From the NCBI GenBank assembly GCA_951406725.2, contig OX597833.1, positions 32,054,001-32,118,000 on the forward strand: a stretch of 64,000 nucleotides of DNA. The letters are read 5' to 3'. Made by a program: the position numbers and the translations under genes. The DNA is from Octopus vulgaris (lineage: Eukaryota). A model generated the notes under the pieces. It was given only the letters and a program-made list of their open reading frames with translations, searched no databases and was not told the origin of the DNA. Position 1 is the first letter of the stretch, and each line of letters starts with the position of its first letter. This document shows, one piece after another, positions 1 to 64,000 of this stretch.

Positions 1-600
1 GATATAGAGTGAGGAGGGGAGTAAGATACTTGGAGTTGTGAAAGGTATGCTGAGAGATATGAAAGCAAAAAGAGGTGTGTATGAGGGCATGGTTGTGCCG
101 ACAATGTTATATGGTGCAGAGACGTGGGGTCTGAGAGAGGCGGAAAGGAGGCGACTAGATGTGTTTGAGATGAGATGTTTGAGGGCTATGGTTGGTGTGA
201 CACGGATGGACAGGATGAGGGATGAGGAGGTGCGAAGGCGAGCAGGAATGAGCGAAAATCTATGTACCAGAATAGAGAGACGATTGTTGAGGTGGGGTTT
301 GGCCACATGGAGAGGAGGGCGAGAAAGGTAGAAGTGGTAGGCAGCTGAACCAGAGGCAGACCTCGGTTTGTGTGGATGGATGGAGTGCGAAAAACTTTGG
401 TGGTGAGAGGTGTTGGCGTGAGAGAGAGACGAGAGAGTTTATAAATGATAGGAACGCTTGGAGAGTTTGTGGCGGGGGTAAAACCAGCATATTCTGTCGG
501 GCCCCGCTGCTGATATCGGGGGTTGCTTTCTATGTTTTGATCCGAGCATAGGACGGGGCTCGCCTCTTTGAACTGGGAAATGAATGGAATGCCTGGTGTG
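1..600 (+). mobile_element. 3' end of RTE-like non-LTR retrotransposon (RT C-terminus plus probable 3' UTR), degenerate, cut by window start
   Basis: ORF 38-331 reads VVPTMLYGAETW..LDVFEMRCLRAMVGVTRMDRMRDEEVRRR..LRWG, the typical post-RT RTE segment. Confidence 0.85.
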
Positions 601-660
601 TGTCTTGTGGTTACCTCCTCCTATGAGGAATAGGCATTAGTAAATATAAAAAAATTCGAG

Positions 661-733
661 GCTCCGATGACGCTATATTCAGGCACTCAACTATGAGTGC
701 GCTGTATCTTATAACAGAAACAACTGTAAGCTA
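661..733 (+). ncRNA. Variant type I hammerhead-like motif (Penelope-associated)
   Basis: gct-CCGATGA-[stem II with gcactca/tgagtgc]-GAAACaactGTA-agc. Its 5' part recurs inverted at ~2401-2422. Confidence 0.5.
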
Positions 734-738
734 ATGAA

Positions 739-845
739 GTTCATAATATTTTTCTCTGTCACCCCATTTTATTACCGGTCTATACTCGTCTAACACTTCG
801 CTCTAAAGCATACATATATTGAGTTCTATAACATGTTATTATTCT

Positions 846-894
<49 letters not shown>

Positions 895-998
895 GTTCAT
901 AATATTTTTCTCTGTCACCCCATTTTATTACCGGTCTATACTCGTCTAACACTTCGCTCTAAAGCATACATATATTGAGTTCTATAACATGTTATTAT

Positions 999-1073
<75 letters not shown>
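739..1073 (+). repeat. Direct tandem duplication of a ~156-bp unit ending in (CT)n(TA)n
   Basis: gttcataatatttttctctgtcacccc... starts at both 739 and 895 and is identical apart from microsatellite length. Confidence 0.9.
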
Positions 1074-1078
<5 letters not shown>

Positions 1079-1289
1079 GTAGCTCCTTCATAATTAGTGA
1101 TTTATATCATTATAGTCCAATGTATATATATATATATACTTTGGGTATGGTAGATGAGTTCAGCAAAAATTTAGATTCAGATGAATATGGTACTTAAGTT
1201 GAGGCACCAGAATTTAGTACGGTATTATTCATACAATTTCAAAGTAAGATGATTAACATCAAAATAAGCAACAAGGATATCCTAAGGTA

Positions 1290-1378
1290 ATGCAGTACGA
1301 TCGTTTCATGCAACTCCATTTAATTGAACAATGCAATCATTATATCAATTTAAAATGCAGAGCAATCTTCAGCTGCAC
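1290..1378 (-). ncRNA. Type I hammerhead ribozyme
   Basis: Minus strand: tgcag-CTGAAGA-ttgctctgcattt...aaatggagttgcat-GAAA-cgatcg-TA-ctgca. Stem I tgcag/ctgca, palindromic stem III, GUA cleavage triplet. Confidence 0.75.
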
Positions 1379-2529
1379 AAAGACATTGAATTTAATTAAA
1401 TTAGAACAGATGGACACATTAGTATAATTATACCTAAAATCTCCAAGATGTTAAGGAGATAGACAAAGAACATGCTGTCTCACTCCAGTTTAGAAGTTAC
1501 TGAATTTTCAAGAAGATATACATTGTTACAGACTCTGCCTGTCACTGACTTTTTTGTCTTTACGGGGTCAGTTTTAATTTATAGACTAGTTTATCAAATC
1601 CCTTATATATCTAAGGCTGAGAGAACAGAGGGCAGTATCTGTTAGGGGTATAGCTGAAGTTGCAGACAGACATCATAGTTGGTATAGTCATAAAAATCAA
1701 GATTTATTCGAAGCAATATCATGCGGTTTGGTAAAGGAAAACTTAAAACAAGATGTTAGGGGGTCTCTCACTAGCAGACCATTGATAATGAAACAAGGAA
1801 AGTCTTATCATGTAGTACTATAGTTAAATATTTTAAACAATGCTGCTATATTGTATACAGTTAAAGTTTAGGGTTATTCAAAGGATTATTGAGAAGAATA
1901 CTATAACAATAGGATAGAAATTTATGAATACTTTTCAATATTACACCAAACTTTACCACAGTAGAGGGAGGAAAAGAAATTATCCTGAAATTGTTTAATA
2001 TTTATACATATTGTGCACTTAAATACTAACTCATCAGATGGTATCTGTGAATATTGATTAATTGGTATATACTGGTATTAATAAAGGAGTATTAAGGTAA
2101 AGGAGCATGCTAATTATATATTAACAAAATTATAATCTAAGCAGTATTTTTTTTATAAGTAGTGAATATACCAGTATAGTTTTATATAAGCTAAGTATGA
2201 ATTTATAGAGATACAAAAATTAGAGTAATTTTATAAATAAAAGAATAAAGAAATAAAATAAAATAATCAAGTAGGGCAGAACACCATAGAAAAGGAAATA
2301 AAATGGCTTAATTACTAATACTATGGTAAAGTATATGTAGCTTATTAACACCAATAGAGAAGATTTTTAGAAAAAGTATAATAATTCAAAAGAGGTTGCC
2401 TCATCGGAGCCTCGAATTTTTTAAAATTTACCCTCTATTGTAGTAAAAATTTAGTATATACTCAAAATATAAAAAAAAAAATGTTATCCTTTTGTTAAAA
2501 TTTGCATGGCGGAAGTCGTTCGGAGAGGG

Positions 2530-3977
2530 ACTCTCTTAAGGCACAATCGACATGATCTTTTGTGCCCGCCAACTCCAGGAGAAATGTCAAGAACAACAAC
2601 AGCCTGCAATGTTCATCTTCTGAGATCTAAAGAAAACCTTTGACAAGATCCCTCGTCCTGCAATGTGGGCCGTCCTTGCTCGGTTTGGATGTCCGGAGGA
2701 GTTCCCTGCCTTGGTTCGCTCCCTTTACGGCGGCATGGTAAGTAGAGTATGCCATCAAAATGCTCTCACATACCCGTTTCTAGTCATTGGGAGTTTTAAG
2801 CAAGGATGCATTCTGGCACCAATCTGTTCCTCTTTGTACATGGCCGCCTTGTTCAACGAAATCTCGCTAGCTTCGCCTTCCACCAGCATGCGCTATCGCT
2901 TGGATGGCGGACTTCTTCAATCTCGCACGTCTCCACGAAAAGACGGGCACCTCCGCCATCTCAGTCCGTGAGATGCAGTATGCCGACGACAATGCTACCC
3001 CGAACCGGGCCGTAGATGGCTTACAAAGGACAGCTGATCTTTACAACGTGGCTTACGAATGCTTAAGGATGCAGGTAAACACATTAAAGACCAAGACCTT
3101 GATCTAGCCTGCAGCAGGCCGCAACAGTCCACCCACGAAAGCTAGCATCAACGGCCAACCTCTAGAAGTTGAACACTCATGCCTTGGGAGTATCCTTTCG
3201 AAAACTCCCACGTGCGAAAAAGATGTGGAGAACCGGATCATGTTGGCCCACTCAGCCTTGGGTAGACTCAGCCAACGTGTATTCTTCAATCACGCAGTGT
3301 CCATTCGGACAAATATCAAGGTCTTCTGTGTCATTGTCCTGACAACTCTTCACTACGCTACGCTTCTGAGACTTGGACGCTGTATCGCTGTAACTTCAAG
3401 CGCCTTGAATGCTTCCAGCAATCCAAACTACGACAAAGCTTCAATATTTGATGGAAAGATCATATTACCAACAACGAAGTTCTTCGCTGCGCCTCACTAC
3501 TAAGCGTCGAAGCCATCATTCTTCGCTATCGTCTCCGCTGGGCAGGTCACATCCAGCGTATGGAGCCCTCTCGTCTCCCGAAGATCATGCCCTACGAGAA
3601 CCTGCTACCGGAACAAAACCCAGAGGAAGTCGGATATTCCGTTTTAAAGAACAGCTTAAACGGATCCTGGCTCAAACTAATCTCCAGCCATCCCCATGGG
3701 AACAGATTGCCATTGATAGAACAACCTGGAGGACTGCTATCCGCAATGGAGACAGCTTCTTCGAGCAGAACAGACAACAGAAAAAAGAGGTAAAACGCAA
3801 GAGAAAAAAGGAGCATTCTTCAACATCCTCGATCCGCACCCACCATCCTGTGTGAATTCTGGCCATAACTCTTTCACCACTGACTTGGACTCCAAAGGCA
3901 TATTCGGTACAAACATCTGGCTGGAGACTGGATGGAGACTGACGAACCGAATGCTCGGATACGAGCTGGAGCCGACG
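2530..3977 (+). mobile_element. 5'-truncated RTE-clade LINE (RT and C-terminus), frameshifted; same family as 56422-59703
   Basis: KQGCILAP, MQYADD and VNTLKTK motifs; closely similar in sequence to 58323-59703. Confidence 0.92.
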
Positions 3978-3987
3978 ATATATAGTG

Positions 3988-4335
3988 CAGGCGCAATGGC
4001 CCAGTGGTTAGAGCAGTGGACACGCGATCGTAGGATCACGGTTTCGATTCCCAGACCGGGCGTTGTGCGTCTTTATTGAGCGAAAACACCTAACAGCTCC
4101 ACGAGCTCCGGCAGTGGGTGGTGACAAATCCTGCTGTACGCTTTCAGCACAACTTTCTCTCACTCTTTCTTCTTGCTTTGTCACGCACTGTGTCAAGCTG
4201 AATCTTCCCGAGAACTACGTTAAGCGTACATATGTCTGTGGAGTGTTCAGCTACTTACACGTTAATTTCACGAGCAGGCTGTTCCATTGACCGGATCAAC
4301 TGGAACCCTCGTCGTCGTAACCAACAGATTACCAC
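3988..4335 (+). mobile_element. tRNA-derived SINE
   Basis: Pol III A box (tggcccagtgg) and B box (gtttcgattcc) in the 5' head, followed by a body and microsatellite tail. Confidence 0.8.
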
Positions 4336-4337
4336 GA

Positions 4338-4450
4338 TACACACACACACACACACGTACGTACATACGTATGCATGTATGTATACGTATAAATATGTAT
4401 GTATGGATGTATATATGCATGTATGTATCAGTCAATCAATCAATCAAACA

Positions 4451-4532
<82 letters not shown>

Positions 4533-4551
4533 ATGTATGTATATATATATG

Positions 4552-4612
<61 letters not shown>
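4338..4612. repeat. Compound microsatellite (CA)n/(TATC)n/(TA)n/(TG)n
   Basis: Direct reading. Confidence 0.95.
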
Positions 4613-4614
<2 letters not shown>

Positions 4615-4830
4615 TCTTTTACTCTTTTTTTGCTTCAGTTTTTTGACTGCGGTCAAGCTAGAGCACCGCCTTCAAGATGTCTTTGGTCGAAGAAATCGCT
4701 CCCAGGACTTTCTTTTGTAAGCCTAGTACTTATTCTATCGGTTTCTTTTGTCGAACCGCTAAGTTATGGAGACGTAAACACACCAACACCGGTTGTCAAG
4801 CGATAGTGAGGGGACAAATACAGACATAGA
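4615..4830 (-). mobile_element. 3' half of the abundant SINE family (as at 25369 and 61260)
   Basis: Reverse complement of ...aataagtact..gctccagcatggccgcagtcaaaatgactgaa. Confidence 0.8.
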
Positions 4831-4833
4831 TAT

Positions 4834-4976
<143 letters not shown>

Positions 4977-5045
4977 TATGTGTGTGTGTATAAGTATATA
5001 TATATATATGTATATATATATGGGAATTTTTTGTGTAATAAGATG

Positions 5046-5292
5046 AACAACCAAGGCTGTGGAGATATTTGAGGTTTTTTTAGATATAAGGTCTTACAGC
5101 TGTTTCTAGGATATTTATTAATTATATCCCTTCATCGGAGAGGGTGTGAGAGGATGGTTAAGTCATAGTTAGTTTAGATTTAACCATCCTCTCACACCGT
5201 CTCCGATGAAGGGATATAATTAATAAATATCCTAGAAACAGCTGTAAGACCTTATATCTATAAATGCTCTAATATCTACACAGCCTTGTTTT
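5046..5292. repeat. Fold-back palindrome; each arm carries a variant hammerhead (5091-5141 minus, 5199-5250 plus)
   Basis: Arms 5081-5161 and 5180-5260 are near-perfect reverse complements; gtct-CCGATGA-agggatat..atatccta-GAAACagctGTA-agac. Confidence 0.85.
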
Positions 5293-5324
5293 TTTTATCT
5301 TTTTACGGTATTATTTATTACGCT

Positions 5325-5433
5325 ATAATTTAATTGTTTTCCATATTTACATTTGAAAAAGTCTCAATGACTGAAACCGGTACTAAAATGTTTTTATAAA
5401 ATTATTTTAGCATTTTCTATTGACTTTGTTTCC

Positions 5434-5489
<56 letters not shown>

Positions 5490-5595
5490 AAAAAAATTCA
5501 AGATAGAAAATGCTAAAATAATTTTATAAAAACATTTTAGTACCGGTTTCAGTTATTGAGACTTTTTCAAATGTAAGTATGGAAAACAATTAAAT
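5325..5595. repeat. Inverted repeat around a (TA)n tract with a degenerate hammerhead-like core; related copy at ~55490-55600
   Basis: aaaagtctcaatgactgaaaccggtactaaaatg versus cattttagtaccggtttcagttattgagactttt. Confidence 0.75.
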
Positions 5596-5779
5596 TTAAG
5601 AAAAATTAAAAGAAAAGTTCTTTTAAAAGAAAAGTTCTTTTAAAAGAATATTTGCATAGTGTTCAGAATTTGCATAGGTTCAGAAAAATCTTTTCTTTTA
5701 ATTTTTCCAAAATTTACGATCGTGAGCCGAATTCCCTTACCACTAAGCCACACGCCTCCTCTCTCTCTCTCTCTCTCTC

Positions 5780-5821
<42 letters not shown>

Positions 5822-5915
5822 CACACACACACACACATATATATACACATATGCATACATACATTAAATACTATACCTTACTCTATACACATACATACAT
5901 ACATACATACATACA

Positions 5916-5946
<31 letters not shown>

Positions 5947-5949
5947 GTA

Positions 5950-8283
5950 ATACATTGTCCCTGCATTACACACAAGACATACAACATTGATGGGGATACC
6001 CTTGTAACTGTAATTCAGAAACTTCAGCATGGAAAAGCACCTGAAAGAGACTTGATTGTTGGATATTGGTACAAGAAGCAAACCTACTGACCATATCTTA
6101 CCAACCTGTACCAGCAAGCTATCAATGGGAACAATAGCATACCACACTGGATAGCTGTGGCAGAGACAAAACTGATCACCAAATGCGGAACCACCCACAT
6201 GGCAAAAGACTACCGGCCAATTGCATGTCAGAACTTAATGCATAAAATATATACAGCATGGAACCTCTTCCTTCAAGACCATTGTGAAAGTAATAACATC
6301 ATCACAGTACAACAAGCAGCTGGGAAGAAGAGAGTCTGGGGATGTGTCGAGCAATTGTTAATAAACAAAACTGTAATCTCAGAGGTGCAGAAACACAGAA
6401 GGAACATAGTTTCAATGTGGTTAGACTACAAGAGAACGTTTAACTCTGTTCCCCCACTCATGGATGCTTGAAGCCCTTCAACTTGCTAAACTTCTAGTGA
6501 GTATAGTGAAAGTTATAGCTGACCTGACTTCATCGTGGGCCACCATCTTGAAATTAAGCACAAGGAATGATTGTATTGTCACTGATAGAATACGGTATCG
6601 CAGAGGCATATTCCAACGGGACAGCCTCTCTGTGATGTCTATACTTTCTGTAAATCCCTTGTCATTCATGTTAAGGAAGTCTGAAGGATATCTCACTGGT
6701 TCACAAGGAAACAGAAATACTAAAATTACTTACTCTTTCTTTGTGGATGACTTTAAACTATATGCAAAGAACATGCATGAGATGAAAAAGTGCCTTGACC
6801 TGGTTATAGCATTCTCAAAAGATATATATGACTGGAATTTGTTCAGGAGAAATGTTGCTATATGGTTGTGAAAGAGGGAAAACTGTATATCTGACAAGCA
6901 ACATCACCATCAGTGACTTTACTGCTTCCCCTATATCTGATGAGGAATGTTACAGATATATATTGGGGTGAATGAAAACATATCTTACAATGGCACCTCT
7001 AACAAAACACGTATCACTAAAGAATATTACAGCCGAATAAAGAAAATTTGGACCTCGGAACTCTGCATTCAACAAAACTGGCCCACAATGTGTTTGCAAT
7101 GCCAGTATTTATACAAATATTTGGGCTGCATGATTGGACGCTTGATGAGATCCGTGAAAACCCGGAAGGTACTAACCAGTATACATAATTTCCACATCAA
7201 CCTGCACTGCCTGCACCTAAAACGATAAGAAGGCGGTAGAGGCTTAACATCGATTCAAACTGCCTTCGAATGTCGTATCATATCCCTTCGGCCACATCTT
7301 TTAACCAGTAAGTGCATCCCTTGACCAAGTTTGCATACATAAGGCTGATAACATCATAAGGCTTGGAAGGCAGCTTCTTGAGCAGCAGTCCTTATTTGAT
7401 AACCTTAAATACATGCCCAAAGAAGTCGTACGATTCTACCGCAACATATCATCAGATGAAAGGATGAGCGTATATGAGCAGAAGACCATGCACGGATATG
7501 CTAATAGAAAGCTTCGGGATGAAAGTAACATTAATCATCAAAGCAGTTTATCATGGGCCAACAACCAGATTACTATCTCCCACTTTGAAGGGTATGCGTT
7601 TGCAATCCAGGATCAGGAAATATCAACCAAATACCTGACGCACAAAGAAGGACAGAGATGCAGGAAAAGCAGTATACTGTGACAACCGATGCAGACTTTC
7701 TGGAGTTAACACCGAAGATATCACCCTCATCATAAGTAGTTGTCCGAAAATGTCATCACGATGTTATCTACCGATGAGACATGATGCTGCTAGGACACTA
7801 TGTAATGAAATCTGTCGGAAGGATAACCCCGAGTACAATGAAATAAGAACTCACAGTATGATAGAAGCCATAGCCACTCATAATAAAAAGGAGCACTGGT
7901 GGAATGTCCCAGTGAAAACCTCAATAAAAGGTAAACACAATTGAGCTGATATAATGATTTGGGATGGAGAAAAGAAACTGTGTACAGTTGTGGAAATCAA
8001 CAGCCCAGCGGATGTTAACACAAAGGTGAAAATCAGTGAAAAAGAGAACACCTACCCTGAACTATTGAGAAATCTGCAGTTACTCTATCCAGATTACAAG
8101 TTCAGGTTTATACCTGTAATTATTGGAGTAGTGAGATATGTAACACACTGCCTAAATACCAATCTTGAGAAATTAGGCTTCTCAAAACCAGAAAGGAGAA
8201 ATTTATTTCTAAGTCTACAGATCCAAGCCATCACTGGAACTGTAAAAATATGTAAAACTTTCCAGAAGTTTTACATATTTAAG
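5950..8283 (+). mobile_element. 5'-truncated R4/Dong-like non-LTR retrotransposon (RT, CCHC knuckle, restriction-like endonuclease), pseudogenised; probable 3' UTR resumes after the mariner (9538-9915)
   Basis: DYRPIAC, WLDYKRTFNSVP, RRGIFQRDSLS, FFVDD, CRL..EDI..IISSC, RHD, DIMIWD...VVEI. Confidence 0.88.
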
Positions 8284-8285
8284 TA

Positions 8286-9535
8286 TTGGGTTGGCTACTA
8301 AGTTCTTGCCGTTTTTTAAAATTTAATATTTTTAAAAGGTTTAATAAAAAAATAACAACTAATTAATCAATAATGTATTCACCATTGTTGTTTACAGCTT
8401 CTTCCCAGCGTTCAATAAGATTTTCAACACCACGTTGGTAGAAATCACTCGATTTCGACTCGAAAAATTGATCCAACCAAGCTCTCAATTCTGTATCAGT
8501 ATTGAACGAAATTCCGCGCATAGCATTTGAAAGAGATCGAAAGAGGTGCCAAATCAAGAGAGAACGGCGGCTGTGGCAGCACTTCCCAGCCATGCGTTTG
8601 AATGGCTTCTTTGGTCATGAGGGCGGGCGTTGTTGTACAGCAGAACTCCATGCTGCCGATTAAGTCTTTTCTCTTGAATAGCCGTGTTGAGTCGTTCCAT
8701 CTGTTGAACATAGAGTTCCGCGTTCACCGTTTGGTTCCGTTCGAGCAATTCATAACGGATAGTCCCTTCCTAGTCCCACCATACGCACAACATCGTTTTA
8801 CGCAGATGAAGATCTTGTTTCACGTGCGGTGTCGCTTATTCACCGGGGCTAAGCCATTCTTTACACTGCTTCATATTGATGTACAGGCACCATTTTTCGT
8901 CACCAATAACGATTCGGTAAAGAAATCGTTGCTTGTGTTCATGAGTTGAACGGTGACGAGCAAACAAACCAGCGGAAATTGTGGCTCGTCAATTTTTATT
9001 GTTGTCACTTAAAGCATGCGGAACCCATGCTCCATACTTCTGAACTTTTCCCATCGAGTGAATATGCTTCTCTATAGCAGTGTGGCAGCATTCCATTTCT
9101 CTACCAGTTCTCTTGTCGTTTGACGAGAATTTTCGTGCAAAACTTGGTTTAATCGCTCTTCATCGAACTCAACTGGACTGCCAGAACAAGGTGCGTCTTT
9201 GAGGTCAAAATTTCCATTTTTGAACTTGGCATACCAATCACGAGTGGTTCTTTCAGCTATGGCTCCCTCTCCATACACAGCACAAATGTTGCGAGCAGCT
9301 TTTGCGGCCTTAGAATCTTCATTAAAAGCAAAAAGAAGGTGTCGAAAATGCTCGTTTTTCTTAATGATCTGAAAATATAAAAAATTAACTAAAATTAACT
9401 AGAAGACAAAACAAGACAAAATAGATTCCAAAATGATTTAAAAATAAAATTCTTGAAAAAAATAGATTCCAAAATTTAAAAACGCAATAAATTCCAAAAT
9501 TTAAAAAAACGGCGGGAACTTAGTTGCCAATCCAA
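8286..9535 (-). mobile_element. Mariner DNA transposon, full length, transposase disrupted
   Basis: TIRs ttgggttggctactaagtt / aacttagttgccaatccaa with TA duplication; VYGEGAIAERT..WYAKFKNGNFDL, HGWEVLPQPPFSLDLAP. Confidence 0.93.
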
Positions 9536-10773
9536 TATATATGAGCATGTCTAGATATGCAAGTATATGCATGAGAAGGCATACATAAAAGAGAGGATAC
9601 AAATCAGCACGTATACATGCATACATGTATACATACATACATACATACATACATACATACATGCTTGCATACGTACATACATACATACACACACACATAC
9701 TACATACATACATACATACATACATGCATACATACATACATACATACATACATACATACATACATACATACATACATACATACATACATACATACATACA
9801 TACATACACAGTTCATTTTTTGAAATTCCAATGAAAGTACCTCGGATCTAGGTTAGAAACGGGTTTTCTCTATTGGCAAGAAATCTTGAAATAAAACTGA
9901 ATGATGACATACATATAATTTGGTGAACTTTTGGTCTAGAATGTTCTTTTAATGTCATTTGCGCTTGTGACTAGCTTGTGATTTCGAATAGCATGAGTGG
10001 GTATTAGAGTTGATACTCTTAGATAATGAATAATTACAAGAATACAAAAAAACATTAAAAAAAATCACCTACGGTTGAAAGTATAAATCAAAACTACTTT
10101 CAAGTTACATAAATGTTGTGTTTTGCCAAGATTGGACTGCTGCAAAGGAAAGGAAAACGCAGCTTAAGTTTCTGATAGCGTGTCCTATTTAATTGCTTAA
10201 TTAATTTCTTTGCGCATAAACATCTGACCTTCAGCTATTCTTTTTCGCTTACGCAAGAAGGTGAAGGAGGAAGACGAGAAAAAAGAAGATGAAGAAAACG
10301 AAAAACGGAAAAGTAGAAGAAAGAAGGAAGAAAGAAGAGAGAGAGAGAGAAAGCAGAAGTAGGAAAAAAGGAGGAAGAGAAAAATGGGAGACGCAAAAAG
10401 GAAATAAGAAAGTAATTGAAGATGGAAAGCAGAAAGGAGAAAAAAGGAAAAGGAAGAAGAAAGAAAAGAGGGGAAGAAAAAGATTAACAAAAAGAGAAAA
10501 AAACAAAAACAAAATATAAAATAGAAGGGGAAAAGAAAGACGAGAATTGATATGCCTAGTTAAAATTGCAATGGAAATTAAATCCAACATCCAATATATT
10601 TAAAGCTTCAGCATGACGATAAGATTATGAAATTTGATAGCATGTATGTATGTATGTATGTATGTATGTATGTATGTATGTATGTAGGCATACACAAACA
10701 TGTATACATGCACGTATGCATATTATATGTGTGCATAAGAATACATATATGTATATATGAAAGCAGGTATATA

Positions 10774-12064
10774 CGAGGGACGTTTAATAAGTAATGCCTC
10801 TGATCCACTTACAGTTGTTTGATCTAGCTGAAATTTTGCATGAGCAATCATTTATATCTCTATAGAGTAAGTGGCAAATTACAGCTCTGAATTAATTGTG
10901 GTTTCTGATTTACAGGTGTTTGAACTGAGTCAAGTGTGAAATGGAGCCTGTTGAGTGTCGAGCAGTGATCCGGTTTTTGTATTTGAAAGGACGCACACCA
11001 CGGGAGACTTTTGATGAAATGAAAGTAACTTATGGTGATGATGCCCCATCATATGAACTTGTAAAACGCTGGCATTGTGAATTCAAACATGGTCGGAACT
11101 CTGTGGAAACAGCTCCCAGATCTGGTCGTCCCCTTCTGCCATTGATGAGGCATCTGTCCGTCAAGTTGAGGCTGCCATTTTCGAAGATCGACGCATAATT
11201 ATTCGCCAAATAGCCCATAAGGTCAAGATTAGTACCGGGTCTGTGGAAACTATCATTCATGACCATTTGCATATGCAAAAGGTGTCTGCCAGATGGATTC
11301 CCAGGTTGCTCACGCCTTTCCAGAAGCAAGAACGCGTCGAGTGCTCGAGGGTGAATTTGGAGATGTGCCAAGAAGATGAGTCAAAACTTTTCAAAAGACT
11401 GATTACACAGGATGAAACCTGGGTCCATCACGATGATCCATAGACCAAAGCCCAGTCAATGCAGTGAAAGCAACGTGACTCACCTCCTCCAAAGAAGGCA
11501 AGGGTGCAGCCCTCCGCTGGCAAGGTCATGCTCACAGTCTTCTGGGACCAGCACGGAGTAGTGATGACAGATTTCCTGGCAAAGGGTACCACAATTGCAG
11601 GAGCCTATTATGCTTCACTTTTGAGGAAATTAAGAGAAGTTATCAAAATCAAGAGGCGGGGCAAGATCAGCAAAGGCATCCTCCTCCTGCAGGACAACGC
11701 TCCGGTTCACAACTCGCGTGTCGCCAGATCAGAAGCACAGGCGTATGGCTATGGACTCCTCCCCATCCCCCCTACTTTCCTGACCTTGCACCCTCTGATT
11801 TTCACCTCTTCCCAATCATGAAGTTGTTTTTGAAAGGAAAGCGTTTCCCAGATGATGCAGCCTTGATTTCTGAAGTCACGTTGAGGTTAGAGGACCAAGC
11901 TGGGTTCTTCTACAAAAACGGTCTCCAGAGCCGCATCAAACGATGGGAGAAATGCGTAACTCTGGGTGGTTCCTATGTTGAAAAAGACTAATAACTGTGC
12001 CAAGTGTCGTTGCTCTACTGCTATGGGAAGTGGGTCAGGGGCATTACTTATTGAACGCCCCTCG
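10774..12064 (+). mobile_element. Mariner DNA transposon (DD34D type), full length, transposase 10941-11990 frameshifted
   Basis: TIRs cgagggacgtttaataagtaatgcc / ggcattacttattgaacgccctcg flanked by TA; WIPRLL, ITQDETWVHH, LLQDNAPVH, PDLAPSDFHLF. Confidence 0.95.
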
Positions 12065-12329
12065 TATATATATATGTATATATATATATATGCGCAAGAT
12101 AAACACATATAAATGTGTGTGCGTGTGTGTGTGTATATTTACGTGTATAGTAACAATATCGTGCAGCCAAAAATGACGGCATTTTAAAAGAGAAAAGCTG
12201 ACATTATTTCCATGTATATAATATAGACTTGTTACAGTACTTTATATACTTCCAGTCTACATTCTGATTAAACTTCGTTTACAAAAAGTAGTATGTTTTG
12301 TCATTTATCAATGTAATATAAATTATCGG

Positions 12330-12605
12330 GCTCATAAGGTTGTGAGTTCGATTCTCGGGGTGTATGTTGTGTTCATCTCATGTTGCTCCAGTCCACTCAG
12401 CTGTAGAAATGAGTTGCAATATCACTAGTACTAAGCTGTATCGGCCTTTGCATTTCCCTTGGATAACATCAGTGGCGTGGGAGGCTGGTATGCATGGGCA
12501 ACTGCTGGTATTCCGTAAACAGCCTTGTCCGGACTTGTGCCTCGGAGGGGAACGTTTTAGGTGCAAACTCATGGTCATTCGTGACCGAAACGGGTCTTTA
12601 ACCTT
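12330..12605 (+). mobile_element. SINE fragment
   Basis: B-box-like gagttcgattct followed by a SINE-like central segment gctccagtccactcagctg..aaatgagt. Confidence 0.6.
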
Positions 12606-12839
12606 TCTATAATTATCTTTATGATATGCATTATATATAAAGCTGTTACAAGAAACATCATAATATGCAAATTTTATACAATATATACCTGTTTGTAGGT
12701 CGTATATAAAATATACATTTTAACATTGAATATATACATTGTACACTGCATCATACATTATTGAGTATGATTTAAACATTTCTGCCTTGAATCTTTTTAG
12801 TGAGCATAGTTGAATGCCATACCCATGGTGATTTTTACT

Positions 12840-14933
12840 ATACATACATACATACATACATACATGCATATATATATATATATATATACATTCGTGAGCC
12901 GCGGGCGCGCCTGGGGTGCGGCCGGCTCCATATGCGTGCGTGTGTGTGTGTTGTGTGTGTTTGTGTGTGTGCGTGTGTATGCGTGTGTGTATACATACAT
13001 ACACACATACATGCATGCATGCACGCGCGCACACATACATACCTACATACACACACGTACACATACTTACACACATACACACATACATACATACATACAT
13101 ACACACATACGCACACACATACATACCTACACACATACATACATACACACACACATAAACACACACATATACACACACATACATACATACACAAGACATA
13201 CATACATACATACATACAGACATACATCCATACACTCACACATACATACATCCACACCCACATACACACGCACACGCATACATACATACATTACGCCCAC
13301 ACAACTCCAGAGGAAACCCCACGCACACACACATACATTCACACACACACACATACGTACACACACATACATACATACATACATTCATACTTTCATTCAT
13401 ACATACATACACACACACACACAAACATACACATACACACACACATACATACATACACACATACATACACACATACATACACACATACATACACACGCAT
13501 ACACACATACATATACACACATACATACACACACATACATACACACACACACATAAACGCACATACACATATACATACACTCATACATACACACACACAT
13601 ACATACGCACATGCATGCATACATACATACATACACACACATACACACATACACGCATGCACACATACATACATACATACACACACATACACACATGCAC
13701 ACATACATACATACACACACAATACATACATGCATACATACACACACACACTTACACACATACACACATACATACATACATACATACACACATACACACA
13801 CATACATACATACATACACACATACATACACGCACACACACATACACACATACACATACACATACACACACATACTTACATACACTCATACGGACATACA
13901 CACAGACATACACACATACACACTAACACACACATACCTACATACACACACACATACCTACATACACACACACATACCTACATACACACTCGCATGCACA
14001 CGCGCACACATGCATGCGCGCGCGCACGCACACATACATACATGCATGCACGCATGCCTGTGGGGTCTGGCTTTATTTCGGGCGCACGTCGGAGCGTGTG
14101 CGTGTGTGCCTGTAGATTCGCATGCGCCCGCACCGCAAGAGTCTTTTCCATCAGTCTTTCAGTTGCGAAGTGTGTCCTTGCATGCATATATATACATACA
14201 TATAAACATATAAACACACATATAAACCCCTACATTTGTACACACACGCACATACATACATACATTCACTCCCACGCACGTACACACACACATTTACATA
14301 TATATACAATACACGCACACACACATACACACATACAAACACACACTAATTCACACACACACTGACACATATACATACACACAGCATATACCTCCACGCG
14401 CACACACACATACACCTACGTATACACATATAAGCACAGACACACACATACATACGCACACCAAAACATACGCACACATATGCACGCACACGCGCAAAAA
14501 GAAACTCACAACCCCACGGATACACGCATATGCATCCATTTACGATTACACACACACACATACAAACGCACACATACACGCACACACAACTACACGCACA
14601 TACATACACACGCACACACACAAATGAACCCACACATACATCCTATACGGCACACAACCATACATACACGCACACAATTATACATACGTATATATACACA
14701 CACACGCACGTACAAGCACACACGCACACCTACACTAAGTTAAGCACAGTTACTCGCCATACACACAAAAAAGCGCACACGTACACACACACATACTACA
14801 ACAAAACACACACACGATACATATACACGCACACACACATACCTCCCTGTTTCTGACCTGCCTTTCTGACTTGCTAGGGTACCCCCACACCACCCCTTAA
14901 TTCTACTACTGCCTGCTACTAGCCATTGTCCAC

Positions 14934-14970
<37 letters not shown>

Positions 14971-15000
14971 ACACACACGTACACACTCACACACACACAC
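12840..15000. repeat. ~2.2-kb degenerate (CA)n/(TACA)n microsatellite field
   Basis: Direct reading; explains the His/Thr/Tyr-rich pseudo-ORFs, including the 521-aa one. Confidence 0.95.
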
Positions 15001-15172
15001 TTGTCATCTTGCACACCTTTTTTACCATTCCTTCTTTGATATAACTCTCTTGTTTTTAAAAACATTTTCCTCCATTTTTACCACTTCCGTCGTTTTAGTA
15101 TGTGAACTCGTGAATACCACCGGCGATTTTTTTTCCTCTGTCCCCCCGTCTAGGGATCTTTCTTTCTCCTAT

Positions 15173-15206
15173 TTTTCCGACGAAGAGCTCCGCTCGAAAC
15201 GTCAAA
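15173..15206 (+). ncRNA. Minimal hammerhead motif of Penelope-like element terminus
   Basis: ttt-CCGACGA-agagctccgctc-GAAAC-GTC-aaa, followed by a T-rich tract and AATAAT. Confidence 0.6.
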
Positions 15207-15299
15207 CCCTCCTTCTTCCCTTCTTTCCTGAGCGTCCAATAATACTTTATTTGTTTCACATCCTTGCGTTGTTGTCTTTTTGTTTCCTTGTTTGGATTA

Positions 15300-15337
<38 letters not shown>

Positions 15338-15689
15338 TTCACGATCTTTTATTCCATTATTTTTTGTAAGGAAACAATGAAACTTCCATGATCATACTTT
15401 CTCAGATTATACGTGTTGTACATAATAAATACACAAAGAAGAAGTTCATTATAGATGAAAATAATAAGCGTCGTTATAAATTTTCGTCGATTATTTTCGT
15501 TCTCATATTGAGATGAATCATAACCTTCTTCGTAAGTTCTGCCGCAGAACTGAATCACGTGGTAAAAAAATTATGTAAACAATGTATACAAATGGATAAT
15601 TTAGCGGGGAAGAAAAAATATATAGTTTGTAAGTATGTATGTATAAGAACAGCCTATAACAGGAAGCAATCTAGAAGCACCTATATAGT

Positions 15690-16400
15690 CCCAAGCGTTC
15701 AACGCAAAAATAAAATTGAGTACATCCTAGTTGACAAACGATGCATATTGCAAAGACGTCTCAGTAGTAGCGTAATTTGACACAGGCGTTGATCATCGCT
15801 TGCTGCGAGCGAAGATCGTGATCAATAAAATTAAAGGGAAAAAGGCTATGCATATCTCATTGTAGAGTCAATGTGTGAAGCAGCTGCAGGAAGTTATCAA
15901 GAAGGAAATTTGGAATTAGCTTGAAGAACTGGATGAGAACTACAATTTGGCTGGTCCAGAAAATTAAAAACTGCATATGGAAAGCAGAAACTGCAAGCCA
16001 GCGGGAACCTGACGGAAGAATCTCGGAGGAGACGGAGAAAATGCTATAGAAACGGAAAACTATGAAGAGGAGTACAAAATATCGCTTCGAGTATTTCGTT
16101 ATTTGCAATGCGATCAGACATCTAAGAAAGGACTTCGAGAATTATAGACTGAGGAAATTGATGCAGGCTGCAGAAGAAAAGAAAAGTCTTAAAAGATGCA
16201 GGAGAGGGCTGAAACTCTGTAGGTCGGATGTGCAAGCAAATTTCCGTAGGGAGTATGGTAAGATAGATCACATATTCACATGGCTCATAGAACGATCAGA
16301 AGACTACAAGCTACCTTTGAGTATCACTTTTGTTGATTACGAAAAGGCCTGCAAGATGGCCAATATTAACCAGGTGATGGATATTTTTGGCGACACATTT
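15690..16400 (+). mobile_element. Degenerate, internally deleted RTE LINE fragment
   Basis: KNKIEYILVDK..DHRLLRAK (endonuclease C-terminal motifs) and QANFRREYGKIDHIF..FVDYEKA (RT). Confidence 0.75.
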
Positions 16401-17239
16401 ATCACTCTAACTTTTGCAAGGCGTTGACCGCAATAACCGTGGATTAAAAAGAGTTCATTCCTCGGGAATGAAACAGCTTCTTGTTCAGTCCCAAATCGCA
16501 TTTCAATCGTGCCAAACTTCTTTCCTCGACTGATGTAGGTCTTGTGCACACATACGCGTCAAGGCATTTTGAATCTAGGCCTCAGTAGCGTTTTCCACAC
16601 GGCGCGATTTTGCTCTGATATTTTCTATTACTCGGGTGGAGGGTTGAGGACTACTCGTCTCTCATTCTTTTTTTACAATTTGTTTGAGCAATTTTCATTC
16701 TTATTTATTTACGCAGAAACTTTGCACTCGCAAGAGAAATACCCTTTTCAGCATCTCTTGTGGTTGTAGTGATTGTAGACTTGGTATTGTTGTTGTTAGT
16801 GGAATTGTAAAATATATTGTTGAATTGTAGATTTGTTGAACTGTCAAAAGTTTTGAAGCTGCCAGCAAACAAAAGTGTGTTACCTTTAGCCTTTAAATTT
16901 GTGTTCGTTTTCACTAGCGTGGCGGTGATGTCATTACTGTAGTCAAGGCTGTGTCAGTAGTCTCTTGCTTTTGGGACATGGAACGCATCCCATCATGGAA
17001 CATTATAATTAATTCTTTTTCTGCCATGATTTAAAATATTTGTAAGATATCAAAATATTTGCTTTTTCAAGATAGTTTAAGATAGTTAAAAAGTATTGAT
17101 GTGTACCTCTTGCAAAACAAGGTGTGTCTCTAAACTGAAATGCTACAAGTGCAGACCAGAAAGCTGTACCAATAAAAATGAATGAATTGGGCCTTACAGA
17201 GCTCCTGGTTTCCGTGACTTTGCAGTATGGCGGTCTTAA

Positions 17240-18350
<1,111 letters not shown>

Positions 18351-18696
18351 TCTCTGATCGTGAGCAGAAGTAGTGGGGGAGCATCACAGCCATGTGTTGA
18401 GAGGAATTATTCTGATCGGGCAGAAGTAGTGGGGAGCATTTGGATAATTCACCTCTGGAAATATGGGTGTTTTGTTCAACGCTCTTAACCAACACTTTTG
18501 ACTGGGATGGCTACTTGACCTGAAGAAAATTCTAACTGCCCCCACCCAAGGTCATGCGCTGTTTATCTTGATATGAGATCACCATGTCGCGCAAATATGG
18601 TTGTGATGCATGTGTCTGGTGTACTCTTATTAGATGGGTATACTGGGCTTCGTATATTTTACCCCAGTGTCACTTTGATGGCACGCACTGTTCACC

Positions 18697-18749
<53 letters not shown>

Positions 18750-18841
18750 GCCAATCATGGTTAAGGTTTCCCGCCCGGCACGTCCGAAACTGCCCGCATC
18801 AGTTATCTGGTGAAGAAAAGTTTTGGTTGCGCGCACGCGCA

Positions 18842-20040
18842 TTAATAGAGTAAAATCAAAATTTTAATTGATTGTTGAATGTTTTGTCGAATGAGTGTTT
18901 CGTAGTAGTAGAATGCGCAGTTGCATTTGTATGTTTGTATGTTCTGTTGTTGTAGTTGAGAGTTGAAATATTGTTTAATGAAGTTATCTCCGTGTAGTCA
19001 TTTTTCGTCAGATATTTCTGGTGAGCCGACCCATTGTATGTCCGGTGTGTATGGAGTGTAATCAAAGTTACACATGGGTGTGATTTGGCCGTGTATGAGA
19101 CATGCCTGTGCAGATTGTTCTGGATCGAACTTGCATTTGTTGTGTTGGTTTTCTATATCTCTTATGCATGCCATGGCTAGGTCGTCGTATTTGTCTTTAT
19201 TGTATGTCAGTAGTGTGTCGTATTTAAATCTTTTCGGTGTGGTTTCAAGTTCTTGTAGTTTTCTTTTTACTTTGTTGATGTTTCTTTTCGTGTTAGGAGA
19301 GTCGTAGCCAGATGGTATAATGGTATATAAGTCTGATGTTGGTGGTGTGTTGTCTGAAATGTATATGTCAGTGTATTTGTGGTCTATGTATTTGTCTATG
19401 TATGATTTCTATATCGTGGGCTTAGTTCTATTTTGCCCCATTCTTTTAGTTGAGGCATTGATCTGTGAGTGACGTAGTAAAAGAGTCTATTTTTTATGGT
19501 TTGTTCGTCTTGTGGGACGACTCTTCATGGTTCTGTGATGCTAGTCGATAGGCTCGGCGTTCTTTAGAGGATACGTTCCTGTTGATGCTTGACGTTTATG
19601 TAAGTGTCTGTTCCTTCGAGAATGCACTTGCCCTCTTCTACGTTGTTGTTTGTAAACCACATTTCATCTGTGTAGATCATTGGTTTATCTATGCAACTGC
19701 CGAATGTGAAACTGTTGGCAGCTTGGCATCTCATGCGTCCGCTGTTCATGAGTCCGTTACGTATCGATCGCAATATATATGTGTAAGGAGTTAGGTTGTC
19801 TTGGAAGACGATGTTGAAGGCGTTTTTTTCGCAGTCTTGTTCTGATGTAGTCTGCATCTTGATCAGTTTCGAGTGTTTACGAATGTTTTCGGTGTATTTA
19901 TAGGTGTGATCGTACCAGTGTTCAATGGCATTGCTGCCAGTGGGCGTGTCTTATTTGTTAACAAAGTGCCTGGAAATGTATTTGAGTGGTCGTTTTGTAT
20001 CTTCATTGTGTTGTATGGTCTGCCCTATTTTTCTATTTTT
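18842..20040 (-). pseudogene. NS1: NS1 remnant: superfamily 3 helicase plus C-terminal region; no N-terminal HUH nuclease motifs seen and Walker A deleted
   Basis: TYILRSI (tail of Walker A), FTFGSCIDKPMIYTDE (Walker B), VEEGKCILEG..INVKHQ (B'), TPSLSTS (C-like), KNRLF (Arg finger); a frameshifted C-terminal frame continues through one TGA to TAA at 18842. Confidence 0.85.
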
Positions 20041-20097
20041 AACCGCTGTACCGCGTAAGTGCCTGCTTGGGTGTGTCACTGAATGTTGAGGGAAATT

Positions 20098-21672
20098 TCA
20101 ACCTGGGGTAACTACTTCAGCTACGTCTGGGTCTATTGTTGCAATGACTTGTGAGTGGTTGAATTGTTCGTATTTGCATACGATTTCGATGTAGTAGGTG
20201 AGGTCGAAAGTGAAGTAGATAACTGGTTGTGTATTGTTCGGCCTGAGTATGACTGGTACGTTAATTAGTTGATGTCTTCTTGTAGTTGATGTCTGCTTGT
20301 CCTGGCTCTCTTGCTCTTCTTCTGACTTCTTCGAAGCCTTCTTTAATCTCTGTTGAATGGCTGCCGACGAACGGTGCTGTACCTGTGTCTAAACCTCCGT
20401 CCCATGTCATGTCGACGTTTACATTTCTTTCCCAATTAAATGCGTCTCCGAATGTGTTTGTGAGTCCCGATACGGTGTAGTTGGTGTTTTGTGTGAAATT
20501 TGTTAGACCTATTTCTAATCTGGAAGGGTTTTCCCAAAGTGTTGGAAAGTGTCACCTTGTCGTAGTGTTTTTTTTTTATCTCATGTCTCTCCAGTCGTGT
20601 AATGAAAGCAGGTACATTTAAGTTTTCTTGTTTTCTCCTTCCATTTTTGTATCTGGTGTGTATTTGTTTATGAGATGTGTCGGTGCGCAGTATGTAAGTT
20701 CGTACGTCGGTAATTCGAGGTTTGTGTAAGTGGTTGGTTCTGTGAGTCTTAATCCTTGGTTAGGTAGTTTTGATATTGATTTTAGGTTGCCGTGATCTAT
20801 GTATTTTCCTGTGTCTACGTATATTTCGAAGTAAGGTGTGAGAGAATCGACGAAGATTTCTTCGTTGTTTCTTGTTGTCCATTCTCCGCACATGATGTCG
20901 TCTATTTTGAAGCCTTGTTTGGTTATTCTGTACGACGTCGCCATTTGTGTCATTGCTTCCCATTGTGAGGGTTTTATTCATGATGTCATTTAGTAAGGGA
21001 CGATGTAGTCTTTGGATTTTGCGGTTCCTTTGCAGTAATGTCCGATGTTGTGGTAGGTTTTTTCGCCTGTAGAGTCGAATTTTTCAAACTCGATTTTTGC
21101 TTGGTTCATGTCTGTGGTTCTGATTGAGCTTCTGAACGTGCGTGACACGATAAATTTTCTGGTAAAGTTTCCGGAGTCGTCTTGGATTCCTGTTGATTGC
21201 ACGTTTGTGTTCGCATGGCTGGGTTGCGCAGCGACTGCAGCGTTTGCGTTGTTTTGCGTGTTGTCCATAACTTGATTATGGACAGGGTTAGGAAAGAGAG
21301 AACGATAAGTATCTGAATAGTCCGGTCTGAAGATTTGATCGAGTCCAAGATTGTGTTTAGCGTAGATAATTCCTGCTGATACGAGTCTCAGTGGGCCTTG
21401 TTGTATTGCTCCGTTGATGAATTGTTTGTCTGCGTCAGTAGTATCTTTTTGAGGGTCGGTGTAGTGTAGGTCATGGACTTTTGCTAGTCTGTTTAGTTCG
21501 TTTAGAGGTTCTTCGTTTATTTTTTTCGAAGATGTGTGTTCCGGGTCCTAGAAAATTTGTAGCCAGGTGGGTGTAATTCGTATGTTTCTTCTTTTAGAAG
21601 ATCGTCGAATTCTTTTTCGATTCTTTTGCTTTTGATATCTGGCTTCTCCTCCTGATGTTTTATTGGTGGCAT
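20098..21672 (-). pseudogene. VP1: Parvoviral capsid gene: VP1-unique PLA2 domain plus major capsid protein, with frameshifts and stops
   Basis: ATG at 21672 (MPPIKHQEEK..). HPPGYKF/LGPG Ca-binding loop at 21540-21561 with a 1-nt insertion. NELNRLAKVHDLHY..DADKQF catalytic HDxxY at 21461-21475. Runs in frame into ORF 21268-20990, then IVPY*..IKPSQWEAM..YRITKQGFKI, FEIYVD, TLRQGDTF (20551-20565) and IYFTFDLTYYIEIVC. Confidence 0.85.
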
Positions 21673-21689
21673 GGAAAAAGTATAAATGA

Positions 21690-21719
21690 TACTGTCACTG
21701 GTTTCCAGCGGTTTTTATA
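21690..21719 (-). promoter_or_regulatory. Putative viral capsid promoter (TATA box plus initiator)
   Basis: TATAAAAA at 21719-21712, followed by CAGT/TCATT initiator-like motifs and the ATG at 21672. Confidence 0.6.
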
Positions 21720-21784
21720 GTGCGGCACCTTTTTCTACCAGCGCCAGCACTTTCACTAAGGTGTCTCTCCCTAAGTAATTGAAT

Positions 21785-23403
21785 TCGATTAAGAAGGGAA
21801 AGGCAAGAAACTAGGAAAAATTGAGCAATGGTTAAGAGGAACCTGGTAAAATGGGAAAAAGACCGAACGAGAAAAATTAAGGAAGAAGTGTAAAATACGG
21901 AAGAACGGGTTTGATACAGTAATAGAGCAGTTAAAATAGAGGATCATGGCAAAAAGCCAGAAGATCAGAAGATTTGTGAACAGAAATAAGCAGATCGAGG
22001 AGAACAGATTGTTAAAAAATAACCCGAAGTAATTCTTCCGAACGTTAGAAGGAGACAATGGGGAAAACGTTGTTCTTGATTTTGGAGCTGAATGACATTC
22101 TACACAGAGAAATGAAAGTCAATGTTGGCGAGGCGTATAAAAAAAAAAGGTGAAGATGGTGTTGAAATCCAACCCGAATGCCAAACATTTGATTACCGCA
22201 ATGAATATCTGGGCATTTGCGGTGGTCAGATACAGTGCGTCCATCCTCGAATGGACTAAGGAGGAAATATCCACACTGGATAGAAGGACAGGAAAATTGA
22301 TGACGCTGCATGGGGCGCTACATCCTAAAAAAAACTTAAACAGACAGTATATGAAAAGAAAGACTGGTGGCAGAGGACTAATTAGTATAGACCATTGTAT
22401 AAGGAACAAAAGCAGAACGCTTGCCGAGTATTTGATGAATAGTGGTGAAGACCTGCTGCAATATGCTGCGAAAGTGTAAATGCAGATGAAATGATGGAAA
22501 GGAAGAGTTTAACCAAAGAGCTGAGGAGATGAGCAAAGATGACCTTGAAATGAGAATGCATGGACAGTTTGAAAGGAATACACAGGACGTTAAGGATAAT
22601 ACAGCACCGTGGGTATGGCTTGAGCAAGATTTGAAGCGTACCACCGAAAGCCTGATCATTGCTGCACAAGATCAGGCTTTCGCTACCAATTCAGTGAAGT
22701 ATAACGTCTATAAAACTTCTGACACCCAGAAATGCAGACTCTCTGGAAAGAGTGTGGAAAATGTGACTCACTTGGTAAGTGGATGTGAGAGCCTTGCACT
22801 AAAAGAATACAAGCGTCGCCACAATAAAGTGTGTGTATATCTTCATTGGTTCTTATGCCTTAAATACCGATATGAAGTAACAGAGAACTGGTATGAGCAT
22901 GTACCAAGTAAAGTTATGCAGGAGGATGTAAAAGTAACGATACTCTGGGACTATGATTTTCAGACGGATTGTGTAATCGAACACCGTCGGCTGGATATTG
23001 TCATATTGAATAAAAGAGACAAATACTGTCAGATCATTGATGTAGCCATACCAAATGCCATGAATAGTGTGAGTAAAGAGGTTGTAAAGAAATCAAGTAC
23101 TCCGAATTGAAAGTGGAAATGGCAAGACTTTATCGAATGGGAGAATGTAATGTAAAAGTGATACCAGTTGTGATCGGAGCATCGGGCTCAACCCCATTGA
23201 AACTTCAAGACTTCTTAAGGCAACTGGAAATCCCATACAAGATTGATGTCTTGCAAAAAGTAGCCTTGTTGGACACAGCACACATCTTAAGGAAAACTTT
23301 ATCTGTCTGAGATCCTTGTTGTGACTTGACAGATGACTAAAGACTCCGGTGCATTTTTACCTACACTGTGTTACAAAGGAATAATAATAATAATAATAAT
23401 AAT
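21785..23403 (+). mobile_element. 5'-truncated, RT-deleted R4/Dong-like RLE non-LTR retrotransposon with (TAA)n tail
   Basis: Pre-RT segment KIRRFVNRNKQIEENRLLKNNPK joined to post-RT AMNIWAFAVVRYSA, GGRGL, AAQDQA, KCRL..ENVTHLVSGC, RHNKV, RLDIVI..IIDVAIP; tail at 23380-23403. Confidence 0.9.
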
Positions 23404-24504
23404 GAACTAGTGATACTATAAGATATATTTTTCATAGTATTTTCGTGTTCCGACCCCTTTCTAACACATACTAATAAGGAAGCCCTCATGTGATTAGTGT
23501 CTTATGGAAAATAGTGGCTTAGTTGTCATAAAATCACACTCTACCGTGCCATCACAAAAATGGACACGAATTGATATAAAAGTGAGTCGAGTTCCAGTTG
23601 TGAATATGTTGATGCTACTTCCGAATAATGAGTTTTCTTAAAACTCGAACATGTTGACAATATTGATGAACATCAGAGTCTGTTGATTGGTCAATTTACG
23701 AAGTGCCATTGTGACGAGATTATAATATAACAGCGAATCAGGTTTTCATGCACGATGGTTCGTTGTCTTCACCAACTTGACTACCTCTACGAGAATTTTA
23801 TCTGCTTGTTCTTTTTCTGTTATCATTTGACAACCAGGTGCACCTTTTGTGTCTTCTGATGCAACGAAATTATTAATCTTGGTTTTATATAGTCTTTGTT
23901 AAGCTAAAATCTTGAATGTGGGTTTGAGTGGAGTGATAATTAGGTTGTAGGGTGGATTGGTTCTCCAAAACACGAAAGGTGTTTTGGAGGAACTTTTATT
24001 GATTAAATCCGGGTTTATGTTATTGTTTTGGATTTATTTACGCATGTGGAACTTTGCAAGCAAGTGTGTATATTAAGGAGTGTCAGCCTCAGGTCATGAG
24101 TTTATTTTTTAGTGGTTCACAGAAAAGGGTGTACGTAGGTGTAGGACGCTCTTTTTTCATCAGCGGATGTACCAGTAGTTTTAGGTACTTTTAGTTCTAT
24201 TGAATTTAATCTTTGTTTTGATAATGTAAACGCCGAAAGTCCAAAGCTTAGTACAGTATTAAAAAAAACAAAACTCAGTAGTTGAGTGCGTCAACTTTTT
24301 CTGATGGAATTATTTTAAGGGCTCATAAAAGAATGTAAATAGGTCGTATGCTTTAATTAGCCAATTTGTTTGATTGCTATTGTTGTTATTTAGGGCATTT
24401 CCTGTTTGTATCTGGACAGTGGGAGTTATTAGTAAGGCCTGTCATGGTGTTGTTAGTATAAAAATGTGTTCATCTTGTGCTTTGATGTACCCAAGAGGAT
24501 GTGG

Positions 24505-24598
24505 GTAAGTGTAATGGTTGTTTGTCAGTAAGTGTAATGGTTGTTTGTCAGTAAGTGTAATGGTTGTTTGTCAATAAGTGTAATGGTTGTTTGCCAGT
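24505..24598 (+). repeat. Minisatellite, 4 x 23 bp (gtaagtgtaatggttgtttgtca)
   Basis: Head-to-tail copies without spacers. Confidence 0.9.
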
Positions 24599-25368
24599 AT
24601 GTTTCTCTGTAGAGCAATTGGATTAATATGTAGAGATTTTAACATTTGTGTTTTATGGAGGCAGAGTTTTTGAAATGTGTTTATAGATATTTCTCCCATT
24701 CTGTTTCAAACGTGGGTGTTTTATAATATACTATTTTAGGCCTATGAATATATGCGAAAATGAGGCGTTTTAAAAAGTGTATATATACTCATGTATAAAA
24801 ATGGGAATAAAATAAAGTTGAATTTAGAAAATTGATTTAAAAATTTAAAATGAGACATTAAAATAAACAATAATAAAAAAGGAAAATTAAAAAAGAAAAT
24901 GGTTTTCCAACTTAACTTTCTTCTATACAAATATATATTTATGTGAGTGTATGTAGATTTATGCACGTATATTAGAAAATCTTTTGAAAGGATTTTGGTT
25001 GGTGAAATATTTAGATAATTTCTACAGTACTTGTTTAGTGTGAAGCTGTAAAAAATGTCTTTTATATATATTATGGGAAAAGGTTATGATGTAGGTAGAA
25101 GGAGAGAAGGTGATGAGATATCTACATGTTTAGTCCTTAGAAAAAATTATTGGTTTTAAAATGTTTAAGTGTTTTTAAGATTTTGTACAAGTATGAAGAG
25201 ACTAGCTCAGAATTTCGGTTCACAATTTGACTCTTGAATGTGAGAATGTGGTAGGATTCATTAGCACAAAATTGGCAGGGTTTGTTGTTACCATGGTATG
25301 GCTGTGCGTGTGAGAGTATTTTCTAATTGATGCTAAACGGAGTATTTTTTGAGTTTAATGTCCATATA

Positions 25369-25770
25369 GGCGCAGGAGTGGCTGTGTGGTAAGTAGCTTG
25401 TTTACCAACTACATGGTTCCGGGTTCAGTCCCACTGCGTGGCACCTTGGGCAAGTGTCTTCTACTATAGCCTCGGGCCGACCAAAGCCTTGTGAGTGGAT
25501 TTGGTAGACGGAAACTGAAAGAAGTCCGTCGTATATATGTATATATATGTATGTGCGCGTATGTTTGTGTGTCTGTGTTTGTCCCCCTAGCATTGCTTGA
25601 CAACCGATGCTGGTGTGTTTATGTCCCCGTCACTTAACGGTTCGGCAAAAGAGACCGATAGAATAAGTACTGGGCTTACAAAGAATAAGTCCCGGGGTCG
25701 AGTTGCTCGATTAAAGGCGGTGCACCAGCATGGCCGCAGTCAAAATGACTGAAATAAGTAAAAAGAGAGA
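25369..25770 (+). mobile_element. Full-length tRNA-derived SINE (octopod-like family)
   Basis: ggcgcaggagtggctgtgtggtaag (A box), gggttcagtccc (B box), internal microsatellite, A-rich tail; near-identical to 61260-61650. Confidence 0.9.
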
Positions 25771-26180
25771 AAAAAAAAGAGATATGTTTACATATTTTTC
25801 CTGTTTGGGTTACGAAAAGTGTGCGTGTGTTTGTTGTATCGTGTCTTGAACTGGTTTCCTGTTGATCCTATATATAGTAGTTGGTGCCGTGTTCGTGGTT
25901 ACTATTACGCTATATACGATATTTCTTAATCTCAAATATGGTAACAAGGAAAAGCATCACAGTTTGGAAGCAACTGGAAATTGATGGACGCAAAGCGTAA
26001 AAGGGCAAGACTTATAACGATAAAGTTTTTAGTGGAAGTCGAGGGTCACCAATTGTAACGGTTAAGTTTTTATTAGCGTGGTTACCAATTGCAACGGTTA
26101 AGATTGATTAGGTACACAATAATATGAAATGTCGGAGTCAGAAGTTCTGACGATAAAAGTTTGTTGTTATAACGGCATGT

Positions 26181-26859
26181 TGTAGGATGTGAAAGATGAA
26201 CAATGCATGAAGTTTTAAGAAAGTATTTATTTGCCGTTACGTTGAAAAATACCATACCTCGACGGGCAGGTTATAACATCCGAGAGCATGCGAAAGAAAG
26301 TTTGTGTTTGTGTCCTCTTCATTGTTTAGTAGTAATTACAGAGAGAGATGGAATAATGTTGTAAGAGAACAGAATTAGAGCTAGTGAGAATTGTAGGGCA
26401 TTGACTCACAGTTGCTGACAATAAACTTCATTTCTCTCTCTGACCAAGGTTCTAGCTGGTCAGCCAGACTTCGTTCTCACTGAGTTGTCACCAAAGTGGC
26501 TAACTCATTGAGTCGTCACCGAAGTGACTGAACTGGTTGAGTCGTCACCATGTGGCTGAACTAACTTTTTGATTGGGGTTTATGCTTTTATAACTATCCC
26601 GTAGGATAGACATATCATTGAGAACAATAGATTTAGTTGGTGGTCTTGTTATCTCTATTCTAACTTTTGGTGGAATAGAAGAGGTTAGAAAGGGTCAAGT
26701 GGTGAAGACATTATTTCGGCCGAGATAAAAGCAATCTGGCGAATGTCAAACTGCTGTCACAGAAAAACCATTGTTCCACTGTGGGAAAAGTTCTGTTGCA
26801 GTGTTAATTTAAAATTGGCTATGGTGGATCGAATCCACTTCATGCCTGCAAGATCCTAC
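26181..26859 (-). mobile_element. Probable solo LTR
   Basis: Termini TGTAGGAT...ATCCTACA (TG..CA, 8-bp inverted), minus-strand AATAAA near 26225, internal short tandem repeats; no clear target-site duplication. Confidence 0.45.
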
Positions 26860-27953
26860 ACTTATTTGGCCATATCAACCAATACAAAATAAGGACAAAA
26901 ATAAAAGCTTCTGCCATTAATGACCGGTTGTTATTAACGAAGCTCACTTATTCAAAGAATATATTTTTAGTAAAAATAGAAGGTCTACTTGTTATATAGG
27001 TAGCAACGAAACGTAATGCAACATCTCATTAAACTAACTTATAACTGAAAAAGTAAGGAGAGTCTTCAAGCACAAAAAATAATTCATAAGCGTTTACAGC
27101 TAGCAAAGGTTAATATATTCAAAGGTACAATCTACACAACATCTGTATGTTCAGTGAACTTACAAGTGCTGGCACGCAGAAAACTAGGGTATTTCTGAGG
27201 TTCCCAAGACTATCATCGAACTTGAAAACTACCCTCCTCTGTTTATGTTCACTATAGATGAAAGAGGCTTTTCTGGAAAAGAATGTTATTCTGCACATTC
27301 ACTTCCTGAAAAGATAAACAACAAAACGCTTCTAGGATCAAGATCAGAAAAAAGGGATTTAACGTTGCCACTTGGCGAGTTTCTAAGTAGCATCACCAAG
27401 ATCACGGTTTATACGGACCAGTTTAATGTTAATGACCCTGATTAGGAGTGTAGCATTAAGGCAGAGGAAGTTGATTTTGATAAGATTCTTGCTACCATTA
27501 ATCGTTTCATGAAAAAAGATTCAAGAACACGAAGATGGCTTTAGATGTATTCATAGAAAAGCCCCAATGTGCGATAAGGGTCACAGTCCTCACCACCTTC
27601 TGTCCTATTTATCGCCGATGGTTTTCAAATGAATTTATAGCTTCGTAATTGAAGTTGATTAACTTATCCTGCTTCAGCATTTTGTAAGAACATTAGATCT
27701 TAATAAAACTTGTTTTCTAATTTTATCATAACTTTAGGCCATAATGTGTAACACTACGCTGTGTAACGTTATCTAAAGTTATTAGGTGCTTGGAGGGTAA
27801 CAGCTCGTCTTTTAGACTTTTCAGTCATTGGTGATATCTATCACCTATATTTGGGTTCATATCAGTGATAAAAATAACCTATCAAGTTTGTATCTCTATT
27901 TATGATATGCCATAATGATCCTGTATAGTGCTGTTTCGCTTAGTACTATGTAT

Positions 27954-28008
<55 letters not shown>

Positions 28009-28473
28009 TTAATAATAATAATAACCTCGTCCATAAACTACCCTCAAATTCTACGATAGTTTTCCCAAATTGAAGAATATCTGTTTTGTCCCTGGTTATA
28101 AGAGGGAGGCTTTTAGCAAAAATCAAGGTCTTATCTAGAAGAATAGGGAAGATGCTGTTGTTATCAAACTGTATAAATGACTAATCACTTACATTTTACA
28201 TAAACGGATTTAACTCTAAAGTGTTGTAGACTATATGCATAAAATATAAATAAAACAAAAATAAAAATAAATATAAATGAACTATTTCTTTTTTCTTGAC
28301 TCCCACTATTTCCCTCTGCTACTCTATAAATTATTGTAGGCTTTAGATTTTTCCCTAAATTAATTTTGCCACAAACGTAACAAAAAGTAACAATGTATTT
28401 TTTTGTTTTCTAGTACTAAGGCAAATTGTGCTAAAAATGGTTTATCCTTTATATTGGAAATTTACATGTTCGT

Positions 28474-28560
28474 CTGATCTGAGGAGAGCGGTGTATTTCA
28501 AATTTATGTAATGTTTTTATTGATCGATTAAATGGAGCCGCTTGAAACGGCCGTAATGCA
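28474..28560 (+). ncRNA. Type I hammerhead-like motif
   Basis: CTGAGGA-gagcgg...ccgctt-GAAA-cggccg-TA; stem I is weak. Confidence 0.55.
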
Positions 28561-28653
28561 TTAATACCTGGATATCTTTGTTACTTATTTACTTCATATA
28601 TATTTATGCATGTATGTATGCATGCATATATATATGTATGTATGCATGCATGC

Positions 28654-28686
<33 letters not shown>

Positions 28687-29184
28687 TGTATGTATGTATG
28701 TATGTATGCACTGCGCTTTGATCTTAGCAAGCTTTCACCGCATAGTGACTATAGAAAATAGTCTAACCTTTACTGTCACGTGTTTCAGCCGGAGGCCATG
28801 GCTATATTGTGGTACCGACACTGGTGTGATTGTTAATTTATTACATTTAATTTCTGCGACCTCTCCGTGTTTAGTTTTTGTGGAAGAGGGAGATGGACAA
28901 TGCTGCCTTTATTTGTGTTTCTTGTTGTGACGTGGGTTCATCTGGTAGATGAAAAGTTTGAACACATTTACATCCTGTAGATCTCAGAGTTTTTTATTGC
29001 AGCATATTGGAAAGCTGTGGGCCCTTGAACTCTAAGCTGTTACAATATTGGCTCCTTATTTTAGACAGAGAGAGCGGGACCTTTTGTATAATGCAGTGGC
29101 TTCTAATTCAAGGATTGGTATAACTTTCAATTTCAAAGTTAAGCGCTAGTCCATCCAGAATTTTCTTTCTATCTATCTATCTAA

Positions 29185-29362
<178 letters not shown>

Positions 29363-29363
29363 G

Positions 29364-29422
<59 letters not shown>

Positions 29423-29469
29423 GTCTATCTATCTATCTGTCTGTCTGACTGTCTGTCCGCGCCATTTTA

Positions 29470-29820
29470 TTTTAGGGATGTTGAAGTCCCCCATTAAACG
29501 TGTATTAATGTACTGATGCAGTTTCGTCAGTACTTTTATCAATCTCAGTCTTTCCTCAAATTTTATTTCGTGATTTGAGGCATCAGGTGGGTGATATAAT
29601 GATCGTCATCTGTCCTTGAGTAGCGCGATGTGGCCAGCTCATTTATATTTGTTCTCCTTGACGGTTACTTATGATGTCGTTGACTCTTATGTGCTGTCGA
29701 ATCCAGGCGTTGGTTTTTCTTGTACCGCAATGTGATGTTGAGCAAGATACTTTCCATTTTCTGTTGGGCTAATTGAGGGCGATCATGATGGTAGTGTTAA
29801 GAGTCCATGTTTCACAGCTG
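29470..29820 (-). mobile_element. Degenerate apurinic-endonuclease fragment of a LINE
   Basis: Minus strand encodes CETW, LYHPPD and MGDFN motifs. Confidence 0.55.
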
Positions 29821-30464
29821 TAAATCATCACATACACACATATACTGCCACATATGTGTGTGTGTGTGTATGTGTGTGTATATTCATACATTACTACGAA
29901 TGCATCGTACAATCGTACGCGCCTAAATTCCTGTTGCTATACGCATATTTACTCCAAAATATTTTGGTATGTATATTTGATAAGGATGTTTATATTTAGT
30001 TATAAACAAGGTGTGATTAAAACTGATAGCAAATATATCTCAAGTGTAGGAGTGTCGGCGTTGTCGATGTTATTGTATCTTTCCTTATTCATGGGAGTGG
30101 TGAAGTGTCTATATGTGTGCGTGTGTGTAAGATGTATGCGTGTATTTCATAGAAAATTCAACTGAAAACAAACTCAGTGTTTTACCACCATAGCTCTCTG
30201 ATAATTAATAACAATGATAGAAAGAGTTGAAAAAATTTCAATCCTATCATACCAGTCAGATGTGTATATAATTGAAGACTTAATATCACTAATAAACACC
30301 TGTGGAAAATCGATGAATGTTAAATATTGAGTTTCATAATAATTTACTTACATGTATGTGCGCGCGCACGTGTATGCGTGCTTGTGTGTGCATATATACA
30401 AAATAAGTAAGTTTTTTTTTTAGGTCATTTGAAAAAGACGCATAGCTCATCAAGGAAAGTTGTA

Positions 30465-30913
30465 GGATTTTTTCGGTTTGAACGGCAGTTTTTAACATAA
30501 ATTTCTAGGTAACTAAAAAATTTTAAACTTCGTATACTGGTAGAATGTGTTTATAAAACATATTTTTCTCTTGGCCTTATTGAGAAAATTCTATAGTTTG
30601 TAAGATATTTGTTGCTTTTTTTCTTCAATTTCTGCAATTTCAACCAATCACTGACGTCTATTGAGGTAAAAAACATTCTATGCCGTATGAATATGTCCCT
30701 CGTTTAAGAAACAGATTGGGTTTATTTACATTTGTGAAGAAAAAAAGATACCCTTCCCCCACCCCTAACCCTAACCCTAACCCTAACTAACCCTAACTAA
30801 CCCTAACCCTAAAACAGATTGAAATGCAATAGATCGATACTAGGGTCATAATTATGGGTGACAATTTCATATGACACCGCTAGAAAAAACTGCCGTTCAA
30901 ACCGAAAAGATCC
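30465..30913. mobile_element. Non-autonomous DNA transposon (MITE) with 8-bp target-site duplication, carrying (CCCTAA)n
   Basis: ~29-bp TIRs ggattttttcggtttgaacggcagttttt / aaaaactgccgttcaaaccgaaaagatcc; AAGTTGTA at 30457-30464 and 30914-30921. Confidence 0.88.
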
Positions 30914-30959
30914 AAGTTGTATTTGTTAACAAATACAGATAATCCTGGATATCCTTTTA

Positions 30960-31740
30960 TCATATCTATTTAATGAATCTATCGTTAGCGTCAATGGCTG
31001 CTTCAATACGGGATGGGAAGCATTGACGTGCCCGAGTTAGGTGATCAATTTGGGACATAGTAATGGTTATGGCGGACTTAAGAGATTGTGTGGTGTTACA
31101 GGGGTGTTGATTGACTTCTCTCTCGACTACGCCCCATACATAATAGTCCAGTGGATTAAGGTCTGGTGAACTAGGAGGCCATGTGTCTGGGAAGCCATGA
31201 ACATGGAGGTTGACACGCACCCACGCTTGGGTTGTCCTAGCTAGAGTCTTGCTGGAAGACATTGATCTTCCACTGCGTACTCTGTATAACAAGGGCCTCA
31301 CAACTTTCTCCAACACCTGTTTAGACAGCGGTTTTGATCCCTAAGCCCTGTGAAAAAAAGCAAGGTGCCATAACATCTCCCTCGTTGCTGACAACTCTCC
31401 AGAACCATCGTAGTTGCTGGGAACTTAGTATGCATGGCCACGGGAACCTCATCCAGGCCTCTTCATAACTAAATGTCGTTCCTTTGGTTTACTTTTAGTC
31501 CTACTCGAATTTTTCTTATCAGAGAAAAACCAAAACATTCCAGCCTCTTGGTATCTCAACTTGCTTAGCAAACGTTTTGCATGAATCGAATGATTCTCTC
31601 TTGTCACGTTCGACGTAAACTGACCCCTCTACATCATATGCACCTTGTACCTGTTGTCCTCATGCATAACTCTTCTGATGGTGCATTCTAAAACATTGAG
31701 GCCTTCTGTTCTGATTGACTTTCCGGGATTTTTGGCTCTG
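30960..31740 (-). mobile_element. Tc1/mariner superfamily (maT/DD37D-like) transposase remnant
   Basis: WPPSSPDLNPLDYYVWG, KFPATTMV, WFFSDKK motifs. Confidence 0.8.
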
Positions 31741-31759
31741 ATTAACTTACCAGGATTTT

Positions 31760-32730
31760 TTTTATCGATTATTTACAGGATTCTAATACAAAGTGTAGTG
31801 TAGTGTGATTGAGGAAAAAGACAACAGAAAAAGAAGCAAAATGAGAAAGAAATACAGAGACCTTACCTGTTGACCTAGGCAGGATGAGCGATTACTGTCA
31901 AGAAAAAACACGTCCTTGCACGCTGCCGTCTCTCATCCAACTGCCCGCACGTTCTTTTTTGTCCACGCATGCTCCGGTGGCTCCTCCGCCGGGCCCTGCA
32001 GTTTTCACTTCCGTTTACCTCATCTGTAATCTTCTCCACCAACACCACATAGATCATCACAGCCCATAACACCACAAACTCACACGCCCCCCGATCTACA
32101 GATCATTCAACCGGCTTTCCCACTCACTCCTCGCTCCCGAACTCATACCTTAACTGGTTTCATAATCAGCCAACCAGGGAGGAGGGTGCCGCTCTCTCTG
32201 TGGTCGCCGTGCGACCCCAGGACTGGCCTGAGTTCCTGGCATGTTGCTGTTGGCTTCATCATCTTGCCTACTGCTGCTATCTTCATCTTCTTGCCTGCTG
32301 TTGCTGTCTTAATCTTCTTGCCCACTGCTGCTGGTTCCATCCTCTGAGGCATGGACAATCTTCTGCACATCCAAAACATGGCGTGGCATACCATTGACAG
32401 AGACTTTGTTTTTCGAATTGATGGAGGTTATTGTTCCCTTCTCCCATCGTGACGTACACCGTTCGTTTGGGGGTTTTACCCAAACTTCTTCTCCGACCTG
32501 CCCCGGGTCGCATTGATGCAGTACACGGATGTTTCCATTCGTACCTGAATATTGCCCTGTGTGGCACCGACTCCTCAGCCTGTCCTGACCTGGGCGATAT
32601 ATTGTACCAAAATACGGCTTCAATTCGTGAAATGTGGCCCCTCTCTGCCATGGTTTTGATGGTACGATGATGCCTTTCCACCCCCACCCCCCATTTCCAC
32701 ATTGCCGGTATGCCGCCCTGAAGAAGTATA
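31760..32730 (-). mobile_element. Gypsy-like LTR retrotransposon remnant (integrase C-terminal half and downstream region)
   Basis: ERHHRTIKTM..AVFWYNISPR..PHRAIF; VGEEVWVK..RWEKGTI (GPY/F-like domain). Confidence 0.75.
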
Positions 32731-32737
32731 CTTTACT

Positions 32738-35700
32738 ATGGAGATTAAGCTAGGGTGTGTAAATGTGCGTGACCTGGGGTCAAAATGGAAACAAACTTGT
32801 CTCCTAGACGACCTTAGGTCATTAGATATAGATGTTTGTGTTGCGACTGAGTCCAAGCTGAACGGGCCACAAGCGTTTTCGCCTCTTCTAAATGGCTACG
32901 AGAAATTTATTTCTCCTAGTCGACGGGGAGGCGGGGGCGTGGTGGTCTTATTTAGGAAAACCTTGAATGTGCAGGTAGGAACAGTCTTTCTGGACTCAGA
33001 AGGTAGGCTGGTCCTTTTGAGTATGAGACACGTAAGTAAACAGTCCTTCAGGCTGGTAGCTGTCTACGCATTTAATGAGTGTAGACAAGCGGATTTTTTC
33101 CGGGACCTGGAGAACTTCTTAGTGACGTCAAAAACTCTTGTTGTACTAGGAGATTTAACACTGTTCTCGACGCACGGGTGGATAGTGTTGGCTCGAACGA
33201 TAGAAGAGGAAACCTTGGCTTCAAAAGGCTACTAGAAAGCTATAATCTAGTAGACCGGTACAGACTGGATGAAGCTCTCGTTCCACAGTGGACGTGGACC
33301 TAATAACGACGGTTCACTCAGACTTTATATAGATAGGATATTCATTAGGGATAGAGATAAGAATACGTTTAGTTGTCCACGATTTTGTTGTGTCCCTTAC
33401 ATGGATCACAAATTTGTGACGTGTGAGGTGTACCTAGATAAGTGTCATAAGCAGGGACCAGGGTACTGGAAGATGAACAAGTCTATTTTGACTTGTAAAA
33501 CCTTCCGTGCCCAGGTTAAGGAGTTAGTGCAGAGGACATTAACCAGTGCCATTATTGATAATAGGCGGTGGTGTACCCTCAAGCGAGCCATTCGTTCTGA
33601 GTCTATTAGATTTAGTAAACAGCCAAGTCTAGATAAGATTAGAATAGAAGGGACCTTAATTAAGGAATTAGATGAGGCCATGGAATCTGGCTCTGCGTCA
33701 GAGTGATGGCACCGAAAGCGTTTTTTCCCTTCATTTCAAAGTCAAACACGAAGAGTGTAGAGTCAGAGCTAAGCTTCGTGCGGTGGGGAGAGAGGGTATT
33801 AACGTTGCCAGATGGGTACGTCGTGTGGAGAGTCGGAGAGGCAGAGAACCTCTATCAAATCTTTAACGGACGAATATGGGCGAACGATGGAAGGACATGA
33901 AGAGATGTAAAAGGATTTTCACCAGCATTTCGCTTGGTTGTTCGGGGAGAGCGGCGGGCTGGACTGTGGGAGGTCCCTAAAGGACTTCCTCGCAGGTGGG
34001 TTGCGACTCTCGGCAATTACGGCTACGGAGGTTAAAGAGGTGCAGGGTGAGTGCACCAGGGACAAGTCGCCGGGGCTGGATGGTCTGCCTTATGAATTTT
34101 ATTGTAGCATGCTGGACTTGTTCGGACATTTGCTAGCCTGCGTCTACACAAACTGGTAGCTCTGTGAGCCAGGGAGTGGTAACACTGATCAGAAAAGACC
34201 CGAGCAAGGGAGCCCATATTAGTAACTTTAGGCCTATAACTATACTTAATATAAAGTTAAAGATTTTGGCCAATGTGCTAACGAGGAAGTTCGCGCGTGT
34301 CGCAGAGAAACTTGTTGGGGGAGCGCAGACATGCGCCATCCCAGGCAGGTCGATCCAGGAAATCTCCATCTCCTGCGCTACACCTTAGACAGGGTGGATA
34401 AATTATCCGGTAAAGGTGGGGCTCTGGTCCATTTAGACCAGAGTAAAGCTTTTGATAGAGTAGACTACCAGTATCTGGCGGCGGTCCTCGAGGCGGCTGG
34501 ACTAGGCCAAGACTTCCGTGGCTGGATCACTGCCATTTATGGCGGCATCAAATCCACAGTTCAAATAAACGGTTAGCTTTTGGTGCCATTGAAGATCGAG
34601 CGTTCCATTCGACAAGGGTGCTCCCTGTTTCCGCTTCTATATGTACTGATTCTTAAACCATTGCTGCGGATGTTGGAGAGTTTGGGGACATACCCAATGA
34701 ATTGGGATGTGGTAAGTCTGTTTCTGCATATGTGGATGACGTCAAATCACCGTATCCAATGAAGGTTAGCTGCCCAGTTTAGAGGATGCAATCAAAGGAT
34801 ACGAGGTGGTGGCAGGGAAAAAATTAACAAGGACAAGTAAATTGGCTTGCGGCTCGGCACCTGGCGTAGCAAGATGGTAACGTCCAGTGTCGTGGGGTAC
34901 TGGACGGATGGTCCTCATGTTAAGTTGCTTGGAGTCTGGTTTGGACCGGATTCTCAGACGGAGAAGAATTGGAGTAAGATGGCAGATAGGGTGGAGGCCC
35001 TAATCCGGACCTGGCCTGGAAGAGAGGGCGGAGGTGGTGCAGGTGTATATTGCCTCTGTTATCATCTACCGTCTGACCGTTGTCCCTTGCCCTAATTCAT
35101 GGCTATGCAAGTTGGTGCCACTACTCTTCTGCTTTTTGTGGAAGGGAGGAAAACCACTTGTGAGGTGCCCTGTTTGCTGCCAAGAACCGCTAAAGGGTGG
35201 GTTAGGAATGCCGTGGCTAATGATGTGCAGGCATGTGCTGAGGCTACGACACCTCTAGCTCCATCTGGATGGTGACCAGGTGTGGAATTCGCTGGCAGAG
35301 GAATTCTTTCCCCGACTGGCTTCCTTGGAGGAACTCAAACCCGACTTCATTAAAAAACGTAACACGACTGAATGGCAAAAGGAGTGCCGACAGGCACTCG
35401 TGCTAATCCATAAAGCGAGCAAGGCCGGCAGCGGGAATACCACCTCGGTATTCTATAGAGGGCTGGTAGAGCTTAAGAGGGATGGCATCCTAGGAGAAGC
35501 TCTGGGGCTCGATGAAGGCCAACTAGCCAACCTGTTTCAAAGACGTTTCAGACCGGGGTACCTGGATAACTACCAGAAATCCTTGACATGGCAGTGCTAT
35601 TGGAGTGCATTACCTGTTCGAGACAAATTGTCTAGGCATGGAATGTCTGTACCACCAGCATGCCCAAGGTACGGGTAGGACGATGAAACCATTTTGCACG

Positions 35701-36250
35701 CTCTTGTACAGTGCCCGGAGATTTCGGGCTTGATAATTTACGTAGAACACGTGCTGTCGCATCTAGGAAGAGTACAACTAACTGCTGAGTCCATGATCAA
35801 GATTGCACCGCCACGTGGACTATCAAAGGAAGGTGAGGCATGCTTTTTATGCACAGTCGCAGTATTGAAAGAGTGTATATGGAATGAAAGGAGTCACGAC
35901 AGGAATTTTCATCTCTGGTCCTGGTTTGCTATATTACTTCAGATAGAGCAAGATAGGGCTGGAAAGGAGACACCTGTCGCGAAGTATATTCGGGTTAAGA
36001 TGGAAGGATGTGATAAGGAATTTGGGTATGAATGACCCTACTTAATCTCATTCATGGCAGAAGAGTATGGTGTAGCCGTTGAGCTTCATGACCAAGGATA
36101 AACATGTAAAATTTGTAAATTTTAAAAATAGAACATTTATCATCGTATTTTTAAAATTACTTTAAAAAGAAATCATAAACGCACTATTTGTTTGTAATGT
36201 TCTGTACTGTACCATCCTATGTATGATATATAATTATCGTAATAAAGAGT
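32738..36250 (+). mobile_element. L1/Tx1-clade LINE ORF2 (endonuclease, RT, Zn knuckle), nearly complete but frameshifted
   Basis: GCVNVRDL, VLGD, YIDRIF, MDHK, GPGYWKMN, KSPGLDGLPYEFY, LDQSKAFDRV, RQGC, SAYVDD, CPR..ETILHALVQC; AATAAA at 36241. Confidence 0.92.
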
Positions 36251-36379
36251 CAACTCTTAGGTACATCCCCTTGATAAAGCCAAGTAGTCGAAACATCGAT
36301 GTCTGGGATTCTTGATAGATGGTGACACACACACACACACAAACGTTTCTATGGGATTTTATCTTATGGATGTTTACAC

Positions 36380-37358
36380 AACCCAACAAGTATTTTGTTG
36401 TCAGGACGGGTTTTACCGGATTTGGGTGATCGGAGAATAGTCGCTGCGGTCCCAGGGTCTTTTAATGTAGTTGAAGTGCCTTTAGTTCAACAGGGAAAAA
36501 TCATCCTACCTCCACTCCATATCAAACTTAGCATTATGAAATAGTTTGTTAAAGCTCTGGTTAAAGACGAATCATGCATTCATTATATCAATTGTACATG
36601 TCTCGGTCTGAGCAGTGAAAAGATAAAAGTTGAAATTTTTGATGGGCCCCAAATCAGAAAATTGATGAAAGATGTATATTCAACAAATTGCATTGAAGTA
36701 ACAACACAGAATTCCTTTGTAAAAGTTGTGAATGATTTCCTGGACAAGAAAGCAGCCAACTCTGCCGAAATAGTCGACAACATACCGGAGAACTTAAAAA
36801 AAGTTGGGAGCATAAAGCTGCACCATTTTCACATTCACCTTCATAAATTCCCTGTGACGAACATGGAGACCGTTTCCACCAGGACCTAAAATCAATGGAA
36901 TACTTTATTCCATTGATTTTAGATCCAGATGGAAACGATAGATGGGACTTGCATATGATGGCATTGTAAGAACTTGGCTCGTAATCTTCCCAAGGTTCAG
37001 TACCCAAGAAATTCATCCAAACGCAAAATCATGGGAAATTCAGAATAAACAATTATGTGATTTGTCTGTAGAAATTTGAAGACATTTGCTAATTTTTCAG
37101 TAGAAAACATTCCGGTTTTGAAGAAAAGCCAATTTCTCTGTATGCTTGTATGTTATTCCCTGTTCCTCATAAGCTGTTTTACTGAAAAAAAAAAAGGAAA
37201 AAAACAAAAGAACTATGAAATTCTATGGACCCAGTATTCTGAAATCTTGACATGACGGTAATAAATGGGTGGTATTTTCGGATTCTGTGCGTCAAAAAAA
37301 CCCTAGTTCAGATCTAAATGTTTTGATAGGAGAAAAAAGCATGTTACGGTTACCTGTG
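36380..37358 (+). mobile_element. DNA transposon remnant, Chapaev-3/CMC-like transposase C-terminal part
   Basis: ILPPLHIKLSIMK*FVKAL, IFDGPQIRKLMKD, SIKLHH, EHGDRFHQDL; ends in ..ttacctGTG. Superfamily assignment is from memory. Confidence 0.6.
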
Positions 37359-37543
37359 TATATGCGTGTCTAGGTGTACCTAGCTAGATATATTTAAATG
37401 TTTTCCTTAATAAAGAAACACTTACTTCAAATGATTCCAAGGAAACTATAAAAGCTATTAAAAGTTATGTAAATCCTGTTCTTTTGTGACATTCGGTGCT
37501 ACTAAAGAACAAATGTAAGTTTGTTTATATACACACGTAGTTG

Positions 37544-37583
<40 letters not shown>

Positions 37584-37972
37584 CATGTACAGATGTATGT
37601 GCATGGGTGTGGGTGCGCGCGCACCTTCAAACTGCAGAATTGAAGCAGGAAGATAAAATTGATACGGTTTAATCCAATACCCAATTGATATGATATTTTA
37701 CAAGTGCTACAAATTCTTTCTTCTACCCGCATAGTATTACGATGCGTTATTCCTCTGTGGACTGCATAGATTCCGATAACCTACCCCACGCACAACTTCC
37801 AGCTCATTAGCTTATTTGTAATTGTTGTGATCCATGAACCTATTCGCCCAATGGATCCTTCCTCTCTAAAGAAGTTTTTCACTCTAGCGAGCATGATACC
37901 GCCGAACAAGATTGATAGGTATTATACTTGTCTATCCGATCAAGTGACATGGAAAATTCTCTATCACAATTC

Positions 37973-38010
<38 letters not shown>

Positions 38011-38310
38011 ATGTATGTATTGTTACGCAAAAGTAACAACAAACATTTACCGATTAGAGGACTCAACATTATTTGTGCAGTTTTTTTTCTTACATATAGA
38101 GGTTGACTGTGACTTCAAATTTTGCTTCACGAGGGTTAGTCAAACAGTTTGAGAAAGCCTTGAAATGCGAAACTTGATGTCATCGCTACCTTCGCTATAC
38201 ATACATACATACATACATACATACATACATACATACATACATACATACATACATACATACATACATACATACATACATACATACGGAAAAGTATACACAA
38301 GCTTCCCCTC

Positions 38311-38344
<34 letters not shown>

Positions 38345-38379
38345 GTATGTGTGTGTGTATGTGTGTGTGTGTGTATATA

Positions 38380-38431
<52 letters not shown>

Positions 38432-38933
38432 TAGTTATCGCCATACTAATATGGTAGTCTATAAATATAAGACTAAAGCTGTCGCTGATTAGCTCCAAGA
38501 GGCCATCGCCTCTAGCTAGCTATTTGACACACGAACCTGCGTCCATTACAAACCTTCGAACAAGGGAGGTCAGCCGCTTCACCTTGCTAGTCAGACATCG
38601 GCAGACATGTTTCAGAGTTGTTGCCCTTTATCAATGCAGCGTAGAAAACACAAACACAAATCCGAAAGAAGCACACGCTAAGACGTAGAGAAGTATATAT
38701 TAAAATTGGGTAAGACTGGTTTATGGGATTACCTTAAATTCCCCGTCTATAAAGGGTTTAGCATTATGGCCCATTGTCATATCCCAAAACCTGTTGGCCC
38801 ATGACCTGGAGTAGCCGAGGTCAAATCGTTCCATATTTATGAGAGACCCGTGGTTTCCGAAAATATGTACAAACGCAGCCTACTGGCTTTTGGGATCTGA
38901 TGATACGCCATAAATCTAAAGTAAACCGGCCTT

Positions 38934-39006
<73 letters not shown>

Positions 39007-42000
39007 ATATTAGGGAGTATAACTCCAAACTTACAGGGAAAAATTCAATTTAGCATTAAATCAAATTTCACAATATAAATATATAATATACATACATATA
39101 TGTATTAGAGAAAAACCACTATTATGCAATTCAAACAATGATAGACATAAACCAATTCATAAAAAAAAAAATATTTTATAAAACATAACTAGATCACAAA
39201 AAGTCTAAAAATGAATAATCAATATATAATAAGTAAAATATATAATAAGTATGGGATATTCCGTCATCGGAGACAAATAGGGAAAATGAAAAGGGTATAG
39301 ATTAATGAAATGACGACATAGAGGACAGAAGTAAAGGAATAAGGAGATGAAGAAATAGAAGAAAAAAGAAGCATAAAAGTTCACAGTTCAACTTAGGTGC
39401 AATCCTGCGTAAATCCATGATATTTTAAACATCCAGAAAAAAGACGCGAACATATCAACGGTCAATAACAGAATTGTAGCAGAGGTGGCTATTAAGCGGT
39501 AAAAAGAAAGAAAAGTAAATAAATAGAAAGAGAGGTAGATAGAGGGTGGTGGTGGCGAAGTTAAGGACGACGGAATATTCCATACTCTGGGATATCCCAG
39601 AAACAGCTGTAAGACTTTGAAATTTTTTCCAATAATAATAATGTATATGACTTGAGATATTTGCCTTGCCTTAACGTTTGTTGTCCTCTTTAACAAATAT
39701 ATATCCGCTATATCGGAAATCTGCAATGGCTCTATAACTACTGTCTCGGCAATAACCTTGGAGCCCTAGTAATCCATTACAGCACTTACCTAGCATACCT
39801 AATCGTTTAGATCACCTGTGAACTAAACCTCCATATTTTGTATATATACATGTATATATATATATACATTTATATATATATATAAAGGTAGGGTTAAAAC
39901 CTCAATTTATACAGGAGGCCAAGGATAAGTTCTTAGACAATCGAATCAACGGTCGATCGAATGTTATTCACGTGTTTTTTAAAATGAAGTCTTCATATAA
40001 AAACAGAACTTGTTTACAAGGATAAAAATTTATTTAAGTATACATATAAACATAATCATATAAATACACACACTTGTGTATGTATGTATGTAAGTATGCA
40101 GCACACGCACACATACACACACACATACACACACACACATACACACACACACATATTATCTACATGTCACGTGTAGACAAGTATAAAGCGATGTTTTATC
40201 ACTGATTTGTTCTATTTTGTGAAAAATCTTGTTCCTACTATTGTTTTAATTATTGGTGTCAATATGGTTGTTATTTTCTTTGTTATCGTTGCTGTTGTTA
40301 TTGTGATAATGTTTTTAAGTGTTCTTCTTTTGTCGTTTGTTGACATGTTAGTTCAGCTTTAGTTCAGCACTTATGCATTCTGAGTTTAAATTCCACCTGT
40401 ATAGATATTAGTTTTTAAGTCTGGAGCTCGATAAAATAGGCCCAAGTAATAAACTAGGATCAACTCAATAGATTTCCCTATAATATACTGGGTTCATATC
40501 GCTTTTGATTTTTTAGTTTCCTGTCACCGTTGATAGGGCAGACGTACGGTTAGATGTGATAAATACCACATTTGGTATCAGACGTTTTTTTTTTATAATG
40601 GAATTTATGTCAGTGGTTCCCAACCTGTAGTCTGTGGTCTCCTGGAGTCCGTGAACTAAATTCAAAATTCCATCGCTATAAATAGTGATCTATGAACTCC
40701 TTCTCGTTATACATTCTTTGTTTTCCATAAGATGATAGGATATGATTTGAGAGATACTCGACTGCCATTTCCTGTAGGTCCAGCAAACGCACAGTGGTTT
40801 GTCGGTTATGGTGATCGTGGTTTTTCTTATGCTGTAGTGAAATCATTACTGTAATTTTACTTGTTGTTTAACACCTTTTCCGCTATGGCAGAATAGACCT
40901 TGATCAAAGGTATTTCAATCATGACTGTCTTTTGTTTGCTCAGATGTGACTTCAAGGGCAAAGATGAAGTTCTAGAAAGCATCAACCATGGATGTGAAAC
41001 AGTTAATTTTCTGGATTTTTAGTTAGGATTTGAAACCTTAGTCTAGATTTTTTTGTAAGCTTTTTTCCATTATTCTCGGCATTTGTATTTAGAAATTTAT
41101 GGAAGTCGACTGTCATACTCCGTTCAGATAAGTCTTATGTTTTTATCGAACATCTTAGGTTAAACTTAGTCCAAAACAGATAAACGCATTTACTTTCTTT
41201 GTTCTCCCTACCTACTTTCAGCTTCTGAGCATTTATAAATACGGAACCTAAACAGAATTCTTTCTCTCTTAAGTGACATGCCTATCTCTCTTTAACCTAG
41301 CACCTTGCTGGAGGAACATACCTCTCTTTCATCTGACACCTTATCGGAGGGACATGCCTCTCTCTTTTACATGGCATTAGGCAAAGTTAACATGCTTGCC
41401 ATTCTCTTACCACTGGAAAACAGCCAACTACAACAGACTCTGTACACTGTTTCTAACATGATGATCTGTGACAGATAAAAAAAGTCTGTATAAATTTACT
41501 TCTACTGTTCATTCGTTGTCCCACGAAATTTGAAATTACTAATTATCAATACTAATAACCACTCCTTCCATTACATTTATTAGAAATATAGAACTGTTAG
41601 AGAAGCAGGAAAATGATGTGCCAGGTAGTGAAAGTAACAGAATGAGTCATAACAGAACTGATTCAAAAAGGGAAGTAGTGTAGACGAATTTGCAATTCGG
41701 TTTTGTGTAAGGAATGTTCTTGCCTTGTTGTGAGCACAATACTGTACAGTGGTGAGATGTATGGAATTAAATGTGATTGTTTGGACATGTATTCTCTATG
41801 TGTCCTTGTCTTTGTAAGTTGTTGTTTTATGTTTTAGTCACAAATCAGGAACTTGGCAGAGTTGACAATTAATCAAAGGCATTCCAGCCACAACTGTTTT
41901 TTTTTAGTAGTATCAACAACTAATGACTTAAGTGAGAAAAGGAAGCTAATGTGTCCTTTTCTCATTTAAGATATTAATGTGTGATTTGAAGGAGACTGAA

Positions 42001-42239
42001 TTGGCTTCTATATATATCAGCTCAAGCAACCACATAGAGACTCCAGCATTGGCTCATCTATGTACAAATAGATTCTGGTGGTGGCCATTGTGAAGATGGA
42101 CAAAACGAACTCGGTCAAAACAAAGATAGTAGCTGTTCCTCAGCATGTATTATTAGTGATGTACATAATATAGAACAATGTTTGGTGTCTAGTGAGGCAT
42201 GTTTTTTAAGAGTATAAAAAACATTACCCAGTTACTATA

Positions 42240-42570
42240 GGCACAAGCATGATTCATGTTCAGTCCCACTGCCGGCACCTTGGGAAAGAATCTTCTACTA
42301 TTGCCTCGGATTGACCAAAGCCTTGTGAGTGGATTTGGTTGATGGAAACTGAAAAATATATGTATATATCTATGTGTGTGCGTGTCTTTGTGTCTGTGTT
42401 AGTGTGTTTATGTCCCTGTAACTTAGCAGATTGGCAAAAGAGACCAATAGAATAAGTACTAGGCTTAAAAAGTAAGTCCTGAGGTTGATTTATTCGACTA
42501 GAATCCTTCAAGGCAGTGCTCCAGTATGGCCACAATCAAATGACTGAAACAAGTAAAAAATAAAAGAATA
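42240..42570 (+). mobile_element. Diverged SINE copy (family of 25369 and 61260)
   Basis: gttcagtcccactg..accaaagccttgtgagtggatttgg..aataagtact..gactgaaacaagtaaaa. Confidence 0.85.
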
Positions 42571-42580
42571 CATGAAACAA

Positions 42581-42624
<44 letters not shown>

Positions 42625-44387
42625 TACAAAATTAGAAAATGGAGGGGTTTTTTTGTCTTGTTTTATAAGGGAAATACACTACGGCAAGAAATAATATATT
42701 CATTTTGGTATTTGCTTTGTAATATGTGATTCTTGAAGTTTTCTAATATTACAGAGTGTGTATGAATATCATAGTTAGATACCTGGTTTTGGATACTTTA
42801 ATACTATTATGTAATTTATGTGAGTCTATTTGGGAGTTTGTTTGTTTAGGTTGAGAATTTGGGTTTTTGTAGGTTTTTATTTGGCAGGCTTATATATTGT
42901 ATATTTGGTGTATCTTTGTACTTACCTAAATTTGTATCTTATGCTATTTATTAATAAACCTATTCATTTACTCACATTTGGCTTTATAAATATTAGCAGT
43001 CTTATATATTTAGTCTATATTTGTAATCTTCTGGATTTGTACACTATGTTATCCATCTATTCATTTTTTTACTCATTATCTACAGGTATTAATTTACATA
43101 ATATTAGCCTGTATACTAAGTTTATATAAGTATTTTCTTCAATATATATCTTCACTTTATTTTATGTTATTTATTTACATATATACTATTTTATGCATAT
43201 GAGGATATATGCATATTAGCATTACTATATATTAGGTGTACCTGTACCTAGGTATTTATCTGAATTTGTTTTCTATGGTATCTATCTATTCATTTAGTCA
43301 TTTACTTATTTATTTATTTATTTATTTACTTATTTAAGTGTAGATATATACATACATATCAATTATTTATTTTAATAATATATGGATACATGTAAACTGG
43401 TTTGTGCTTATATTATGTATGTAATTTTAATTATTTCTTCTTATTTATTTTATCACATTTTTAACTTAGGTATTTACAATTTATTAACTTATAATTAATT
43501 TAATTTCTGTTATTTACTTATATACAATTGTATTGGTTAGTCCCCCATTGATATTATTTAATGCCAAATCTTGTTAATTATTACATTTGTTATCTATATG
43601 TCCACGGTTGCTTAAAAGTATATTTATATATAAGTATTATGAATTGTTTTCTCGCGAGCCACATATGAAAATAGACGGTGCACTTGTGTATATCTGCTGC
43701 TACACACGAGTATGTATATTTGAGTGTAATTCTATTAGTTCGTAGGTTACGTTCTTTGATGGATAAATATTAATATTATAATGGCACTGGAATTATTACG
43801 TAGAAAAGATATATATTTATACTATAAAAAATTAATCTATACTTTATAACTTAGCGTACATGCGATTATAGTAAATTACGGTGAAATCAGTAAACGGTAT
43901 GTTGACTACAAAAAAGCGGTGTCACATGCTGCGTGTACCCTGCGAAAATAACATTAGATGTCGTGATATATTAATATATGTATCTTTATAATAAATATTT
44001 TATGGAAATATGTGAATGGACCTATTTAGTTAATTTAGTGGCATGGTTGTCGTTTTGAGAGGCTGGATGGCTGCATAGCTAGGATTATACCTCTTTTATT
44101 ATTTATTTATTTATATGTTGGACGTTGTTTGTGGATATATATGTGTATGAGTGTATGTGTGTGTGTATACATATAATTATGTATGTATGTGCGATTGATC
44201 TGTGGATGTGCGTGTGCGTATGTGCGTTTCTTGACTAACTAACCGTAAAATTTCTTTTGTGATTCAAATTTTAAACTATAAGCCAATCGAATTAATCTAG
44301 AATAATCAATATCAAGCGGACAGAATAGCCAGACTCATAGATATGTCGATGTCCGATGGATGTACTTGGTACAGACACAATTGTATC

Positions 44388-44466
<79 letters not shown>

Positions 44467-44819
44467 ATCAATAGTAATTTTTATTGACTTTTACAAGTTT
44501 ATAATTTTATGAACTGAACTGTGTTTTTTTTATTATTTTTCATGTATAGGTCTGATTTTAATTTAAATGTGAGTGTGCATATATTTTCATGTGTGTTAGT
44601 TTTTAGAACTATTAACCCAATATGTAGAATAACTGTGTTTATTAATATATATTGATATATATTTTGTTTTATTTTGTTTTGTTTATTTTGTATTATTGTA
44701 TTAATGAGTATATATATATGTGTAGTATTATGGGTGTCTATGCACACGTTTTTATATTTTATATTTTTATATTTATATGTATATAAAAAAATTTTTTTCA
44801 CACTTATAATAAAGTAAAT

Positions 44820-44930
44820 TCTCTGAAGAGGCCGTGGGGCATCCTTGTAAATGTCTCATTTATACCTGCCTTATATGGCTTATAGGTTAAATGAGGCATG
44901 CTTGCCCTTACTGCCGAAACAGCTGTCAGA
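44820..44930 (+). ncRNA. Type I hammerhead ribozyme within AT-rich, probably Penelope-derived sequence
   Basis: tct-CTGAAGA-ggccgtggggca...tgcccttactgcc-GAAA-cagctg-TC-aga; long stem II, palindromic stem III, GUC site. Confidence 0.75.
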
Positions 44931-45297
44931 TATGATATAATTACATATTATATTTTATATTTTATATTTCTATTTCCTTGTCTAATTATATTTACAATAT
45001 ATTTTGTATAATGCCTTTACTGTTATGTAATGGTGTAATAAAGTATTGATTGGGTATCATCTGTTGGTTGATGTTTGATTGATTTAAGTATGTTTCTCCA
45101 TTTTCTAATTTTTCTAATTTTGTAGTATTAATTTACGGTAATATTTTTACCTTTGCCCACATAATACAGTAAATGAACTAATTGCATGGCAATTTTGAAC
45201 ATTTATGTATTAGTCTTGTTGGGTACCTCTCTAGCAGTATATTGGATATATGTTATCCCATGGTGGGTTGAATTTTCAACCCTTATCTCATTTTATA

Positions 45298-45367
<70 letters not shown>

Positions 45368-45580
45368 CGGAGATGTACTTGCATAGCAAATGACCTGATC
45401 TGAGATCGTGCGCTGGAACGAAAACAATTTCAGCATGGAAGGTGTTTATAAGCCATTTAAGAAAACACAAAAACCATTAGATTCACTTCAGCATTTAAAT
45501 TTAATTTGCCAAAATATTTTCGTTGCTTTGAGACCACGACCTGATCACTGACAAAATACTGTGCTGCATCTCATTTATAT

Positions 45581-45875
45581 ATAATTATATTAAGGGAGAA
45601 AGTTGAGATGTGACTTTTCCCTTCCATACTGAATGAATGTCTAAACATTACGAAGCTACCGAGAAAAACTCCATAAATACATGTGACTGAAAGTGGGCTA
45701 ATGAGAAAATATTTAAAAATACTCCACATTAATTGTGAATTAGGTAATTTCAAGATTAAAATCTTACATAGATTTTCTTCCCCTCGTCAGTTTTTCTCAG
45801 TAGCTTCGTAATGTTTAGACAATCATTCTGTATGGTGGAGAAAAGTCATGTTTCGACTTTCTCCGTTAATATAAT

Positions 45876-45878
<3 letters not shown>
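45581..45878. repeat. Inverted repeat with ~90-bp arms and a degenerate minus-strand hammerhead core
   Basis: 45581-45670 versus 45789-45878; CTGACGA...GAAA on the minus strand at ~45790-45735. Confidence 0.75.
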
Positions 45879-45922
<44 letters not shown>

Positions 45923-46019
45923 TTATTAATTTAATATATAAATTGCTTATTTCGATGGTGACTACTTGATAATTATTATTAACGTGATTTTATCCTTATT
46001 TTATGAATATATATATATA

Positions 46020-47455
46020 GCACGGGTTGGACGGTTCGACCGGGGTCTGGGAAGCCAGGAGGCTGCACCAGGCTCCAGTCTGATCTGGCAGTGTTTCTAC
46101 AGCTGGATGCCCTTCTTAACACCAACCACTCCGTGAGTGTAGTGGGTGCGTTTTACGTGCCACCGGCACAGGTGCCAAAGGAGGCTGGCAATGACCACGA
46201 TCGGTTGGTGCTTTTTACGTGCCACCAGCATGGAGGCCAGTCAAGGCGGCACTGGCATCGGCCACGTTCAGATCGTACTTTTTACGTGCCACCAGCACAG
46301 GTATCACAACTACAATTTCCATTTGATTTTTATTTGATGTTGATGTACTTGACTCCATAGGTCTCAAGCACAGCAGGTCATTCTATGATCCAAGGTAAGC
46401 ACAGCAGGTCGTCCTGCAATCCAAGGTACTTTGGATGGGCTGGGGCTATGCGAAACTGGTGCAGGAGGCAGCCATGAACTCACATTATTTGTCTGGTCTT
46501 TGCAGTCACAGCATATCTCCAGAGATCTCGGTCTTTCGTCATTGCCTCTGTGAGGCCCAACGTTCGAAGGTCATGCTTGACTACCTCATCCCATGTCTTC
46601 CTGGGTCTACCTCTCCCCCGGATACCTTCAACTGTTTGGGAGTGGCACTTCTTCACACATCTCTCCTCATCCATCGGTAGTACATGACCATACCAGCGCA
46701 AACGTCTCTCTTGCACACCACATCTGATGCTTCTTAGGTCCCGCATTTCTCTCAGGGCGCTTTCACTCTGTCGTGTGAGCACACTGACATTACACATCCA
46801 GCGGATCATGCTAGCTTCATTTCTTTCAAGCCTATGCATGTCCTCTGCAGTCACAGCCTATGTTTCACTACCGTGATGCATGGCAGTTCGCACACATGCA
46901 TAATACTATCTACCTTTCACTCTGAGCGAGAGACCCTTTGTCACCAGTAGGGGTAGGAGCTTTCTAAACTTTGCCCAGGCTATTCGTATTCTTGTGGTGA
47001 CACTCTCTGAGCATCCACCTCCACTACTAACTTGGTCACCTAGGTAGCGGAAACTATCAACTACTTCTAGTATCTTCTCCTGGAGTGTGATGGAATCTGT
47101 TTTCTGAGTATTTGTGGTGTCTATTGCCCCTGTGCATCTGCCGCACATGAAAGCTATCTTCTCGGTTAATTTTCCTTTGATGTTGCTGCACCTCTTACGT
47201 GTCCATAGCTTACTGGGTACATCTTATGGAGTTTCTACCTACACCTTTTATACAGATCGAGCAGGGACACCTACGTCAGGGGTGTGAGTGATGAGTTCGC
47301 CTTTCTGCTTACTATAACTTTGGTCTTTGCTACATTTACTCTAAGGCCCTTTGATTCTAAACCTAGCTTCCACACCCGAAATTTCTTTTCTAGTTCTGGT
47401 AATGATTCTGCTATGATGGCCAGGTTATCAGCATAGAGGAGCTCCCAGGGGCAAC
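46020..47455 (-). mobile_element. RTE-like LINE 3' part with a PHD-like finger after the RT core
   Basis: PWELLYADNL, GLRVNVAKTK, VVDSFRYLGD, RRLRWYGHV, RGRGRPRKTW. Confidence 0.9.
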
Positions 47456-48229
47456 CATGTATATATATATATATATATATACACATATATATCCATGTGT
47501 CTTTGTGTCTGTGTTTGTCCTCCACCACCACAAGTGGTGTTGGTGTGTTTACATCCCCATAACTTAGCAGTTTGGCAAAGAGACCAATAAAATAAGTATC
47601 AATTAAGTATGAATTTGCAGAACTGAATTCAATTGAAAATTAAAGTTACAATACAAAAATAAATGACTTACCCAGTGGACACTAAATCTTATTTACTGTA
47701 CAGCTAATATATCTAAGATGGCATTAATTAGTGACTCTTTAATGTGATAGTTTTGTTTGGCTGCTGTTTGTATCAGGTTCAGAAGTTTGTATGTATGTTT
47801 AAATGTGTATACATATAAGGGGATTACTTATACAGTCAAGAGAAAAAGCTTAATCAGCAACATAGGAAATGGTAAAAAACAGTCAATATACTTGTAAAGA
47901 AACTCAACCTTCCCGTCAGTAATATCTGTTAAAATTTCCATCCAAATAATTGGTTACTTTGAAATTATATTTTCTCTTTTCTCTCTGAAATTAAAGCTTC
48001 CATGATTTACAACTATAATTTTTTTCTTGCCCATAGACATATTTCATTGCCTGAAATGTATATATTTATACACTTGTTGAAAATATTGTTTCACTTTCTG
48101 AAATTGAATACTTTTATTCTTTTTCTTTCAATTTCTTATTGTTATATGTGGGGAAAGCATACATGCATAGATATATACATATGTATAGGTACCTACAAAA
48201 CCTGATAGAAACACACAGCAGTATTTCAA

Positions 48230-48461
48230 AGGTCCATGAAAAAATTTTGATTTAGATGCATTTGTTGTAAGAAACAGCTAGGTTTCTTTCTCTAACATTT
48301 TACATAGTCCAACTGACACAAGTTAATGTGAAAAAACAAAATAGGAATTTTGAAAGAAATATCTATGAAACTAGTTTTTAATCATTGAATGGGTATGGGG
48401 TCCACCAGAGTAAAATAGTGATCAAAGGGGTCAACAGGTAAAAAATGGTTGAGAACCACTG
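48230..48461. mobile_element. hAT-like MITE fragment; a related terminus lies at 40611
   Basis: Ends ggttgagaaccactg (reverse complement CAGTGGTTCTCAACC); cagtggttcccaacc at ~40611. Confidence 0.5.
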
Positions 48462-49185
48462 CCTTAGAGTCATAGATAAATGAAATTCTACATAAACTCT
48501 AAAAACACATTTTGTTGTCAACTGAAATTTATATATTTTTACATTAATTAAAATATTTTTTCAGTTTATGAAATTTAAAAATGTCATTATTTTAGTTTCC
48601 ATTTCTTAATGCTAAATATAAGTGAAAAAGGAAAAAAATATTATTATAAACTTGAAATAAATGGAAAATGCATTTCAAGTGATTAAACATTTCTTTTAAA
48701 TTAAAAAGAAAAAAAAATCTTTTTGCAGATAGTGAACAGTAGTTTCAATAATTTTTCTGGAAAGAAGCATGTAAAGAAAAAGAAAAAAAAAAACTGATAG
48801 AAAACAAAATTCTATGCATAGAATTCAGTTCAACAAATTCATACTTAATATATGGAGTAGAAGCAAATAATGAAATTATTATATCCTAGGGATTTAACAT
48901 TATTCATAATTTTAATTACCTCATTTCATCAGTTTTTAACAGAAACATCATTGCAAAGCCAAAAAATTTCAAAAATTGCTGTTTTAGTGCATATTTATGC
49001 CAGTGTTGATCTGTTAAAGGAGAAAATACTAAAACTATTTCCAGGTCCAAGATGATCCTTCAAAATTTCCTACAGAGTACTTAAATACACTGTTTTAGGT
49101 TTGCCATCACCCATTAAAATAAATTACTATAATTATCTTCTTATGTACTATAATTATCTTTTTAACTGAAATATTGAAAGGAGTG

Positions 49186-49603
49186 AATTGAGCAGAAATA
49201 GAAAAGTAGAAATGAATGAGGCAAAAAATGAAATTTTCATATTTTGTAAATTTGTGTATAAATGATGGCAAACCTGGTGTTGTGTGGATAACTAGTGTGT
49301 GCTGAGGGACTTTTGGAATAGTCACAGTTCTTCTGTGATCTGGGCCTTCAGTTATAATTTTTGCCAAGCTGATGGCATGTATAATGTGCAGAGTTATTCA
49401 AAACATTCAAACAAAAATCATTAAGGCAAAAATTATAACTGAAGGCCCACATCACAGAAGAACTGTGATTATTCCAAAAGTCACTCAGCAAACACTAGTT
49501 ATCCACACAACACCAGGTTTGCCATCATTTATACACAAATTTTCAAAATATGAAAATTTCATTTTTTGCCTCATTCATTTCTATTTTTCTATTTCTGCTC
49601 AAT
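49186..49603. repeat. Fold-back inverted repeat, ~180-bp arms, ~60-bp spacer
   Basis: 49186-49364 is the reverse complement of 49425-49603 with few mismatches, which explains the mirror ORFs 49107- and 49372+. Confidence 0.9.
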
Positions 49604-50284
49604 TTGCACCTGTCAATATATCAATTTCATTTGGTTTTATCAAAGATTACCTGAAAATATTAACTTCCTTGGAAAGCACAGGTTATCAAATAATGTAAAA
49701 ATGAAAAAGGACACTTTCTAAGAAACTTTTTCATTCAATTCAATATACTATCTTTCATTCATTTATTTACCTTTCTATTTCTAAAATCACTTCTAAAACT
49801 ACTTCTTAAGAGTCATGAAAAATTACATTTTAAACAAACTTGCACATTTAATACCATTAAATATTACAACTACAGATGGAGTGATTACAACATCAATTAC
49901 ATGCAAATTTCGCCATAAGGTGTATATTCTTCCTTCATTCATCTTTCCTTCATATTTTAATTGCTAGAAATAACTAATTTAAAGTTTGCTCTCATTTCCA
50001 TATCCATCCTTTCCCTGATTGAATTCTGAAATTTTAATTTGCTATGATTTATGTTTCAGTGAAGATGTTATTTTAAATGGAAACTTAATAAACTTAAACA
50101 TTTCAAACAAGAAATGGAAATGTACTGCAGTATACTTTATCTTAACTATAAACAACTTTTTTTTTAGTGAAAAATACATACTATTGAAATATATAAAATA
50201 TCAATGCAAAATACTATATATCACTTAGTATATATCAATCTATCCCCTCCCCCGAAATTGCTGACCTTGCGCCAAAATCTGAAA

Positions 50285-50358
<74 letters not shown>

Positions 50359-50360
<2 letters not shown>

Positions 50361-53113
50361 AATTAAGGACTGAACACGAAAAGTGGACAGTCAACATGCT
50401 AGATATAGACGTCAAATCGTCATTCTCCACAAAAGATTATGTTCTCAGATCAAACTCAACACAAAACCATAGCAATAAACAAGTGAAAAATATACGAAAT
50501 AAAATAATTACCCATGTACTAACTTAGTTTCAGCTGTTATTTTCCGCAAGGAAAACTGCAGCCATCATCAGCATGGTCCGTTATAAATGTAATTTGCTGG
50601 ACTAAATGCAAACACGATACCGAAATATCGCGTGCATGGAGTTCAGCCTATTACATTTGAATATATCTTTCAAATGCCTTTACTTTGGCGCGTTGAGACC
50701 CGAGAAAACTAGCCTGCAGCTAATAATTAGCAGCAGTTAATTTATCGGTTAGAGAACATTTATTTATATAAAATTAATTAAGGGTAGAAATTGATATTTA
50801 TCAATTAAGACCAGTGGTCTAGCATATTAAAAAAGAATCCGAAGATTAAAATATTTATATATACCAATTAAGGACTGAACACGAAAAGTGGACAGTCAAC
50901 ATGCTAGATATAGACGTCAAATCGTCATTCTCCACAAAAGATTATGTTCTCAGATCAAACTCAACACAAAACCATAGCAATAAACAAGTGAAAAATATAC
51001 GAAATAAAATAATTACCCATGTACTAACTTAGTTTCAGCTGTTATTTTCCGCAAGGAAAACTGCAGCCATCATCAGCATGGTCCGTTATAAATGTAATTT
51101 GCTGGACTAAATGCAAACACGATACCGAAATATCGCGTGCATGGAGTTCAGCCTATTACATTTGAATATATCTTTCAAATGCCTTTACTTTGGCGCGTTG
51201 AGACCCGAGAAAACTAGCCTGCAGCTAATAATTAGCAGCAGTTAATTTATCGGTTAGAGAACATTTATTTATATAAAATTAATTAAGGGTAGAAATTGAT
51301 ATTTATCAATTAAGACCAGTGGTCTAGCATATTAAAAAAGAATCCGAAGATTAAAATATTTATATATACCAATTAAGGACTGAACACGAAAAGTGGACAG
51401 TCAACATGCTAGATATAGACGTCAAATCGTCATTCTCCACAAAAGATTATGTTCTCAGATCAAACTCAACACAAAACCATAGCAATAAACAAGTGAAAAA
51501 TATACGAAATAAAATAATTACCCATGTACTAACTTAGTTTCAGCTGTTATTTTCCGCAGGGAAAACTGCAGCCATCATCAGCATGGTCCGTTATAAATGT
51601 AATTTGCTGGACTAAATGCAAACACGATACCGAAATATCGCGTGCATGGAGTTCAGCCTATTACATTTGAATATATCTTTCAAATGCCTTTACTTTGGCG
51701 CGTTGAGACCCGAGAAAACTAGCCTGCAGCTAATAATTAGCAGCAGTTAATTTATCGGTATCGTGTTTGCATTTAGTCCAGCAAATTACATTTATAACGG
51801 ACCATGCTGATGATGGCTGCAGTTTTCCTTGCGGAAAATAACAGCTGAAACTAAGTTAGTACATGGGTAATTATTTTATTTCGTATATTTTTCACTTGTT
51901 TATTGCTATGGTTTTGTGTTGAGTTTGATCTGAGAACATAATCTTTTGTGGAGAATGACGATTTGACGTCTATATCTAGCATGTTGACTGTCCACTTTTC
52001 GTGTTCAGTCCTTAATTGGTATATATAAATATTTTAATCTTCGGATTCTTTTAATATGCTAGACCACTGGTCTTAATTGATAAATATCAATTTCTACCCT
52101 TAATTAATTTTATATAAATAAATGTTCTCTAACCGATAAATTAACTGCTGCTAATTATTAGCTGCAGGCTAGTTTTCTCGGGTCTCAACGCGCCAAAGTA
52201 AAGGCATTTGAAAGATATATTCAAATGTAATAGGCTGAACTCCATGCACGCGATATTTCGGTATCGTGTTTGCATTTAGTCCAGCAAATTACATTTATAA
52301 CGGACCATGCTGATGATGGCTGCAGTTTTCCTTGCGGAAAATAACAGCTGAAACTAAGTTAGTACATGGGTAATTATTTTATTTCGTATATTTTTCACTT
52401 GTTTATTGCTATGGTTTTGTGTTGAGTTTGATCTGAGAACATAATCTTTTGTGGAGAATGACGATTTGACGTCTATATCTAGCATGTTGACTGTCCACTT
52501 TTCGTGTTCAGTCCTTAATTGGTATATATAAATATTTTAATCTTCGGATTCTTTTTTAATATGCTAGACCACTGGTCTTAATTGATAAATATCAATTTCT
52601 ACCCTTAATTAATTTTATATAAATAAATGTTCTCTAACCGATAAATTAACTGCTGCTAATTATTAGCTGCAGGCTAGTTTTCTCGGGTCTCAACGCGCCA
52701 AAGTAAAGGCATTTGAAAGATATATTCAAATGTAATAGGCTGAACTCCATGCACGCGATATTTCGGTATCGTGTTTGCATTTAGTCCAGCAAATTACATT
52801 TATAACGGACCATGCTGATGATGGCTGCAGTTTTCCTTGCGGAAAATAACAGCTGAAACTAAATTAGTACATGGGTAATTATTTTATTTCGTATATTTTT
52901 CACTTGTTTATTGCTATGGTTTTGTGTTGAGTTTGATCTGAGAACATAATCTTTTGTGGAGAATGACGATTTGACGTCTATATCTAGCATGTTGACTGTC
53001 CACTTTTCGTGTTCAGTCCTTAATTGGTATATATAAATATTTTAATCTTCGGATTCTTTTTTAATATGCTAGACCACTGGTCTTAATTGATAAATATCAA
53101 TTTCTACCCTTAA

Positions 53114-53118
<5 letters not shown>
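50359..53118. repeat. Palindromic array of ~505-bp tandem units (about 2.8 forward and 2.7 inverted), flanked by (TA)n
   Basis: aattaaggac at 50361, 50866, 51371; inversion at a tcggt microhomology (~51755); cttaattggt at 52011, 52514, 53019. Confidence 0.95.
51802..51866 (+). ncRNA. Type I hammerhead ribozyme, one per unit (plus: 51802, 52305, 52810; minus: 50512-50576, 51017-51081, 51522-51586)
   Basis: ccatg-CTGATGA-tggctg..ttttcc ttgc ggaaaa..cagct-GAAA-ctaagttag-TA-catgg. Stem I ccatg/catgg, intact core, GUA site. Confidence 0.85.
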
Positions 53119-53155
<37 letters not shown>

Positions 53156-53169
53156 TTTCTCTTCGTTCT

Positions 53170-54166
53170 TCGTGCTGTCGAGAAGGGAGTGAAGCAAGGA
53201 GATACGATCTCCCCAAAACTTTTCACCGCATGTCTCGAGCAGATCATCAGAGGCATCGACTGGCAAGGCGGTGTCAACATCAATGGCGAGCTCCTCACCC
53301 ACCTCCGTTTCGCTGTCGACATCGTACTCATCGCTGAAACCATGGATCAGCTTCAGACCATGCTGACGGAGCTCGACATCAAAAGCTCTGTAGTAGGTCT
53401 CAAGATGAACCGCATGAAAACAAAGTTCATGCGGTCAGACAACGTACCAACAGGTCGAATGGTGATCGGCAGTGATGAAATAGAGGAGGTAAAAGAATAT
53501 GTCTACATGGGACAGGAAGTGAATATGTGCCGAGATATCGAAAAGGAGATCTCACGGAGAGTAAGGGCCGGATGGAAGGCGTTTAATGGCATAAGGGATG
53601 TGCTCAAGGGAAGGTTTGACAGGATCACCCGTGCCAACCTCATCAACAGTACAGTTCTACCTGCAATGTTATATGGTAGTGAAACATGGGCCACCACAAA
53701 GAGAGAAGAGCAGAGACTGGTAACGGCTCAAAGAGCCATGGAAAAGTCAATGCTTGGTATCTCGTTGAGAGAGCACATCAGTAGCGAGATCATCAGAAAG
53801 AAGTCCGGCGTGAGGGATGTCATCGCAGAGTATACACGCAGCAGGTTTAGATGGGCTGGGCACGTCGCCCGGCTCACCGATAATTGGTGGACCCGCGCAG
53901 TTGTCGAGTGGTACTCGCGCGAGCGGAAACGACCACCTGGAAGGCCTCCACGAAGGTGGAGTTACAATTTCAGGAGGACGATTGGGATCACGTGAATGAG
54001 AAAGGCGCGATCCAGAGAGGAGTGGACAGCGGTGCTGTGACCAGCGGTGCTGTGACCAGCGGTGCTGTGACCAGCGGTGCTGTGACCAGCGGTGCTGTGA
54101 CCAGCGGTGCTGTGACCAGCGGTGTCAAATCGACGCCCGACTGACTGGTCGGTCAAGGTGATCAAG

Positions 54167-54170
<4 letters not shown>
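53170..54170 (+). mobile_element. 5'-truncated RTE LINE with a 268-aa open RT C-terminal frame
   Basis: VKQGDTISPKLF, LRFAVDIV (catalytic ADD altered), GLKMNRMKTK, LYGSETW, RWAGHVAR; caaggtgat tail repeats. Confidence 0.92.
54028..54123 (+). repeat. Minisatellite, ~6 x 15 bp (agcggtgctgtgacc) in the LINE 3' end
   Basis: Head-to-tail copies. Confidence 0.9.
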
Positions 54171-54205
<35 letters not shown>

Positions 54206-54299
54206 ATATTAAACACTAAATAAGTAAAGATGCGGACTCTGTATCCGGCTGACAGAAATATGTCTGGTAATGACATGTTTTGTATACTCTCTAATGAAT

Positions 54300-55400
54300 A
54301 TACATGTTTCTCGATACCTCATCCCAGGTCTTCCTGGGTTTACCTTTTCCACAGGCTCCCTCAACTGCTAGGGTGTAATACTTTTTCACACAGCTTTCCT
54401 CATCCATTCTCCCCACATAACCATACCAGCGCAGTCGTCTCTCTTGCGCACCACATCTGATGCATCTTAGGGCCAACTTTTCTCTCAAGGCACTTCTGCC
54501 GCGTATGCATACTGACATTACACATCCAGCGGAGCATACTGGCTTCATTCCTTGCAAGCTTACACATATCCTCAGCAGTCACGGCCCATGTTTCACTGCC
54601 ATGTAGCATGACAATTCGTATACATGCATCATACAGTCTACCTTTTACTCTGAGCAAGAGGCCCTTTGTCACCAGCAGAGGTAGGAGCTCTCTGAACCTT
54701 GCCTAGGCTATTCTTATTCTAGCAACTACACTTTCAGAACATTCACCCCGGCTACTGACTTGGTCACCTAGGTAACAGAAGTTGTCGACTACTTTTAGTT
54801 TTTCTCCCTGGAATGTGGCAGAAGTTGTTTTCTGCACATCTTCAGTGTTTATTGCTCCTGAGCATCTGCCACATACAAAAGCTATCTTCCTAGTTAGCCT
54901 TCCTTTGATATTACTGCACCTCTTATGTGTCCATAGCTTACACTGGGTACATCGTATAGAGTTTCTACCTACGCCTTTTCTACAGATTGAGCAGGGCCAT
55001 CTACCTGAAGGGATTTGTGGTTTGTCTGCCTTCCTACTTATTAGGACTTTGGTTTTAGCTAGGTTGACTCTAAGGCCCTTCGATTCTAATCCTTGCTTCC
55101 ACACCTGCAACTTCTCCTCTAGTTCTGATAGTGACTCAGCAATTAGAGCAAGTTCATCAGCATAGAGGAGCTCCCAGGGGCATCCTGTCTTGAATTCCTT
55201 TTTTTTTTTGCCTGGAGGACTATGTTAAATAGGAGGGGACTGAGGGCTGAACCTTGGTGGACCCCTACCTCTACCCGGAATTCTTCACTGTACTCGTTGC
55301 TAACCCCAACTTTACTGACAGCGTCCCTGTACATGGCTTGCACGGCTCTCGCTAACCATTCATCTATCCCTAGTTTCCTAATTGACCACCAGATAAGGGA
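54300..55400 (-). mobile_element. RTE-like LINE fragment with PHD finger (same family as 46020-47455)
   Basis: VGVHQGSALSPLLF, WELLYADEL, CSIC..CTQC..H..C..CGRC, VDNFCYLGD. Confidence 0.9.
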
Positions 55401-55630
55401 TCAGATCCATTAGCATAATGGGCAAAAATGGGCATTTCATCCATCTTTACATTCTGAGTTGAGATATTAAGGTTGACTGCTTTTCAAAATTTAATTGTTT
55501 TCCACACTTACAGTTGAAAAAGTCTCAATGACTGAAACCGGTACTGAAATGTTTTTTATAAAATTATTTTAGCATTTTCTATCTTGAACTTTTTTCCATA
55601 TGTATCAACTCTTGTGTTCCTTTTCAACCT

Positions 55631-55700
<70 letters not shown>

Positions 55701-55774
55701 CATATATATATACACCTACACACACACACACACACACACACATACACATATATATACACACACGCATATATATA

Positions 55775-56120
55775 TTAGGTCATCTCAAAAATAATGCAGT
55801 TTTTTTTCAATTGCATGACCTAAGAGTCGGAGGGGGATGGGATAAACTACATGCATCAACTTGCTCTAAAAGCAGGTAGTAATTTTACCATGTCCTTATT
55901 CTTAGAGCAAGTTTTAAAGATTGCAGTTCAATTTTAACAGTTTCTTTTTTTTTTTTAAATTTATAATGGAAGTGACAAAGGAGCATATTCAGCATATTTT
56001 GCTTTATGAGTTCAATAAAGACAAAAACACAATGGAAAGTGCAAGGAATATTAATGCAGTGTATGGGGAGTGGACACTAATCATAAGCCAGTGTCAACGG
56101 TAGTTCCAGAAATTCGAGCC
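55775..56120 (+). mobile_element. Mariner 5' fragment
   Basis: TA followed by a ttaggtcatc.. TIR-like start; MEVTKEHIQHILLYEF..SARNINAVYG..QCQR*FQKF helix-turn-helix region. Confidence 0.75.
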
Positions 56121-56221
56121 TAGAAGATGATTTGGACAGTACTTGCGTGTATATGTGCACGCACGCAGCTGTGTATGCATGCACTAGCACTATGAGCCGG
56201 CAACGCCGGGTCATAGTGCTA

Positions 56222-56266
<45 letters not shown>

Positions 56267-56421
56267 AGGTCATTTTTCATAGCATTTTTCCGATGGCCGG
56301 ATAACTGAAGAGATAGCGGCGTGGATTTCATCTCGGCATCCGAAACTTGGAGTTTTATCATGGCTCATGGCTACCGAATAATTGTCACATATTACATATA
56401 TATATATATATATATATATAT

Positions 56422-59400
56422 ACAAGCCCCCATGGAGTGACTCTGGTGGAAGAGGGCAACGCCTGGCGGGCAGGCGTGACAAATGCGGATAAATTCAACC
56501 ACCCTCAACAAGACTGCACATCTCAATTTTTGACCCGCAGTGGAGAAGTTCCTGGCTAAGTGCGTGCGCGTGGCTGTCGCACAGCCACGATCACCTCAAA
56601 CTATTTACTCAGTGATTTGCTTCGTCTTTCTACTCTTTGAGTCTCAAAAAAAAAAATGCCCAATGTCGATGGTAACGCGGGCGCCGGAGGCAGATCTGGA
56701 AAGCTGGAAGCTTCCAGTCCGTGACTACATACTGGCCGAATCTTAGATGGTCGCCGTCCAATGAAAAGCAGTGACATTGGAGGTCGGCAACTGAACTCAT
56801 GAAATGGAGCGGGTGATGCGCACATCTCGTCTGTCCTTGGATCTTATTAGAACGTAGCGAGGATCAACACAGACTCGTCCTAGCTGCTGTCAGCGAGCAC
56901 CTGATGACTGCTAGGATCCCGCTCATTCGGGACAGATACCTTACGTTGATCTCTGTGTATGCCCCTACCCTCATATCTGAAGACGACGTCAAAGCTTCGT
57001 TCTACAACCTGCTGGACCGCACCATCCAGACAGTCCCCGCGCATGGTCGGATTGGAGGATTTCAACGGCAGAGTCGGCAGTGACCATTGTCTGTGGAACG
57101 GTATTCTTGGTCATCACGGCATTGGGATATGCAATGCCAATGGCCAGCTCCCAGGCTTTGCACCAAGTACGAACTCATCATCACCAACTCCCTATTTTGT
57201 CTTCCTACCCGACAAAAGATGACCTGGAAACACCCACGGTTTAAACACTGGCACATCCAAGATCCAAGGACAGACGAAATGTACGCATCGCTTGCTCCAT
57301 GCCTGGTGCAGATGGCTGCTGGACGGATCACTGCTTTCTTATTTCTCACCTTGACATCAAGACCCGCCGTGCACCAAAGTGGGTCTCAGCAAACATACCT
57401 TGTCAACGCTTCGACTGCGCCAAACTCCGGAACTTACAGGCATCCCAAGACTTCAGGGAATCTATTGAGAGGCACCTGATGGACCTCCCAGAGCCAACCT
57501 CCATTAATGATCGTTGTACCAGCCTTCGTGAAGTCATGACCGCTGCCATTGAGGAGCCGATCGGCTTTGCCCGGAAGAAAAACCAAGACTGGTTTGACGA
57601 GAATGATTAAACATCTCTTGTCTTATCGAAGCTAAACTCCGGATACGCATCACCTTCGAGAACCGTGCCACTTGCAGAGAACAAACAAAAACTCCAGCAA
57701 GCATCAGCGGAATGCCAGCGAGGAATGAGAGAAGTTCAGAACATATGGTGGCAGAGAAAAGCATAGGAGATGCAAAACTATGCGGACCAACAAGAGTTGC
57801 TCCGCTTTTATACCGCAACCAAGGAGATCTTCGGCCCCTCAAGGTCATCACCCAGGGAGTCCTCGATCGCTGGAAGTCCCATTTCGAGAGCTTACTTAAC
57901 GACCGACCACTCACGCACTCCAGACGATCTCTTCCAAAACACCCCACAGCTCCCCATCCAACATTGGATGTCCCTGCCGCCCTCGCCCCATGAATTCAAC
58001 AAGGCATTCGAGCTCATGAAGCCGAGCAAAGCTCCAGGACCAGACAACATCCTGGTTGAGTTTTTCCCTCTTGGAGGTCCTGAGCTGAGAAATCATCTGA
58101 TGCTCCTTATCCTCAAGGTCTGGGAAAGCAAGACCCCCCACCCCGAACGACTTCCGCCATGCAACTATCATCACCATCTACAAGAAGGGAGACCGAGAGG
58201 ATTGCAACAACTATCGGGGCATCTCACTCCTGAGTATTGCAAGCAAGATCTTCGCCCATATCCTGATCAATCGCCTCATCATTCTCGCAGAAGACATCAT
58301 CCCTGAGTTGCAGTGTTGCTTTCGACTCTCTCAAGGCACAATCGACATGATCTTTTGTGTCCGCCAATTCCAGGAGAAGTGTCAAGAACAACAACAGCCT
58401 GCAATGTTCATTTTCTAGGATCTAAAGAAAGCCTTTGACAAGATCCCTCGTCCTGCAATGTGGGCCGTCCTTGCTCGGTTTGGATGTCCGGAGGACTTCC
58501 CTGCCTTGGTTCGCTCCCTTTACGGCGGCATGGTAGGTAGAGTATGCCATCAAAATGCCCTCACATACCCGTTGCCAGTCATTGGAGGTTTTAAGCAAGG
58601 ATGTATTCTGGCACCAACCTGTTTCTCTTTGTACATGGCCTTCCATCAGCATGCGCTATCGCTTGGGTGGCGGATCTCGTACCTCTCCATGCAAAGACGC
58701 AGACCTCCACCATCTCAGTCCGTGAGATGCAGTATGCAGACGACAATTCCACCCCGAGCCGGACCGTAGATGGTCTACAAAGGACGCCGATCTTTACAAC
58801 ACGGCTTATGAACGCTTCGGGATGCAGGTAAACATATTAAAGACCAAGACCCAAATCTAATCTGCATCAGGCCAGACCAGTCCACCTACGAACATTAGCA
58901 TCAACGGTCAACCTCTAGAAGTTGAACACTTTTGATACCTTGGGAGTATTCTTCCGAAGACCCTTGGGGATCATGGTAGCCCACTCCGCTTTGGGTAGAC
59001 TCAGCCAACGTGTATTCTTCAATCACGCACTGACCATCCGGACAAAGATCATAGTCTTCCGCGCTATTGTCCTGTCAACTCTTCTTTACGCTCCTGAGAC
59101 TTGGACGCTATACCGCCGTGACTTCAAGCGCCTTGAATGCATCCAGCAATCCAAGCTACGACAAAGCCTCAATATTTGATGGAAAGATCATATTACCAAC
59201 AACGAGGTTCTTCGCTGTGCCTCACTACTAAGCGACGAAGTCATCATTCTTCGCCATCGTCTCCGCTGGGTAGGTCACGTCCAGCGTATGGAGCCTTCTC
59301 ATCTCCCGGGGATCATGCTCTACGGAGAACTTGCAATCGGAACAAGACCCAGAGGAGGCCCATAATTTCGTTTTAAAGAACAGCTCAAAGGGACCCTGGC

Positions 59401-59703
59401 TCAAACTAACATCCAGCCATCCTCATGGGAACAGATTGCCATCGATAGGACAGCTTGGAGGACTGCTATCCGCAACGGAGCCAGCTTCTTTGAGCAGAAC
59501 AGACAATAGAATGAGGAGGTAAAACGCAAGAGAAAAAAGGAGCGTCTTCAACATCCTCGATCCGCACCGATCATCCTGTGTGAATTCTGGCCACGATTCT
59601 TTCATCACCACTTGGACTCCAAAGCACATTCGGCACAAACATCTGACTGGAGACTGGATGGAGACTGACGAACCCAATGCTCGGATACGCGCTGGGACCG
59701 ATG
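56422..59703 (+). mobile_element. Near full-length RTE-clade LINE (endonuclease plus RT), pseudogenised
   Basis: [67 protein letters not shown]. Confidence 0.93.
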
Positions 59704-59736
59704 ATATATATATATATAACTTTATAACTTTATATA

Positions 59737-59783
<47 letters not shown>

Positions 59784-59999
59784 GTATCAAAGGGTATTCA
59801 GAAATATTAGAAATTTCCATTACCAGTGGCCTAGTCAATAGACTATATATTATTCATATAAATACAGTGTACATTTAAACACATAAGAGGTATCCATCAT
59901 AGGACTCTTTGCACGCTAGAGAGAACAGTTAAATTCCAAACCACTATTAGGGGTAAAACTTTGAAGGGAATGAAAAATAAAAGCATTTACCATCAAACT

Positions 60000-60067
60000 C
60001 CTGGACCAATGGTTTCAGACATTTTTAGCAAATAAATAATTTGCTAGGCGAAGTCTTCTTGAGCAGG
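60000..60067 (-). ncRNA. Hammerhead fold with a core substitution (probably inactive)
   Basis: cctg-CTCAAGA-agac..tagcaaat/atttgcta..gtct-GAAA-ccattgg-TC-cagg; all three stems pair, but the core G is replaced by C. Confidence 0.6.
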
Positions 60068-61000
60068 TACACCTTAGATTAAATATATATATACACGAGG
60101 CTTATATGCCCCATGCTTATACATTCTAATTTTTCAAATCTACCGTGCAAGCGCAGCTCTTTGTCGGCAGTAAATAAACAATGCCAGCTTTTCAATTGGA
60201 AAATTATCCAGAATAATTTTCCAGATGATTGATATTATTAATTATTGATAATTTTTTTCTGGACCCCACCCCATTTATGTTTGCTGTGTCAGGCAGAGGT
60301 ACACATCCACATTTACACATGGAAAACGTGAACGCACACACGCATAAAATAAAGCACTAAACACTGGTATGCTAAAGTGAAACACATATCAAGCACGCAA
60401 TTTATTATGTTCGAACATGCATATATACACATATTAAACATTTTCAGAGGACCACAAACCCAACACCTTTCGTAACTGAAATATAAGAGGCTTGAAATAT
60501 AAGAGATTCGTGACCAGACTGAGTTCTCCAAAATAAATAAATAAATAAATAAAAATAAAATCAATGCATTCTTACAGACAGACAGACAGACAACCACCCT
60601 CTAGATTTTTCTTTCGAATATAGTAAGGTATATTAACTGTTACTTTTAGCAGGTTGAGCCTCCATTCACAGGCCCTCTGACTGGCTCGTTGTTTTATTGT
60701 CTGATTATTAAAGGCAATTAAACTCTAAACAAGTAAAGGTGGATACGAACTCCGTATCCGGATAACAGAAATACGCCTAGAAACGTCATCCGCATACCAT
60801 GTTATGTGTACTCCCTAATGACCTGGAGATATATGTGACTGACATAAGAAAATAATGGAAGTTAAGGAGTGTGTATAATAATATGTCCTATACCTCCCCA
60901 TTAAAATTCACTCTTTCATTCACTAATTACACAGGCAAACGAGCTACAATGCAGTCGCTCGTCCTGTTTATATATGATTGCAACCCAGATCACATGCTGT

Positions 61001-61056
<56 letters not shown>

Positions 61057-61057
61057 G

Positions 61058-61092
<35 letters not shown>

Positions 61093-61153
61093 ATGTATAT
61101 ATATATATAATGTATATATATATATAATGTGTATATATATATGTATGTATATG

Positions 61154-61228
<75 letters not shown>

Positions 61229-61259
61229 ATGTATATATATATATATATATATATACTTA

Positions 61260-61650
61260 GGCGCAGGAGTGGCTGTGTGGTAAGTAGCTTGCTAACCAAC
61301 CACATGGTTCCGGGTTCAGTCCCACTGCGTGGCATCTTGGGCAAGTGTCTTCTGCTATAGCCCCGGGCCGACCAATGCCTTGTGATTGGACTTGGTAGAC
61401 GGAAACTGAAAGAAGCCTGTCGTATATATGTATATATATATGTGTGTGTGTCTGTGTTTGTCCCCCTAGCATTGCTTGACAACCGATGCTGGTGTGTTTA
61501 CATCCCCGTAACTTAGCGGTTCGGCAAAAGAGACCGATAGAATAAGTACTGGGCTTACAAAGAATAAGTCCCGGGGTCGATTTGCTCGACAAAAGGCGGT
61601 GCTCCAGCATGGCCGCCGTCAGATGACTGAAACAAGTAAAAGAGTAAAGA
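61260..61650 (+). mobile_element. Full-length tRNA-derived SINE
   Basis: A and B boxes; near-identical to 25369-25770. Confidence 0.9.
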
Positions 61651-61651
61651 G

Positions 61652-61704
<53 letters not shown>

Positions 61705-61712
61705 GTATATAT

Positions 61713-61885
61713 ACTCTTTTACTCTTTTACTTGTTTCAGTCATTTGACTGCGGCCATGCTCTAGCACCGCCTTTAGTCGAGCAAATCGACCCCGGACTTA
61801 TTATTCTTTGTAAGCCCAGTACTTATTTTATCGGTCTCTTTTGCAGAACCGCTAAGTGACGGGGACGTAAACACACCAGCATCGT
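61713..61885 (-). mobile_element. Inverted partial copy of the same SINE (tail-to-tail pair)
   Basis: Reverse complement of ~61485-61652 across a (TA)n tract. Confidence 0.85.
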
Positions 61886-61889
61886 AAAC

Positions 61890-61946
<57 letters not shown>

Positions 61947-62329
61947 ATGTATATATGTATATATATTATATAAAAGGGCTTAGTAAAATAAATTACTTTG
62001 CCGAAATTATATGTATATATATATACACTATCAGAGATACCCGGCGTTGCCCGTGTTACATACAATTGAAGAATTAGACTTTTATGTTATATTTTCTCTA
62101 ATGAACTGGAATATGTGTGTTTCGAATTTCATCATAATTGCAGATGAGGGTTATTTCCCTCTTTACACACCCCCCAAAAATTGTAATCGTGCCACATGTA
62201 TTCCATACAACTGATTTTTATGCGCATATTCCAAAATTCCAGTCTTATTGAACCTGTTAAAAAAATTTTGCTCCTGAAAAATGAAGGTCATGGAGCTCTA
62301 AAATGTGAGAGTTAAGGCACCTGTTGGGT

Positions 62330-64000
62330 GTAGGCTTCTTAATGTAAACCAGAGAAGTTGTCTTTCCATTTCTCCTCTCTGTCTATGTCACTCCTTTGTG
62401 TTCCCTCTTTTACGGTACGTCGCCAATCTTCACGGTTACTGGCAACTGCTTCCCAGTTGGTAATATTGATGTTGCAGGCATTCAATGTCCCTTTTGCAAA
62501 CATCCTTGTATCGTAAGAACGGTCTTCCCACAGACCTAGTGCCCCTAGCAAGCTCTCCGAAGAGTATGTCCTTGGGGTTTCTGCCATTTTCCATACGGCT
62601 AATATGTCCAAGCCATCTCATACGTCTTTGTGTGAGGAGTGCAAACATGCTTGGTATTCCTGCTTGCTTGAAGACATCTTTGTTGGAGACATGATTCTGC
62701 CATTTGATTCGAAGGATTTTCCGGAGGCAGCGCAGGCGAAAGATATTTAGGCGACGCTCTTGACGTGTGTATGGCGTCCAAGTCTCACTTCCATGCCTGG
62801 TGAATTTTCATTTTTGTGGTCTTGGTCAGCTTATTGTTGTCCCATGCCCGTTTGGAGAGTTGGGCCATCACAGCAGCTGCCTTGCCAATGCGTATATTGA
62901 GCTCAGCATCAAGGGATAGGTTGTAGGTGACGGTAGAGCCAAGATAGGTAAACTAAGCCAAAGTCATTACATTCTTGTTCAAAACAGTTGATGAGCCTTT
63001 GTAGGGCTTCTGTGTGTGACACCAGAGCGGTATCATCAGCAAATAGCATCTCCTTGATCAGGACGCTTCTGATTTTGGCCTTGGCACGCAGACGCGAGAG
63101 ATTGAACAGTTTCCTGTCACTTCTACTGTGCAGAAACACTTCATCATCTGATGTCTCAAAGACATGTGACAGCAGCAGCCAGAAGAAGATGCCAAATAAT
63201 GTAGGAGCAAGGACACAACCTTGCTTTACTCCGTTTTTTATTTGGAAGGCGGCTGATGTTGAACCATTGTGCATATCCTCATGGAAAGATTTGATGATCT
63301 TCAGCAGCTTTAGTGGACATCTGATTTTTTAAAGTAGGATGAAGAGGCCTTTTCTACTTACCAAGTCAAAGGTCTTTGTCCGATCAATGAAGGCCATATA
63401 TAATGGCATTTTCTGCTCTCTGGACTTCTCCTGAAGTTGGCGAATGGAGAATATCATGTCAATAGTTGATCCGCTTCTTCTAAAGCCACACTGCGATTCT
63501 GGATAAATTCGAGAAGCAAGCATTTGTAGCCTGGACAGGATAACGCAAGTAAAGGACTTTCCAACAGTGCTTAGAAGAGATATTCCACGGTAATTGTTAC
63601 AATCACCATGGTCACCTTTGTTTTTGTAAAGCGTAATGATGTTTGTATCCCGCATATCCTGAGGGACTGTACCCTCTTCCCACCACTGACACAGAAGCTC
63701 ATGAAGGTGCCGAAGCAGGATAGTGTTTTTGCCGGTTTTGATGATCTCTAAGGGGATGCCGTCTTTTCCCGGAGCCTTGTTACTTGCTAGGGAGTCAATA
63801 GCCTTGGTGAGCTCTGCTATAGATGGCAGACTGTCAAGTTCACACATGACTGGCAAGATCTTGACACCCTTGATTGCAGCCTCAGCTACAGTGATCTCCC
63901 GTGAGTAGAGACCCTGGTAGTACTCCACCCATCTATTCATTTGCTTGCTTTGGTCTTTGATGAGATCTCCAGTAGTTGATTTCAGAGGGGCTGACTTGGT
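62330..64000 (-). mobile_element. RTE-clade LINE RT region, frameshifted, continues past the window end
   Basis: KAPGKDG, CNNYRGISLL, PESQCGFR, NGVKQGCVLAPTLF, MLFADD, MRWLGHISRM. Confidence 0.93.

Follow-up and report, generated by a model that had tools for sequence, protein, structure and literature searches.

A parvovirus-like endogenous element was found inside a single copy of a Dong/R4-like LINE in the window, a stretch of 64,000 nucleotides of Octopus vulgaris DNA. The order is a LINE stub, the virus in antisense and the LINE resuming about 750 nt further on, with TAA on both sides. We propose, with about even confidence, that a near-full-length parvovirus-like genome was captured while a 5'-truncated Dong/R4-like copy was inserted into a TAA tail. 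Capture during insertion is placed slightly ahead of later break repair, and it would be a little-described route for DNA viruses into animal genomes. With VP before NS1 at four loci, the fossils suggest a parvovirus-like lineage that departs from a stated family-wide rule. The locus, at about 32,072,700-32,077,400 of its contig, is dead DNA today.

The upstream half of the target tract is (TAA)17.7 at 18697-18749 on the plus strand, and its final ATA is common to the start of the LINE. It follows the 3' part of a different multicopy repeat (18336-18696, plus strand), which matched at least eight other loci, each with a (TAA)n end. Judged from the sequence, the TAA tail of this older repeat was the likely insertion target of the LINE. 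The downstream half is the (TAA)8 tail, or (AAT)8, at 23380-23403 (plus strand). The (TAA)n tracts that the earlier note had placed at both ends are confirmed. The LINE 5' stub lies at 18747-18810 on the plus strand (family positions 308-363). It is certain over 18747-18802, where 53 of 56 nt are those of the family majority, and perhaps reaches 18810 (56-64 nt), since the 8 nt that follow agree at 7 positions with LINE sequence located 6 nt farther along. The viral element occupies 18811-21795 on the minus strand (about 2,985 nt), in place of about 740-760 nt of the LINE. The LINE resumes on the plus strand with a middle piece from the pre-RT region (21796-22080, family 1108-1356) and a 3' piece (22078-23380, family 2426-3726), which holds the post-RT region, the CCHC knuckle, the restriction-like endonuclease and the 3' UTR. 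The virus directly abuts this plus-strand R4/Dong-type LINE with a restriction-like endonuclease, as had been noted; the junction, which has no spacer, is at about 21795/21796 rather than about 21780. Junction positions were taken from one assembly. A triplet microsatellite of about 1.1 kb adjoins the locus.

The virus had been thought to start at the left TAA tract. The first 53 nt or so of the supposed viral query drew 30 of the 40 scored genome matches at 89-96% identity, and 6 of the 11 long LINE stretches that were fetched carry the stub in matching orientation some 740-760 nt ahead of the counterpart of 21796 onward. Because it is repeated genome-wide and collinear in other LINE copies, 18747-18802 is LINE and not virus. 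Collinear LINE sequence therefore stands on either side of the virus, which is enclosed in one copy. This copy had been called simply 5'-truncated. It is truncated, and about 1.04-1.09 kb with the RT core is also missing at a 3-nt GAT overlap (22078-22080). A shared LINE template that was already deleted was rejected, since the GAT junction is present once in the genome. Divergence from the family majority is 5.4, 5.6 and 6.1% for the stub, the middle piece (14 mismatches over 249 aligned nt) and the 3' piece, and such equal divergence is as expected of one copy. Subfamily-diagnostic sites that could tie the stub to the 3' pieces were also sought, and 56 nt with 3 differences were too little.

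TAA was present within 40 nt at 16 of the 40 family copies with a visible 5' end (0.5% for random 40-mers), and 24 of 30 copies have a TAA tail. The TAA on both flanks of the whole insert, formerly read as a sign of co-insertion, is a family trait that is uninformative about the virus; the LINE alone would give the same. The TAA target and tail are common to the Dong elements of the R4 clade (Dong, DongAg and DongBg, in the available text of PMC3812793), from which the window LINE differs in that this copy is broken and the family 5' end includes a duplicate of an internal segment. The family majority has a 3' frame open for 414 aa. In the translation of the L055 copy, a single ORF has apparent RT motifs and then CCHC and restriction-like endonuclease motifs, with no APE, an arrangement that Dong elements share. 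Pfam and PDB searches with the LINE pieces of the window gave no match. Virus-free family copies are often rearranged: of 16 hand-picked ones 9 have large deletions, overlaps of 1-7 nt mark 9 of 11 deletions, and there is one back-duplication. Large deletions are also present in viral loci without a LINE. No paralogous empty site was found among the 40 scored matches, and the right flank, searched over its first 450 nt, matched nowhere else. The copy L093/L107 was rejected as an empty allele: it shares the 5' start, but its flanks differ and it is an independent copy. ATGAAC on both sides was rejected as a target duplication, the left one being inside the older repeat at an expanded GAT run.

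The ages of virus and LINE were compared through coding decay. The virus holds 13 stops plus frameshifts in 730 codons, and 14.0 were expected from eight LINE copies of this age (eight of nine were used; L056, 10.7% diverged, was left out). The ratio is 0.93, with a wide 95% range of 0.49-1.59 that is consistent with one age for all parts of the insert and allows the virus to be half the age of the LINE. The likelihood ratio is 2.8 for the same age over later insertion at a random time. The earlier note would have been contradicted by a clear age difference, and none was found.

With the LINE collinear to the left and right of the virus, either two template switches or a later insertion must be invoked. 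In the proposed capture, the LINE copy would have been inserting into the TAA tail of the older repeat, with the insertion site open. Two switches of DNA synthesis near the 5' junction, first off the LINE template onto viral single-stranded DNA and then back to the LINE, would have skipped about 750 nt of LINE. The enzyme may have been the RT of the LINE or a host repair polymerase, acting on the first or the second strand. The viral template may accordingly have been of either polarity. The deletions of the RT core and of NS1 may have arisen at insertion or later. The short stub may itself stem from a later deletion, given that large deletions are common. R2 has a related RT that is capable of back-to-back jumps and of initiation on either RNA or DNA (in the available part of PMC11581009), and double jumps are described for LINEs in the accessible text of PMC2104539. 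Against capture, no clear hairpin and no non-templated bases mark a jump here.

Twelve other loci in the genome are related but distinct viral fossils, and they bear on both sides of the question. The same Dong/R4-like family is at none of the 12, so the check that other viral copies abut this family failed, and 8-9 of 12 have no LINE at their ends; both counts speak against capture. At 3 of 12 a match to LINE coding sequence lies no more than 60 nt from an end, where a random point gives about 5%; the enrichment is weak (binomial P 0.02-0.11 for 3 of 12), and the flanks of these viral loci had supplied part of the test library. Beyond L063, two or three more viral loci adjoin LINEs. At L063 the same sandwich recurs in an unrelated CR1-like LINE: a 106-nt 5' stub of about 1.6 kb, then the virus in antisense with its promoter end toward the LINE 3' part, and 5-11 nt of LINE lost. 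At L086 one junction is 29 nt from the 5' end, within a CR1-like piece of about 340 nt. The collinear LINE on both sides, its equally diverged pieces and the matching ages, together with the design repeated at L063 and the L086 junction near a LINE 5' end, are among the evidence for capture, as are the LINE matches at 3 of 12 loci and the frequent rearrangement of virus-free family copies. The L063 LINE is 19% from its family majority and 112 VP codons there have no stop, which would also fit a later arrival of the virus. A wider idea, that several LINE clades here repeatedly swallow ssDNA virus genomes at open 5' junctions and that the virus is an undescribed capsid-first parvovirus-like lineage, is tentative and rather doubtful.

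Parvoviral fossils are usually ascribed to passive break repair. A serious though somewhat less probable account of the locus has two steps: a 3.4-kb 5'-truncated Dong copy came first, and end joining later repaired a double-strand break in it with viral DNA, with about 750 nt lost and the LINE enzyme uninvolved. Integration of AAV-type DNA at breaks involves microhomologies, insertions and deletions (in the available text of PMC10659022), most of the other viral loci lack a LINE, and L086 has a flanking duplication of about 300 nt that resembles break repair. Deletions are also frequent in the family; the virus-free L107 has the same 5' start and a 2.4-kb deletion. Against these points, the virus must have arrived soon after the LINE, and a chance breakpoint near a LINE 5' end is needed here, at L063 and at L086.

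The earlier note had proposed a single template jump in which synthesis left the LINE RNA for the 3' end of a negative-sense viral genome, the viral end being joined to the TAA target. A first-strand switch at the promoter end would fit the orientation here and at L063, and the ages agree. The foreign piece is not the 5' end of the insertion, however: the collinear stub at 18747-18802 lies between the TAA tract and the virus, and it is not a separate ordinary insertion because it has no 3' end of its own. A lone jump is thus very improbable and survives solely as the first half of a double switch. The argument that drew genome polarity from this geometry also fails, since a minus-strand template read from the promoter end equals a plus-strand template read from the other end; first-strand synthesis on the viral minus strand and second-strand or repair synthesis on the plus strand give the same product. 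Misassembly, whether as a chimera or by fusion of a contaminating virus contig to the repeat, can be imagined from the neighbouring microsatellite and the single assembly. It is hardly credible given that stops and frameshifts are as frequent in the viral genes as in the LINE, that the LINE is collinear over its three pieces and diverged to the same degree in each, and that related fossils lie at twelve other loci.

If LINE sites do capture viruses, there would be a second, testable germ-line route besides break repair; endogenization would be tied to bursts of LINE activity, and the LINE could date the virus. No direct report of parvovirus-in-LINE chimeras was found in the literature searched, which was incomplete. 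In the accessible texts, the nearest likenesses are the Magnaporthe WEIRD/Mg-SINE/MGL chimeras (PMC2104539), with foreign sequence fused to a LINE in one insertion by two switches, and the L1-RNA chimeras (PMC13174262), with foreign sequence fused in one insertion. The partners of both are cellular RNAs, whereas here the partner is viral genome-type DNA, antisense and flanked left and right by one LINE, of which a stretch is lost. LCMV-IAP recombination and L1-made bornavirus copies (available part of PMC3205384) are alike in that a retroelement aids a non-retroviral sequence into a chromosome. Those are RNA viruses, with an LTR element or with polyA-tailed mRNA copies and target duplications; here a DNA virus with both promoters and no polyA tail lies in a non-LTR element with a restriction-like endonuclease. 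AAV capture at breaks by end joining, as far as PMC10659022 is accessible, shares parvoviral DNA, flank loss and the lack of clear termini, but neither a link to a LINE 5' junction nor a matching age would be expected from it.

The viral element itself consists of a VP and an NS1 gene, both broken and both on the minus strand, as had been described. The VP promoter region (21673-21795, TATA box about 21713-21719) matches the L063 upstream region weakly (69% over 91 nt, E 0.047). The VP remnant (19951-21672) has an N-terminal PLA2-like region, 5 stops and 4 frameshifts over 525 aligned codons, and 40% identity to the intact P0010. The VP-NS1 spacer (19858-19950, 93 nt) has a TATA box at about 19902. 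In the NS1 remnant (18998-19857; PF01057, E 2.9e-5), an N-terminal part of about 25 codons is fused to the helicase just past Walker A and followed by the C-terminal part; about 300 codons are gone, and there are 3-4 stops and 1-2 frameshifts. Because both promoter regions, two genes and sequence past the last ATTAAA are kept, the insert is genome-type DNA and not an mRNA copy, which upholds the earlier view. The NS1 is of Parvoviridae type, with PF01057 (SF3 helicase) in the window and in relatives. An H-x-H motif, presumably that of an HUH nickase, is present in P0004 and L067; the region is absent from the window copy. A capsid of Parvoviridae type with PLA2 in VP1 was recovered: PF08398 (E 9e-7) in the L086 homologue, a capsid protein in the features search (0.94), and parvovirus capsids as best fold matches, at TM about 0.2 with a low-confidence model (pLDDT 48). 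These features appear to be common to the window virus and the Parvoviridae with a PLA2-bearing VP1 (Parvovirinae, Densovirinae). No significant inverted repeat or fold was found at either viral end, and the spacer has no significant hairpin; six folds gave z between 0.09 and -1.59, and the termini may be lost. A short GC-rich palindrome near the left viral end (18828-18841, no strand assigned) is a possible remnant of a viral terminus, with folding not above chance (z -0.46 and -1.01).

The capsid-first order is real. VP precedes NS1 at 4 of 4 loci with both genes, and the reverse order occurs at none; the 93-nt spacer has a TATA box and no significant hairpin. This part of the earlier note is supported on these grounds, while its polarity argument for the order fails. 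No NS1 match was found upstream of any VP start, nor a VP match downstream of any NS1 piece. L108 was not counted as a fifth locus, its NS-like piece being distant with other sequence between. All parvoviruses are stated to have NS on the left in PMC11357303 (section 1.1.1), unlike these loci, where VP stands before NS1 on one strand and the family-wide rule does not hold. In the accessible text of PMC13426907 there is a lineage whose PLA2 ORF precedes NS1, yet its capsid gene comes after NS1. No direct report of this lineage or of capsid-first parvoviruses was found in the incomplete literature searched. As regards gene order only, it is unlikely that the virus had the usual NS-then-VP order and left fossils of circular or head-to-tail forms, or that its genome was a circle opened at the origin. 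The lack of a readable free genome with both genes leaves room for such a reading, the related intact proteins being known from contigs that reach 4.5-5.2 kb, with 4,470 nt for P0010 and 5,245 nt for P0066; the constant order, the spacer and the lack of matches beyond either gene go against it. No free viral relative with context was found among viral or metagenome contigs, nor one of VP in a longer-protein search. Intact relatives of both proteins are present in public assemblies, so the gene order is directly checkable.

Both (TAA)n tracts claimed by the earlier note, at 18697-18749 and 23380-23403, are present at those places. Between them, the minus-strand frames belong to a parvovirus-like virus (18811-21795) and the plus-strand frames to a Dong/R4-like LINE. 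However, the virus does not directly follow the left tract, and a 5' LINE stub (18747-18802, perhaps to 18810) is placed between the two. From left to right come a TAA tract, the LINE stub, the virus, two more LINE pieces and a TAA tract, and the RT core has been deleted where these two pieces meet, at a GAT overlap. The LINE pieces correspond to positions 308-363, 1108-1356 and 2426-3726 of the family majority. A different, older repeat has the left tract as its tail, and the first bases of the stub are an ATA common to that tract. Further to the left is a GAC/GAG/GAT microsatellite of about 1.1 kb (17250-18347), part of which expanded within this older repeat. More R4-like and Tx1-like LINE remnants were found by protein match at 6019-8256 and 32747-35621.

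The genome (2.8 Gb, 227 contigs), in which the window is G000:C20:32054001-32118000, was searched with 18750-21780. Among the 40 scored of 69 candidate matches, 30 hit the first ~53 nt of the query, and these loci are copies of the family of the right-hand LINE. In six of the 11 long LINE stretches fetched, the matches to 18747-18802 and to 21796 onward share one orientation, the former being about 740-760 nt upstream. L107, an independent copy that lacks the virus, has the same start base as the stub. Copies of this family strongly show TAA targeting, which agrees with the habit of Dong elements described in the available text of PMC3812793. Deletions of at least 70 nt were found in 9 of 16 hand-picked copies, and one copy has a back-duplication. 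In many copies (L055, L056, L069, L070, L013, L015), the 5' end of the family opens with ~140 nt that duplicate internal family positions 2662-2803.

On the minus strand, VP spans 21672-19951 and has five stops and four frameshifts over 525 aligned codons. The NS1 remnant begins at 19857 and ends near 19000, with about 300 codons absent. Parvo_NS1 was matched by one viral piece in the window. Intact relatives were found solely as assembly proteins, namely NS1 of 514-642 aa and a VP of 608 aa (P0010), whose low-confidence structure model gave weak but consistent predicted matches to parvovirus capsids. A parvoviral PLA2 domain was found in the homologue at locus L086. TATA boxes precede both genes and the viral sequence extends ~55 nt beyond an ATTAAA. 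Therefore, the insert is genome-type DNA, and the claim that it is not an mRNA copy was borne out.

Related fossils lie at 12 further distinct loci. VP is followed by NS1 on one strand at each of the four loci that hold both genes (window, L064/L065, L067 and L086). The others hold NS1 only (n = 5) or VP only (n = 3), and L108 is uncertain. L064 and L065 (G000:C20:34.47-34.49 Mb), 18 kb apart and 98% identical across 9.9 kb, were counted as one duplicated locus. The recurrence of the order and the short VP-NS1 spacer therefore support the capsid-first reading, whereas the LINE geometry that had been invoked for it gives no support. In contrast, a review places NS left in all parvoviruses (PMC11357303, available part). 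The viral genome was possibly circular, and a folding test found no significant hairpin at either viral end.

The earlier note proposed one RT jump from the LINE RNA onto the 3' end of a negative-sense viral genome. LINE sequence on both flanks rules out a single jump and leaves a double switch or a later break patch. Because first- and second-strand versions of the switch read opposite viral strands, either strand fits and the negative-sense inference fails. In the double switch, synthesis at the open insertion site would have passed from LINE to virus and back to LINE. We give about an even chance that such switching during insertion made the sandwich. It is favoured by two or three breakpoints near LINE 5' ends, by the readiness of the Dong family to yield rearranged copies and by matching ages. 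Divergence from the family majority is 3/56, 14/249 and 6.1% for the three LINE pieces and 5.1-7.6% for 17 of 18 sibling copies. In eight siblings of such divergence, stops and frameshifts together number 1.9 per 100 codons. By this calibration 14.0 are expected in 730 viral codons and 13 were counted (ratio 0.93, 95% range 0.49-1.59), a count that is approximate with references 40-52% identical. Clearly different ages were thus not seen. The likelihood ratio is 2.8 in favour of equal age over a uniformly later viral arrival. In addition, the related R2 RT jumps on RNA or DNA (PMC11581009) and double jumps are documented (PMC2104539), according to the available parts of both papers. Alternatively, the virus may have patched a later break, which we regard as somewhat doubtful. 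Break capture is the established route of AAV DNA in the available part of PMC10659022, deletions are frequent here whether LINE is present or not, and the majority of viral fossils are without LINE.

In the available texts, chimeras of a virus and a retroelement have been described with RNA viruses (PMC3205384) and the partners in L1 chimeras are cellular RNAs (PMC13174262), whereas the window partner is a virus with parvovirus-like genome-type DNA. Transposons next to parvoviral fossils were already noted in the available part of PMC5013282. Our literature search found no published case of a LINE enclosing a parvoviral genome, nor any parvovirus reported to have VP first, and the supplementary tables of PMC5013282 may list the lineage.

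The Dong-type family of the window is absent from the ~10-kb stretches fetched for the 12 other viral loci, whose abutment on it had been suggested as a check. At two loci, other R4-like pieces gave weak protein matches, at distances of over 1 kb from the virus. A LINE coding match adjoins three of the 12 (P 0.02-0.11 depending on how ends are counted, with a library that favoured these families). The background from 200 kb of evenly spaced stretches is 3.6%, or 5% including a 60-nt margin. The clade labels CR1, Tx1 and RTE are those we presume from motifs plus RVT_1 hits.

L063 (2720-5221; G000:C4:166.666 Mb) is a second sandwich, in a CR1-like LINE that has an RT match and reaches the viral promoter end. 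Beyond the virus the same family continues for 106 nt, offset upstream by 5-11 nt on the family coordinates. As in the window, the virus is antisense to the LINE and its promoter faces the LINE 3' part. This LINE diverges by 19% from the majority sequence of its family and is possibly older than its virus. The promoter-side junction carries a 28-nt copy of VP sequence, and the same viral end has a GAATTC-centred motif both in L063 and in the window. In L062 (2236-8258; G000:C19:23.966 Mb), a Tx1-like mosaic holds an NS1 fragment in sense, with an ORF1 piece on each side, and the mosaic may record successive template switches. Of its four ORF1 segments, two that face each other across the virus share 80% identity. 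In L061, a 5' piece from an RTE-like repeat precedes the virus, and the opposite flank of the virus has no LINE. Immediately upstream of the NS1 fragment there, tandem coding repeats (2270-3556), presumably ankyrin-like, are fused to RTE-like 5' pieces that are themselves repeated. In L086 (3451-7260; G000:C18:6.79 Mb), VP and then the NS1 start are flanked by a direct duplication of ~300 nt, whose end lies 29 nt into a CR1-like piece. The left junction carries a short stretch of that CR1-like end in inverted orientation, and the spacer between VP and NS1 is interrupted by a further CR1-like piece. At L061:6415-6780 and L108:3847-4134, near fossils of the present lineage, are NS1-like pieces (PF01057) from a parvoviral lineage that is more distantly related.

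Follow-up and report, generated by a model that had tools for sequence, protein, structure and literature searches.

By examining a window of 64,000 nucleotides from Octopus vulgaris (GenBank assembly GCA_951406725.2, contig OX597833.1, positions 32,054,001 to 32,118,000 of the forward strand), we found a decayed parvovirus-like element in which a capsid gene precedes NS1 on the same strand. Its features and borders, in window positions, are as follows.

18747..18802, plus strand: 5' piece (ORF start) of a host non-LTR retrotransposon, high-copy
18803..21795, minus strand: endogenous parvovirus-like element, decayed, 2993 nt, with high-copy host repeat at both borders
18845..19419, minus strand: NS1 C-terminal region, matching L031, L034 and P0008, with a frame change near 19410 and a stop near 18999
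19420..19779, minus strand: remainder of the SF3 helicase (Walker B, B', C and Arg finger), with two in-frame stops
19779..19780, minus strand: deletion junction, about 307 NS1 codons gone (HUH nuclease, linker and Walker A)
19780..19857, minus strand: NS1 codons 1-26, aligning to the N-terminus of P0025
19858..19950, minus strand: intergenic spacer of about 94 nt, with a second TATA box at 19902-19895
19951..21672, minus strand: broken capsid (VP1-like) gene, its pieces colinear end to end with the intact P0004 (608 aa) and the paralog P0001
21340..21580, minus strand: phospholipase A2 (PLA2)-like N-terminal domain, interrupted by a frame change, with the Ca-loop and HD..Y..D motifs
21714..21719, minus strand: putative TATA box of the capsid gene (TATAAAA at 21719), with the ATG 47 nt downstream at 21672
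21796..23403, plus strand: rest of the host non-LTR retrotransposon, with an internal deletion and a (TAA)n end, identified by repeat matches

The capsid gene is interrupted by frame changes near 21550, 20580-20550 and 20270 and by in-frame stops near 20991, 20979, 20619 and 20099, and about 50 codons are absent near 20270. As an earlier, sequence-only reading of this DNA had described, the PLA2 motifs PGYKF and LGPG are present, separated by the frame change near 21550 and followed by HDLHY..D, and the capsid motifs PSQWEAM..YRITKQGFKI, FEIYVD and LRQGD occur in that order on the minus strand. Neither half of the split domain in the window matches Pfam alone; a paralogous capsid, with X placed at its two stops, matches Phospholip_A2_4 (E 1.6e-6), and PF08398 was found above cut-off in the relatives P0001, P0004 and P0013. 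Structure prediction of the capsid, proposed as a check and carried out on a relative, succeeded in part: the PLA2 domain (residues 11-95) folds with a pLDDT of about 57-84, while the body (residues 96-608) stays below 50. A PDB sequence search with P0001 gave 0 matches; for the PLA2-like domain there is a match to PDB VP1 with E 0.006, and a sub-threshold match falls on a conserved VP stretch of VP1 chains in the PDB. In terms of Atlas features, the capsid scores 0.94 to a cluster in which 25% of members are Denso_VP4 and 14% VP1_2, and 0.93 to one with 87% VP1_2, but equally 0.93 to a smacovirus capsid cluster. A parvovirus-type capsid fold in this lineage is supported only indirectly. TATA-like boxes also lie upstream of the capsid ATG in two other insertions, L040 and L039.

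Downstream of the capsid, the SF3 helicase was found as described, with IYTDE (Walker B), KCILEGT..VKH (B'), motif C, the arginine finger and a long C-terminal region. The proposed Parvo_NS1 profile search gave a match to the piece 19567-19950 (E 2.9e-5, above the curated cut-off), the sole Pfam match to pass its cut-off among the 12 window pieces scanned, and the helicase remainder shares 78% identity with P0007 across 117 columns. The earlier reading can be supplemented with a TATA box (19902) and an ATG (19857) belonging to NS1 itself. On the minus strand of the element, a TATA box 25 to 50 nt ahead of an ATG occurs at the two gene starts only, which is no more than positional evidence, since the rest of the window contains this pattern very often. 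Alignments of the NS1 head were equalled by 1 of 2000 shuffles for P0025 and by 48 of 2000 for P0007, those of P0028 and P0045 being weaker (166 of 2000 each). The head corresponds to amino acids 1-26 of P0007, and the adjoining residue to amino acid 333, in frame and just past Walker A. The HUH-domain profile has no match in the window. A candidate Walker A remnant near 19800 was rejected, the stretch being the NS1 N-terminus. An ATTAAA occurs at 18868 in the C-terminal region, and no long ORF beyond capsid and NS1 was found within the element. The spacer contains no palindrome, and a similar one of about 110 nt is found in L039.

The element had been placed at 18750..21780; its position holds, but the viral part was corrected to 18803-21795, with 18747-18802 and everything from 21796 onward assigned to a host retrotransposon, putatively of the R4/Dong type judging by its motifs. 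In nine of 19 repeat loci, the piece at 18747-18802 is situated 692-1066 nt upstream of the one starting at 21796, on the same strand, and a sister copy (L057) matches RVT_1 (E 1.7e-16); for 21796-23403, the best 150 of 22013 candidate matches were scored. The element is inserted antisense within a copy of this retrotransposon. The GC-rich stretch 18760-18802, considered as a viral terminus, was rejected as host repeat. Between about 18880 and 21730, read depth is that of single-copy sequence. In two of four sequencing runs (X4 and X6, from other studies), the element is spanned by one contig (3069 and 3054 nt, with 9-10 substitutions), while a third run contributed one 378-nt contig (19886-20263) across the gene junction; the fourth was without cover at the junction. 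Of the runs, X8 has no cover over 18879-20306, which says nothing either way. None of the runs listed as containing the element was RNA, which is likewise no indication about expression. Since the spanning contigs come from two other studies, a misassembly, named earlier as a possible refutation, is ruled out. The surroundings of the element are repeat-dense.

The order TATA box, PLA2-capsid and NS1, all on the minus strand, was confirmed with every quoted motif in its place, and it is not confined to this locus. Capsid is followed by NS1 on one strand in all four independent insertions holding both genes, namely the window, L039, L040 and the duplicated pair L036/L037 (98.1% identity). The idea of a one-off permutation is refuted by this recurrence in three other insertions of the same genome. 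A consistent order among paralogs, with a HUH domain in between, had been proposed as support for a capsid-first virus, and L039 and L036/L037 indeed carry HUH motifs between capsid and helicase; there the HUH-domain profile matches with E 7e-25 and E 2e-24 and 1e-24, respectively. In L040, the start of NS1 lies downstream of the capsid (E 1e-16, same profile). HFH and YL-type motifs occur in the intact proteins as well as in L039, L036/L037 and L042. No capsid was found downstream of NS1 in six flanks, nor NS1 upstream of the capsid in seven. A further nine loci are NS-only and three capsid-only; all of these are random pieces from within a cassette, none a complete one.

Synonymous sites of the three other insertions are saturated or nearly so relative to the window (pS 0.47-0.92, pN 0.10-0.43 for the copies against the window and L040 against L036), and all 15 pairs computed showed either saturated dS or an omega of 0.04-0.46. 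Judged by this divergence, the insertions derive from different viruses. Three insertions start just above the capsid TATA box and three stop just after NS1, which fits unit-length linear DNA. When four insertion ends were folded for terminal hairpins, z was -1.2 and -1.6 for the window, -1.2 for L039 and a marginal -2.5 (4/200) for L040. Ahead of the capsid in L040, a word resembling a nonanucleotide was noticed but dropped, as it is without a flanking stem.

Intact relatives, all without names, were found in Logan and are known here from their proteins alone. The public contigs encoding P0004, P0005, P0012, P0006 and P0010 measure 4470, 4409, 4078, 3807 and 5245 nt, respectively. Pfam Parvo_NS1 matches relatives with E 1.8e-18 and 3.8e-16. 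The NS1 model of an intact relative (pLDDT 87) aligns with AAV2 Rep68 over residues 21-477 (Z 22.7, 372 aligned), where the rmsd of 20 is due to hinged domains; it also matches B19 NS1 (Z 22.0, rmsd 3.6, 259 aligned). Its helicase scores Z 20-22 against AAV/B19, as opposed to Z 8.1 against the Rep of the circovirus PCV2, which here stands for the CRESS-DNA viruses (Cressdnaviricota) with their circular genomes, stem-loop origins and CRESS-type Rep; for the HUH domain Atlas provided a lead of 0.80-0.82 only. Placement in a described genus or subfamily would call for monophyly in an SF3 tree together with NS1 identity above about 35-40%; identity to named BFVD entries is 12-30%, and 12-20% over full-length structural alignments. 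The helicase phylogeny, which had also been suggested, places the lineage in a clade with 100/100 support, in a tree built without the ICTV reference set; of the rows looked up in this clade, none is named. Of 160 proteins, 106 had enough helicase for a quick tree, and 55 of them plus three added rows entered a careful one. The nearest named rows in an HMM search were bird-cloacal 'Parvoviridae sp.' (E 9e-35 and 2e-29). Scans of IMG/VR gave no relative, the JGI metagenomes yielded one distant relative (L052) but nothing from the clade of the window, and NCBIfam matched none of four proteins. One named cuttlefish homolog was found, which together with the window's genome suggests that the lineage may infect molluscs.

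This distant, free-standing relative, the metagenome contig L052, has no host flanks. In its 4071 nt, a capsid-like ORF (413-1900) is followed after 9 nt by NS1 (1910-3607), and then, near the contig end, by a 29-bp hairpin (z -7.7, 0/200 shuffles). L052 groups with the unclassified bird-cloacal sequences in another clade; a joint clade with the window lineage is neither rejected (AU p 0.142) nor shown, and its capsid barely matches that of the lineage (hhalign probability 0.9%).

Because the order recurs in separately integrated copies, it is most likely that of an actual virus lineage without a name, in support of the earlier proposal that the element is a fossil left by an undescribed lineage whose gene order is swapped. 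We regard such a capsid-first parvovirus-like lineage, probably linear, as the fairly probable source. The same junctions and ends would also be accounted for by a circular single-stranded DNA genome that carries the two genes on the same strand and has its origin in the stretch leading from the end of NS1 to the start of the capsid, so that nicking by NS1 there would yield capsid-first pieces and the order would merely mark the opening point. Hairpins were not found at the insertion ends, the one hairpin of L052 could be such an origin, and parvovirus-like contigs that appear circular are reported in a section of Buck et al. (PMC11071296). However, no insertion crosses from NS1 into capsid (four junctions against none, which for a circle broken at random gives a p of only about 0.06), NS-downstream and capsid-upstream stretches share no sequence (5 x 5 compared), and L052 has no terminal direct repeat. 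The helicase is moreover nearer to that of AAV/B19 than to circovirus Rep, and Buck's circular group, as described there, exceeds 5 kb and carries an extra gene, none of which was seen here. A circular genome is in our judgment an unlikely but serious alternative.

Circular and concatemeric intermediates of parvoviruses are known, and an ordinary virus with NS before VP could have been permuted each time a head-to-tail concatemer or a circularised episome integrated; NS is on the left in all characterised monosense parvoviruses, according to a passage of PMC11357303. Such a junction should contain both termini, whereas those observed measure about 94-110 nt with one TATA box and no palindrome. 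The permutation would have to recur in four unrelated insertions without the native junction ever being captured, and the L052 ORFs are only 9 nt apart, which makes this reading very unlikely. A bipartite virus, its capsid and NS segments joined at integration, would explain a promoter for each cassette, the many single-gene loci and the Logan contigs of about 2-2.5 kb, and has a precedent in the Acheta domesticus segmented densovirus (AdSDV; PMC10267136). Against it, order, strand and short spacer are constant across independent insertions, the loci with one gene hold random internal pieces and other Logan contigs measure 3.7-5.2 kb; we find it quite improbable. Repeat-dense surroundings and large deletions in the copy could hint at an assembly artefact or a one-off host rearrangement, a case made negligible by the spanning contigs and the recurrence of the order elsewhere.

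In the capsid-first lineage that we favor, the viral genome would carry the capsid cassette first and NS1 second on one strand, each behind a TATA promoter, and would measure roughly 4 kb as estimated from the ORF sizes and the longer Logan contigs. It would most likely be linear with terminal hairpins, the genome of a monosense parvovirus whose two cassettes have changed places. NS1 would nick with its HUH domain and unwind with its SF3 helicase, as in a parvovirus, and the N-terminal PLA2 of the capsid would serve endosomal escape. Near unit-length DNA may have entered the retrotransposon antisense and taken the place of about 750 nt of the retrotransposon ORF, either through break repair or through a template switch of the reverse transcriptase, after which the insertion would have decayed neutrally as a dead germ-line copy. 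A broader claim seems to us evenly poised: an extant, linear lineage of subfamily level in cephalopods, with swapped cassettes, one promoter each and repeated germ-line entry, and with the capsid-first order also in the L052 clade, so that a sizeable parvovirus branch would break the NS-left rule. The element is filed as parvovirus-like and outside any described subfamily because capsid precedes NS1 on the same strand. The gene order is the new part, parvoviral fossils as such being ordinary; in the texts, as distinct from genome maps, of a mainly open-access literature, neither a capsid-first monosense order nor cephalopod parvoviral insertions were found described.

In the usual model of parvoviruses, which builds on the NS-left layout, the left promoter yields NS1 first, and NS1 then activates the capsid promoter. 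If true, a capsid-first lineage would be a natural test of this timing control. NS-left and VP-right is given as universal for parvoviruses in part of PMC11357303, and a capsid-first monosense (or circular) lineage would, if true, mean that the NS-left layout is not required. The insertions also link a host group to an unnamed clade of intact public sequences, and hint at a possible undescribed cephalopod virus.

Compared with known systems, the lineage differs from Bidnaviridae, which have a protein-primed PolB and an NS1 without a HUH domain, in that its NS1 carries one. With monosense Parvoviridae (e.g. Dependoparvovirus, Bocaparvovirus and Iteradensovirus) it shares an NS1 of HUH and SF3 domains with a predicted fold like that of AAV2 Rep68 and B19 NS1, a VP1 with N-terminal PLA2, and two cassettes on one strand in about 4 kb, but the cassette order is reversed and NS1 identity is at the low structural-alignment level given above. 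The bird-cloacal 'Parvoviridae sp.', from e.g. Turdus hortulorum, Motacilla cinerea, Emberiza spp. and Tarsiger cyanurus (Dai et al. 2023, PMC9896142), are the top BFVD matches for NS1 and, as a Foldseek lead from a low-confidence model, for the capsid, while the window lineage is a clade apart, borne on a long stem. The text of that paper terms its 17 genomes monosense or ambisense, without mention of a capsid-first order in the parts concerned (PMC9896142). Mollusc parvovirus-related sequences branch outside known genera (Francois et al. 2016, PMC5013282); the main text mentions neither octopus nor cephalopod, and its passages on these sequences do not discuss gene order. The apparently circular 'Cah-bearing' parvoviruses combine a parvovirus-type NS1 with VP, and circularity would make order relative, but as described in part of Buck et al. 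(2024, PMC11071296) they exceed 5 kb and encode an extra helical protein. The Swazi bat-associated megaparvovirus lineage is also divergent, partly defined by endogenous copies, and has a PLA2 ORF 5' of NS1 (Verhoeven et al. 2026, PMC13426907). Its capsid, however, lies 3' of NS1 and is without PLA2, in genomes of about 6.4 kb with four ORFs and beetle hosts (PMC13426907), whereas here the entire PLA2-capsid gene is found 5' of NS1.

Six-frame translation of 18700-21900 recovered every motif quoted in the sequence-only reading, all of them on the minus strand and following the order given there, and the capsid-first feature it had described proved real, its reading being supported.

Exact landmarks of the viral element in the window
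21719, minus strand: capsid TATA
21672, minus strand: capsid ATG
19953-19951, minus strand: capsid stop
19902, minus strand: second TATA
19857, minus strand: NS1 ATG
18868, minus strand: ATTAAA

Among the 12 pieces scanned, the helicase piece alone passed the Pfam cut-off (Parvo_NS1, E 2.9e-5). The capsid pieces follow an intact 608-aa relative in order along its whole length, from the first residue to the last, interrupted at several points by stops and frame changes and once by a gap of about 50 codons. In NS1, the first 26 codons join in frame to the residue directly after Walker A, and about 307 codons, those for the HUH nuclease and Walker A, are missing. Plain truncation was thereby ruled out, the N-terminal codons being kept and an internal stretch lost. 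As a virus, this copy can no longer function. In its ancestor the two genes would have been transcribed as separate units from one strand, the capsid unit leading; judging from the family, NS1 would nick and unwind DNA for rolling-hairpin replication, and the PLA2 at the capsid N-terminus would aid endosomal escape.

The viral element spans 18803-21795; the last 43 nt of the interval first proposed (18750..21780) are high-copy repeat. In nine of 19 repeat loci, a piece resembling 18750-18802 is situated 692-1066 nt upstream of one resembling 21796 onward, on the same strand, while the window has 2993 nt of viral DNA between the two. The repeat belongs to a non-LTR retrotransposon, as shown by a sister copy that matches RVT_1 (E 1.7e-16); from motifs and (TAA)n flanks we tentatively take the retrotransposon to be R4/Dong. 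The viral DNA thus replaced about 750 nt of a retrotransposon ORF, in antisense. Entry may have occurred by break repair inside an old retrotransposon copy or by a template switch during retrotransposition; both routes fit. The chimera was found as a single copy in the genome.

By protein and DNA searches of this genome (G000; 2.8 Gb, 227 contigs), 16 further virus-bearing loci were found, fetched and mapped. Both genes were present in four (L036, L037, L039 and L040), the capsid alone in three and NS alone in nine, two of which (L049 and L051) represent a different lineage. With L036 and L037, which are duplicates (98.1% identical), counted once and the window added, there are four independent insertions holding both genes, and all four have the capsid before NS1 on one strand. 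In L039 (E 7e-25) and L036/L037 (E about 2e-24), the NS1 N-terminal domain profile matches in the stretch separating capsid from helicase, giving the consistent order with an intervening HUH domain that the sequence-only reading had named as support for a capsid-first virus. In L040 the profile match (E 1e-16) follows the capsid, with just a host insertion lying in between. The distance from the last capsid to the first NS match in L039 leaves space for the capsid end, a spacer of about 110 nt and the NS1 start, and the capsid ATG of the window, L040 and L039 has a TATA-like box upstream. Searches with intact capsids found no capsid downstream of NS in six of six flanks, nor did intact NS1 find NS1 upstream of the capsid in seven of seven; this is modest evidence, because just three insertions extend as far as each end. 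All 15 printed codon comparisons gave either a saturated dS or an omega of 0.04-0.46; the divergence of the copies therefore took place in viral genes under selection, ahead of integration, and not among host duplicates.

The L036/L037 segmental duplication (G000:C20:34466500-34494900; 9.8 kb, copies about 18 kb apart) carries a second capsid-NS1 insertion, 2.4 Mb from the window. By eye, an AATAAA poly(A) signal lies within the last capsid codons of L039 (near 3970-3978), which fits a separate capsid transcript.

Half or more of the sampled words were present in nine listed runs. Out of four runs from four studies, two had one contig across the whole element (9-10 substitutions), a third bridged the capsid-NS1 junction and the fourth had no cover there. 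Misassembly, raised earlier against the feature, is ruled out by these contigs, and an artefact is hardly conceivable.

Logan yielded intact relatives, namely unnamed capsids of full length (606-621 aa; 41-45% identity to the paralog capsid P0001; contigs up to 4.5 kb) and unnamed NS1 proteins of 514-642 aa (identity to the NS1 sequence P0002 up to 77%; contigs up to 5.2 kb). These may be free viruses or recent insertions. Of the clade and near-clade proteins, all 15 that were looked up lacked a name; another homolog, P0018, bears a cuttlefish name, which together with general features of the genome suggests a cephalopod host. The predicted model of a relative's NS1 (pLDDT 87.1) matches AAV2 Rep68 over both domains and B19 NS1 over the helicase; BFVD ranked unclassified bird-cloaca "parvoviridae sp." entries first (17-19% identity), followed by ichthama-, chaphama- and IHHNV NS1. 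In the capsid model, the PLA2 domain alone folded. A jelly roll is likely, the capsid body being connected to parvoviral capsids through language-model features (0.94, with a smacovirus cluster close at 0.93) and a sub-threshold profile match. The SF3 helicase tree suggested earlier (58 rows, ICTV references absent) united the window and nine relatives with 100/100 support, the stem of their clade being long (1.32) and its neighbors poorly separated.

A scan with the nearest outside group gave one free-standing JGI contig of 4071 nt (L052), where ORF 413-1900 matches solved parvoviral VP2 (E 0.0034) and NS1 (Parvo_NS1, E 3.8e-16) begins 9 nt later on the same strand. It groups with Turdus and Tarsiger entries outside the window's clade, a joint clade with the window lineage being neither established nor rejected (AU p 0.142). 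Its capsid has no Pfam PLA2 match and barely aligns to that of the lineage; as one contig, it supports the capsid-first order by analogy. A 29-bp hairpin lies 3' of NS1, 124 nt from the contig end, and no direct repeat of at least 14 nt is common to its two ends. A linear capsid-first genome would be expected to look like this at its right end, though the contig may also come from a circle with one hairpin origin. A 171-aa ORF (309-824), lacking a Pfam match, overlaps the capsid gene start in another frame.

For the lineage itself, a linear genome with swapped cassettes is the reading we consider reasonably probable. Two points count against linearity: the insertion ends folded show no surviving terminal hairpin, and the tally of four capsid>NS1 to zero NS1>capsid junctions departs from a randomly broken circle only at p about 0.06. 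The lack of hairpins speaks for a circular genome opened at its origin, which is nevertheless rather unlikely. That the recurrent order arose by repeated permutation of an ordinary virus is very improbable, and that it reflects joined segments is about as improbable.

The genome also carries endogenous copies of another, distant lineage of parvoviral NS1 (23-37% identity to the NS1 relatives P0007/P0008); the queries used found no capsid for it. L049 keeps an HFH motif and is embedded in a retrotransposon flanked by a duplication of 67 nt. Direct host repeats, 80-99% identical and often retrotransposon-like, adjoin or enclose several viral fragments; this hints at retrotransposon-linked capture, in loci that are repeat-dense.

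Other viral fragments and side features
L049 3900-5270 (G000:C9): second NS1 lineage
L051 3543-5543 (G000:C29): second NS1 lineage
L033 7132-7502 and 9314-9526: second NS1 lineage
L040 3451-3773/6592-6885: direct repeats
L034 4166-4621/5906-6361: direct repeats
L035 3381-3768/5765-6155: direct repeats
L048 5207-5789/7653-8233: direct repeats
Window 738-1025: tandem duplication of 156 nt with 100% identity, which may be recent or reflect an assembly slip
Window 12991-13986: very long microsatellite, about 1 kb of (ATAC)n
Window 16050-16427, plus strand: 125-aa open frame without Pfam match, presumably containing a reverse-transcriptase-like word (motif)
Window 17250-18347: very long microsatellite made up of GAC/GAG/GAT triplets, about 1.1 kb
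Window 30763-30812: short interstitial telomere-like CCTAA/CCCTAA array

By its proteins the element is parvovirus-like, and it breaks the family layout rule; because this rule fails and the termini were not seen, it is filed without family placement. An excerpt of a 2024 review has all parvoviruses carrying NS on the left (PMC11357303). Parts of other accounts describe parvoviruses that appear circular (Buck 2024, PMC11071296), divergent mollusc sequences, cephalopods not being named (Francois 2016, PMC5013282), and 17 unclassified genomes called monosense or ambisense, for which the passages concerned note no capsid-first order (Dai 2023, PMC9896142). Portions of PMC6950620, PMC11019937, PMC11360563, PMC12355741, PMC12297876 and PMC10194337 held nothing further. 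Literature searches turned up no account of a capsid-first monosense order in running text, and published figures or map files could alter this. Verhoeven 2026 (PMC13426907) counts six subfamilies and describes a lineage whose PLA2 ORF is 5'; there the capsid still follows NS1, whereas here it precedes it. What is new here is the capsid-first gene order, parvoviral fossils in themselves being commonplace.
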